Below the pieces are notes generated by a model, which was not told the origin of the DNA, searched no databases, and saw nothing but the letters and a program-made list of their open reading frames with translations. Made by a program: the position numbers and the translations under genes. A stretch of 42,905 bases of DNA from Patescibacteria group bacterium. Its GTDB lineage: Bacteria; Patescibacteriota; Minisyncoccia; Phycocordibacterales; Zambryskibacteraceae. How positions within the stretch are numbered: position 1 is the stretch's first letter; every line of letters starts with the position of its first letter. Positions 1-42,905 of the stretch are shown here, in pieces. The stretch lies in contig JAZKAE010000023.1 in NCBI GenBank assembly GCA_040389345.1, positions 1 to 42,905 of the forward strand, read 5' to 3'.

Positions 1-2
1 AT

Positions 3-75
3 GCGCGGTTAGCTCAGTTGGTAGAGCATCTCATTGACGTTGAGAGGGTCACAGGTTCGAATCCTGTATCGCGCA
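3..75 (+). tRNA. tRNA-Val (anticodon GAC)
   Basis: Hand-folded cloverleaf: acceptor GCGCGGT/ATCGCGC, D-arm GCTC..GAGC, anticodon stem TCTCA/TGAGA with loop TTGACGT, T-arm ACAGG-TTCGAAT-CCTGT, discriminator A. CCA is not encoded. Confidence 0.9.
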
Positions 76-80
76 CTCGC

Positions 81-848
81 ATGAAAAAGTACCTTGTGGC
101 GCTGGTGATAGTGGCGGTCGGAAGCCACATATATTTATACGAGATCACTCCTTGCAGGAGGCCGATCACATACTCTATAGGATCGGTGGATGCTCGTTTT
201 AATATTGATCAAAAAGAATTTTCCTTGGCAATAGAGGAAGCAGAAGCGGTGTGGGAGAAAGCTCTCGGCAAAGAATTGTTTAAAGAAGATCCGAAGGGAA
301 AAATGCTCGTGAACCTCGTCTACGACGAACGACAGGCGACGACGGACAAAAACAGCACCCTCTTCTAATCTCTTAATTCTACCAAGCAAACCGCTGCAGA
401 GATCCACTCCGAGTACGAAGCGCTCGAAGCAACGTATCAACCACTCTACGACGCCTATCAAAGGGACCTGGCGAAGGGGAAGCGAGGGCTGGAGCCAAGG
501 CGCCAAGAGATCAACGCTCTGGCCTCTGAGATCAACATGCTGATCAGAAAATATAACTCGCTTGTGGACCAAGCAAATCAGAAAGTGAGCACCATAAACG
601 AATCTGCAGGCAAAGAGTTCAACGAAGGGGAATATATCTACGATGAAGCCGGTCAGCGGATCAATATCTATGAATTCACAAGCCGGGCTGAGCTTGTGCG
701 CGTCCTCGCACACGAACTCGGACACGCACTGGGCCTTGACCACAATTCAAACCCAGATTCGATCATGTACTACCTGAACCAGAGTGAGAACGGAGCTCTG
801 ACCCCCGAGGATTCGGCGGACCTTGAGGCTTTGTGCCACCTTTCGTAA
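81..848 (+). pseudogene. Matrixin-like zinc metalloprotease (HExxHxxGxxH) with N-terminal membrane anchor, interrupted by one in-frame TAA at 366-368
   Basis: ATG at 81 lies 5 nt after tRNA-Val. N-terminus MKKYLVALVIVAV is hydrophobic. The same frame stays open from 369 to 848 (checked codon by codon). The C-terminal half carries HELGHALGLDH followed by SIMYY (Met-turn). The downstream half has no SD or start of its own apart from an internal ATG at 537. Confidence 0.6.
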
Positions 849-960
849 GGGGAGAAGGGGAGGAACGTCTAGTTATACAGGGCTCTTTACAATACCTCTC
901 TGGCGTGATACAGTACGCAGAGATCCCGTTCTACCCATCACGTCTCACCTAGGAGCACGT

Positions 961-1653
961 ATGCAAATTTCCCGCGTCCTGGGCCATCTGGCCCTTCTCA
1001 GCCTGCCTTGGGCCTCGGCCCGAGCGCAGCAGCCCGCTCCGTGTCCCATGGACCGAGCCTGCTACTATGCGACCCAGAGTCTCAGTAGTCGTAGGATCGT
1101 GGAGCCCAAGGGGTTCCAGGTGTGGGCGGTGGACTCGAATACCTACACGAAGAGCGGCTGGTTCACAGTCGCGATCCGCGGCGGGTATCGAAAGTTCATC
1201 CGCGTCGAGGACAAGCACAACTTCGACTTCCAGACTGGCGTGGCTCCGGACATGGAGCGCGTCGGTTCGGCGGGCGGAGTCCCCATACGTAAGGACTCCC
1301 CGGCGCCTCGGTATGTTCCGCCTCCGAAAACGGATACGGTTCGCATCACGAAGACCGACACGGTCCCGAAGTACATCGAAGTTCCCGCCGCCCTGGATAC
1401 AACTCCGAAGCCGGCGACGAACACGGGGTGTCGGGGCAGTACGTTCTCATGTCACCCTGTGGCTTGGGGAGTGGGCGCCGCAGTGGTCACCGCAGCGGCG
1501 GTAACCTGTGCGATCATCTGCTTCAAGCACGTGGAGGCACACTCGTCGTCGACCTCAAGCTCCGCTTCCAGTTCGGCTTCACGAAGCGGTATCATCGCGT
1601 CTCCGATTTCCGGGTCGCGAGGATGGCTCGTAGGTTTCCGTTTGACCCCTTAG
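961..1653 (+). CDS. Secreted, C-terminally membrane-anchored protein of unknown function (GC-rich islet)
   Basis: AGGAG lies 5 nt upstream of ATG 961. Signal-like N-terminus MQISRVLGHLALLSLPWASARA, a Pro/Thr-rich linker, hydrophobic helix VAWGVGAAVVTAAAVTCAIICF and a Ser-rich tail. A hairpin terminator follows. The ORF-track start at 823 lies upstream of the RBS. Confidence 0.55.
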   Translation: MQISRVLGHLALLSLPWASARAQQPAPCPMDRACYYATQSLSSRRIVEPKGFQVWAVDSNTYTKSGWFTVAIRGGYRKFIRVEDKHNFDFQTGVAPDMERVGSAGGVPIRKDSPAPRYVPPPKTDTVRITKTDTVPKYIEVPAALDTTPKPATNTGCRGSTFSCHPVAWGVGAAVVTAAAVTCAIICFKHVEAHSSSTSSSASSSASRSGIIASPISGSRGWLVGFRLTP

Positions 1654-1658
1654 GGGTT

Positions 1659-1683
1659 GGCGCGCAGCAATGCGCGCCTTTTT
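1659..1683 (+). terminator. Rho-independent terminator
   Basis: GGCGCGCA-gcaa-TGCGCGCC perfect 8-bp stem followed by TTTTT, 6 nt after the TAG stop. Confidence 0.75.
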
Positions 1684-1689
1684 CATACT

Positions 1690-1717
1690 TTGACTTTTTA
1701 GATTTTTGTACTATAGT
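1690..1717 (+). promoter_or_regulatory. Sigma70-type promoter TTGACT-N16-TATAGT
   Basis: TTGACT at 1690-1695 and TATAGT at 1712-1717. GAGGAG SD at 1741-1746 precedes ATG 1752. Confidence 0.55.
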
Positions 1718-1751
1718 CACTCTAGAAATTGAACCCTTTAGAGGAGAGCCC

Positions 1752-2645
1752 ATGCCTACGCCCTATAAGGTTTACAAGTACAAGAAGTACTTGAAGAGAC
1801 TACTGGTGGTGATCGTTATCGCTGGTGGTATCGCGATAGCAAGGTTCGGAAGTTGGCAGACATCAGCCACACAGAAGGTCTCCATTTCCAAGCCTGTCAC
1901 GGAGGCCCCGCTCACAGCTCTGCCTGTGCTTGGAGTGATCGTGACGCTAGATTCAGCTGCGGGGAATCGTCGATACGAATTTGAGGATCCCGCCCTGCAA
2001 GAAGTGCGCGATTCAGTTGAGTCCGGATTACTGAAGATGGCTCGGGAGACCTATCTCGGAGGCTCCGCTTCTATCGGGCGTGTAGTGGTGGAGAAAGACA
2101 CCAGCGGATATGTGGGAGTTTTCTACTACACTCATCCACGTCAGCAAATCGGGATCACGATCAGTAGGATCCTTGCTCCGGCGCCAGGAGAATGGAGGAG
2201 CACTCTGTCTCATGAAATGGGGCACTTCTATTCTCCGGATTTCCAGAAGATACTCGCCGCTTCCAAACAGGATCCCCAAGCGCGGGTGGATTCGATCGAG
2301 CACTTCGCGCTTCTCTTCAGAAATGCGCACCACGAACCAAGCTCGTTTGTATACAGCGGGGAGCCCGAAGTTGCTTCCTATTACAAAGCTTTGAAGAGTA
2401 ACGAAATGACTGAAGAGGAATTCTTCAGTCAATATTTCGCCGAAGCGATGAGTTGTTACTTCGAGTTCTGTAACGATGCAAACGGTAAGTCTCTCTTGAG
2501 TACGAAAGAGACTGAGCTCTTTGATCAGTACCTTGCATTCGTGGAGGGACCTTTCGATCGTACAGCGCTTTTCTTGAAGCGGCTAGAGGAAGGGGCTCGT
2601 CTTGCCCCATTGCTCACCACTTTGCGAAAAGCCGTTCCTGAATAG
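1752..2645 (+). CDS. Membrane-anchored zincin-like protein (HEMGH plus downstream FAEAMSCYF, an ATLF/anthrax-lethal-factor-like arrangement)
   Basis: SD GAGGAG is followed by ATG 1752. N-terminal anchor LLVVIVIAGGIAIA. HEMGH motif with a later Glu-containing YFAEAMSCYF segment. Family assignment is by eye only. Confidence 0.5.
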   Translation: MPTPYKVYKYKKYLKRLLVVIVIAGGIAIARFGSWQTSATQKVSISKPVTEAPLTALPVLGVIVTLDSAAGNRRYEFEDPALQEVRDSVESGLLKMARETYLGGSASIGRVVVEKDTSGYVGVFYYTHPRQQIGITISRILAPAPGEWRSTLSHEMGHFYSPDFQKILAASKQDPQARVDSIEHFALLFRNAHHEPSSFVYSGEPEVASYYKALKSNEMTEEEFFSQYFAEAMSCYFEFCNDANGKSLLSTKETELFDQYLAFVEGPFDRTALFLKRLEEGARLAPLLTTLRKAVPE

Positions 2646-2671
2646 CCTCGCGCGTATGCGGCGAGGTTTTT
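2646..2671. terminator. Hairpin terminator shared by convergent genes
   Basis: CCTCGC-9 nt-GCGAGG followed by TTTTT. It overlaps the trxB stop on the opposite strand. Confidence 0.55.
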
Positions 2672-3596
2672 ATTTGTTTTTATGCACGTAGAGATAGATG
2701 TCCTCAAGAGCCTTCACTGCGTCGCCTGAAGCGATGTTGTTCTGGTGGTAGAGTCCGTCTGTGCAATCTCCGGCGGCCCACAAGCCTTCCACTTTTGTCT
2801 TCTGATCCTTTGGATCAACAGGGATCTGTTTATATGTATTGAGTTCGAGGAGCTCTTCGACGAACCCAGTAGTAGGGACAAGTCCGATCTCGACGAACAC
2901 CCCGGTCACCGGAAGCTCGTGTTCGACTCCCGAGGTTAAATCCGTATAGATAAGTGAAGAGACGAACTTATCGCCCTTGATCTCTTTGGGGAGAGCATTC
3001 TTTATAAGCTTCATGTTGGAGTGCTTCAAGACCGATTCGACGGTCATCTCATCTGCGCGGACAGTCTCTGAGCGGTTCAATAAGGTGACGGATTTGCAGT
3101 ACGCTAAAAGCTGGGCAGCGGATTCAAATCCAGCATTGCCTCCTCCGATCACGACCACATCTGCTCCAGAGAAAAGCGGCCCATCGCACGAGGCACAATA
3201 GGTGATGCCTTTGTTCTCAAATTCCTTGGCGCCGGGGATCTCAAGCTTTCTACGAGTGGATCCTGTGGCGACGAGAACGGTCTTAGCTTCAAATTTTTCT
3301 TTGGATGACTCAACAATGAACACTCCGTTTTCTTTCGAGACCTTGGTGACTCTCTGTCCAGTCACAATATGCACCGTGTCTTCTGCATAAGCACGCAAAT
3401 GTTGCTCGAGTTGTTTGCCGAGTTCTATCCCGCTTATTTCGACCGTACCGATCCAGTTCTGAACTCCCATGGATTCGGTAGATTGTCCACCAAAGGATTC
3501 GGTGATGAGGACAGTTTTTAATCTTTTCCTCGCTGCATACACTCCTGCAGAAACTCCTGCCGGTCCTCCTCCGATGATGGCTAAGTCGTATGTCAT
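2670..3596 (-). CDS. trxB: Thioredoxin-disulfide reductase
   Basis: FAD motif DLAIIGGGPAGVSAG, redox-active CASC followed by DG, NADPH motif VVVIGGGNAGFE, and C-terminal LWAAGDC motif. Confidence 0.88.
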   Translation of the reverse strand: MTYDLAIIGGGPAGVSAGVYAARKRLKTVLITESFGGQSTESMGVQNWIGTVEISGIELGKQLEQHLRAYAEDTVHIVTGQRVTKVSKENGVFIVESSKEKFEAKTVLVATGSTRRKLEIPGAKEFENKGITYCASCDGPLFSGADVVVIGGGNAGFESAAQLLAYCKSVTLLNRSETVRADEMTVESVLKHSNMKLIKNALPKEIKGDKFVSSLIYTDLTSGVEHELPVTGVFVEIGLVPTTGFVEELLELNTYKQIPVDPKDQKTKVEGLWAAGDCTDGLYHQNNIASGDAVKALEDIYLYVHKNK

Positions 3597-3634
3597 AGCG
3601 TGTAGCTTATCAGTTTTTTGGCTTTTTAGAAATG

Positions 3635-3664
3635 AAAAAAGCGCCGAACTCTAGAGTTCGGCGC
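3635..3664 (-). terminator. Rho-independent terminator
   Basis: GCGCCGAACTC-tag-AGTTCGGCGC, followed on the minus strand by TTTTTT. Confidence 0.75.
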
Positions 3665-3682
3665 GGGTGAAAATGGAGCCCT

Positions 3683-3856
3683 CTACACCAGGCGCTTCTT
3701 GTGCCTGGAGGCCGCGAATAAATCGCAAGCCTCCTGCCAGATGTCCTGGAGAGTGAGCTCTACGATGAGGATGGCCGTCCCCACCGAGCACCCAACGAGT
3801 ATTACCGCCTTGATGAACCACGGTGATTCCTCATAGATTGCCAGTTCGTCGTGCAT
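3683..3856 (-). CDS. 57-aa single-pass membrane protein, unknown function
   Basis: ATG at 3856 is preceded by AAGGTG. The promoter sits inside the longer track ORF, so the 78-aa version is unlikely. Hydrophobic helix AVILVGCSVGTAILIV. Confidence 0.45.
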   Translation of the reverse strand: MHDELAIYEESPWFIKAVILVGCSVGTAILIVELTLQDIWQEACDLFAASRHKKRLV

Positions 3857-3891
3857 GATGACACCTTGGCAGAGGGAAGCGTTCTGTCTAT

Positions 3892-3919
3892 ATAATACTC
3901 TTAAATTACAAAAAGTCAA
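3892..3919 (-). promoter_or_regulatory. Sigma70-type promoter TTGACT-N16-TATTAT
   Basis: Minus strand reads TTGACTttttgtaatttaagagTATTAT. Confidence 0.55.
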
Positions 3920-3958
3920 TAGTACACAAAAGACCCCTTTCGAGGCCTTGTGGGTAAA

Positions 3959-5140
3959 TTATTTGAGTTTTGATCGGCGGAGGAAGGCGGGGACTGCGTT
4001 CCAATCGTCGTCTGAGTCATCGACCTTGGACGGCGCCGGAGCTTCTGGCTTCTTTTCCTCAACATGGGGCTTCTCTGTAGGAGCGGGCTTTGGGACGAAG
4101 GAAGACATGCTGTTGAAGATACGCTCTTTGGTCACTTCTTCCTGAGGGGCGTTCTGGAACAAGGAGGTCGCCTTGCGCTGAATGCTCTCGGGGAACGAAG
4201 CAGCGATAACGGTGATCTTCAATTCTCCCTTCTTCAACTTGTCGTCCTTGACGGTACCGAAGATGATCTTTGCGTGGGCATCCACAGACTCAGTGATGAT
4301 CTTGGCTGCATCCTGGATCTCAAACATCCCAAGGTCATCGCCTCCTGCGATCGAGAAGAGAACGCCCTTGGCTCCGTTGATCGAGACCTCAAGGAGAGGT
4401 GATGAGATCGCCATGCGAGCTGCCTCTTCTGCTCGGTTGTCTCCAGAAGCGACGCCGATACCCATAAGTGCTGCTCCAGCGTCCTGCATAACTGCACGGA
4501 TGTCTGCGAAGTCGATGTTGATGAGACCTGGGGTCGTGATGAGGTCAGAGATGCCTTCGACTGCTTGCTTCAAGATATTGTCGCAGGTAGCAAAGGCGTT
4601 CTTGGCCGTAGTGCCCTTGTCGATCGTGGCGAGGAGTCGGTCGTTTGGGATGATGATGATCGCATCCACCGCTGCCTTAAGCTCGTTGATCGCTTCTTCA
4701 GCGATCTTCATGCGCTGCTGTCCTTCAAAGAAGAAAGGCTTGGTCACCACTGCCACAGTGAGGATGCCTGCTTCTTTAGCAGTGCGAGCGATACCTGGAG
4801 CTGCACCGGATCCGGTCCCGCCTCCCATACCTGAGGCGATGAAGACCATGTCTGCACCCTTGATCGCTTCCTGGATCTCTTCTTTGGTCTCTTCGACCGC
4901 ACGCTTGCCGAGTTCGGGGTTCATGCCTGCTCCGAGTCCGCGAGTAAGGTTCTTGCCGATGTGGACCTTTTTCTTTGCGAGCGAGTGATGAAGGTCTTGG
5001 GCATCAGTGTTCACGGCAATGAAATCCACCCCTTTTACTTTGGAGTTGATCATGTGATTCAAGGCATTGTTGCCTGAACCGCCGACACCGATGACTTTGA
5101 TTCGAGCGAAGGCTTCTACTTCGGGTTTAATTTGTGGCAT
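3959..5140 (-). CDS. ftsZ: Cell division GTPase FtsZ
   Basis: GVGGSGNNA and the tubulin signature GGGTGSGAAP. C-terminal AVPAFLRRSKLK tail. Confidence 0.97.
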   Translation of the reverse strand: MPQIKPEVEAFARIKVIGVGGSGNNALNHMINSKVKGVDFIAVNTDAQDLHHSLAKKKVHIGKNLTRGLGAGMNPELGKRAVEETKEEIQEAIKGADMVFIASGMGGGTGSGAAPGIARTAKEAGILTVAVVTKPFFFEGQQRMKIAEEAINELKAAVDAIIIIPNDRLLATIDKGTTAKNAFATCDNILKQAVEGISDLITTPGLINIDFADIRAVMQDAGAALMGIGVASGDNRAEEAARMAISSPLLEVSINGAKGVLFSIAGGDDLGMFEIQDAAKIITESVDAHAKIIFGTVKDDKLKKGELKITVIAASFPESIQRKATSLFQNAPQEEVTKERIFNSMSSFVPKPAPTEKPHVEEKKPEAPAPSKVDDSDDDWNAVPAFLRRSKLK

Positions 5141-5271
5141 GAAATAAGGGTTTTAGGGCGTTCCGTGTGGCTCGTAATGGCCACATATTACAGAAATAAG
5201 AGGCAAAAAGAAACAGTTGACATTATTTAAATCCGTATCGTCTTTTTCTGCTATAAATAAGGATTTTTTAC

Positions 5272-5299
5272 AAAAAAGCCCGCACATTACGCATGCGGG
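5272..5299 (-). terminator. Rho-independent terminator
   Basis: CCCGCA-loop-TGCGGG followed by a T-run on the minus strand. The stop codon of the upstream gene lies in the loop. Confidence 0.65.
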
Positions 5300-6450
5300 G
5301 CAAGAAGGGTCTCACGGAGATTGCCGTCGTAAATAAACTTGGCGATCGCCGCATTCTTGAAGTTCGGATCTGCTGTGACCTCTTCCTTTTCCCACGCTAT
5401 AGGAAGTTCGGGATTCTCAGTGACATTCGAGAGTTCAACCTCGGCGATGACGAGACCGAGCGCCGCGCCGTGATACACGTCGAGCTCAATGGTGTGTCCG
5501 CCATGTTCGAACGTGTAGCGCGTCTTTGCTACCGTGCTCTTCACCGGATCGCGCTCAGAGAGCTTTTCTTCGTATTCATCGTGAGTGATCTGACGCTCGA
5601 TCTCTCCACGGACGAGTGGATCGGCAGTCTTTCTCTTCTCAGTGTAGTAGAAGCTCGACGATCCATCCGAGGTGCGCATGCGCACGCGCCGTTCGACGTT
5701 GGCTGCCTTGCTTTCGAGGTAGTCTTGCCGGATCTCGATCCCCAGACTCCCGCGAGGGATCATGCTGGGGATGAAATTTGTAATTCTCCACTTTCGTTCG
5801 ATCTCAGTCGGTTCAGGCATATGGAGGATCCTTGCGAGGGCTTGAAGGGTGCGCAGCTTCTTTTTTTCGAAGTCTGTGCTGTTGTCGATGATGATGTGGT
5901 GCTGGTGGCCCTGCCACGCATCGTACGTCTTCTTGTCGAGCTCGCGAGCAAGCTCAGGAGACTCGTCCCTTGCAGTGTTGTTTGCAAGAGTGTAGGCATG
6001 TTCGGCGCCGTTTGCTGCGGTGACGAGGTGGATGACTGCTCTGTAGCGTTCAAGGAGTTCAAGCATCGAATAGCTGGACTGATCTGCTATGTGCTTGAAT
6101 TCCTTTCGTCCCATGTAGGCGATGGCGTCGAGTGCTCCACGGTCACAGAGAAGGATGAGGGTCTTCTCTGTGTCGAGTTCCCCCAGCATCTCGTAGTAGC
6201 GATCCTCGCGAGAGAGGATGTATCTAAAGAGATTTTTCTGGAAACTTGTGTCGCGATACCAGAAGGCGGGGTTCGGGGAAAATCCGGCTGTGATGACCTC
6301 GGTAGCCGCTTCAAGGAGAATGGCTACTTTAAAGCCCCGATTTTCAAGCCATTGCTTGAGGATCGCGAGGATTGTAGATTTTCCTCCGCATGGTCCGCCG
6401 GTGAGGACGACCGGAATGATGCGCGGGTCACGTCCAAAACGAGTCGACAT
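5287..6450 (-). CDS. Fusion of a P-loop NTPase (AAA_28/NadR-kinase-like) and a C-terminal CYTH (triphosphate tunnel metalloenzyme) domain
   Basis: Walker A GGPCGGKST near the N-terminus. The C-terminal half opens with the CYTH hallmark EIERKW, followed by alternating charged beta-strand motifs (RVRMR, EIERQI, ELDVY, AEVEL). SD GGAGAG precedes the ATG. Confidence 0.7.
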   Translation of the reverse strand: MSTRFGRDPRIIPVVLTGGPCGGKSTILAILKQWLENRGFKVAILLEAATEVITAGFSPNPAFWYRDTSFQKNLFRYILSREDRYYEMLGELDTEKTLILLCDRGALDAIAYMGRKEFKHIADQSSYSMLELLERYRAVIHLVTAANGAEHAYTLANNTARDESPELARELDKKTYDAWQGHQHHIIIDNSTDFEKKKLRTLQALARILHMPEPTEIERKWRITNFIPSMIPRGSLGIEIRQDYLESKAANVERRVRMRTSDGSSSFYYTEKRKTADPLVRGEIERQITHDEYEEKLSERDPVKSTVAKTRYTFEHGGHTIELDVYHGAALGLVIAEVELSNVTENPELPIAWEKEEVTADPNFKNAAIAKFIYDGNLRETLLAPHA

Positions 6451-6505
6451 GTTCTCTCCATGTAAGGGTCAGGGTGTCTGTGGCGATACTACTCCTTTTG
6501 AAACC

Positions 6506-7720
6506 TTAAGGCAAAAATTGCGAGATCCATTCGCCGATCTTTGAAATAAATGTCTTGCCGCCTTTGGTGATCTTGTCTATCTGAGAAGGGCCGATCGATG
6601 TGAGGTCGTTACCAGCATTCAAGCCGAGGACAGCGAGGCCGTAGGCTGTCGCCCACGAAGAATCCTTGGTCTTCTCTTTTTCTACACCCGGTTTCTCTTC
6701 TCCGAAATGCACATCTCCGAGATGGGCAGGGAGTTTGAGAGACGTTTCTGCAAAGTTCCTAATGTTATTCAAATTCGACCCTCCGCCAGTGATCACTACT
6801 CCGGCAGGCAGGAGCGCGTTTCGGCCGATCCGTTTGAGGTGTCCCTCGATAAGTTCGAAGCAGTCCGAAAGCCGGGCGTGGATGATATCATCCAGCTTCT
6901 TCTTCGAATAGACCGCATTAGTGATGGCCCCGAGTTTGATCGACTCAGCTTCTTCAAGCCCTACCTTTAGCCCGAGGGCGATGTCGTTCGTGATATCTGT
7001 GCCTCCGATAGGGAAGACCTCAAGGGATATGGGGCTTGAGTTCTCATAGACGACCATGGACAAGGTTTCCGAGCCGATGTTGATGAGCACGCAGCCGGCC
7101 TTCTTTTGTTTTTTTGAAAGAGTGACGAACGAGGCGGCGATCGGCGCGGCGACGACATCGGTCACTTCGATGTTTACATCTTCGATCGTCTTGATCAGGT
7201 CTTGGATGTGGTGCTCAAGGCACATGATAAAGAGAACCTTTACATCGAGCTTTTGCGCCTTGAGTCCCTGGACACGGCCCCAGACCACTTTGCCGTCGGC
7301 TTTGTGTTCCACGGGGATCGTGTTGATGATCTTTTTATTTAAAACGACCGCATGGGGGATCGCGGTCTCTGCAGCTTCGGTCGCCTTGTCTATATCCAAG
7401 GGAGTGATCTCAAGGTCGGCGCGGGAGACGATCGTTGAACCCGTGGCAGTCACGCCCGAAAGTCCGATCCCTCCGACTGACGCATAGGCTCGCTTTACTT
7501 GGACGCCAGCAACCTTTTCTGCTTGTCTAACCGCCTGGAGGAGCGAGCGTGCGGCTTCAGCTTGGTTCACAATATAGCCTTCATGCACGCCCTTGGACTC
7601 GCTCATGCCTGTCCCGATGATCTTGGATTGGACGCGCCCATTCACCACAGTTTCCTCGGCGATAACTACCCTCGTCGCAGAGGTGCCGATGTCTATACCA
7701 GTAGTGATGTGACGAGCCAT
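6506..7720 (-). CDS. ftsA: Cell division protein FtsA
   Basis: Actin-fold N-terminus GIDIGTSATRVVIAE, later GGTDITNDIA and VITGGGSNL. Start placed at MARHITTG (ATG 7720); the longer track ORF overlaps ybeY. Confidence 0.9.
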   Translation of the reverse strand: MARHITTGIDIGTSATRVVIAEETVVNGRVQSKIIGTGMSESKGVHEGYIVNQAEAARSLLQAVRQAEKVAGVQVKRAYASVGGIGLSGVTATGSTIVSRADLEITPLDIDKATEAAETAIPHAVVLNKKIINTIPVEHKADGKVVWGRVQGLKAQKLDVKVLFIMCLEHHIQDLIKTIEDVNIEVTDVVAAPIAASFVTLSKKQKKAGCVLINIGSETLSMVVYENSSPISLEVFPIGGTDITNDIALGLKVGLEEAESIKLGAITNAVYSKKKLDDIIHARLSDCFELIEGHLKRIGRNALLPAGVVITGGGSNLNNIRNFAETSLKLPAHLGDVHFGEEKPGVEKEKTKDSSWATAYGLAVLGLNAGNDLTSIGPSQIDKITKGGKTFISKIGEWISQFLP

Positions 7721-7772
7721 AAAGATAAATAGAAAAAAACTTGAGAAACAAAATACCAGAGGCGAACAAAAA

Positions 7773-8135
7773 CTAGACGTTGAATTTCTTGCGGAACTTT
7801 TGTTCTGCTTTTTCCATTGTAGCCCCATGTTCCATTCCTTTCAAATGAAGAAGACCGTGGACAAAGAGAAATCCGACCTCGGGCCCAGCCAATTTTAGAT
7901 GTATGAAAATTTCTCCGCTATCTTTTGTGAGTGGGAAGGAGAGCACGTTCGTCGGCTTATCCTTGCCTCGATAGGCGAGATTGAGCCTGTGGGAAAGCGC
8001 ATCTCCGCAGAGTACGAGCGAAAGCTCGTATGATCTCCCAAGGATCGCATCTTTTATTTCTTCAAAAGGAATACCCCGCAAAGAGCGGGGCGAAGTCCTG
8101 GTAGTATTTTTGATGGAAAAGGTATCGCTCTTCAC
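7773..8135 (-). CDS. ybeY: rRNA maturation endoribonuclease YbeY
   Basis: Zinc motif HGLLHLKGMEH. Confidence 0.85.
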   Translation of the reverse strand: MKSDTFSIKNTTRTSPRSLRGIPFEEIKDAILGRSYELSLVLCGDALSHRLNLAYRGKDKPTNVLSFPLTKDSGEIFIHLKLAGPEVGFLFVHGLLHLKGMEHGATMEKAEQKFRKKFNV

Positions 8136-8137
8136 GT

Positions 8138-8392
8138 TTAGCGCTTGCGCTTGCCGAACTTTGGGGTTTCGGCGATCTTGCCGAGCTTGATGAGCTCTGC
8201 AGTCTCATCCTTTTTCTTCAAGTGGGCGAGGGTCTTTGCACGCTTTACGTTCTCAGACTTTACTCGCTCGTGGTAGCGCTTTGAGCGGACGCGGGGAAGT
8301 ACGCCTGCGCCTTGGACACGCTTCTGAAACCGGCGGAGGACCGAGAGATTGTTCTCGCTTGCGCCTTTTATAACTTCAATATTTATTGCCAT
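8138..8392 (-). CDS. rpsU: 30S ribosomal protein bS21
   Basis: Small basic protein with LRRFQKRVQGAGVL..RSKRYHE, typical of S21. Confidence 0.8.
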   Translation of the reverse strand: MAINIEVIKGASENNLSVLRRFQKRVQGAGVLPRVRSKRYHERVKSENVKRAKTLAHLKKKDETAELIKLGKIAETPKFGKRKR

Positions 8393-8418
8393 GTGGGGGA
8401 TAATCTAACACAAGAGCC

Positions 8419-9573
8419 CTAGAACGGCAAGTGCTTTAAATAGTCCGGAAGGTCGGCCATCGGAACCGTGTCTTGGGCCCGAGTAGAGACATTGCGGACG
8501 GTCACCGTGTGATCCAAGGCCTCCTTGTGGCCAACGATGAGGAGATAGGGTACCCGTAGAGATTCCGAGGCAGCAAGCTGGGCCGTGATCTTGTCCTTGC
8601 CCAAAAAGTGATACACGGGGATCCGGTGAGTCCTCAACAGCTCGATCAAGGGCAGGGATTTCAGCTTGGCCTCATGTCCGAGGTGGATCAAATAGAATCG
8701 AGGTTTTGGGAGTTCTTTGTAGATCTTCGCCGGCCCATCCTTTTTGGCATGAGCAAAGATGGTCATCGAGGCAGAGGGGAGCTCCTTTTTGAAGCCGACC
8801 CTTTTAGTGAGGCGAGAATAGCGGGCGCCTTCGGCAAGTACCATCTCGCTCTCGGCGTCCCTGATGGCAAAGATCGTGTGCGATGTGTATTCCTTGTTGC
8901 CGACGAGGGTGCAGTCGAGCTTGAATTCAACACCAAGGGATTCGAGGCATTCAAGCATTTCTTTAAAGTGCGCGCGCGATCCCGAGGTGAGCGAGGCGAT
9001 GGATGCAGGGAGGCGATCTTTGATCTCTTCGGGGAGTGCAAGTTTCAACAATTCAAACACATCTTCCTTGATCTTCTTTTTGTGCTCGGGCGGGATGTCT
9101 GTGGAGACCTTTTTCACATATGAATGCAGTTCGCGCTCATAGGCAGTGATCGAGTCTTTGTCTCCGACGGAATTCACTTCGACGATGAGGCGCTTGTGGC
9201 CTTCTTCCATGAGGATAGTGAGCCCTGTGCGGATGAGGATCGCTTCGGCTACTGCAGAAGGGAACCCGAGGACGTGGAGGCAATAGTCATGAGAGCGCGA
9301 TTGGGGCTTTTTATAAATGACCGAAAGCGGGTGGGGAAGCGAGGAGAATTCATTTTCTAGGTACATGCGCAAGAACGCCGCCTTCTCTGCTGCGTCGTGG
9401 ACGCGCCCAGGCTTAACTCCTTCAACCTCGACCTTGCAGTCTTCAGTGAGCTTGAGGTCAATGTCTTTTATTTTCGGGCAATTGATCGGAGTGAATCCAA
9501 AATGCGCAGCAAGATAGATCGGTCTGTCGTAGTCGCTTGAAAGGTATCCTGGCTTCTTAGTTAGTTTGGTCAT
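8419..9573 (-). CDS. HisRS-like class II aaRS paralogue with degenerate catalytic motifs plus an HGTP anticodon-binding domain
   Basis: IYKKPQSRSHDY compares with RYERPQxGRYRQF, and LAEGARYS with GGRYD. The C-terminal anticodon-binding-like domain (YLLIVGHKEALDHTVTVRN) looks intact. The motif-3 glycines are replaced. Confidence 0.55.
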   Translation of the reverse strand: MTKLTKKPGYLSSDYDRPIYLAAHFGFTPINCPKIKDIDLKLTEDCKVEVEGVKPGRVHDAAEKAAFLRMYLENEFSSLPHPLSVIYKKPQSRSHDYCLHVLGFPSAVAEAILIRTGLTILMEEGHKRLIVEVNSVGDKDSITAYERELHSYVKKVSTDIPPEHKKKIKEDVFELLKLALPEEIKDRLPASIASLTSGSRAHFKEMLECLESLGVEFKLDCTLVGNKEYTSHTIFAIRDAESEMVLAEGARYSRLTKRVGFKKELPSASMTIFAHAKKDGPAKIYKELPKPRFYLIHLGHEAKLKSLPLIELLRTHRIPVYHFLGKDKITAQLAASESLRVPYLLIVGHKEALDHTVTVRNVSTRAQDTVPMADLPDYLKHLPF

Positions 9574-10171
9574 CGAAATGTGTTGCTCCAGGCCAGATCG
9601 TGGGAGGCCAGAAACGTACGATCGGACGGCCGATGATGTTGGCTTTTGGGACGGTTCCCCAAAGTCTCGAATCAGCAGAGCCTGCGCGGTTGTCTCCCAT
9701 CACAAAGTATTCTGTGGGCCCGAGGGTCGAAGTCGACGAATCGGACTTTGTGAACTGGATATATGGTTCAGCCAAAGTAAATCCTTCCGGATGAGCACTG
9801 TTTTTTATGGTGACTGTACCATTGGTTATCATCACAGTCTCTCCAGGCAGGCCTATCACTCGCTTTATAAAGTATTTAGAAGGATCTTTTGGATATTTGA
9901 AGATAAGGACCGATCCACGCTCTGGAGCTTTGAAATGATACGAGAGCTCATCGACGATGAGGTATTCTCCAGTGTGAAAAGTGGGGTCCATTGATGCTCC
10001 GTCGACGATAAACGGCTGAGCGACGAACATTCTGAACGGCACGACGACGAACACTGCGAGGAGGAGGAGCTTGCCGAGCTCGACGATGAACGAAGATGGT
10101 TTCTCTTTTGGAGGTTGAGGAGCAGAAGGAACTGAGGAAGTGATTGGAGTGTCTTCGTGCATAATTTTCAT
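9557..10171 (-). CDS. lepB: Signal peptidase I
   Basis: GASMDPTF (catalytic Ser), KRVIGLPGE (catalytic Lys box), GDNRAGSADSR. Confidence 0.92.
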   Translation of the reverse strand: MKIMHEDTPITSSVPSAPQPPKEKPSSFIVELGKLLLLAVFVVVPFRMFVAQPFIVDGASMDPTFHTGEYLIVDELSYHFKAPERGSVLIFKYPKDPSKYFIKRVIGLPGETVMITNGTVTIKNSAHPEGFTLAEPYIQFTKSDSSTSTLGPTEYFVMGDNRAGSADSRLWGTVPKANIIGRPIVRFWPPTIWPGATHFDDQTN

Positions 10172-10195
10172 TGCATTGTATTATCTAAGTTCATT

Positions 10196-10204
10196 TGACA
10201 CAAT
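10196..10204 (+). promoter_or_regulatory. Extended -10 element TGaCACAAT, 6 nt upstream of the pth ATG
   Basis: TG at 10196-10197 and CACAAT at 10199-10204; ATG at 10211. Confidence 0.35.
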
Positions 10205-10210
10205 AGGCGC

Positions 10211-10738
10211 ATGTATATCGTCGTAGGTTTAGGCAATCCAGGAGAAGAATTTGAACACACTCGCCACAATACGGGGAGACTTTTGCTTGGAGAGCTTGCA
10301 AAAAAAGACATTCAGAATGTGAAGCTCGTGCATTTGGATACATTTATGAACAAGTCGGGAAGCGGAGTGGCAAAAGTAGTGAAAAGCAAGAAGGCGGCGG
10401 AGAAGCTCGTTGTTGTGTACGACGACCTCGACCTGCCTCTCGGGGTGATGAAAGTCTCGTTTGATCGAGGATCGGGAGGGCACAAGGGGATCGAGTCGAT
10501 CGTAAAGGCTCTCGGTACAGGCGCATTCGTACGGATCAGGATAGGGATCAGTCCGACCACTCCAAGCGGGAAGATCAAGAAGCCAAAAGGCGAAGCGGCC
10601 GTAGAAAAATTCATCCTCGGGGAATTCAAAAAATCTGAAATGGAGACATTAAAAAAGGTATTCAAACGCGCAGAGACTGCGGTCGAATACCTGGCAACAG
10701 ACGGACTCCAGAAGGCGATGACCGAGTGCAACGGGTAA
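10211..10738 (+). CDS. pth: Peptidyl-tRNA hydrolase
   Basis: N-terminal VGLGNPGEEFEHTRHNTG signature. Confidence 0.92.
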   Translation: MYIVVGLGNPGEEFEHTRHNTGRLLLGELAKKDIQNVKLVHLDTFMNKSGSGVAKVVKSKKAAEKLVVVYDDLDLPLGVMKVSFDRGSGGHKGIESIVKALGTGAFVRIRIGISPTTPSGKIKKPKGEAAVEKFILGEFKKSEMETLKKVFKRAETAVEYLATDGLQKAMTECNG

Positions 10739-10740
10739 AT

Positions 10741-10762
10741 AAAAAACGCGACAAGGTCGCGC
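10741..10762 (-). terminator. Rho-independent terminator
   Basis: CGCGAC-ctt-GTCGCG followed by TTTTTT on the minus strand, immediately after the stop at 10763. Confidence 0.7.
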
Positions 10763-11311
10763 TTAGGATTCAGATCTCTCTACAGCTTGTCTCACCGTCT
10801 CTTCAAGTGTGGGAAAGATCACAAAGTCCATCTTCAATGCTGCGTTCCAGTTCTTCTGCATGACACTGAGGCCGGGGAATCTTTCCTCTGCCCCCATGAC
10901 GAAGCGAGTATGTTTGGCGGACATCATTCGTCCGCGCCATTCGCCGATCTCTCCGTATGAGTCTCGCGCATAGGGCTGGCCATCGCTGCGAGGGTTGAAT
11001 GGGTCTTCACATGGAAGCCAGGCTAGGATGCAGCCGTTCTTGTCCGAACGAGCAGCCTCCTCAAGGTAATAGCGCTCCCACGTAGTTTGATCTGAGAAAT
11101 CATTTGGTCTCGCGCCTTTTGCGAAACGAGATTTCAAGGGATGATCGGATTCCCATCTGCAGGGCACAGCGATCGTGGCCTCAGGCGTGAGAACATCCAG
11201 GATGGCGCAGGCTCTCTCCTGCCAGTTTCCGCCCCCTTGGATCGGTCCAAGGAGGAAGAAGAGCCTTTCCTGCCGTGCCAGGTCGAATTCTATCGGGCGG
11301 AGAATGCGCAT
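10763..11311 (-). CDS. Nucleoside 2-deoxyribosyltransferase-like (NDT/DNPH1-type fold) protein, function unknown
   Basis: By-eye matches to the NDT fold: N-terminal LFFLLGPIQGGGNWQ, TWERYYLEEAA, CILAWLP and DSYGEIGEW (compare DSGTxFExG). Confidence 0.35.
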   Translation of the reverse strand: MRILRPIEFDLARQERLFFLLGPIQGGGNWQERACAILDVLTPEATIAVPCRWESDHPLKSRFAKGARPNDFSDQTTWERYYLEEAARSDKNGCILAWLPCEDPFNPRSDGQPYARDSYGEIGEWRGRMMSAKHTRFVMGAEERFPGLSVMQKNWNAALKMDFVIFPTLEETVRQAVERSES

Positions 11312-11381
11312 GTGTATTCAGGGCTAGGGTACGTGGTTCTTTTCATAAAATGCCTTATAAATTTAATAAAGTCAATTAAAG

Positions 11382-11405
11382 AAAAAGACCCCGTGATTCG
11401 GGGTC
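11382..11405 (-). terminator. Rho-independent terminator
   Basis: GACCCCG-aatca-CGGGGTC followed by TTTTT on the minus strand. It overlaps the TGA stop. Confidence 0.75.
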
Positions 11406-11874
11406 AATCGAGGTGCCCTGTCTCTCGTAGGCATTCCTCGTAGTCGGCATTGCCCACGAAGGCCTTGTAGCCATGATGGAATGCTTCTTCGATGGCCGCG
11501 CTTTCGGCCTCATCGAGCATGGTTGGGTTTCCAAGCCGACTCCTCAGAGTCTCGACCGCCAGTGGAGTGAAGGCGTAGATGGGTCCGCTTTCAGAATCTG
11601 AGTTGAAGGTGACCCAGCCTTCCTTGATCATCCGACTGAGCGCCAGAGAGATCGCTGGGTACCTTCTATCCTCATCGCACCGGAATCCCAGGCTGCGGAT
11701 GTGGCGCATGGCCAGGTATTCGAGTACGAAGGGCAGGGCCTTATGGAGTCTCCACTCCTTGAAGCAGAAGATTTTTTCTTCTACTCCGGCCCGCAATCCT
11801 CTGTAGATGAACCTGAGGAGGATCTCGTACTGACGTTCAGCTTCTTGTGATGCGGCGGTAGATATGCTGTTCAT
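11404..11874 (-). CDS. Hypothetical protein, possibly winged-helix
   Basis: GGAGAG lies upstream of ATG 11874 (MNSIS...); an alternative start is at 11886. The segment YPAISLALSRMIKEGWVTF...IYAFTPLAVETL looks like a wHTH. Confidence 0.5.
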   Translation of the reverse strand: MNSISTAASQEAERQYEILLRFIYRGLRAGVEEKIFCFKEWRLHKALPFVLEYLAMRHIRSLGFRCDEDRRYPAISLALSRMIKEGWVTFNSDSESGPIYAFTPLAVETLRSRLGNPTMLDEAESAAIEEAFHHGYKAFVGNADYEECLRETGHLD

Positions 11875-11905
11875 GCCACTCTCCAAAGTTCGGGTTTCTT
11901 ATCTC

Positions 11906-11933
11906 ACCCTACTACTTCCGTGAATTTTTTCAA
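11906..11933 (-). promoter_or_regulatory. Promoter TTGAAA-N16-TAGGGT
   Basis: Minus strand reads TTGAAAaaattcacggaagtagTAGGGT. It is homologous to the module at 12440-12467. Confidence 0.4.
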
Positions 11934-11934
11934 T

Positions 11935-11959
11935 AAAAAAGCGACCCTTAAGTGGTCGC
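11935..11959 (-). terminator. Rho-independent terminator
   Basis: GCGACC-acttaag-GGTCGC followed by TTTTTT on the minus strand. The TAA stop lies in the loop. Confidence 0.75.
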
Positions 11960-12409
11960 GGGCACTGTCTTGTTTTTCACGGCAGTGTAAAAAGCCGCGA
12001 TAGCTGAATTCAAGTCGCTCTCGCAGAATCCGACAGCGATCCCAGCTGCCTCTTTCAAGCAGTTTCGCATGATCTCCTGGCGATCGAACTCTCCTTGGTG
12101 CAGGAAGGACCATGCAAGGTTTTTGCTTTCTGGGTGCTCGCTGAACGCTCTCTCGTAGAGAGTAACTGCTGGACACTCTTCATTCCCTTCGTCGTAGGAG
12201 TAGAGACTGCTGTGGCCAAGCCCCAGTGCTTCGGCAAAGACGGGGAAGTGCACGTGAGTATCTCTTACTCGAAGGCTGCGGAGGTTGTCGTTCTGGTCTG
12301 CCATGTCGAGGGAGACCAGCGAGTACAACAGTCGGACTACCTTGATCGCTCGCTGTTCATCGTTCGTTGCGTCAAGTACGAAGTTTACAGCAGTTGAATG
12401 TGCAGTCAT
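11948..12409 (-). CDS. Hypothetical, predicted all-alpha protein
   Basis: 153-aa ORF with its own promoter module and terminator. No family recognised. Confidence 0.5.
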   Translation of the reverse strand: MTAHSTAVNFVLDATNDEQRAIKVVRLLYSLVSLDMADQNDNLRSLRVRDTHVHFPVFAEALGLGHSSLYSYDEGNEECPAVTLYERAFSEHPESKNLAWSFLHQGEFDRQEIMRNCLKEAAGIAVGFCESDLNSAIAAFYTAVKNKTVPATT

Positions 12410-12439
12410 TTTGCATTCCTGTGTGAGGGATCTACGCTC

Positions 12440-12467
12440 ACACTACTCCTTATAGAGAATTTTTCAA
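12440..12467 (-). promoter_or_regulatory. Promoter TTGAAA-N16-TAGTGT
   Basis: Minus strand reads TTGAAAaattctctataaggagTAGTGT. The inverted repeat GTGTGAG-N9-CTCACAC (12421-12443) overlaps the -10. Confidence 0.4.
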
Positions 12468-12469
12468 AC

Positions 12470-12490
12470 AAAAAACCCGCTTTCGCGGGC
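12470..12490 (-). terminator. Rho-independent terminator after rpsA
   Basis: CCCGC-gaaa-GCGGG followed by a T-run on the minus strand. Confidence 0.65.
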
Positions 12491-12510
12491 CGTTTGTTTT
12501 TTTGAGTTTG

Positions 12511-13620
12511 TTATTTCTTCTCGACGTATGAGAGAGCCATCTTTTGTTCCTTTGGATCAAAGAGGGTGATCTTGAAGGAATAGGTCTTGCCCATCTCAAG
12601 CTTCTCGCGGAGCTTGTCTTCGCCGCCGAATTCAGAGACGTGGACGAGTCCAGCCACTCCTTCTTCGATCGAAGCGAGAGCTCCGTGCTTGTTGAACTTG
12701 ATGATGACACCTTCGACTACATCATCCTTCTTGTATTTCTTCTCTGCGCCTTTCCAAGGATTTTCCTTTAGAGCCTTGATCGAGAGAGAGATCTTGTCAT
12801 CCTTGATCTCGATGATCTTGACCTTTACCTTCTCGCCGATCTTGAACATGGTCTTTGGATTCTCGACGAGGCCCCAATCGATCTCTGAGATGTGGACCAA
12901 GCCTTCAAGTCCTTCTTCAAGCTTCACGAAGACGCCGAAGTCGACGAGCCCGGTCACTTCACCGGTGAGCTCATCACCGAGAGTGTATTTCTGGATGATG
13001 TTCTCCTTATTTTTTGCCTCAGGGGACTTCTCAGAGAAGATGAGCTTGCCTTCCTTTGGATTGGCTCCGATGATCTGGACCGAGAGCTTCACGCCGACGA
13101 GCTTCTTCAACTCTTCAAGGATCTTGTCCTTGTCTCCATCAGTGACTCGAGGATAGTGCTCAGGTTTAAGCTGAGATGCGGGGAGGAATCCGGAGATGCC
13201 TTGCCAGTTGATGATGAGTCCGCCCTTGTTCGCATCGGTGATAGGGAGTTCGTAGACTCGTTTCTCGTTGATCGCTTCTTCGGCTTCAGACCAGATGAGT
13301 GCCTGACGAGCTTCCTTGAGCGAGATCTCAATGTAGCCTTCCTTGCCGCCGATGTGGACGACCTTGCCGGCGACGGTGTCGCCTGGGTTAATTTTCTTGA
13401 TGATGTCTCGGGCGTTGATGAATTCGCGGCCAAAGATGATACCTGTACCGAAGGGATGGAGGTCGATGTAGACCGCGCCTTTGTCTATGGATATGACCGG
13501 ACCTTCGACGACATCTTCGACTGAAGGAGGATTAGGCGTAGTTTCTACAAGCTGTCCCATCATCGAATCATCGACGACGGGCTCCTTTTTCACTTTTTCT
13601 TTCTTTTCTTTAATAGGCAT
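12511..13620 (-). CDS. rpsA: 30S ribosomal protein bS1 (four S1 domains)
   Basis: Repeated S1/OB motifs, for example GEVTGLVDFGVFVKL..GLVHISE and VEGVIIKFNKHGALASI..GLVHVSE. Confidence 0.9.
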   Translation of the reverse strand: MPIKEKKEKVKKEPVVDDSMMGQLVETTPNPPSVEDVVEGPVISIDKGAVYIDLHPFGTGIIFGREFINARDIIKKINPGDTVAGKVVHIGGKEGYIEISLKEARQALIWSEAEEAINEKRVYELPITDANKGGLIINWQGISGFLPASQLKPEHYPRVTDGDKDKILEELKKLVGVKLSVQIIGANPKEGKLIFSEKSPEAKNKENIIQKYTLGDELTGEVTGLVDFGVFVKLEEGLEGLVHISEIDWGLVENPKTMFKIGEKVKVKIIEIKDDKISLSIKALKENPWKGAEKKYKKDDVVEGVIIKFNKHGALASIEEGVAGLVHVSEFGGEDKLREKLEMGKTYSFKITLFDPKEQKMALSYVEKK

Positions 13621-13711
13621 GAATATTGCCCGATCCTGGTCCAGAGGCTTATGAATGTGTGCCAGAGCCGCTGGGGGTAACAGGAACGGGGATTAATAAG
13701 ATGCGAAAGTC

Positions 13712-13739
13712 ACCATACCAGAAAAATGTATAAATGCAA
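13712..13739 (-). promoter_or_regulatory. Possible rpsA promoter TTGCAT-N16-TATGGT
   Basis: Minus strand reads TTGCATttatacatttttctggTATGGT. A leader of about 90 nt without an obvious SD follows. Confidence 0.3.
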
Positions 13740-13760
13740 AGCCCCGACCGTGGTCGGGGC
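13738..13760 (-). terminator. Hairpin terminator
   Basis: GCCCCGACC-ac-GGTCGGGGC, a 9-bp stem, followed by TTT on the minus strand. Confidence 0.5.
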
Positions 13761-13821
13761 AGTGCAGTACTAGGTACTGCGTGCGTTCGGGCGGATGCCT
13801 AAACGCAGAGAGAGGTGGCCG

Positions 13822-14343
13822 TCAGGCGCTGTCGGGCGCCGGGTTCGCGGAGTCGACCTTCGTGCTCGTCTTCGGCGACGCCGAGAGCATCGATGCGAGC
13901 CCGCCGGCCTCCGTGGTTTCATCGCCGATGGTGGCGTCGATCTGCGTGGTGGCGGGCATGTTGGACGTGAACGTCGCGGACCTGCTTTCAACGGGTGAAC
14001 TCGAGCCCAGCACGAACGTGCGTCCGGGGTCGATCGCGCCGCCCTTGATGGCGACCAGCGCGGGCTGCTTCATCGCCGAGTCGAACTCGGCCGGCTTCTT
14101 GGCGGACTCCTTCTTGATCACCTTGATCGCGGCCATCTCCTTGTAGGCGGCGATGCTGCGCTGGATGACGATGTCGGCGTTGTACGGCGCGACGATCGCC
14201 TCGGGCGCCAGCGCGGGGCCGGCGAGCGACATGAACTGGACGTAGCGGATGTTCGGCGTGGCCTGGGCCATCTGCGGCGAGATCGACACGAAACCGAGCG
14301 CCATGGCGACGGCGAGCAGCGTGAGGCGAGCGAGACGCTTCAT
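13822..14343 (-). CDS. Secreted protein of unknown function with extreme G/C third-position bias
   Basis: GGAGG lies 6 nt upstream of ATG 14343. Signal peptide MKRLARLTLLAVAMALGFVSISPQMAQA. In my hand translation only about 11 of about 173 codons end in A or T. The longer track ORF begins upstream of the RBS. Confidence 0.65.
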   Translation of the reverse strand: MKRLARLTLLAVAMALGFVSISPQMAQATPNIRYVQFMSLAGPALAPEAIVAPYNADIVIQRSIAAYKEMAAIKVIKKESAKKPAEFDSAMKQPALVAIKGGAIDPGRTFVLGSSSPVESRSATFTSNMPATTQIDATIGDETTEAGGLASMLSASPKTSTKVDSANPAPDSA

Positions 14344-14402
14344 GGGCAACCTCCTCTCTGAGAAAGAACTCTGCAAGGGACTGAACCCGGTGCAACCTAT
14401 TG

Positions 14403-14430
14403 AATATACAAAGCCACACATATTTGTCAA
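14403..14430 (-). promoter_or_regulatory. Promoter TTGACA-N16-TATATT
   Basis: Minus strand reads TTGACAaatatgtgtggctttgTATATT. Confidence 0.55.
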
Positions 14431-14445
14431 GCGCAAGGTGGGTAT

Positions 14446-14484
14446 AAAAACAGAGAGCCCCCGAACGCGCGAAGCGTTCGGGGG
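14446..14484 (-). terminator. Rho-independent terminator
   Basis: CCCCCGAACGC-ttcgc-GCGTTCGGGGG, followed after 7 nt by TTTTT on the minus strand. Confidence 0.65.
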
Positions 14485-14937
14485 CGGTACTCGGTGGGCG
14501 ATCTTAGCTTGTAGGCTGGTCGCCGGTCGAGGTGAAGAAGTTTGGTCAGGGCTTCAGAAGGTGCTTCCGAGCTAGCTCGGGGCGATCTGACCGGTCAGCG
14601 TATTGTCCGCCGGTGTGCATCGCTCATGAGCTAGGGCAGGGGATGTGCCAGCCCCTAGGTACTTCGTCGCATGCTGGGTCCCTCATGTAAGGGTCATTCA
14701 TGGCGTGCCGGGTTCACGCGAGTGCGTCCGGATGTCTCATGCGTTCGCACAAGACAGTGTCCACTCTTGATGCGCCCTAACTTTTTTTCTAGGCTCCACG
14801 GGAGATCGTTTTGTCCGATCGATACATCGACCAGTCTCTGCGATTTTCCTTTAGGTGCCCGCTTGTTGGGCCGGGGCGTCTTGAGGGGACGAACAACTTC
14901 TTCTTGTATAGGTGCAGAGGAGGTAAGTCCTGAATCT
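14446..14937 (-). ncRNA. Candidate structured non-coding transcript of about 490 nt, class unknown
   Basis: Bounded by a near-consensus promoter (14944-14971) and a strong terminator. No SD-plus-start combination lies downstream of the predicted TSS. No frame shows codon-position periodicity. The sequence is GC-rich with several perfect palindromes and hairpins. Confidence 0.35.
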
Positions 14938-14943
14938 GCTAGT

Positions 14944-14971
14944 ATCATATCATACTCATAAATATTGTCAA
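14944..14971 (-). promoter_or_regulatory. Promoter TTGACA-N16-TATGAT
   Basis: Minus strand reads TTGACAatatttatgagtatgaTATGAT. Confidence 0.55.
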
Positions 14972-15035
14972 GCACATCAATGCTTTCGTTGTGTGGATAA
15001 GCTAAAATACGGCTCTGTATAGCCACTTATTTTAT

Positions 15036-15061
15036 AATAAAAAAGCCCCCAGCAGATGGGG
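15036..15061 (-). terminator. Rho-independent terminator
   Basis: CCCCA-tctgc-TGGGG followed by CTTTTTTATT on the minus strand. Confidence 0.6.
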
Positions 15062-15071
15062 ACCAGAACAG

Positions 15072-15332
15072 TTACTTGGGAAGATTCTTCTGGCAGGGAC
15101 GGTGGTATTCACCGTTGATCCGGACAGCTTTCCGTGTGCATGGAACGGCCGGAACATCAGAAGTCCCAGCCTGGACAACGACAGGAGCGAGCCTTAGCAG
15201 CGTCTGAGGTGCCGCCGGATTCGTCTTCATCACGATCGTGGGCCCCACCAACATGATGGTAAGCAAGATCATGATGCAGGCGACGGGGTGGTCTCTGGTG
15301 AAGCCATCTTTCTTGCCGATGCTCTCTTCCAT
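15072..15332 (-). CDS. 86-aa membrane-anchored protein with Cys-containing C-terminal tail
   Basis: AAGGAG lies upstream of ATG 15332. Hydrophobic helix VACIMILLTIMLVGPTIV. Confidence 0.5.
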   Translation of the reverse strand: MEESIGKKDGFTRDHPVACIMILLTIMLVGPTIVMKTNPAAPQTLLRLAPVVVQAGTSDVPAVPCTRKAVRINGEYHRPCQKNLPK

Positions 15333-15435
15333 GACGGTCTCCTTGGCAAAGATGAGCGTACAGGGAGTCTGTACACAGTTGAGCATATAAGCGTATATAT
15401 ATCCAAACTCAACAGTGGATAACAGGCCTTAAATA

Positions 15436-15444
15436 TGCTAAAAT
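15436..15444 (+). promoter_or_regulatory. Extended -10 element TGcTAAAAT, 7 nt upstream of ATG 15452
   Basis: TG at 15436-15437 and TAAAAT at 15439-15444. A TGGATA -35-like hexamer lies 17 nt upstream. Confidence 0.45.
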
Positions 15445-15451
15445 AGGGCAT

Positions 15452-16027
15452 ATGGTCATCACCTACCAAGGTCTCGAATCCTTCCGGATCACTCAAGGCG
15501 ACCTTGCCATCGCCCTTAACCCAGCCTCATCTCGGGCTGGAGCAGACATCACCCTTATAAGCTCAAACGCCTTTGCCACAGACGGTAAGGGATTCGTCAT
15601 TACCGGCCCCGGAGAGTATGAGGTCAAGGATATCGGGGTCAAAGGATTTCTTTCCGAATCAAATTATGAAGGTATAGCGAGATACAACACGATCTATCAG
15701 ATCAATCTCGAAGGAATGAATCTCTGTTTCCTCGGTCCGCTCTCAAATCCTGAATTGTCTGATGAGGCCAAAGAGTCCATCGAAGACGTCGATGTGCTGT
15801 TCGTGCCAGTCGGAGGCGAAGGGGTGCTTGAAGCGGCGGCTGCCTACAAGCTCGCCGTCTCACTTGAACCTTCGGTCATTATCCCGATGCACTACACAGA
15901 CAAGTCGCTTGCCCAGTTCATAAAGGAAGGAGGAGAAGAAAAATCCGCTCCGGTCGACAAACTCGTTCTAAAGAAAAAGGATCTCGAAGGCAAAGAAGGG
16001 GAAATTATCGTCCTTAAAGAAGAATAG
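15452..16027 (+). CDS. MBL-fold (UPF0173-like) protein lacking the HxHxDH metal motif
   Basis: VITYQGLESF, ADITLISSN and IIPMHY parallel UPF0173 VTYHGHSCF, ILVTHGHGDH and IPMHY, but the His ligands are replaced. Confidence 0.5.
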   Translation: MVITYQGLESFRITQGDLAIALNPASSRAGADITLISSNAFATDGKGFVITGPGEYEVKDIGVKGFLSESNYEGIARYNTIYQINLEGMNLCFLGPLSNPELSDEAKESIEDVDVLFVPVGGEGVLEAAAAYKLAVSLEPSVIIPMHYTDKSLAQFIKEGGEEKSAPVDKLVLKKKDLEGKEGEIIVLKEE

Positions 16028-16028
16028 A

Positions 16029-16382
16029 ATGCGACAATACCTTGCCACAGTTCACACTCGATCTGATGCTCACAAAAAGCGCTTTGCGTTCCTTATCTCA
16101 AGCGGCGTCACTCTTTCTATCTTTTTAGTGTGGTCCCTTTTTATGTTCTCGCCGCTCGGGAGCGATGATGCGATCCTTGCAGAAAACTCAGTCCCGACAG
16201 ATACTGGTCCGAGCCCCTTTAATAGTATTCAAGGAGGTGTAGCTGCATCGATCTCCTCTTTAAAGCAGCAATTCAATGCAGTGAAGGGGAATGTGAAGGC
16301 AGTAAACCTCCAGTCAGAATACGAGCAGATGCGCACAGACGCATTACATACAAATTCCGGAACCAGTACGTATGGCAACTAA
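16029..16382 (+). CDS. Hypothetical single-pass membrane protein
   Basis: ATG lies 1 nt after the preceding stop. Helix [22 protein letters not shown]. Overlaps the gyrA start by 11 nt. Confidence 0.5.
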
Positions 16383-18822
16383 CGAAGAACATATCCCAAA
16401 GCACGATTCGGTCGTTTCTCGATCGATCGTCACAGAGATGAAGGAGTCCTTCATCGACTACGCGATGTCTGTCATCACAGACCGCGCTCTTCCTGATGTC
16501 CGCGATGGATTGAAGCCCGTGCACAGACGCATCCTTTTCTCCATGAACGAAAAGGGGTTGACCTCAAGCGCAAAGTCCAGGAAATCTGCGACCGTGGTTG
16601 GAGATGTGCTCGGATCGTATCACCCGCACGGAGATGCGTCCGTGTACGATGCGATGGTCAAGCTTGCCCAAGACTTCTCGACCAGATATCCCCTGATCAT
16701 CGGCCAGGGAAACTTCGGTTCGATCGACGGCGACGGCGCCGCTGCATATAGGTACACCGAGGCCAAGATGAGCAAAGTTGCGTCAGAACTTCTAAATGAC
16801 ATAGAGAAGGATACCGTCGACTTCAAGCCAAACTATGATGGCACGAAGAAGGAGCCTGTTGTCCTTCCTGCAGCTCTTCCCAACCTTCTCTTGAACGGAA
16901 CCCTCGGCATCGCCGTCGGTATGGCGACGAACATTCCGCCTCATAACCTTGGCGAAGTGGTGGATGCGACGATCGCTCTTATAGAGAACCCAGAGGCTGC
17001 GACCGAAGACCTTCTTGAGCATGTGAAGGGCCCTGACTTCCCAACAGGAGGCATTATTTTCAATCAGAAAGATATTCACCATGCGTATGCAACCGGGCGC
17101 GGAGGTATCGTCGCGCGTGGAGTGGCTGAGATCACGGAGAACAAAGCAGGGAACTTCCAGATCATCATCACCGAGATTCCATACCGTGTGAACAAGTCTG
17201 CTTTGATCGAGAAGATCGCCGATCTTGTCCGCGAGAAGAAGCTCGATGGCATCAAGGGCCTTCGCGACGAGTCGACCAAGGACATCCGCATTGCTATCGA
17301 CCTCAAATCCGGCTCTCAGCCCCAGAAAATTTTAAATAGCCTCTACAAATACACTCAGCTTGAAGATACGTTCCATGTAAACCTTGTCGCCCTCGTCGAC
17401 GGCGTGCCTCAGACGCTCTCACTCAAGTCGATGCTCCAGGAGTTCATCAAGCATCGCCAGACTGTGGTGAAGCGACGTGCAGAATTCGACCTCAAGAAAG
17501 CACTGGCTCGTGAGCATATCCTCCTTGGACTTTCAAAGGCTCTCGACCACATCGAGGAAGTGATCAAGATCATCCGTGCATCTAAGGCAGTCGAGGATGC
17601 CAAGATCAACTTGATGAAGCGATTCAAGTTCTCAGACCTCCAAGCCGATGCGATCCTTGAGATGCGCCTTCAAAAGCTCGCAGGCCTTGAAAGAAAGAAG
17701 ATCGAAGATGAATTGAAAGAAGTTCAAGAGTTCATTAAATTCCTAGAAGATCTCCTTGCTTCTCCAAAAAAGATGCTTGCCGTAGTGAAGACCGAACTCA
17801 TCGCTGCCAGAGACAAGTTCGGCGACGACCGCAGAACCAAAGTGATCAAGGGCGGGGCCAAGATCCTCTCTGTAGAAGATATGATCGCCGAAGAAGACAA
17901 CGCACTTGTGCTTACATCTGGCGGATACATCAAGCGAACCAATCCTGACGAATACAAGCGCCAGAAGCGCGGAGGTGTCGGTGTGGTCGACCTTGATACA
18001 AAAGAAGAGGACTTCGTCACACATCTTTTGGTAGCCTCTACTCATTCAGACCTCCTCTTCTTCACAGACAAGGGCAAGGCTTACAAGATCAAGATGTATG
18101 ACATCCCAGAAGGCAGGCGTGCTACAAAGGGCAAGTCGATCATGAACTTCATCTCGCTTTCTGATGATGAGAAGATCACTTCGATCCTGCCCATGTCCAA
18201 GGAGTCCAAAGAGATCGTTGGTTCGCTCCTTATGGTGACCGAAGATGGTACTGCGAAAAAAGTTGATGCCAAGTCCTTCCACGACGTCCGCTCATCAGGC
18301 ATCATCGCGATCAAGCTCGCGCCAGGCGACCGACTTGTCTCAGTATCGCTCGTCTGCGATGGAGACGATGCGGTCATTGTCACCAAGGAAGGCCAGTCGA
18401 TCAGATTTAAAGAATCAGACATCCGTGAGATGGGTCGCGGAGCAGCCGGTGTGCGAGGCATCAAGCTCGATAAGGGAGACAAGGTCATCGGGGCGCATGA
18501 GATACAGAAAAGATGGAAGGATGCGCACCTCCTCGTGATCAGTGCCAACGGCTACGGCAAGCGAACCGAACTTTCAGAATACAAAGTGCAGGGAAGAGGT
18601 GGGTCAGGCATCCTCACATCAAAGGTGACAGATAAGACAGGCAAGGTGATGGCATCCCAGATCGTCACTGAAGAAGAGGAAGAAGTGGTCGCGATCTCAA
18701 AGAAAAGCCAGGTCGTCCGCGTGAACATCACCGAGATCCCTGTCCTCGGTCGTCAGACTCAAGGGGTGAGAATAATGAAATTGAGAGAAGGGGACTCTCT
18801 TGCCTCTCTTATCTGCCTCTAA
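16372..18822 (+). CDS. gyrA: DNA gyrase subunit A
   Basis: [11 protein letters not shown], the YHPHGD box and the catalytic AAYRYTE region. C-terminal beta-pinwheel repeats. Confidence 0.97.
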
Positions 18823-18895
18823 TTATCTATATACCAAGGCCTGGCCTGGCATCTTTCTATCTAAAATAACTATAAAACGGCTATAAACCGTCGAC

Positions 18896-18940
18896 TTATC
18901 CCCATACATAGGCGGGGCCTATGTATGGGGATAACTTTTT
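18896..18940 (+). terminator. Rho-independent terminator with unusually long perfect stem
   Basis: TTATCCCCATACATAGGC-ggg-GCCTATGTATGGGGATAA (18 bp) followed by CTTTTT. Confidence 0.75.
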
Positions 18941-18960
18941 ACATAAAAAATACCCTTGCG

Positions 18961-19737
18961 CTAAGTGAGCGAAAGGGCTTGGCGCCGACCGAGTATATAG
19001 GCGATGCGCGCATTCAGGGGTTTCTTTAACAGAGTGATGAGAGTGAATCGGACAGGAAAGGTGACGTCCCCGATAGTGCAGGTGATATGCATGGGATACA
19101 CACCCTTTGCCCATGAGGTGGGGCGCAGCTTGAGCTTCTGAAGCCCTTCGATAAATGAGGCATCTTCACCCAAGAGTTCGTTGACCCTCTCCCATCCAAT
19201 CTGCACTGCTGTTTCTTCCCGGCGGCCGACCATTCGACAGGGCTTTGCGCCAAACTTCTTCTCGAAAGCGGTCACAATCGAAAGATCTACGAGGTAGATC
19301 CCTTTGATGTGGCTTGAGAGAAACTGGTACATGTCCCCCTCGTTCTTGATAGAACGGATAAGTGAATACTGGCTCGTCTTTGGACTAAATCCGCGGGGGC
19401 GGGGCTGGCCCGCTTTGAACCTCTCTGTGCTTTGATAATAGGCAAGAGAGTACAGCGAGTACTCGAGAGGGAAGGGCGGGTCTTCTTCATACTCCCGTAT
19501 CTGATGGGCTCTGATCTCGAGTGAGTTCACATCGCCTCGACTCTTGGACTCTACCCTGATCTGAAGATCCAGTGAGGACATGTCTCCCCAGGCAGGATAG
19601 CCACGCGGGGTTGGATCGCATTCCAGGATCTGCGTCATAAGGTGCTGGAAGAAATTTCCAACCATCCCCTGAGTGTCGAGGCCGCGAGAACGCATCCAGA
19701 CACGCCGAGCTTTCGTCCACTGAATTGGCGATGTCAT
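18961..19737 (-). CDS. Putative PD-(D/E)xK-fold nuclease
   Basis: GGAGAA lies upstream of ATG 19737. WGDMSSLDLQIRVESKSRG fits D...ExK. No further family recognised. Confidence 0.4.
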   Translation of the reverse strand: MTSPIQWTKARRVWMRSRGLDTQGMVGNFFQHLMTQILECDPTPRGYPAWGDMSSLDLQIRVESKSRGDVNSLEIRAHQIREYEEDPPFPLEYSLYSLAYYQSTERFKAGQPRPRGFSPKTSQYSLIRSIKNEGDMYQFLSSHIKGIYLVDLSIVTAFEKKFGAKPCRMVGRREETAVQIGWERVNELLGEDASFIEGLQKLKLRPTSWAKGVYPMHITCTIGDVTFPVRFTLITLLKKPLNARIAYILGRRQALSLT

Positions 19738-19869
19738 AATTCTCCATCTGTGAAGGTTCAAGATTCTAAAAAGATTATAGATTGGTCGAGAAGGGGTGCA
19801 TAGTAGACAGGTCAGTTCTGACACATATAATCTCACCAGACTAGACTGGACCTTAACTTTGGTGACCAT

Positions 19870-21000
19870 ATGGCATCAGTGCGCTATGTCATTGCCCATG
19901 ATCGAGCTGAGTGGGTTGTGCGAACCCTCATCGACTCCTGGAAGCAGAAACTTCCACCCTTCGACCACGCTGAACCTGTGCCAGGACGATTGCCCAAAAC
20001 ACTTGACCCAGGGAGCGTCCAACACGCTATCTGGCTCATGGTCGGTCTCCTCTATATGAGAGGCAGGATCGACAGTGCGCAGGCTTTCCTCAGGCTTTGC
20101 AACGTGTACGACGAACATCCTTGGATGTTTGACGTGAGCACATTTTCTGGCGTTTTGAGCGAAGAAGTAAGGCTCGAAATGCATGAAATCCTGAAAAAGA
20201 ACGGGCTTGGATTCAATGTCCGAGAGACTGTTCGATTCTGGGACTTCAACCTGAAGAAGATAGGAAGGTTCTGGGAAGGAAATCCGCTCCAGATCTTTGA
20301 GGCGGCAGAGAATTACCAGGAGCTTTGCAGAATTTTCATGATAGGCAAAGGTGACCCCGACCTCTCCACTGGATTCATGGGGCTTCGCGAGAAAATGGTG
20401 AGTATGTACCTCTACTTTCTCATTAATGCAAAGCTTACAAGTCCGATGATGCATCCAGGCCCGGTTGATACACACAACATCCGAGTGCTCGCCTCAACTG
20501 AAGCAGTGCGAGCTGTTGTCATGGGAGAGGGGACGCGCTACGAATTCTATCAAGTGTCTCCGGTGATCCGAGAAGTATATCGTCTGTACTGCAAGACAGT
20601 GGATGATGTCCTCGACCTTGCGAATGCGTTGTGGTATTTGTCCCGGGACTTCTGCTCACGGAGCCAAGGCAATGCTTCAACAACGGGAGGGTATCGAGGT
20701 CGAGCCACTGAAGTAACCGCTAAGCGGATCAGCTGGACACCAAGCAAAACAGAAGTGTACAACTCGACCTGTGGGCTATGTCCGGTTGAAGAAGTGTGCC
20801 GGTGGAGTCTGCCCTCGGCTCGCCAGTACAATCAAGGGTATCTGGAGATCCGAAGTGCTCGTCCAAAGCCCCATGTTCATCAGGAGAATCTTCTTGAGGT
20901 GCCTCGCACTCTTACGAGTCGTGGCCCGAAACCAGTTTCCCCCAGCTGGTCAAGCATAGAAGAGTTCAAGCACATGCACCAAAAAACATTGAGTGAGTAG
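19870..21000 (+). CDS. HhH-GPD (endonuclease III-like) DNA glycosylase homologue with Fe-S cluster cysteines and an N-terminal extension
   Basis: GFMGLREKMVSMYL compares with the LPGVGRKTA HhH motif, with the Lys retained. GPVDTHNIRVL compares with VDTHVFRV, with the Asp retained. C-terminal CGLCPVEEVC is C-x2-C-x5-C, with a fourth Cys upstream (DFCSRS). Confidence 0.6.
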   Translation: MASVRYVIAHDRAEWVVRTLIDSWKQKLPPFDHAEPVPGRLPKTLDPGSVQHAIWLMVGLLYMRGRIDSAQAFLRLCNVYDEHPWMFDVSTFSGVLSEEVRLEMHEILKKNGLGFNVRETVRFWDFNLKKIGRFWEGNPLQIFEAAENYQELCRIFMIGKGDPDLSTGFMGLREKMVSMYLYFLINAKLTSPMMHPGPVDTHNIRVLASTEAVRAVVMGEGTRYEFYQVSPVIREVYRLYCKTVDDVLDLANALWYLSRDFCSRSQGNASTTGGYRGRATEVTAKRISWTPSKTEVYNSTCGLCPVEEVCRWSLPSARQYNQGYLEIRSARPKPHVHQENLLEVPRTLTSRGPKPVSPSWSSIEEFKHMHQKTLSE

Positions 21001-21023
21001 CCCGTATACTGTACGGGCTTTTT
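21000..21023 (+). terminator. Rho-independent terminator
   Basis: GCCCGTA-tactg-TACGGGC followed by TTTTT. Confidence 0.75.
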
Positions 21024-21034
21024 CTTTTTGCCTG

Positions 21035-21040
21035 TATAAT
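21035..21040 (+). promoter_or_regulatory. -10 box TATAAT, 6 nt upstream of ATG 21047
   Basis: Sequence reads cctgTATAATatttttATG, with no SD. Confidence 0.4.
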
Positions 21041-21046
21041 ATTTTT

Positions 21047-21580
21047 ATGTTCACCAATCCAAAACAGAATATCCTCGAGTTTGGATTTCTCCCCGGCCAA
21101 AAGGTTGCGGACCTCGGTGCTGGTGCCGGGCACTATACACACGCACTCTCTGTGGCGCTTGGCAAGGACGGCAGAGTTATTTCTGTTGACCTCGACAAGG
21201 ACCTGCTCGTTAAGGTGTATAAAGAGGGCAAGGCTGAAGGCAGGGACAATATCCGCTCTGTAGAAGGGGACGTCGAGGAGATAGGAGGCACAAAGATCGC
21301 TGATGAGACACTGGATGGAGCTGTGTTCGGCAACATTCTCTTCTTTTTGGAGGATAAGGCGAATGCTGTCCGAGAGGCAAAGCGCATAGTAAAAAAGGGC
21401 GGTCGGATCGGCGTGGTCGAATGGGCGGATTCCTCATACCTTGCTCGCATCCAAACCGAAGGAGTGAATCATGTGCTCAAGGAGGATGATGTAAAAGCCT
21501 TGTTCAAAACAGAAGGTCTTGAGTTCGAACGATCGTTCCCAGCCGGTGAACATCACTACGGTCTTATCTTTAAAAAGTGA
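21047..21580 (+). CDS. Class I SAM-dependent methyltransferase (small-molecule/UbiE-like type)
   Basis: Motif I VADLGAGAGHYT, motif II ISVDLD and post-I acidic residues. No DNA-methyltransferase (D/N)PPY or PC motif. The start lies after the terminator at 21000-21023. Confidence 0.75.
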   Translation: MFTNPKQNILEFGFLPGQKVADLGAGAGHYTHALSVALGKDGRVISVDLDKDLLVKVYKEGKAEGRDNIRSVEGDVEEIGGTKIADETLDGAVFGNILFFLEDKANAVREAKRIVKKGGRIGVVEWADSSYLARIQTEGVNHVLKEDDVKALFKTEGLEFERSFPAGEHHYGLIFKK

Positions 21581-21594
21581 TAGTATAGATATAC

Positions 21595-22875
21595 ATGTCC
21601 AAGTTCCAGATCATCCTTCTTGCAGTCTTTGGAGTCTTCATTGTCGTCGCAGTCCTCTTGTTCTCTGTCTCAAAAGGATCGGGAACAGCAGCCGCGACGG
21701 TTACTGTGTGGGGCGATATGACCACCTACGATTTCTCTCTGCTTTTGAACAATGCGGGACTTACAGGGAACAATCAGCTCACCATCAAGTATGTTGAGAA
21801 GTCTAAAGACACCTTTGATACCGAATTCACCGAAGCTCTCGCCGAAGGTCGGGGGCCCGACCTTGTACTCTTGCCTCAATCGAAGATCTGGAAAGCGAGG
21901 AACAAGCTCCTCGTGATCCCTGGGTCATCTATCGCCCAGAAGGATTTTATAAATACATTCGCTGATGAAGCGGATCTCCTCATCTCAAGCGAAGGCGTAT
22001 ATGGGTTGCCTCTCTATATCGATCCACTCGTCCTCTATACGAATCGAGATCTACTTTCAAAGGCCTCATACGCCAATCCGCCCAAATATTGGGATGAGAT
22101 CTATGACTACGCACAGAAACTGACAGAAAAAGATACTGCAGGGAACATCTCGACAAGCGCCATCGCGCTCGGGGAATCTCGCAACATCCCAAACGCCAAG
22201 GATATCCTCGCTCTGCTCATGCTTCAGGCAGGAACTCCGATCACGAGTTTTCAAGGGGCTGATCTGCGCTCAGCGCTTGAAGATAATTTTAATTTACCTC
22301 TCTTGCCTTCGGCCGCTGCGCTTGACTTTTATACCCAATTCTCAAATTCTGCAAAGCCGTACTATACATGGAATAGATCCCTCCTGCCTGCCAATACCTC
22401 TTTCATCTCAGGTAAGTCTGCGTTCTATATAGGATATGCAAGCGAGCTTGCCCTTCTCAAGGCTAAAAACCCCACTCTTTCTATCGGTGTTGCTCCTGTC
22501 CCACAGTCGAGGGTCTCGGGCAAGGCTGTGACCTATGGCAAGCTCGGAGCTATCTCTGTAGTGAAAAGCGCTTCAAATCCGACTGCGGCGCTTCAGGCCG
22601 CACTTCTCCTCGTCTCTCAGAACTCAGCGAGCGAACTGGCAAAGATCAGCTCGCTCGCTCCTGCTCGGCGGGACCTCTTGTCTGAACGACAGACCGATCC
22701 TGCAAAAGCGGTATTCTATACAGCGGCACTTCAGTCAAAGGGGTGGATCGATCCAGATGATTCAAAGACGGGTGCGCTCTTCACTGATATGATCGACAGC
22801 GTCACCTCGGGACGGGCCCGAACGGATGAAGCGATATCAAACGCAAGCTTCGCCTTGGATTCTCTCACAAAATAA
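21595..22875 (+). CDS. Membrane-anchored extracellular solute-binding protein (family 1-like), orphan
   Basis: N-terminal helix IILLAVFGVFIVVAVLLF. VTVWGD, GRGPDLVLLP, GLPLYIDPLVLYTNRDLL and PPKYWDEIY resemble SBP_bac_1/8 hallmarks. Confidence 0.55.
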   Translation: MSKFQIILLAVFGVFIVVAVLLFSVSKGSGTAAATVTVWGDMTTYDFSLLLNNAGLTGNNQLTIKYVEKSKDTFDTEFTEALAEGRGPDLVLLPQSKIWKARNKLLVIPGSSIAQKDFINTFADEADLLISSEGVYGLPLYIDPLVLYTNRDLLSKASYANPPKYWDEIYDYAQKLTEKDTAGNISTSAIALGESRNIPNAKDILALLMLQAGTPITSFQGADLRSALEDNFNLPLLPSAAALDFYTQFSNSAKPYYTWNRSLLPANTSFISGKSAFYIGYASELALLKAKNPTLSIGVAPVPQSRVSGKAVTYGKLGAISVVKSASNPTAALQAALLLVSQNSASELAKISSLAPARRDLLSERQTDPAKAVFYTAALQSKGWIDPDDSKTGALFTDMIDSVTSGRARTDEAISNASFALDSLTK

Positions 22876-23252
22876 TGCGCACCCTTACTCACATTCTCGC
22901 CACCTTGATCCTCTTGATGGTATTCGTTCCTGTGCTTGCATTTGGAGCGAACACAAACCTCATTCCATGTGATGGGCCTAGTTGTAGTTTTAATGATCTG
23001 ATTTCACTTGCTGAGGCTGTTATCAACAACCTCATAATCTATGCCACTATCCTCACTGTGGCTATCCTTGTATATGCTGGATTCACACTCGTCACTTCTG
23101 GAGGAGATGAAGGGGCGCTTAAAAAAGCTAAAGGGATGTTCTGGTCAGTGGTGAAGGGGTATGTGTGGATACTCATCGCCTGGGTTCTCGTCTATACTAT
23201 TATGAACGCCTTGACGGACTCGACGTACAACTCGGTCCTCGGCCAACCATGA
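22875..23252 (+). CDS. VirB2/TrbC-like mini-membrane protein, paralogue 1
   Basis: The ATG overlaps the preceding stop (TAATG). Signal peptide ends VLAFGA. Two hydrophobic helices flank the loop SGGDEGALKKAKG. Confidence 0.6.
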   Translation: MRTLTHILATLILLMVFVPVLAFGANTNLIPCDGPSCSFNDLISLAEAVINNLIIYATILTVAILVYAGFTLVTSGGDEGALKKAKGMFWSVVKGYVWILIAWVLVYTIMNALTDSTYNSVLGQP

Positions 23253-23674
23253 TCATGAAAAAATATCTTCCTGGATTTTTTGCCTTCATATTTCTTTGTT
23301 TGTTTTCTGTATCATTAGTTCACGCTCAGATCCCTGGAAGTGGTACTGTTCCTAATAATCCTCCAGGGAGTGGCACAGTGCCTGGGAACGGCGTAAATGT
23401 AAATAAAACTCTCACTAATCCTTTTAAGTTCGGTAATTCACTTATTGATCTCTTTAATGCCATTCTAAAGAATATTGTATTGCCGATCGGCGGGGTGGTG
23501 ATCATCTTGGCCTTCATTTATTCAGGATTCCTCTATGTCACTGCTCAGGGAGATGAAAAGAAGATTGGCACGGCCCATCGGGCATTCCTCTATACAGCGA
23601 TCGGAGCAGCTATTCTTCTTGGAGCCGAAGCGATCTCCTTGGTCATATCCAATACTATCGGTCAGCTCCAATGA
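23249..23674 (+). CDS. VirB2/TrbC-like mini-membrane protein, paralogue 2
   Basis: ATGA stop/start overlap. Signal peptide ends SLVHA. PGSGTVP occurs twice. Helix-loop (AQGDEKK)-helix core. Confidence 0.6.
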   Translation: MIMKKYLPGFFAFIFLCLFSVSLVHAQIPGSGTVPNNPPGSGTVPGNGVNVNKTLTNPFKFGNSLIDLFNAILKNIVLPIGGVVIILAFIYSGFLYVTAQGDEKKIGTAHRAFLYTAIGAAILLGAEAISLVISNTIGQLQ

Positions 23675-23997
23675 GGTATATCTTTTTCTTGATCCTTGTC
23701 CCCATATTTGCTCATGCTTTTCCTGGAGATCTGCGGGGAGTAGTAGGGTTGTTCATGGAGCTCATAAATGCGGTGATCCCTATCCTCATGAGCTTGGCAC
23801 TTCTCTTTTTCTTGTGGGGAATTGCAAACTTCATCCGCAATGCCGCCGACACCAAAGCCCATGCAGACGGCAGACAAATGATGATCTGGGCGGTGGTGGC
23901 ACTCTTTGTGATGATCTCGTATTATGCGATCATTCAAGCTGCCCAGGGGGATGTGTTCGGTGTGTCGTTCGGACAGCCGCGGTTGCCTGAAAAATAG
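23671..23997 (+). CDS. VirB2/TrbC-like mini-membrane protein, paralogue 3
   Basis: ATGA overlap. Signal peptide ends IFAHA. Core LALLFFLWGIANFIRNAADTKAH...ALFVMISYYAII. Confidence 0.6.
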   Translation: MRYIFFLILVPIFAHAFPGDLRGVVGLFMELINAVIPILMSLALLFFLWGIANFIRNAADTKAHADGRQMMIWAVVALFVMISYYAIIQAAQGDVFGVSFGQPRLPEK

Positions 23998-24008
23998 AAC
24001 TTATAATT

Positions 24009-24428
24009 ATGAAAAAAACACTTACACTCACTCTCATACTCGTCACACCTCTTGCTGCATCCGCCCAACAAAAATTTGGAGGACTGCTTTCTCTTATCCA
24101 TGGGGTGGGGAATATTGTACAGGCGCTTATCCCCATTGTGGCCGGTCTCGCGCTTCTCTATTTCTTCTGGGGGCTTGCTACATTTATCCGCAGTGCGGGG
24201 GATGAGAAAAAGCACGCCGATGGTATCAATATCATGAAGTACGGTCTCATTGCGCTCTTTGTGATGGTGTCTGTCTGGGGGATCGTTGGTTTTATTCAAG
24301 GAGAACTTGGACTTCCTAGAACCACAAGCGGTAATCCATCTTTTGTTGGAGGAGGATCAACGAACGGTGGTGCGTTCGGCGGAGCTGATCCAGGTTGCGG
24401 AGCAGGAGTTGATGATATCCCTTGTTAA
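24009..24428 (+). CDS. VirB2/TrbC-like mini-membrane protein, paralogue 4, with Gly-rich C-terminal tail
   Basis: Signal peptide ends LAASA. Core LALLYFFWGLATFIRSAGDEKKH...ALFVMVSVWGIVGF. Tail GGGSTNGGAFGGADPGCGAGVDDIPC. Confidence 0.6.
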   Translation: MKKTLTLTLILVTPLAASAQQKFGGLLSLIHGVGNIVQALIPIVAGLALLYFFWGLATFIRSAGDEKKHADGINIMKYGLIALFVMVSVWGIVGFIQGELGLPRTTSGNPSFVGGGSTNGGAFGGADPGCGAGVDDIPC

Positions 24429-24505
24429 TCCACATCTGCCTAGCAATTTCCTCGGATGAGGGTATGATTAATCTGTTACCCCGTATTTCGGGGACATTAA
24501 AAATA

Positions 24506-24883
24506 ATGAAATCCAATACGTTAATGAAAAAGACCTTACTTGGTGCCCTTGCTTTCGCTCCAGTTCTCGCATTCGCGCAGAACAACAACCCAACTCTCGG
24601 AGGCATCTTCACCCTTATGACCAATGTGAAGAGACTTGTTGACCTCGCGCTTCCACTCGTCGTCGGCCTCGCTCTCCTCGGATTCTTCTGGGGTCTCATG
24701 AAGTTCATCTTTGCTGCAGGGGATGAGGACAAGCGCAAAGAAGCTCGCCAGATCATGATCTACGGTGTTATCGCACTCTTCGTGATGGTCGCTGTCTGGG
24801 GACTCGTCGCCTTCGTCGGTAACGCACTCGGCATCTCGGTCGGACAGGACAGCGGACACATCCCTACTGTTCAGGGTCTCTAA
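24506..24883 (+). CDS. VirB2/TrbC-like mini-membrane protein, paralogue 5
   Basis: Signal peptide ends VLAFA. Core LALLGFFWGLMKFIFAAGDEDKRK...ALFVMVAVWGLVAF. An alternative start is at 24524 (MKKTLL). Confidence 0.6.
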   Translation: MKSNTLMKKTLLGALAFAPVLAFAQNNNPTLGGIFTLMTNVKRLVDLALPLVVGLALLGFFWGLMKFIFAAGDEDKRKEARQIMIYGVIALFVMVAVWGLVAFVGNALGISVGQDSGHIPTVQGL

Positions 24884-24895
24884 GATCTTTCTTTC

Positions 24896-25183
24896 GTGGC
24901 GGCAGTACAACTTTCCATCGCTCCATTCTTGAACAAGGTTAACACCTTCATTCTGAATCCGCTTATTGGGCTCCTCTTTGCGGTTGCTCTCTGCATCTTC
25001 ATCTACGGAATTGTCATGTTCATAAAGGATGCGGCTGATGCGAAAGGTCGCGAGAAGGGAAAAAAGAGCATCATGTATGGATTGGTTGGAATGTTCATCA
25101 TGTTCTCGGCGTACGGATTGGTTCGTATCATCCTTAATACGTTCCAATTGCAGACTCCTCCATACATCGACAAAAAGCTCTAG
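24896..25183 (+). CDS. VirB2/TrbC-like mini-membrane protein, paralogue 6 (no signal peptide, GTG start, in frame with paralogue 5)
   Basis: Core LLFAVALCIFIYGIVMFIKDAADAKGREKGKK...GMFIMFSAYGLV. No SD. Only 4 sense codons separate it from the TAA of paralogue 5 in the same frame. Confidence 0.45.
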   Translation: MAAVQLSIAPFLNKVNTFILNPLIGLLFAVALCIFIYGIVMFIKDAADAKGREKGKKSIMYGLVGMFIMFSAYGLVRIILNTFQLQTPPYIDKKL

Positions 25184-25213
25184 AAAAAAGCTCCGCAAGC
25201 GCGGGGCTTTTTT
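25184..25213. terminator. Bidirectional rho-independent terminator
   Basis: AAAAAA-GCTCCGC-aagc-GCGGGGC-TTTTTT, between convergent genes. Confidence 0.75.
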
Positions 25214-25263
25214 GATATGAAAAAACCGGAACAGAATGTTTCGGATTACAACAACGCAGTTCC

Positions 25264-25998
25264 TCACGGATCAGTACAACGGTTCTTGCACAGGTACACC
25301 ATGATCAGCTGGTCCTCGTCGGGAGACTTGAAGGCGTATACCCGAGAGTATCCAAACTTGGCATCGTGGTCTGGGCGGATGGTGTCTGTCTTCACATCCG
25401 TCTTGACCACCGTTCGAACATTCAAGTTCGAAGGCCAAATAGCTACCTGATACCCGGCGTACTTGGATGGAACACGCCAAGGCCTCGTGAATTCTCCCTT
25501 CGTGGCTGTGAACCCAACGCTGTCGCGCTCGGGAACCGGTGGTAGTGGGGGATGGAGCTTCAGGTACGCCGCCTGCTCCACCCGCTCCTTCTCGGCGACT
25601 TCCTTGCCATGCCGCATCGCCTTGGAGCCGACATTCGAGACGAACAGAATGACGAAAGCGAGGACTGGAAGCCATGTCCACGTCTTCTCATCTGCCGGCC
25701 AAAGTATGAAGAGTGCGAGCCCAAAGGCTGCAAGCCATACATACCAGCTCGGCTTCAGAAAACCGATGGCGTCCGGCCAGGAAAAGAAAGCGATGACGAG
25801 GAAGATGAACACCGCGATCGTGCCGGTGATCAAGCGCCCCTGGTGATCCTTGATGTTATCCTTGCACTTCTCCCAAAATGTTTTGGTTGGTCCAGGGGCG
25901 GTGCCCGTCGACGCGGTTGAGGCGGCGGGTGGTGATGCGGACACCGTAGATGTTGGGCGCGTGGATTTTGGGCGGGATGGACGCGGATTCGTAGCCAT
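25264..25998 (-). CDS. Polytopic membrane protein with Pro/Ser/Thr-rich N-terminus and C-terminal beta-rich soluble domain (NfeD-like architecture?)
   Basis: GGAGAT lies upstream of ATG 25998, with its own promoter. Three to four hydrophobic helices are followed by an ~80-aa domain. The track ORF start at 26112 lies upstream of the promoter. Confidence 0.55.
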   Translation of the reverse strand: MATNPRPSRPKSTRPTSTVSASPPAASTASTGTAPGPTKTFWEKCKDNIKDHQGRLITGTIAVFIFLVIAFFSWPDAIGFLKPSWYVWLAAFGLALFILWPADEKTWTWLPVLAFVILFVSNVGSKAMRHGKEVAEKERVEQAAYLKLHPPLPPVPERDSVGFTATKGEFTRPWRVPSKYAGYQVAIWPSNLNVRTVVKTDVKTDTIRPDHDAKFGYSRVYAFKSPDEDQLIMVYLCKNRCTDP

Positions 25999-26038
25999 GT
26001 ACAATCTCCAATTGGATGTGTGATGAACTTCTGGAAGT

Positions 26039-26066
26039 ATTATATCATTTATATAAGTAAAGTCAA
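26039..26066 (-). promoter_or_regulatory. Promoter TTGACT-N16-TATAAT
   Basis: Minus strand reads TTGACTttacttatataaatgaTATAAT. Confidence 0.6.
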
Positions 26067-26074
26067 TATAGAAA

Positions 26075-26103
26075 ACCCCCCACTGTCTTTCAACAGTAGG
26101 GGT
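26075..26103 (-). terminator. Rho-independent terminator after the SPFH gene
   Basis: CCCC(t)ACTGT-loop-ACAGTGGGG followed by GGTTTTCT on the minus strand. Confidence 0.6.
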
Positions 26104-26108
26104 ATGGA

Positions 26109-27206
26109 TCATTTCACCTCTTTTCCAATCTCATCGAAGAGAGCCATGAGCTTTACTGCTCCGTCCGCTACGATGAGCTTGGGATTGGCGAATGCCACTT
26201 GGAGAACGTCCAGCCTCCGCGCCATGACGGCATGAGGATCCTTCATCTCCGTGGCAACCTTCTTGATCGCCTCCGCTTCCGCATTGCCCTTCACGGTGAT
26301 CGCATGTGCGTCGGCGTCAGCCTTGAGACGGATCTCTTGAGCTTCGGCTTCTGCCTGGCTGATCTTTTCCTCGCGCTTCTTCAAAGCCACCGCAGCGTCA
26401 GACATGGCTTCGTTGACACGACGGCCGGGGAAGAGATTAACGATAGTGGTGTCGTCGATGACCACCCCGAGCGGCTTGCCATGCTTGGCAACCATCTCCT
26501 CAGTCTTCGAGTTCTTCGTGTGACTGAGAAGAAGGTCCAACTCCTTTTCCCCCACGAATTCCTCGAGAAGCGCTTGTATGTAGCCGCTGATCTCTTCCTT
26601 CACCCGCAGACTTTCTGCGAGCGTCGTTTTCGTGAGGATACTCTGAAGCAGAGACTCTTCCATGTCGCGAAGCCAACCGAAGACCTTCTCGATGTCACCA
26701 TCGGCGTTTTGGATGAATTGGAAGAGCTTTCCCTTCACGAGATGGATCTTGATCGTGAAGCTAGCCTCTGAGGTGAGCCGCAGGCTGAGCGGGTCCGCCA
26801 TGATCGCCTTGTAGCGTGGCGTGTCATCACGTTCGATATCCGCAAGCTTGAGTGTGGGTCCGTCCTTGATCTCATCCTCGGTCGGCTGCCAGCTGTAGAA
26901 CAGCGCTTGGTCCGCCGGGGCGTGGGTGATATGGATCGGGGTGACCTGCCATCCTTCGAGCGGCAGATCATCGTAGCGCTGAACCTCTTCGGGTTCTCCT
27001 GGGAATTGCCGTTGCTCGGCTACTGTCGAGAACCGGCGAATTTTTTGGAAAAAGCGCCAGACAAGATGTGGTCCACTACCTTCTTCACGACTTGGCTCGC
27101 CGAGAGTAGAGATCGCTCCGACCTCATTGGCCTCGAGGATATTGATCGAGGAAATGAAGTAGAGCACGAGCAGAACGAGTATACCAACGGGGATCAACCA
27201 CCACAA
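26109..27206 (-). CDS. SPFH/band-7 (stomatin/prohibitin-like) membrane protein, divergent
   Basis: TTG start with AGGAG 5 nt upstream. N-terminal helix WWLIPVGILVLLVLYF. Central SPFH-like region, then an Ala/Glu-rich coiled coil (KISQAEAEAQEIRLKADADAHAITVKGNAEAEAIKK). Confidence 0.65.
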   Translation of the reverse strand: MWWLIPVGILVLLVLYFISSINILEANEVGAISTLGEPSREEGSGPHLVWRFFQKIRRFSTVAEQRQFPGEPEEVQRYDDLPLEGWQVTPIHITHAPADQALFYSWQPTEDEIKDGPTLKLADIERDDTPRYKAIMADPLSLRLTSEASFTIKIHLVKGKLFQFIQNADGDIEKVFGWLRDMEESLLQSILTKTTLAESLRVKEEISGYIQALLEEFVGEKELDLLLSHTKNSKTEEMVAKHGKPLGVVIDDTTIVNLFPGRRVNEAMSDAAVALKKREEKISQAEAEAQEIRLKADADAHAITVKGNAEAEAIKKVATEMKDPHAVMARRLDVLQVAFANPKLIVADGAVKLMALFDEIGKEVK

Positions 27207-27265
27207 GTGAGTCTCCTAGAAGCGTGGCTTCGGGAAAAGTTAACGTACACTTTGGGTCTGTCGGG

Positions 27266-27294
27266 ATTCTATCATACAAAACTACAAAAGTCAA
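27266..27294 (-). promoter_or_regulatory. Promoter TTGACT-N17-TAGAAT
   Basis: Minus strand reads TTGACTtttgtagttttgtatgaTAGAAT, directly downstream of tRNA-Leu(UAG). Confidence 0.55.
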
Positions 27295-27301
27295 ATTCGT
27301 G

Positions 27302-27382
27302 TGCCGGGGAGAGGACTTGAACCTCCACACCTTGCGGTACCAGTTCCTAAAACTGGCGTGTCTACCATTTCACCACCCCGGC
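27302..27382 (-). tRNA. tRNA-Leu (anticodon TAG)
   Basis: Acceptor GCCGGGG/CCCCGGC, anticodon stem CCAGT/ACTGG with loop TTTAGGA, long variable arm, T-arm GGAGG-TTCAAGT-CCTCT. Confidence 0.88.
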
Positions 27383-27509
27383 AATGGGAGCATAGTAACA
27401 CAGCTTCTGTGGTCACGAATAGTTTCCTCGCCGCCGCTCAGAAACTTTCTCGACCCCGGCTCGGTATCTCGCGTACTCACTCGATATACCTGCGCCCCGC
27501 ACCAAGTAC

Positions 27510-27531
27510 AAAAAATCCCCAGCAGAGGGGA
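27510..27531 (-). terminator. Rho-independent terminator after tRNA-Lys
   Basis: TCCCC-tctgct-GGGGA followed by TTTTTT on the minus strand. Confidence 0.6.
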
Positions 27532-27542
27532 TTATTTTGTCT

Positions 27543-27618
27543 TGGTGCGCCCGGTAGGAATCGAACCTACGACCATCTCCTTAAGAGGGAGCTGCTCTAC
27601 CGACTGAGCTACGGGCGC
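27543..27618 (-). tRNA. tRNA-Lys (anticodon CTT), CCA encoded
   Basis: GCGCCCG acceptor, D-arm GCTC..GAGC, anticodon loop CTCTTAA, T-arm GTAGG-TTCGATT-CCTAC, 3' CCA. Confidence 0.88.
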
Positions 27619-27690
27619 AAACTTGGAACAAACAAAACTATATCTAAAATTAGCTTAATATTCAACGTTTACACTGAGTGGGTCGAAGTG

Positions 27691-27761
27691 TGCGGGTAGA
27701 GAGAATCGAACTCTCGTCTCAGCCTTGGGAAGGCCGCATTCTACCACTAAACCATACCCGC
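27691..27761 (-). tRNA. tRNA-Gly (anticodon CCC)
   Basis: GCGGGTA acceptor, anticodon stem CGGCC/GGCTG with loop TTCCCAA, T-loop TTCGATT. Confidence 0.88.
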
Positions 27762-27796
27762 GAGGATTTGATGATACCGTCTTTCTTTGAACTTAT

Positions 27797-27976
27797 CTAT
27801 TCAATATGCTTGAAGGGGGCAGGAAGATCATTTTGCATGCGGCGAATCCAGTCTGCTGGTACAGGACGTGGGGTAGGGTGAGGGATTTTCTTTATATAAA
27901 TATAAATGAGTCCCGCGCTTACTGCCAAGCACAGTATGATGATCGCTATCTGAGTGTCTTGATTTTTAATGTGCAT
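27797..27976 (-). CDS. 59-aa single-pass membrane protein (below the ORF-track cutoff)
   Basis: ATG lies 11 nt after the pilin stop. Hand translation: MHIKNQDTQIAIIILCLAVSAGLIYIYIKKIPHPTPRPVPADWIRRMQNDLPAPFKHIE. Confidence 0.4.
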   Translation of the reverse strand: MHIKNQDTQIAIIILCLAVSAGLIYIYIKKIPHPTPRPVPADWIRRMQNDLPAPFKHIE

Positions 27977-27987
27977 AATAATGTTAA

Positions 27988-28515
27988 TTATTTATTGACC
28001 ACCGCATACGCTCTTCCGCCCCAGCCATAGAAGCTGTAGAGAGTATTTCCATCTACCCATTTAGTATTGGAGTTCTGAATATCATATCTCGATGAATTCT
28101 CAAGTTTTGCTACCAGTGCATACATGACCCCATCACTCCAGTACGCATACGTGCCCGCTCCTGGGGCAGTTGACCATGGCCAATCGCACACATCGACAGG
28201 ATCATGCGATTGAGTGCCGATGTACCCATTGCTCCACGTATAGACTCCGCTGTCAGGAATCCAGTTTGTTCCTTGCCAGCAATCCGCATACCAAGCTGCT
28301 CCACTGTTTGGGAAATGTCCAGTCGTATCCGCATAGAGCCTGAGGGCTGTGACCATCTGCCTCAAGGTCTGGATCCTCTGAGTATCTCGTGCCTTTGAGC
28401 GTGCGCTTTGCAGGCTCGACATGATGATCGAGGAGAGAAGACTGATGATCGAAATGACCACCAGAAGTTCTATAAGGGTGAAGCCTCTCTTGTATTTTTT
28501 TGAAGAAACTTTCAT
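27988..28515 (-). CDS. Type IV pilin / pseudopilin with prepilin N-terminal cleavage-methylation motif
   Basis: KRG/FTLIELLVVISIISLL, with Gly-1, Phe+1 and Glu+5. Confidence 0.88.
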   Translation of the reverse strand: MKVSSKKYKRGFTLIELLVVISIISLLSSIIMSSLQSARSKARDTQRIQTLRQMVTALRLYADTTGHFPNSGAAWYADCWQGTNWIPDSGVYTWSNGYIGTQSHDPVDVCDWPWSTAPGAGTYAYWSDGVMYALVAKLENSSRYDIQNSNTKWVDGNTLYSFYGWGGRAYAVVNK

Positions 28516-28812
28516 TTAGTTATTATAACTTGGGAGAGGAAGGTTGGGGATACGCCTTTGCATTTCTCTGATCAAGCTCTGAGATGCGGGGCCGATCTGA
28601 CCCTGTGGACCTCGAGCTTTAAAGAAAAAAATGCCAAGCGCAATTATAAAAATCACTCCAGCCATAGCAAGGAGGAATTTCTTGGCCGCATCTTCTGTCC
28701 GCACTACACCAGTCTTCATTACTATCCGTATCATCCAAGAAACTGTTGCTTGTCGGAAAGTGGGGCGGACAAGCGTTACTGGATCTTCGCCGAGGAATTC
28801 TACATTTGCCAT
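28516..28812 (-). CDS. Hypothetical single-pass membrane protein
   Basis: 98-aa ORF. Its TAA abuts the pilin ATG. Helix FLLAMAGVIFIIALGIFFF. Confidence 0.5.
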   Translation of the reverse strand: MANVEFLGEDPVTLVRPTFRQATVSWMIRIVMKTGVVRTEDAAKKFLLAMAGVIFIIALGIFFFKARGPQGQIGPASQSLIREMQRRIPNLPLPSYNN

Positions 28813-28818
28813 ATACAG

Positions 28819-28824
28819 ATTATA
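28819..28824 (-). promoter_or_regulatory. -10 box TATAAT, 6 nt upstream of ATG 28812
   Basis: Minus strand reads caggTATAATctgtatATG, with no SD. Confidence 0.4.
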
Positions 28825-28879
28825 CCTGGGTTATCTAAAGAGAGAAAATTTTATAGTTGTGCTAAGGTAAGAGACGTTT

Positions 28880-28953
28880 GACCTAGTAGCCAAGTGGTAA
28901 GGCAAAGCTCTGCAAAAGCTTCATCGGCGGTCCGATTCCGCCCTAGGTCTCCA
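28880..28953 (+). tRNA. tRNA-Cys (anticodon GCA), CCA encoded, atypical T-loop TCCGATT
   Basis: Acceptor GACCTAG/CTAGGTC, discriminator T, anticodon stem AAGCT/AGCTT with loop CTGCAAA, T-arm GGCGG-TCCGATT-CCGCC. Confidence 0.85.
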
Positions 28954-28972
28954 TGCTCCGGCGGAGCATATT

Positions 28973-29054
28973 GCCCGGGTGGCGGAATTGGTATACGCGC
29001 ACGACTTAAAATCGTGTCTCGAAAGAGATGTGGGATCGTTGCCCACCCCGGGCA
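28973..29054 (+). tRNA. tRNA-Leu (anticodon TAA), atypical T-loop ATCGTTG
   Basis: Acceptor GCCCGGG/CCCGGGC, anticodon stem CACGA/TCGTG with loop CTTAAAA, variable arm TCTC-gaaa-GAGA, T-arm GTGGG-ATCGTTG-CCCAC. Confidence 0.85.
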
Positions 29055-29381
29055 CTAGAGGTCTTTGGTTATCTCGTCCAGTCTCTGACGGTTTCGTTCT
29101 CCATAGTCTACTCTCCACGTGAGCTGGGGGACTATGCCGATACGCGATTTCTCCCTCACGTATCCATGGAATTCTCCACCTTTCCTCTGCAAGAACTTGA
29201 GGGCTGTGTCCTCGGCACTGTCTGGAAGCGTCGTGAAAAAGAGGTTAGCGGCTTTGCCTGATTCTGCAAGTTCGACTCGAGTGATGGTGATGAGCGAGGC
29301 AGGAGTCGATTCTCTGAGGACAAAGTCCGCTGCCAGTTTTCGTATGATCTCCTCCATCTTTTCTTTTTTGAGTTCTTTCAT
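29055..29381 (-). CDS. rbfA: Ribosome-binding factor A
   Basis: Size, position downstream of infB and the segment ITITRVELAESGKAANLFF...P.LTWRVD are typical of RbfA. Confidence 0.8.
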   Translation of the reverse strand: MKELKKEKMEEIIRKLAADFVLRESTPASLITITRVELAESGKAANLFFTTLPDSAEDTALKFLQRKGGEFHGYVREKSRIGIVPQLTWRVDYGERNRQRLDEITKDL

Positions 29382-29399
29382 TGTATGTATATGAGCGGG

Positions 29400-30899
29400 C
29401 TATTTGGTCACGCGAGTAAAGGCTTCCAAGATATCTCCTGGTGCGATCTCGATCTTTGATTCAATGAGCGCGCCGAATTCGCTGCCCTCATTCACTTTGT
29501 CCGCTGCGATCTTGTTCTGCTGAAGCTCCTTTACTCTGCCTCGGCCAATCTCTTCGTCGCGTCGAATGATCTTTACTTCAGCATTGAGTTCGAACACTCC
29601 GGTGTTTGCTCGGGCTCCGAGGACATGCTTGTCCTTCTGGACACTAAATATTTTCAACACCTTTGCTGAACCAGAAACTTCGTCAACCTCGATGGTCGGC
29701 TCCTTTTCCTTGAGGACCTCAGCAACACGCTCGGTCAGCTTATAGATAATGTCAAAACTTTCGATCGAAATGCCTGATCGCTCAGCGAGAGCGGCGGCCT
29801 GTGGATCTGTCTTTGTATGAAAGGCGAAGAGAAGAGTGCCTTCGGTCGTGAGGGCAGTCTTTACATCATTTTCACTCACTGTGCCGATGCCAGACAAAAC
29901 AATACGAGGCACGATGCGTTCGCGATCGAGTTTGCCGATCTCATAGATGATGGCTTCAAGGCTTCCTGCGGCATCAGCTTTGATGATGATCGACACAGAA
30001 GAAATATTTTCAGGAATAGAAGGCGTGCTCACTTTATGATGCACAGCTTCGCTGTCCGCATAGAACTTGGCGGCCTTTTTGTCCTCAAACAGCTCAAAGA
30101 CCGCTCCGACCGGAGGAAGATTGTCCCAGCCGATGAATTGGATCGGACTTGAGAAGGAGAGTTCATCTACTTGGTTTCCCTCAGAGTCGAGGATATAGCG
30201 AAGGGGAGCGATGGCCCCGACTGAGGCGACGACCATGCCTTTCTTCACTGTGCCGTCCTTGATGATCCCCACTGCAGTGACTCCCACTTTAGCATCAAGC
30301 CTTGATTCAATGATGATGCCTGTTCCCCATTTAAAGGCGTCTCCTGTGAAGTTCTCAAGCTCGGCCATGAGAAATATCATATCGAGGAGATCTTTTACTC
30401 CCTCGCCCGTCTTTGAAGAAAGAGGGACGACCGGGATCGAGCCCCCGTATCCTTCGACAAAAATATCAGCTTCGGCGAGACTCTGTTTGGTGCGGTCGAT
30501 GTTGGCGCTCGGCTTGTCGATCTTGGTTATAGCCACGACGTAAGGAATGCCGCTTTCCTTGATGCGATTGTACGCTTCGATCGTCTGAGGCTTTACGCCG
30601 TCCTCTGCAGACACAATGAGAACACCAATGTCAGCAACAGATGCGCCTCGAGTGCGGATGCCGTGGAAGGCTTCGTGGCCGGGAGTATCGAGAAACGTAG
30701 CTTTAGCCCTCGATCCATCTTCCTTGATATGTTCGATCTCATATGCAGTGACGTGCTGGGTGATGCCTCCGGATTCGGTTTCAGTGACGTTAGATTTTCT
30801 GATATAGTCCAAAAGCGTCGACTTGCCGTGGTCGATGTGGCCCATTACTGCGACGACCGGAGGGCGGGTAGTCCTTGCATGTGTGTCCAAAAGTGTCAT
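29400..30899 (-). CDS. infB: Translation initiation factor IF-2 (short form)
   Basis: G1 [15 protein letters not shown]3 DTPGHEAF, G4 ITKID. Start placed at MTLLDTH (ATG 30899). Confidence 0.93.
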
Positions 30900-30947
30900 A
30901 GAGGGCCTTAGAATAGCACTATTTTGGCCAAAAAACACGGTACGTAC

Positions 30948-30953
30948 TACAAT
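30948..30953 (+). promoter_or_regulatory. -10 box TACAAT, 7 nt upstream of ATG 30961
   Basis: Sequence reads TGGCCA-N17-TACAATcaatctgATG, with no SD. Confidence 0.4.
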
Positions 30954-30960
30954 CAATCTG

Positions 30961-32094
30961 ATGAAATTTTTTCAGAAAAAGCGGATATTCCTCGACTACG
31001 CGTCGGCCACTCCCGTGCTGCCTGAAGCGCGCAAGGTGATGGAGAAATATGTTACCGACGAGTTCTATAACCCGTCGGCTATTTATGCAGAAGGAGTGTT
31101 AGTGAGGAGAGAATTGGGACAGTGTAGAGAAAAAGTTGCACGGCATCTCCACGCCGGAGCCAAAGACATCATATTTACGAGTGGTGGAACTGAGAGCGAC
31201 AACCTGGCGATCCTGGGTACCTTTGAGAAGGCGGCTGAAAGCGTGCTCGTCCCGCATATAATTGTCTCTGAACTTGAACATCCGGCGATACTCGAAGCGG
31301 CAGAAGAGGTCAAGCGGCGCGGTGGTGACTATACGATCATTCGCGCCGACGAAGAGGGGATCATCCGCCCCGATACGATCGAGAAGGCGATAACGGAAAA
31401 CACCGTGCTCGTATCAGTCTCCCTTGCTGCTGGATCGATCGGGGTTATCCAGCCTGTATCAAAGATCGGTCGCATGATCCGGGAAGTTCGCAAGAAGAAC
31501 AGCTCTTCGTATCCGTATTTTCATACTGATGCAACGGCGGCTGCAAACTACGCATCGCTCAATGTGGATGCATTGAATGTCGACCTGCTTACGCTCGACG
31601 GGGCAAAGATGTATGCACCAAAAGGCTCTGGAGTTCTCGTGGTAAGGCCCGGTGTAGAATTATCTCCCCAAATACTCGGCGGAGGTCAGGAGCGGGGACT
31701 CAGAGCGGGAACCGAGAACATTCCTTCGATCGCTGGATTTGCTGTGGCTCTCGATATCGTTGTTCGGGATCGTGAAAAAGAATCCAAAAGGCTTCTTTCT
31801 CTTCGCAACAAACTGCTTGAATCCGTGCGGAGCATACAAGGAGCGTTCATCATCGGATCGCCCGAGAATCTTTTGCCGAATGTTATCTCTGTTTCTTTCC
31901 CCGGACAGATCTCAGAATTTTTGGCGATCTCGCTTGATCAAAAGGGCATCTGCGTCTCTGCGGGTGCCGCTTGCCAAAGTCAAAACGATTCAACAGATGA
32001 CTTGGCTCTGCGCTTTTCGCTTGGACGAGGGACCACACTTAAAGATATTGAAGTCACTGAAAAAGCACTGAAAGAAATTGTAATGCGTGCGTAA
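30961..32094 (+). CDS. Cysteine desulfurase (NifS/IscS class V aminotransferase)
   Basis: FLDYASATP, FTSGGTESDN, PLP-Lys region LDGAKMYAPKGSGVLVV and catalytic Cys loop SAGAACQS. Confidence 0.85.
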   Translation: MKFFQKKRIFLDYASATPVLPEARKVMEKYVTDEFYNPSAIYAEGVLVRRELGQCREKVARHLHAGAKDIIFTSGGTESDNLAILGTFEKAAESVLVPHIIVSELEHPAILEAAEEVKRRGGDYTIIRADEEGIIRPDTIEKAITENTVLVSVSLAAGSIGVIQPVSKIGRMIREVRKKNSSSYPYFHTDATAAANYASLNVDALNVDLLTLDGAKMYAPKGSGVLVVRPGVELSPQILGGGQERGLRAGTENIPSIAGFAVALDIVVRDREKESKRLLSLRNKLLESVRSIQGAFIIGSPENLLPNVISVSFPGQISEFLAISLDQKGICVSAGAACQSQNDSTDDLALRFSLGRGTTLKDIEVTEKALKEIVMRA

Positions 32095-32119
32095 ACCCTG
32101 TGTGCTATAATTCATTATT

Positions 32120-32950
32120 ATGGCCACTATGGAAGAACTGACAAAGACTCAGATGGTCCTCTTGACCCTCCTTGTCAGCTTCGTCACGTCTATCGCGACG
32201 GGCATTATCACCGTGTCACTTTTAGCCCAGGCTCCTGCAAGCGTTACTCAGACCATCAACCGCGTCGTCGAACACACTATCGAAAAGGTGGCTCCCGCTT
32301 CGCCATCAACCAACACGACTGTCAAAGAAGTGACTGTGGTCAAAGAAGAGGATGCGATCATAAGCTCTATAGATAAGTCGGCTCAGGCTGTCGTCCGCAT
32401 AAAAAGCCCACTTGCTGATGATGGCTCTCAGAGCTTTTATGCTCTCGGGGTGCTCATTTCAAAAGATGGCCTCGTCGTCTCGGACAAGCGAAATCTTATT
32501 TTGAATGGTACCTATTCAATTACGCTCGCGGACGGCACCACACTTCCTGCTACGGTCTCTGCCATAAGCGAAGATGATAACCTTACCCTCTTTAGGATCA
32601 AGCCAGACCCTGCTCATGTGAACAGCTTCAAATTCATCACCTTCTCGCCAAACGAGCTTAAGCTCGGTCAGACGATCATCGCTGTCGAAGGAAGGGATAA
32701 GAACACCGTGGGTATCGGCCGAGTGCTCTCGATCAGCTCCCGCACGGAAAAAGATGCCAAGGGCAACGATCTCAAGGTGCCATATACCGTCGACACGGAC
32801 ATAGGTTCAGGGGAAATCCAGGGCTCTCCACTCTTTAACCTCTCAGGCGAACTTGTAGGCATCAAAACCTCAAGCGCCGACCTCGTAGTGCCGAGCGGCC
32901 TCTATACCACGTCGATCCCTATGAAGAGGGTTGTCGACAAGGCCAAGTAA
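32120..32950 (+). CDS. Membrane-anchored trypsin-fold (HtrA/S1C-like) protein with apparently substituted catalytic His and Ser
   Basis: GVLISKDGLVVSDKRN compares with GSGFIISxDGxIVTNxHV. EDDNLTLFRI compares with DxDLAVLKI. GSGEIQGSPLFNLSGELVGI compares with GNSGGPLxNxxGxVIGI. Confidence 0.55.
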   Translation: MATMEELTKTQMVLLTLLVSFVTSIATGIITVSLLAQAPASVTQTINRVVEHTIEKVAPASPSTNTTVKEVTVVKEEDAIISSIDKSAQAVVRIKSPLADDGSQSFYALGVLISKDGLVVSDKRNLILNGTYSITLADGTTLPATVSAISEDDNLTLFRIKPDPAHVNSFKFITFSPNELKLGQTIIAVEGRDKNTVGIGRVLSISSRTEKDAKGNDLKVPYTVDTDIGSGEIQGSPLFNLSGELVGIKTSSADLVVPSGLYTTSIPMKRVVDKAK

Positions 32951-32986
32951 GTTTAGGATATAGGCCGCGTTTAAGAACATATAGAT

Positions 32987-35659
32987 ATGCCTCCATTCAG
33001 CCATTTTACGAGCAAAGCCAAAGAAGCTATCAGAAAGGCCCACGAGCTGGCTATTGAACGCGGCCAAAACCACGTCAACCCAATGCACCTTTTGGCTGCG
33101 CTCATCATCCAAGAAGAGTCTATGGTTCTCTCTATTCTCGACAAGATGGAAGTGGATACCATCCTTCTGACCGATACGGTCCTCGAGACTATCGAAAATC
33201 CGGAAGTGATCCAAACTCTCGCGCCTTCCTATCAGATATATCTGACCCCCGAACTGGCTCATATCCTTGAATCAAGCTCGAAGGTCGCAGAAGGCCTTGG
33301 GGACGAATTTGTCTCAACCGAGCACTTGTTCCTTTCTGTCTTGAACGTACCTGGCGACTCTCGTGAACTTCTCATGAAGTTCAAGATCGATCAGGACCGC
33401 GTAGTGAAAGTTATCGACGAGTTGAAGCGATCGACGGCCTCAGAACCAAAGGCTGAGAAAAAGTTCAAATCGCTTACCAAATTCGCACGTTCGCTTACCA
33501 AGCTTGCCAAGGCAAACAAGCTCGACCCGGTCATCGGCCGAGACGAAGAAATCTCACGCATCATCCAGATCCTCTCTCGCCGTACGAAGAATAATCCGAT
33601 CTTGATCGGTGAAGCCGGCGTGGGAAAGACAGCTATCGCAGAAGGCCTTGCTATCAGGATGGCAAACGGGAACGTCCCAGAATCCCTTCGCGACAAGGAA
33701 CTTGTATCTCTTGACCTTGGTCTCCTCATTGCCGGCACAAAATATCGTGGGGAATTCGAAGAGCGCTTGAAAAATATCATCAAGGAGATCGAGAAGTCCG
33801 AAGGCAAGATCATCTTATTTATAGACGAGATCCATACGATCGTTGGAGCCGGAGCTGCCGAAGGCTCGATCGATGCATCGAACATGCTGAAACCCGCCCT
33901 TGCCCGCGGAGAGCTTCGAGCGATCGGCGCAACCACGCTTCGTGAATATCAAAAACATATTGAAAAGGACCCTGCATTGACCAGGCGCTTTCAGCCCGTC
34001 CATGTGAACGAGCCTTCAGTCGAGGATGCGATGACCATTCTGCGCGGACTTAAAGAGCGATACGAGCTCTATCACGGTGTCCACATCACTGATGATGCTA
34101 TCCGATCTGCGGTCACTCTTTCCTCACGCTACATCACAGACAGGTTTCTTCCTGACAAGGCGGTTGACCTCATCGATGAAGCGGCATCATTTTTGAAGAT
34201 CTCACTTGAGAACATGCCTCAGATCCTCCAAGACTCGAATTCGAAGGTAATGAAGCTTGAGATCGAACGCGAAGCGCTCAAAAAAGATAGAAATACAAAG
34301 GCCAAACTCCGCATCAAAGAGATCGACAAGGACATCGCCGACCTTAAAGAGAAGACTTCTGAAATAGATCTCAAATGGAAGAACGAAAAGGAGACTGTCG
34401 CTGCTATCAAGGAGATAAAGAAAAACCTCGAAGGTCTCAGGCTTGAGGCCGAAGCTGCAGAAGCGCGGGCTGACCTTTCTCGCGCAGCAGAACTCCGCTA
34501 TGGGCAGATCCCGCTCCTTGAGCGAGAACTTGATACGCGAGCAAAGAGGCTAAAGAAACTTCAAAGCTCTCGAAGGATCCTTCGCGAAGAGATCACCGAG
34601 CAAGATATCGCAGACATCGTCAGCCGATGGACGGGCATTCCTGTCTCTCGAATGCTTGAAGAAGAAGCAGAGAAATTGTGCCGTATCGAAGAATTCTTGA
34701 CGAAACGGATCGTTGGGCAGAAAGAAGCTGTGCAAAAGATCGCCGACACTATCAAGAGAAGCCGGGCAGGCATCTCTGATCCAAACAGACCGATCGGCTC
34801 GTTCATGTTCCTCGGACCGACCGGAGTAGGGAAGACCGAACTCACCAAAGCGCTCGCAGAATTTATGTTTGACGATGAGAAGTCCCTCATCAGAGTCGAC
34901 ATGAGCGAATTTATGGAGAAGCACTCAGTATCCAAACTCATCGGGGCGCCTCCCGGATATGTTGGATTTGATGAAGGTTCTCCTTTCACTGAGACCGTTA
35001 GGCATAGGCCATACTCGGTCATCCTCTTCGATGAGATCGAGAAGGCACATCCAGAGGTGTTTAATATTCTCCTCCAGGTCCTCGACAACGGCCGTCTAAC
35101 CGACACCAAAGGTCGAGTGGTGAACTTCAAGAACACCGTCATCATCCTCACCTCAAACGTCGGGGCTGAATACATCGATCGCATGCAGTCGATCGGATTC
35201 TCCAAGGGTGGAGAGAAAGAAAGCTACAACGGAATGAAGGACAAACTGATGGATTCACTAAAGAATCAGTTCCGCCCTGAATTCTTGAACCGACTCGATG
35301 AGGTCGTGGTATTCGATGTGCTCGGGAAAGATGTCATCCGTTCTATCGTAGATATCCAGATCGAAGCGGTCAAAAAGCGCTTGGCAGAGAAGGAGATCGA
35401 ACTTGTTATATCTCCTGCAGTCGTCGATCTCCTCGGCGAAGAAGGCTACAACCCAGAGTTCGGAGCTCGTCCTCTTAAGCGTTTGATCCAGACCAAGATC
35501 TTGAATCCTGTGGCCACGATGATGATAGGCAACAAGGTTCTCTCCGGAGGGACGGTCATGGTGGGCAAGAAAGGTGCGGAGCTTACGTTCGAAGTGGTGA
35601 AGGGTAAAAGATCAGGGACCGTGTCGAGCCTTTCGAAACACAGGACTACAGCTAAATAA
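32987..35659 (+). CDS. clpB: AAA+ disaggregase ClpB
   Basis: Clp_N repeats, Walker [11 protein letters not shown] and [10 protein letters not shown], and a long coiled-coil M domain between NBD1 and NBD2. Confidence 0.96.
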
Positions 35660-35665
35660 AAACGT

Positions 35666-35691
35666 AAAACCGAGGTACATGCCTCGGTTTT
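35666..35691 (+). terminator. Rho-independent terminator
   Basis: AAAACCGAGG-tacatg-CCTCGGTTTT. Confidence 0.75.
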
Positions 35692-35699
35692 ACTATGTG

Positions 35700-35782
35700 T
35701 GCGCCGAGTTGGATTCGAACCAACGAAGCCCGAAGGCGCCAGATTTACAGTCTAGTGCGATTGACCACTCCGCCATCGACGC
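35700..35782 (-). tRNA. tRNA-Tyr (anticodon GTA)
   Basis: Acceptor GCGTCGA/TCGGCGC, anticodon loop CTGTAAA, long variable arm, T-loop TTCGAAT. Confidence 0.88.
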
Positions 35783-35849
35783 ATAAGGGCTATCTTAAAG
35801 CATTTTTGGAAACTTGCAAAATATATACGGTAGGGTATTCTAGAGCCCT

Positions 35850-36023
35850 ATGGCACAGCAACATCTCATAAAGCTCGTCTCCGTCGGGGACTCCAAGGGC
35901 GTCGGCAAGGGCCACACCTATTATTCGCGCAAGAATAAGAAATCGGTCGAACGCAAGATCGAGGTCAAGAAGTTCAATCCGATAGCGAAGAAGCACACTA
36001 CCTATAAGGAAAAGAAGGCATAA
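35850..36023 (+). CDS. rpmG: 50S ribosomal protein bL33 (Cys-less form), 57 aa, below the ORF-track cutoff
   Basis: Hand translation: MAQQHLIKLVSVGDSKGVGKGHTYYSRKNKKSVERKIEVKKFNPIAKKHTTYKEKKA. Matches the L33 pattern KNKxNxxxKLELKKYxPxxxKHTxHKExK. Confidence 0.8.
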   Translation: MAQQHLIKLVSVGDSKGVGKGHTYYSRKNKKSVERKIEVKKFNPIAKKHTTYKEKKA

Positions 36024-36025
36024 AA

Positions 36026-36047
36026 GACTCCATAAGGGAGTTTTTTT
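36026..36047 (+). terminator. Rho-independent terminator
   Basis: ACTCC-ataag-GGAGT followed by TTTTTT. Confidence 0.65.
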
Positions 36048-36074
36048 CTTGGCTATGCTAGGATGATTTCCTAA

Positions 36075-36145
36075 GGGCGATTAGTTTAATGGCAGAACAG
36101 CGGTCTCCAAAACCGCTGGTGGGGGTTCGATTCCCTCATCGCCCG
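36075..36145 (+). tRNA. tRNA-Trp (anticodon CCA)
   Basis: Acceptor GGGCGAT/ATCGCCC, discriminator G, anticodon stem GCGGT/ACCGC with loop CTCCAAA, T-loop TTCGATT. Confidence 0.88.
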
Positions 36146-36194
36146 CCGGACAGAACTTGTGACCGATTCCCTCATTTAAAACGTCTAAGCACAT

Positions 36195-36800
36195 ATGCTT
36201 CACAATCTTATTGATCCCGCATATTTGCTCTCCCACTATGGGTACATCGGGATCTTCCTTATTGTCCTTATTGAATCCGGGATTTTCTTTTTTCTCCCTG
36301 GAGACAGTTTGCTGTTTACTGCAGGACTCTTGTCTGGGTCAGGAATCCTGAACCTCCCTGTGGTCATCCTCCTCGCGCTCCTTGGTGCATTCTTTGGGAA
36401 CCTTATCGGCTACTGGATCGGAGCAAACATCGAGAAGCTCCACCGATATGCATTGTTTAGAAGACTTCTCCACGAGAAGCATATCAATGCGGCTCACGCC
36501 TTCTTTGAGAAGCGCGGGAAGCAAGCCCTCGTCCTCGGACGATTTGTCCCCGCTGGGCGCACGTTCATTCCGTGGGTGGCAGGCATTGCAGGTATGAACA
36601 AAAAAATATTCATCGAATGGAGCGGGCTTGGGGCGCTGGCGTGGGTGCTCATTATGACCCTTGGAGGGTTTTTCTTGGGCCAGATATTTCCAACACTTCA
36701 GAACTATCTCACCGAGGCGATCCTCATCATCATCTTCATTTCTCTCCTGCCAATAGGGTACGAATGGTGGAAAGGCCGTAAGGTGAAAGCGGCGCTGTAA
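36195..36800 (+). CDS. dedA: DedA/SNARE-associated family membrane protein
   Basis: FFFLPGDSLLFTAG motif, GRFVPAGRTF and multiple TM helices. Confidence 0.85.
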   Translation: MLHNLIDPAYLLSHYGYIGIFLIVLIESGIFFFLPGDSLLFTAGLLSGSGILNLPVVILLALLGAFFGNLIGYWIGANIEKLHRYALFRRLLHEKHINAAHAFFEKRGKQALVLGRFVPAGRTFIPWVAGIAGMNKKIFIEWSGLGALAWVLIMTLGGFFLGQIFPTLQNYLTEAILIIIFISLLPIGYEWWKGRKVKAAL

Positions 36801-37632
36801 ACCAGCGGATATTTTTATTTTTCTTAAACCAGGTCATCTGTCGACGAGAATATTGTCGTATGGCTATAAAAAGATCTTCTAGCATCTCCTTTTTCGAGAC
36901 TTTCTTTTGAAGATAGAGAGCGAGGTGTCTATATTCAAGCCCCAGTTCATCCATGCGTTTGTAAGATAGTCCATCCGCTTTTAACTTTTTAGCTTCTCGG
37001 ATCATACCCGGCATACGCTGTATAAGACGGGCGCGAATCTTTTTATCTAGGTCTTCCTGAGGTGTGGCAAGGCCGACGAAAACGAATTCATATGGAGATC
37101 TTTGTTTTTTTAATGTAGGTACCGTGCCCATGGCCTCGATTATCTCCAAAGCTCTAACTAGACGTACTTTGTTCTTCGTATCGATGGTTTTTGCGCGCAC
37201 GGGGTCTTTCTTTTTCAACAGAGCAAAAAGTTTTTCTGTAGGTAACTTTTCAAGCATGGTGCGAAGTTTGGGATTCGGAGGAACCTGCGGAAGAGAAGCG
37301 GAACCAGTAAGAGCATCGATATAGAATCCAGTGCCTCCGACAATGATAGGGAGTCTGTTTCTTTCTGCGATATCCTTTAAAACTACTTCTCCTTGAGTTT
37401 TAAATTCAGAAGCTGAGTACACTTTCTTTGGATCAGCCACATCAAGCATGTGATGAGGGACTCCTTGCATCTCTACTTCAGTCACTTTGCCTGTGCCTAT
37501 GTCGAGCCCTTTATAGACCTGTCGCGAATCAGCAGAAACAATCTCACCATTTAGTTTTTTGGCGAGTTCTACTGCAAGCCCTGACTTGCCGATGGCTGTG
37601 GGGCCGACTATCACGAGAACCTTCTTTTTCAT
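36736..37632 (-). CDS. miaA: tRNA dimethylallyltransferase
   Basis: P-loop VIVGPTAIGKSGLA, then DSRQVYKGLDIGT, GGTGFY and QMTWFK. The ATG at 37632 lies 2 nt after tRNA-Leu(CAA). The C-terminal 65 nt overlap dedA convergently. Confidence 0.9.
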   Translation of the reverse strand: MKKKVLVIVGPTAIGKSGLAVELAKKLNGEIVSADSRQVYKGLDIGTGKVTEVEMQGVPHHMLDVADPKKVYSASEFKTQGEVVLKDIAERNRLPIIVGGTGFYIDALTGSASLPQVPPNPKLRTMLEKLPTEKLFALLKKKDPVRAKTIDTKNKVRLVRALEIIEAMGTVPTLKKQRSPYEFVFVGLATPQEDLDKKIRARLIQRMPGMIREAKKLKADGLSYKRMDELGLEYRHLALYLQKKVSKKEMLEDLFIAIRQYSRRQMTWFKKNKNIRWFTAPLSPYGLSTIRTLLAGEK

Positions 37633-37634
37633 TG

Positions 37635-37715
37635 TGCCGGAGAGAGGACTCGAACCTCCACACCTTTCGATACACGATTTTGAGTCGTGCGCGTCTACCA
37701 TTCCGCCACTCCGGC
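37635..37715 (-). tRNA. tRNA-Leu (anticodon CAA)
   Basis: Acceptor GCCGGAG/CTCCGGC, anticodon stem CACGA/TCGTG with loop CTCAAAA (A36-A37-A38), variable arm, T-arm GGAGG-TTCGAGT-CCTCT. Confidence 0.88.
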
Positions 37716-37759
37716 TTGAACCCTTACAACTTACAATAATCTCGTGTTAAAATCTACTT

Positions 37760-38536
37760 ATGTCCCAATTCTATAATGACTCGATCTTCTGGATAGAAGT
37801 AGAAAAGATCCACCCAAACCCATTCCAGCCGCGCCGAGAGTTTGATCAGATGCAGCTCCAGAGCCTCGCAGACTCTATGCGCCAATATGGAGTGCTCCAG
37901 GCCCTCGTGGTCACGAGAAACGAGGTAGAGAAGCCAGAAGGAGGCATTGCTGTCGAATACGAGCTTATCGCCGGAGAGCGCCGCCTGAGGGCGGCGAAGC
38001 TCGCCGGACTTAAACAAGTGCCTGTTCTCATCAGGAACGGGGCCGAGACCGACCTCACCAAGCTTGAACTCGCGATCATCGAGAACATCCAGCGCGAGGA
38101 TCTGAACCCCGTTGACCGAGCCAAGGCGTTCGACCGACTCGCTAAAGAATTCGGATTCAAGCACGCAGAGATCGGCAAAAAGGTGGGGAAGAGCCGTGAG
38201 TATGTCTCAAACACCTTGCGCCTCCTTATGCTCCCCGAGCACATGCTCCAGGCTCTTTCAGATGGGAAGATCACCGAGGGTCATACTCGGCCACTCATGA
38301 TGCTTACAGACCGCAAAGAAGAGCAGGAAACTCTCTTTAAAGAGATCATGTTCAAAAAACTCAATGTCCGCGAGGCAGAATCCATCGCGCGCCACATTGC
38401 CATAGAGCGTGCGCGCAAGCTCATTGACCCAGAGCTTATCGAGATGGAAGACAGGTTTAAAGAAACCTTGGGTACGCGCGTGCGCATAGAGAAAAAAGAA
38501 AAAGGCGGCCGTGTCACCATCGACTTCTTTTCCTAA
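37760..38536 (+). CDS. parB: Chromosome partitioning protein ParB/Spo0J (as terminated by TAA 38534-38536)
   Basis: ParB box GERRLRAAKLAG, HTH region SREYVSNTLRLL, and a C-terminus ending GGRVTIDFFS. Confidence 0.9.
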   Translation: MSQFYNDSIFWIEVEKIHPNPFQPRREFDQMQLQSLADSMRQYGVLQALVVTRNEVEKPEGGIAVEYELIAGERRLRAAKLAGLKQVPVLIRNGAETDLTKLELAIIENIQREDLNPVDRAKAFDRLAKEFGFKHAEIGKKVGKSREYVSNTLRLLMLPEHMLQALSDGKITEGHTRPLMMLTDRKEEQETLFKEIMFKKLNVREAESIARHIAIERARKLIDPELIEMEDRFKETLGTRVRIEKKEKGGRVTIDFFS

Positions 38537-38755
38537 GAAGATCTCGAATCACTCCTCGAGGTATTCAAAGGCTCTCACATCCCAGGCACCCCAATGGAAA
38601 CTCCGGTCTCGGAGATATCCGCGGAACAAAAGCTTGAGGAAGTCGCACCTCTCACAGAAGAAGAGAAGATCCTTGCAGACGATGCCGGAGATAAGATGGA
38701 CAAGCCACTTGAGGAAGACGAAGATCTCTATTCGATCCAAAACTTTAGCGTTTAG
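38537..38755 (+). other. 72-codon in-frame open continuation of parB beyond its TAA
   Basis: Same frame as parB with no stop until TAG 38753-38755. It begins EDLESLLEVFKG, the expected continuation of the ParB C-terminal FxS-x-EDLxxILxxL element, followed by an acidic tail. Confidence 0.45.
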
Positions 38756-40235
38756 ATTTTGATATCTTAAACAGTGTTCGTTGGATGTGTCTGCGCGCGG
38801 TAGAAGTTTTCGCATGGTCAAGCCATTTTTTATTCGGCTTGGCAGATGGGTGGGTCATCACATCGACTATGTCTCCGTTCTTGAGGGTAGTATCGAGAGA
38901 TGCGAGCTTGCCGTTTACCTTTGCGCCTTGCATGTGATCTCCAATATCTGAATGGATCGCATAGGCAAAATCGATGGTTGTAGAGTTTGTGGGAAGGTCG
39001 ACAACATCTCCTTTGGGAGAAAAGGCAAATATCCTGTGGCTGAAAAAATCTTCCCCGTCTATGTCCTCAGTGTCCTCTCTGTAGGCGACGAGCTCTTTGA
39101 TCCACGAAGGTACATCTGGAAGGTGTGGGTGTGGAGCCGAGTGCTTGCCTGCCTTGGGCAAGAGGGAATTGATCCACGACGCGGTCTCTTCATCTGCGCC
39201 GATCTTGTTGTTCTTGTATGAGACATGCGAAGCAATTCCGTACTCTGAATGCTTGTGCATATCAAATGTTTTGATCTGGACCTCAACGATGCTCCCATCG
39301 CCAGTGAAGACCGTTGTTTGGAGGGCTTGGTAGCCATTGGGTTTTGGAAAAGAAATATAATCTTTAATACGACCGGGCAAGGGGCGAAACGTCGAATGGA
39401 TGATGCCGAGGACTTGGTAGCATTCCTCTTCTTTCTCTACGAGTATTCGGGCTGCTGAAAGGTCGTAGATCTTCTCGAGATCCTTTTCTTTGCGGAGAAG
39501 TTTGGTGTACAAGCTGTACATACCCTTCACTCGATATTCAGTTTTTACTTTTATGATGCCTTGTTTGGCCAGAGCTTTCTTTACTGAGCGCAAAAATTTC
39601 TCCAAGCCTTTCTGGTCCTTGGGCCTTCTTTGCTTCAAAGTCTTTTGCATCGCTTCATGCTCCTTGGGATATACATACGGGAAAGCCAGATCCTCGAGCT
39701 CGCGGTTCAGTTTTCTGATCCCAAGTCGATAGGCGATAGGAGCATATATTTCCAAGGTCTCGGCGGCGATCCTTTTCTGCTTTTCTTTTGGGATATGGCT
39801 CAAGGTCCTCATGTTGTGAAGGCGGTCAGCAAGCTTGACCAAGAGCACGCGGATATCTTCTGAAGTTGCGACAAAGAGTTTGCGCAAGCTTTCATTATGT
39901 CTGTCTGCGCCTCTGTATCTCACGTGTCCGAGCTTGGTGACTGCATCCACAATAAAGGCGACCTCAGGACCAAATTCTTTTTCTATCTCTTCTACTTTTA
40001 TTCCGCAGTCTTCGACAACGTCGTGGAGAAGTCCTGCGGCGATGGTGGTGGCCCCCATGCCAAGTTCAGAGAGGATCTTGGCGGTCTCATATACATGAGA
40101 AAAATACGGCTCTCCGGAGAGTCGAAGCTGTGTCGCATGAGCGTTCTCCGCAAACAGATACGCCTTCTCGATCAAGGTGCTTTCGTCCTTGTTCAAATGA
40201 GAAGTAAGAGAGGCAACTGGGGCGGCGTAAGGCAT
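38745..40235 (-). CDS. relA: RelA/SpoT-homologue (p)ppGpp synthetase/hydrolase (HD + synthetase + TGS)
   Basis: HD domain LLHDVVEDC, RelA_SpoT synthetase region YQALQTTVF and C-terminal TGS-like GDVVDLP...GAKVNG. Confidence 0.9.
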   Translation of the reverse strand: MPYAAPVASLTSHLNKDESTLIEKAYLFAENAHATQLRLSGEPYFSHVYETAKILSELGMGATTIAAGLLHDVVEDCGIKVEEIEKEFGPEVAFIVDAVTKLGHVRYRGADRHNESLRKLFVATSEDIRVLLVKLADRLHNMRTLSHIPKEKQKRIAAETLEIYAPIAYRLGIRKLNRELEDLAFPYVYPKEHEAMQKTLKQRRPKDQKGLEKFLRSVKKALAKQGIIKVKTEYRVKGMYSLYTKLLRKEKDLEKIYDLSAARILVEKEEECYQVLGIIHSTFRPLPGRIKDYISFPKPNGYQALQTTVFTGDGSIVEVQIKTFDMHKHSEYGIASHVSYKNNKIGADEETASWINSLLPKAGKHSAPHPHLPDVPSWIKELVAYREDTEDIDGEDFFSHRIFAFSPKGDVVDLPTNSTTIDFAYAIHSDIGDHMQGAKVNGKLASLDTTLKNGDIVDVMTHPSAKPNKKWLDHAKTSTARRHIQRTLFKISKSKR

Positions 40236-40299
40236 AAACGAATTGTGCCTGATTAAGGGAAAATAACAAGATTATTTCAATTGATCCATTTAATAAGCA

Positions 40300-40327
40300 T
40301 TGACAAATCTTTCAAAAGGTGTACAAT
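40300..40327 (+). promoter_or_regulatory. Promoter TTGACA-N16-TACAAT
   Basis: TTGACAaatctttcaaaaggtgTACAAT. It lies inside the 5' end of the track ORF 40319-40615. Confidence 0.6.
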
Positions 40328-40369
40328 ATATACAGAAATGATTCCTACCACAACCCAACGGAGGCTTTC

Positions 40370-40615
40370 GTGGCGCACAGCCGAAATTTCCAAAAGAGCA
40401 GGGGAGAAGGGCGCTGTCACCGTAGCGTAGACGCCCTACTCGTTCGTCGGTCACTTCTTCGGAGGCAGGTTCGCAAGGAAGGAGTCGATCTGACGCCGAT
40501 CATCATTCCCAAGGCTCGGGAGGAGCGGATGCGCTCGGGGTACGTCGTCTTCGTTCACAATGGCATTGAGATCCTCCTCACGCGCGAAACTGCACATGCG
40601 GGGATGGTCTCTTGA
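40370..40615 (+). CDS. 81-aa Arg-rich hypothetical protein (GTG start); alternatively part of a non-coding transcript
   Basis: GGAGG at 40360-40364 lies 5 nt before GTG 40370. Bounded by a strong promoter and terminator. GC-richer than its flanks. No family recognised. Confidence 0.35.
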   Translation: MAHSRNFQKSRGEGRCHRSVDALLVRRSLLRRQVRKEGVDLTPIIIPKAREERMRSGYVVFVHNGIEILLTRETAHAGMVS

Positions 40616-40620
40616 GCAAA

Positions 40621-40655
40621 ACCGCCCACTACTTCGGTAGTCGGGCGGTCTTTTT
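40621..40655. terminator. Bidirectional rho-independent terminator
   Basis: AAAACCGCCCACTAC-ttcg-GTAGT(c)GGGCGGT-CTTTTT. It serves the small unit (+) and topA (-). Confidence 0.75.
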
Positions 40656-42822
40656 ATTTTTCTTTCTTCTTGAATCCTCGAGTTTTCTTTGGTTCCTTTA
40701 ATATTTCGAGAGCTCGGGCGAGGAGGATGGTATATACATCATCGGTCTTGAGGGACCTAAAGTCCTTTTCATGAACGATATAAGGGCCAAAGCGCCCAAT
40801 GCTTGCGGTGATCATCTCTCCTGTGTCGGGGTGCTTCCCGAGGGCGCGAGGGAGAGCCAGATAGTGCAGGGCATCTTCAACAGTCACCGAAGAAAGATCC
40901 TTTTCTTTGGGCACGGACGCTTTCTTGGCCTTTATTTTTTTCTTTTTATCATCTTCGCCAATCTGGACGAACGGACCAAAGCGCCCCGTCTTTAGATAAA
41001 TAGGGAGGCTGGTCTCTGGATCTGTGCCGATCGGCTTGTCTGGCTCGATCACGTCGCCGTTGATAGTGCGCGCTCCTATACAGTCGGGGAATCGCTCGCA
41101 GGAGAGGAACTTACCGCCGCGCCCGAGCTTCACGGTCATGTTCGAGCTGCAGATCGGACACAAGACGCCCACGGGTGCATCGCCGAGGTTCGTGGCTTTT
41201 GCAAGCTTGTCCTTGGACTTCACATCTTTTTGGAATGGCCCATAAAAATCTTCCAATGTCTTTTTGTATGTTCGCGAGCCGGTCGCAACTTCATCGAGTT
41301 TGTCTTCCATGTCCGCTGTGAACGAATCAGAAATATATTCAGCAAAATTGTTCTCGAGGAATGAGGACACGACTTCTCCCGTGTCAGTAGGGTGGAGGGC
41401 TTTTTGGATCTTCTCCACATATCCTCGCTCATCGATCGTTTTGATGATGGAAGCATACGTTGAAGGGCGGCCGATGCCTCGTTTCTCAAGCTCTTTGATG
41501 AGTCCGGCTTCAGAGTATCGTCCGGGCGGTTCGGTCTGTTTCTCCAAAGAATCAATCTTCAAAAGTGCGAGGGGGTCGCCGACCGAAAGCGAAGGCAAGA
41601 TAACATCTTCGCCCTGAGCGGCCGGATCGGCCTTGGTCCATCCATCAAAGAGAATGCGAGAGCCATTGAGCCAAAAGTCAGGAATTGAATTCTCCTTTAT
41701 ATTGGCTGAGACCTTGGTCCTCATCACCTTCGCATCTTTCATCTGGCTCGACACCGTCCTGCTCCAGATCAGGCTGTAGAGCTTCTTCTGCTCATCATTC
41801 ATACCTGCGCTCTCCTTGTCGAAGTGAGTTGGGCGGATAGCTTCGTGCGCTTCTTGGGCATTTTTGCTTTTCTTGGCAAAGGTATGAGCTTCAAAATAAT
41901 TGGCACCGAACTTTTGCTTTACCACCTTCTCGATCTCAGCCTTGGCTTGGACACCGAGGTTCGTCGAATCCGTGCGCATATAAGTGATGTGTCCGGCTTC
42001 ATAAAGCTTCTGAGCGACTTGCATCGTGCGCGATGGAGCGAACCCGAGTCGAGACGAAGCAGTCTGCTGAAGAGTCGAGGTGATGAATGGGGCGCGAGGG
42101 GCTCGAGACATCTCTGTCTCCTTTATATCTGTTACAGACCACGAACCGTTGTTCCCAAGATCGAGGATGCGATCCACTTCTTTTTTCTCTGTTGGCTCGA
42201 CCGAGCAGGCGAAGGCCAGTTCGTTCTTTTTCTGATCTTGTAAAAGCGCTGTGATGGTCCAGAAAGTAATGGGCAGGAATGCTCGGATCTCGCGCTCGCG
42301 CTCCATGATGATACGCAGGGCCGGGGACTGCACACGGCCGGCCGAGAGGCCGTAGCGGACCTTTTTCCAGATGAGGCCGGAGAGATCATAGCCGACGAGG
42401 CGGTCGAGTACTCGGCGGGCCTCCTGAGCCTCCTTGAGGTCCATGTCGATCTTGCGAGGATGTAAGAGAGCATCTTCAACAGCTTCTTTGGTGATCTCAT
42501 GAAAGACAATACGCTTGGGATCCTTGAGACCAATGGCTTCCTTGATGTGCCATGCGATCGCTTCTCCTTCGCGATCGGGGTCAGTCGCAAGTATTACCTC
42601 ATCAGCCTTCTTCGCTAGAGCTTTTATATCCTTGATGACCTGTTCTTTGCCTTTGGAGATCTCATAGTGAGGGATGAATCCACCCGGGATGTCGATCGCA
42701 GCTTTGTTTGATTTAGGGAGATCACGCACGTGACCAACAGATGCAACCACTCGAAAATCTTTCCCGAGATATTTCTCGATAGTTTTTGCTTTCGAAGGAG
42801 ACTCGACGATCAAAAGTTTCAT
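40654..42822 (-). CDS. topA: DNA topoisomerase I
   Basis: TOPRIM LLIVESPSKAKTIEKYLG and ATDPDREGEAI, catalytic ITYMRTDS, C-terminal zinc ribbon CPICSSNMTVKLGRGGKFLSCERFPDC. Start placed at MKLLIVE (ATG 42822). Confidence 0.96.
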   Translation of the reverse strand: MKLLIVESPSKAKTIEKYLGKDFRVVASVGHVRDLPKSNKAAIDIPGGFIPHYEISKGKEQVIKDIKALAKKADEVILATDPDREGEAIAWHIKEAIGLKDPKRIVFHEITKEAVEDALLHPRKIDMDLKEAQEARRVLDRLVGYDLSGLIWKKVRYGLSAGRVQSPALRIIMEREREIRAFLPITFWTITALLQDQKKNELAFACSVEPTEKKEVDRILDLGNNGSWSVTDIKETEMSRAPRAPFITSTLQQTASSRLGFAPSRTMQVAQKLYEAGHITYMRTDSTNLGVQAKAEIEKVVKQKFGANYFEAHTFAKKSKNAQEAHEAIRPTHFDKESAGMNDEQKKLYSLIWSRTVSSQMKDAKVMRTKVSANIKENSIPDFWLNGSRILFDGWTKADPAAQGEDVILPSLSVGDPLALLKIDSLEKQTEPPGRYSEAGLIKELEKRGIGRPSTYASIIKTIDERGYVEKIQKALHPTDTGEVVSSFLENNFAEYISDSFTADMEDKLDEVATGSRTYKKTLEDFYGPFQKDVKSKDKLAKATNLGDAPVGVLCPICSSNMTVKLGRGGKFLSCERFPDCIGARTINGDVIEPDKPIGTDPETSLPIYLKTGRFGPFVQIGEDDKKKKIKAKKASVPKEKDLSSVTVEDALHYLALPRALGKHPDTGEMITASIGRFGPYIVHEKDFRSLKTDDVYTILLARALEILKEPKKTRGFKKKEK

Positions 42823-42905
42823 CTCGTAACAAATACTATATATAGAATGTAAATGCAAACTTTGGTATAAAAAACTCGCCCGGAGGCGAACTAGGACTAT
42901 GTTGA

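Follow-up and report, generated by a model that had tools for sequence, protein, structure and literature searches.

An operon in a Parcubacteria/Paceibacteria chromosome raises the question of what a solute-binding protein (SBP) and six small pilin-like membrane proteins do together where no secretion machinery is encoded nearby. The window analyzed, an entire 42.9-kb contig from one of these ultra-small CPR bacteria, carries a methyltransferase gene, a family-1 SBP gene, and six small paralogues (p1 to p6) in a single terminator-bracketed operon at 21047 to 25183, all on the forward strand. The eight same-strand open reading frames (ORFs) described there in a sequence-only reading are present, and the overlaps that it reported (TAATG at 22873 to 22877 and ATGA at 23249 to 23252 and 23671 to 23674) are legible directly in the DNA. 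An alternative p2 start at ATG 23255 (MKKY...) is possible, in which case one overlap would vanish. The 5′ boundary is the intrinsic terminator of the upstream gene (20999 to 21029, forward strand), a 9-bp stem with a T-run that folds at -14.7 kcal/mol (z = -4.9; none of 200 shuffled sequences was as stable). The 3′ boundary is a strong intrinsic terminator composed of an A-tract, a 13-bp stem, and a T-tract (25184 to 25213; -19.3 kcal/mol, z = -4.6, with 0 of 200 shuffles as good), which could act bidirectionally. An extended -10-like promoter element, TGTATAAT, was read from the forward strand at 21033 to 21040; since just 7 nt separate its end from the ATG at 21047, the operon mRNA may be leaderless.

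The other genes in the window are housekeeping genes, including those for gyrase A, ClpB, topoisomerase I, IF-2, RelA/SpoT, FtsZ, FtsA, ParB, and similar proteins. A Pfam scan of the other ORFs of at least 120 aa, excluding ORFs inside a longer ORF, detected no VirB4, VirB6, VirD4, relaxase, ABC permease, or ABC ATPase in the window, confirming the absence of secretion machinery and of an ABC partner noted by eye.

All six paralogues matched the Pfam T4SS_pilin family (PF18895), four of them above its gathering score of 26.6 and p1 and p3 below it. The 125-aa p1 (22875 to 23252; E = 2e-3), whose start overlaps the SBP stop codon, has diverged furthest among the paralogues and contains a conserved cysteine pair, C32 and C37, in its exposed N-terminal region. 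The mature N terminus of p2 (139 to 141 aa; 23249 to 23674; E = 2e-6) is long and rich in proline and glycine, with a conserved NPF motif, and this protein gave the best match to the TrbC/VirB2 family (PF04956), at 26.4 bits against a cutoff of 27.9 (E = 8e-6). It is followed by p3 (108 aa; 23671 to 23997; E = 8e-4), which forms a subgroup with p4 and p5; by p4 (139 aa; 24009 to 24428; E = 1.5e-9), with a glycine-rich C-terminal tail; by p5 (119 aa, 24524 to 24883, or 125 aa from the ATG at 24506; E = 1.2e-11), the best family match; and by p6 (95 aa from a GTG start; 24896 to 25183; E = 3e-7), which also matched PF04956 (E = 2e-3). The proposed likeness to VirB2/TrbC pilins thus held against PF18895 for all six proteins, with PF04956 giving only near- to subthreshold matches. 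Five of the six also resembled the NCBIfam model NF045849 weakly (E = 2e-7 to 4e-3), all under its 40-bit cutoff. Judged by these profile matches, p1 to p6 are homologues of VirB2/TrbC-type pilins, and six independent family matches in consecutive genes, kept in 80 genomes, cannot be explained by chance.

Hydropathy analysis gave an N-terminal signal-like segment and two hydrophobic helices for p1 to p5 and the two helices only for p6. The AF2 model of p5, a signal helix followed by a two-helix hairpin with a 4-residue loop, agrees with this topology, and the loop and helix strings quoted earlier as evidence of a shared plan all occur in the translations. The paralogues are mutually 19 to 28% identical. 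As had been suggested, divergence lies outside: in alignments the two helices are conserved, and variation falls in the signal peptide and in the exposed tails at both termini. A Foldseek comparison of the pilin structure returned nothing significant (best E = 1.9; an Aeropyrum conjugation pilus ranked 20th, E = 5.7), and the family profile had no match among solved pilins.

In their small size, signal peptide, two-helix hairpin, and short charged loop, and in the sub- to near-threshold PF04956 matches of p2 and p6, these proteins resemble the conjugative VirB2/TrbC/TraA pilins of diderm T4SSs (PF04956); a structural likeness was not recovered by Foldseek. Differences are the lack of adjacent VirB3-VirB11 genes in a host believed to be monoderm, the presence of six distinct subunits where those systems have one major pilin plus VirB5, and the absence of any sign of cyclization or acetylation genes. 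The weak NF045849 similarity of five proteins recalls the “Mbov_0395 family pilin-like conjugal transfer protein” of mycoplasma ICEs, but the window, unlike those elements and other MPF-FATA systems, has no ICE context, relaxase, or coupling protein. The Patescibacteria VirB4 clade is reportedly nested within MPF-FATA, the monoderm conjugation systems.

The membrane-anchored binding protein (426 aa; 21595 to 22875, forward strand) was confirmed as a family-1 SBP by Pfam (SBP_bac_8, 2.4e-19; SBP_bac_1, 4.4e-17). Its AF2 model (pLDDT 88, pTM 0.84) comprises a helix at residues 3 to 27 and a domain from residue 34, and a Foldseek search against the PDB identified a MalE-like oligosaccharide-binding fold. 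The protein has one N-terminal hydrophobic segment by hydropathy, no lipobox cysteine, and invariant aromatics of the type common in sugar-binding sites. Across 82 sequences, residues 1 to 15 have a mean conservation of 0.70, on a par with the core, and F4, Q5, and F12 are conserved at ≥95%; such anchor conservation is unusual for a disposable signal sequence. The gene ahead of it encodes a class-I SAM-dependent, UbiE/ArsM-like methyltransferase of 177 aa (21047 to 21580, forward strand; Pfam Methyltransf_11, 5e-13), with subthreshold matches only in NCBIfam. An ancestral yet dispensable member of the module, it immediately precedes the SBP gene at 30/31 of the distant loci and 20/48 of the closer ones.

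SBP orthologues were found in 80 species, and we compared these species-level genomes (SBP identity, 36 to 80%) over flanks of ±10 kb. Pilin-like ORFs directly follow the SBP in every locus with at least 300 nt of downstream DNA, with a modal count of six, and none occur elsewhere in the flanks of the 80 genomes. A reverse lookup starting from a p5 homologue arrived at the same SBP-pilin module. The module is adjoined upstream by gyrA in 73/73 loci; several other housekeeping neighbors are widely kept, and downstream neighbors are not conserved. Because gyrA is always adjacent, gene order in this region is generally conserved, and synteny alone is no proof of joint SBP-pilin function. Frozen order around gyrA would also be seen if the SBP and the pilins were unrelated neighbors, with the SBP acting as the receptor of a distant ABC sugar importer or as a general glycan-binding surface protein. 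Its ordinary MalE-like fold and sugar-binding-type aromatics fit such a role, and orphan SBPs with distant permeases are known, such as PrgZ with Opp in Enterococcus. We consider this quite improbable, however, given that SBP-p1 adjacency is 100% while downstream neighbors vary and that the stop codon of the SBP gene overlaps or touches the start of p1 with no intervening terminator, the sole internal promoter-like element lying before p5. The unusual constraint on the anchor helix and the lack of a recurrent ABC permease family in the 10-kb flanks of the 80 loci argue in the same direction. Most likely, the SBP is an accessory of a pilus apparatus and does not serve an ABC importer as its receptor.

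The pilin genes themselves are fixed in copy number and order. Each of positions 1, 2, 5, and 6 pairs with one and the same paralogue of the window in all six-gene loci (50/50), and the p5 orthologues found are 53 to 89% identical across lineages. In the eight relatives listed, the ORF at position 6 is about as short (81 to 107 aa) as the window p6, which has no signal peptide. Orthology of the six positions across genomes makes them a fixed subunit set and not a variation cassette and strengthens the earlier multisubunit idea. This positional orthology is at odds with the host-range variation reading offered for Patescibacteria arrays (PMC12102498), under which the paralogues would be interchangeable major pilins diversifying to evade or match hosts. 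The low identity between paralogues and the concentration of divergence in the exposed tails would suit that reading; it is nonetheless largely refuted here and very improbable, as the six pilins of Southlakia epibionticum are also individually essential. Tandem, diverged VirB2 copies likewise occur in Bartonella and Anaplasma, where, as cited in PMC12102498, the paralogue arrays are proposed to serve antigenic or host interaction variation. The genes described here are instead order-conserved orthologues across genera, with one copy lacking a signal peptide, a pattern of specialized subunits.

The array itself is no novelty: VirB2-like pilin arrays are already described for Patescibacteria (Wang 2023, PMC10633639; Quiñonero-Coronel 2025, PMC12102498). 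Like those T4SS arrays, the hexad is of the PF18895 family, chromosomal, and without a relaxase, and the published tandem arrays of 2 to 11 genes, with ∼25% identity between copies, are comparable to it. S. epibionticum has exactly six copies, tightly packed except for a wider gap ahead of a late array member; these consecutive PF18895 genes (SEML1_0014-0019) lie beside VirB6/PrgI/VirB4, and each is essential (PMC10633639). In contrast to the published arrays analyzed, which are near virB4 and reportedly most abundant in Microgenomatia and Saccharimonadia, the hexad has no VirB4-like gene within 10 kb in any of the 80 Paceibacteria-type genomes and is in an operon with an SBP (ancestrally also with the methyltransferase) directly behind gyrA. 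An array always found beside a complete VirB4/VirD4 T4SS, as in an ordinary conjugation locus, is therefore not what these relatives contain. A virB4-proximal pilin is present in only 1,135 of the 1,948 assemblies having both VirB4 and VirB2-like pilins (PMC12102498).

VirB4 is listed elsewhere in six of eight genomes carrying the module (Table S1, PMC12102498). The other two are MAGs of 384 and 444 kb, and because these assemblies are small, VirB4 may merely be missing from them. Separateness from any secretion machinery, which the sequence-only reading had implied, is not supported in view of these listings and of the six S. epibionticum pilins beside VirB4. Its view that the locus is not a conjugation system, with a relaxase sought within the window, agrees with the literature, where most such systems have none. 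As no T4SS gene occurs within 10 kb in the 80 loci, it is homology and the literature tables, not linkage, that support a functional tie to VirB4.

The whole is best explained, with reasonable probability, as the pilin set of a Patescibacteria-type T4SS with the SBP as a pilus accessory, although the VirB4 cluster in published Paceibacteria tables frequently includes one PF18895 gene of its own, which counts against this explanation. Six nonredundant VirB2-like subunits would be inserted into the membrane by Sec, and signal peptidase would cut five of them at AXA-like sites, leaving p6 uncleaved. A T4SS core (VirB4, TrsD, VirB3/PrgI, and VirB6), its genes lying at another chromosomal location, would extract or assemble the pilins. 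In this Paceibacteria clade, the pilin genes would have split from virB4 and become fixed behind gyrA with the MalE-fold SBP. This accessory may serve as a glycan-binding receptor, adhesin, or sensor, and its conserved N-terminal anchor would tether it to the membrane complex.

Alternatively, but with a rather low probability, the VirB2-like proteins were co-opted as the membrane part or stalk of a self-contained, T4SS-independent envelope complex for SBP-dependent uptake or attachment. With two helices in each of six subunits, such a complex would contain 12 transmembrane helices, matching the usual count for the membrane portion of an ABC importer. The universal SBP-pilin linkage, the translational coupling of SBP to p1, the fixed order of the six-subunit set, the conserved SBP anchor, the distance from virB4 and from any ABC partner, and the two MAGs listed without VirB4 would all fit such a device. 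On the other hand, the homology is to T4SS pilins, the S. epibionticum T4SS cluster embeds the same number of PF18895 genes, VirB4 is present in most of the module genomes listed, a transporter built of VirB2-like hairpins is without precedent, and cleavable signal peptides in five of six proteins with exposed variable tails are pilin-like.

A full-text literature search turned up no report of an SBP linked to Patescibacteria pilin arrays, and the terms “solute-binding” and “substrate-binding” are absent from PMC12102498. What appears to be new is the fixed coupling of an SBP to an order-conserved, gyrA-adjacent pilin hexad. PrgZ and TraC are pheromone-binding proteins of enterococcal conjugative plasmids, PrgZ being a lipoprotein of family 5 that binds peptides and supplies the Opp permease, and the periplasmic ChvE of Agrobacterium signals to the histidine kinase VirA. 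The SBP described here can be likened to these proteins in its fold, in having no permease genes of its own, and in the idea that an external ligand controls or targets a T4SS. It differs from them in its family-1 sugar type, its conserved transmembrane helix anchor, and its cotranslation with pilins, and the analysis revealed neither a kinase nor a permease as its partner. Type IV pili and type II secretion sets offer an analogy only: they too have fixed, order-conserved subunits, one likely abundant and several at low levels, but they belong to an unrelated protein family, and p1 to p6 lack the N-methylation motif. A genuine type IV pilin gene is present in the window at 27988 to 28515, separate from the operon.

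The conserved intergenic element before p5 (24429 to 24523, forward strand) bears on the relative abundance of the subunits. It comprises a -35-like hexamer ∼17 nt upstream of the -10-like TATGAT (24463 to 24468), a 5-bp hairpin or palindrome (CCCCG-TATTT-CGGGG, 24479 to 24493), and then ATTAAAAATAA. The conserved p5 start is ATGAAAAAG at 24524, which is used in the called product of the same contig (P0121, 119 aa); given this start, the gap is more likely 95 nt than the 77 nt originally read. The hairpin noted in that gap is present and conserved in relatives, but it is small, and the gap taken whole folds no better than shuffled sequences (z = -0.32). This gap is at least 60 nt long in 46/51 loci, compared with medians of -1 to 12 nt at the other junctions. 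A strict search recovered the promoter-like element plus hairpin in 27/48 loci versus 0.56 in shuffles, and across loci, four different stem sequences keep the pairing. We infer that the element is a putative internal promoter whose transcript would begin with a 5′ stem-loop. The SBP and p1 to p4 would then be made from the operon promoter, and p5 and p6 additionally from the internal one, suggesting that p5 (and p6) are abundant structural subunits, with p5 as the candidate major subunit, and that p1 to p4 are minor or specialized.

The region from 21047 to 25183 carries eight plus-strand ORFs, all present on one strand exactly as the sequence-only reading had listed them, including overlaps that can be read straight from the sequence (TAATG at 22873-22877, ATGA at 23249-23252, and ATGA at 23671-23674). 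They encode a class I SAM methyltransferase (21047-21580, 177 aa; Methyltransf_11, 5e-13), a membrane-anchored solute-binding protein (SBP; 21595-22875), and six small paralogues, p1 to p6 (22875-23252, 23249-23674, 23671-23997, 24009-24428, 24524-24883, and 24896-25183). The operon is bracketed by two strong intrinsic terminators, at its 5' end (20999-21029, -14.7 kcal/mol, z = -4.9) and its 3' end (25184-25213, -19.3 kcal/mol, z = -4.6). An extended -10-like element, TGTATAAT (region 21033-21049), ends 7 nt before the methyltransferase ATG at 21047, so the operon mRNA may be leaderless; no Shine-Dalgarno-like sequence was evident before that ATG within 21033-21049.

T4SS_pilin (PF18895; T4SS, type IV secretion system) was the best Pfam family for all six paralogues (E = 2e-3, 2e-6, 8e-4, 1.5e-9, 1.2e-11, and 3e-7 for p1 to p6). 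Four exceeded its curated gathering score of 26.6 bits (p2, 28.0; p4, 38.2; p5, 45.0; p6, 30.8), and two fell below it, yet with PF18895 still their top match (p1, 18.5; p3, 19.8). Against the TrbC/VirB2 model, p2 reached 26.4 bits (cutoff, 27.9), and NCBIfam returned weak matches to a mycoplasma ICE "pilin-like conjugal transfer protein." These searches uphold the VirB2/TrbC-like character first read by eye. With a mature size of about 70 to 120 aa taken as the mark of a VirB2/TrbC-type protein, the paralogues follow that plan of a small protein with a signal peptide (not in p6), two hydrophobic helices, and a short charged loop. Hydropathy gave a signal-like segment plus two hydrophobic helices in p1 to p5 and the two helices only in p6, which has no room for a signal peptide because it begins 13 nt after the p5 stop. 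AXA-type cleavage sites were visible by eye (VHA|Q, AHA|F, ASA|Q, and AFA|Q). The missing signal peptide had raised p6 as a VirB3/PrgI analogue, a candidate we rejected because a search as permissive as E ≤ 1 gave no PrgI or VirB3 match.

An AF2 model of p5 (37-sequence alignment, pLDDT 76) has a helix at residues 2 to 18 followed by a hairpin of helices 25 to 63 and 68 to 101. The model was compared with solved conjugative pilins (F, T, pED208, and archaeal Ced/Ted pili). Foldseek, a kind of tool that discriminates helical hairpins poorly, placed nothing in the PDB at E ≤ 0.001 for this model; entry 8dfu, the A. pernix conjugation pilus, ranked 20th (E = 5.7, TM 0.44/0.58), a rank to be read with the same poor discrimination in mind. 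The family profile matched no solved pilin among PDB sequences, again by a method that separates helical hairpins poorly. The assignment of p1 to p6 as putative pilins thus draws on sequence profiles and topology, and their polymerization into an extracellular filament is a prediction.

The SBP had been called family 1-like, and profile searches for that family (PF01547/PF13416) agreed, with SBP_bac_8 (2.4e-19) and SBP_bac_1 (4.4e-17) both above cutoff (70.6 and 63.5 bits versus 27 and 26). Its AF2 model (pLDDT 88, pTM 0.84) comprises an N-terminal helix (residues 3 to 27), a flexible linker, and a two-lobe domain from residue 34. The best PDB fold matches (Foldseek) were binders of cyclo/maltodextrin, manno-oligosaccharide, trehalose/maltose, and sophoro-oligosaccharide, as well as MalE, at TM-scores of 0.65 to 0.8 and 15 to 20% identity. 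Cyclo/maltodextrin-binding protein 2zyo matched at a Foldseek E value of 6.5e-22 (TM 0.74/0.81), and the best sequence-profile match reached only E = 4e-13. Many W, Y, F, D, E, N, Q, and R residues are invariant, and the inter-lobe cleft may bind a small-molecule or oligosaccharide ligand.

The SBP has no lipobox cysteine. Residues 1 to 15 have a mean conservation of 0.70 across 82 orthologues, the level of the best-conserved core segments, and the anchor (residues 1 to 27; 21595-21675) carries the motif MSKFQ..LL..FG, with F4, Q5, and F12 each in at least 95% of 82 sequences. Signal and anchor sequences are seldom this conserved, which hints at a specific partner. Because a cleaved signal peptide would escape this constraint, we infer that the helix is probably retained and contacts a conserved partner, either within the membrane or at its surface. 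A cytoplasmic methyltransferase is encoded next to the SBP, and the SBP N-terminus might be modified by that enzyme.

Full-length homologues of the SBP number in the hundreds at 54 to 80% identity and are annotated as Parcubacteria, Zambryskibacteria, or Minisyncoccota. Taking one genome per species, we surveyed 80 related loci (SBP identity, 36 to 80%) from Zambryski-, Kaiser-, Taylor-, Wolfe-, and Campbell-bacteria and other Paceibacteria, and an HMM iterated from p1 to p6 over all of their ORFs recovered all array positions. In every locus with at least 300 nt of downstream sequence, pilin-like ORFs start no more than a few bases from the end of the SBP gene, so the adjacency of SBP and array is kept in all of these. 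The modal count is exactly six (51 sources, including the window); the others hold 4 to 7, and the most divergent lineages have the smaller numbers. Arrays span 2.0 to 2.6 kb in most loci, and no pilin-like ORFs occurred elsewhere in the ±10-kb flanks. Upstream, gyrA is present on the same strand in 73/73 loci with enough sequence, and the genes downstream of the array are not conserved. Look-ups starting from a p5 homologue, and likewise from two SBP homologues, led back to the same gyrA-SBP-pilin arrangement. The module is real and its recurrence far beyond chance. The methyltransferase gene directly precedes the SBP in 30 of the 31 loci with SBP identity below 50% and in 20 of the 48 loci of the closer clade; on this distribution it is an ancestral member of the module that was lost in a Zambryskibacteria-like subgroup.

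Pilin arrays themselves are an already known Patescibacteria feature. A survey of these genomes reported 441 arrays of 2 to 11 pilin genes at about 25% identity, most abundant in Microgenomatia and Saccharimonadia, and read them as a possible aid to host adaptation (Quiñonero-Coronel et al. 2025, PMC12102498). The array described here falls within that definition of tandem PF18895/VirB2-like genes, with six in tandem and 19 to 28% identity of the window paralogues to p1. An array serving antigenic or host-range variation would have variable copy number or order and interchangeable copies, unlike the fixed set of six with positional orthology found here. At positions 1, 2, 5, and 6, the same window paralogue was the best match in 50/50 related six-gene loci, and positions 3 and 4 of the relatives fell inside the p3/p4/p5 subgroup. 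A variation cassette would show the reverse pattern, and the one-to-one correspondence at four positions largely refutes that explanation, leaving it highly improbable.

The p5 orthologues found were 53 to 89% identical across lineages. Conservation is concentrated in the two helices, and the signal peptides and exposed N- and C-terminal tails vary, as expected from the earlier suggestion that divergence lies in the outward-facing segments. Two subunits have specific surface features. In p1 orthologues a Cys-x4-Cys pair is kept in the exposed mature N-terminus (residues 32 to 37; 22965-22985), making a disulfide likely, and the exposed N-terminal part of p2 orthologues retains an NPF motif behind a Pro/Gly-rich stretch that varies. 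Six distinct proteins kept in a conserved order point to a heteromeric structure with specialized subunits. Supporting this idea, Southlakia epibionticum has six consecutive PF18895 genes, SEML1_0014 to SEML1_0019, each of which was scored essential (Wang et al., PMC10633639).

The array has a single long junction, between p4 and p5 (24429-24523), which recurs at the same position in the related loci (L001 to L085; for example, 12775-12862 in L057). It measures at least 60 nt in 46/51 loci (median, 102 nt), and the medians of the other four junctions range from -1 to 12 nt. In the window the gap is 95 nt and not the 77 nt first reported, because the conserved p5 start is ATGAAAAAG at 24524. 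Within the gap, a -35-like TTGnnn lies ∼17 nt upstream of a -10 (TATCAT, TATTAT, TATGAT, or TATAAT), and 6 to 10 nt beyond the -10 comes a 5-bp inverted repeat, with ATTAAAAATAA after it. The arms of the repeat read ATACC...GGTAT in 24 loci, GTACC...GGTAC and TGTCC...GGACA in one locus each, and, in the window (24479-24493), CCCCG...CGGGG, so that four different stems keep their pairing. A strict search for the layout found it in 27/48 loci versus 0.56 in shuffles, an excess due mostly to shared ancestry. The element suggests an internal promoter whose transcript would start with a stem-loop, or alternatively an operator. It would let p5 and p6 be expressed apart from p1 to p4, probably at a higher level. 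We rejected the hairpin as a terminator or attenuator, since the gap folds no better than shuffles and the stem is not followed by a T-run; a promoter-proximal 5' stem-loop or an operator fits the conserved layout better.

In a Pfam scan of the remaining window ORFs (at least 120 aa and not nested inside a longer ORF), we identified GyrA, ClpB, TopA, IF-2, RelA/SpoT, S1, FtsZ, FtsA, ParB, Pth, signal peptidase, MiaA, and thioredoxin reductase. The window also holds nine tRNAs, the only hits of an Rfam scan, and its GC content is even throughout. This is a housekeeping chromosome segment, and we rejected a mobile-element reading. The window seems to be an entire contig, the longest one recorded for its own pilin measuring 42,905 bp. 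Among ORFs of at least 120 aa in the 42.9-kb window, Pfam detected no T4SS ATPase, VirB4, VirB6, VirD4, relaxase, ABC permease, or ABC ATPase. For the flanks, we clustered ORFs of at least 400 aa from 85 loci (80 related genomes, the window, and duplicates). The ten longest unassigned ORFs were LeuRS, PurL, SMC, RecG, ABC exporters, a polymerase X-like protein, and two without identity, with no VirB4-like protein among them by Pfam scan, and no unassigned family of at least 400 aa recurred in more than 9 loci. A T4SS locus would carry VirB4 and other mating-pair-formation genes within about 20 genes, and neither the window nor the sampled flanks show this; the local absence of secretion machinery noted from the sequence alone stands.

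That sequence-only reading further suggested a module free of any secretion system, which the evidence does not support. VirB4 was reported in 2,417 of 3,035 Patescibacteria genomes, and Table S1 of the same survey lists it in 6/8 module-carrying genomes, the exceptions being two small MAGs (PMC12102498). Of the VirB4-positive assemblies, 1,948 had VirB2-like pilins, and only 1,135 of these had them near virB4 (PMC12102498). The Paceibacteria virB4 region has been reported near dnaA and dnaN (PMC12102498), and the S. epibionticum array adjoins VirB6-like, PrgI, and VirB4 genes (PMC10633639). Among the entries consulted in Table S3, PF18895-only annotations occur solely on genes flagged as near virB4, and remote VirB2-like clusters are detected only through other profiles and carry no comment (PMC12102498). 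In those same entries, several genomes have small VirB2-like clusters ∼100 genes from virB4, marked "VirB4 proximity: No"; in GCA_001000265.1 the VirB2-like genes are 60, 61, and 63 and VirB4 is gene 160 (PMC12102498). As far as these entries go, such clusters may represent remote modules of this kind that were only partly detected.

Taken together, the data best support p1 to p6 as the set of VirB2-type subunits of the Patescibacteria T4SS, a set that in this clade would have become separated from the virB4 cluster and fixed in one operon alongside a membrane-anchored, sugar-type SBP. An SBP-pilin complex that operates without any T4SS would suit the two MAGs listed without VirB4, and is rather unlikely with VirB4 present in the other six genomes.

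As the sequence-only reading had noted, the SBP has no cognate permease and ATPase in the window, and no ABC permease family recurred in the ±10-kb flanks of the 80 loci. The sole recurrent polytopic membrane family in those flanks, found in 16 loci, lies ∼8 kb downstream, with the place and size of an M50 peptidase gene called in the related locus L003. Frozen synteny only, with the SBP serving a distant importer, is an alternative that we consider unlikely; the SBP stop overlaps the p1 start, and the anchor is conserved. Because of these two features, together with the invariant linkage to the array and the lack of a transporter partner nearby, we favor a role for the SBP as a glycan receptor, adhesin, or sensor on the apparatus. 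A bolder proposal, which we consider rather unlikely, would unite the SBP and the six VirB2-like proteins in a single apparatus, with a glycan receptor physically linked to a T4SS-type pilus or stalk. The invariant N-terminal transmembrane segment would keep the receptor in the complex, and binding of host-surface saccharides would target, trigger, or gate pilus assembly. In the most radical version, the complex would work without VirB4 as an SBP-dependent conduit taking up host-derived molecules. If the single-apparatus proposal is true in either version, it would represent a previously undescribed coupling of ligand recognition to a VirB2-type structure and a candidate host-recognition device for a large, uncultivated group, the Paceibacteria.

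A full-text literature search found no paper tying an SBP to pilin arrays, and neither "solute-binding" nor "substrate-binding" appears in PMC12102498. None of the papers checked describes an orphan SBP universally coupled to the array, a position next to gyrA and away from virB4, orthology of the six subunits position by position, or the conserved, putative internal promoter and hairpin. Patescibacteria (CPR) account for a large fraction of bacterial diversity and, it appears, live attached to host cells; their unusual T4SS, with its pilin arrays, is required for epibiotic growth in the single species examined. For Paceibacteria, the class best represented in the largest survey so far, our analysis offers several leads. 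The pilins are a fixed set of six specialized subunits and not a variable repertoire, and they always share one operon with a sugar-type SBP whose anchor is itself under selection. Given this constant pairing and the selected anchor, the SBP is a candidate host-glycan receptor or sensor, amenable to expression and in vitro screening. From the conserved, putative internal promoter and hairpin, p5 and p6 are predicted to be expressed differently from p1 to p4. Surveys confined to the virB4 neighborhood leave a conserved component of the system undetected.

Orphan binding proteins may be of wider importance among CPR epibionts. In the S. epibionticum gene table, SEML1_0634 adjoins secG and tRNAs, with no adjacent permease listed (PMC10633639).

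Several other genes of the window were recorded. Two ORFs lie back-to-back between gyrA and the methyltransferase gene (18961-19869, minus strand, 302 aa; 19870-21000, plus strand, 376 aa). Each was matched in only one other locus (BLASTP, threshold E of 1e-5), and the pair looks like a lineage-specific insertion, gyrA abutting the methyltransferase or SBP gene in most relatives. Convergent to the operon, a minus-strand gene (25264-26112) encodes a 282-aa protein with a Pro/Ser/Thr-rich N-terminus followed by hydrophobic stretches, and it overlaps a SPFH/Band-7 gene (26109-27206, minus strand) by 4 nt. The 302-, 376-, and 282-aa proteins and other neighboring ORFs had no Pfam, PHROGs, or PADLOC match, nor did the 376- and 282-aa proteins match NCBIfam. 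In L001 and L003, two of the related loci, an unannotated gene and then a Band-7-sized gene occupy the same position as 25264-27206, with low sequence similarity. An FtsA/PilM-like gene is located at 6506-7828. Finally, a type IV pilin gene with an N-terminal methylation motif (27988-28515, minus strand, 175 aa; PF07963, 6e-9) lies 2.8 kb downstream of the array, between tRNA clusters at 27301-27761 and 28880-29055.
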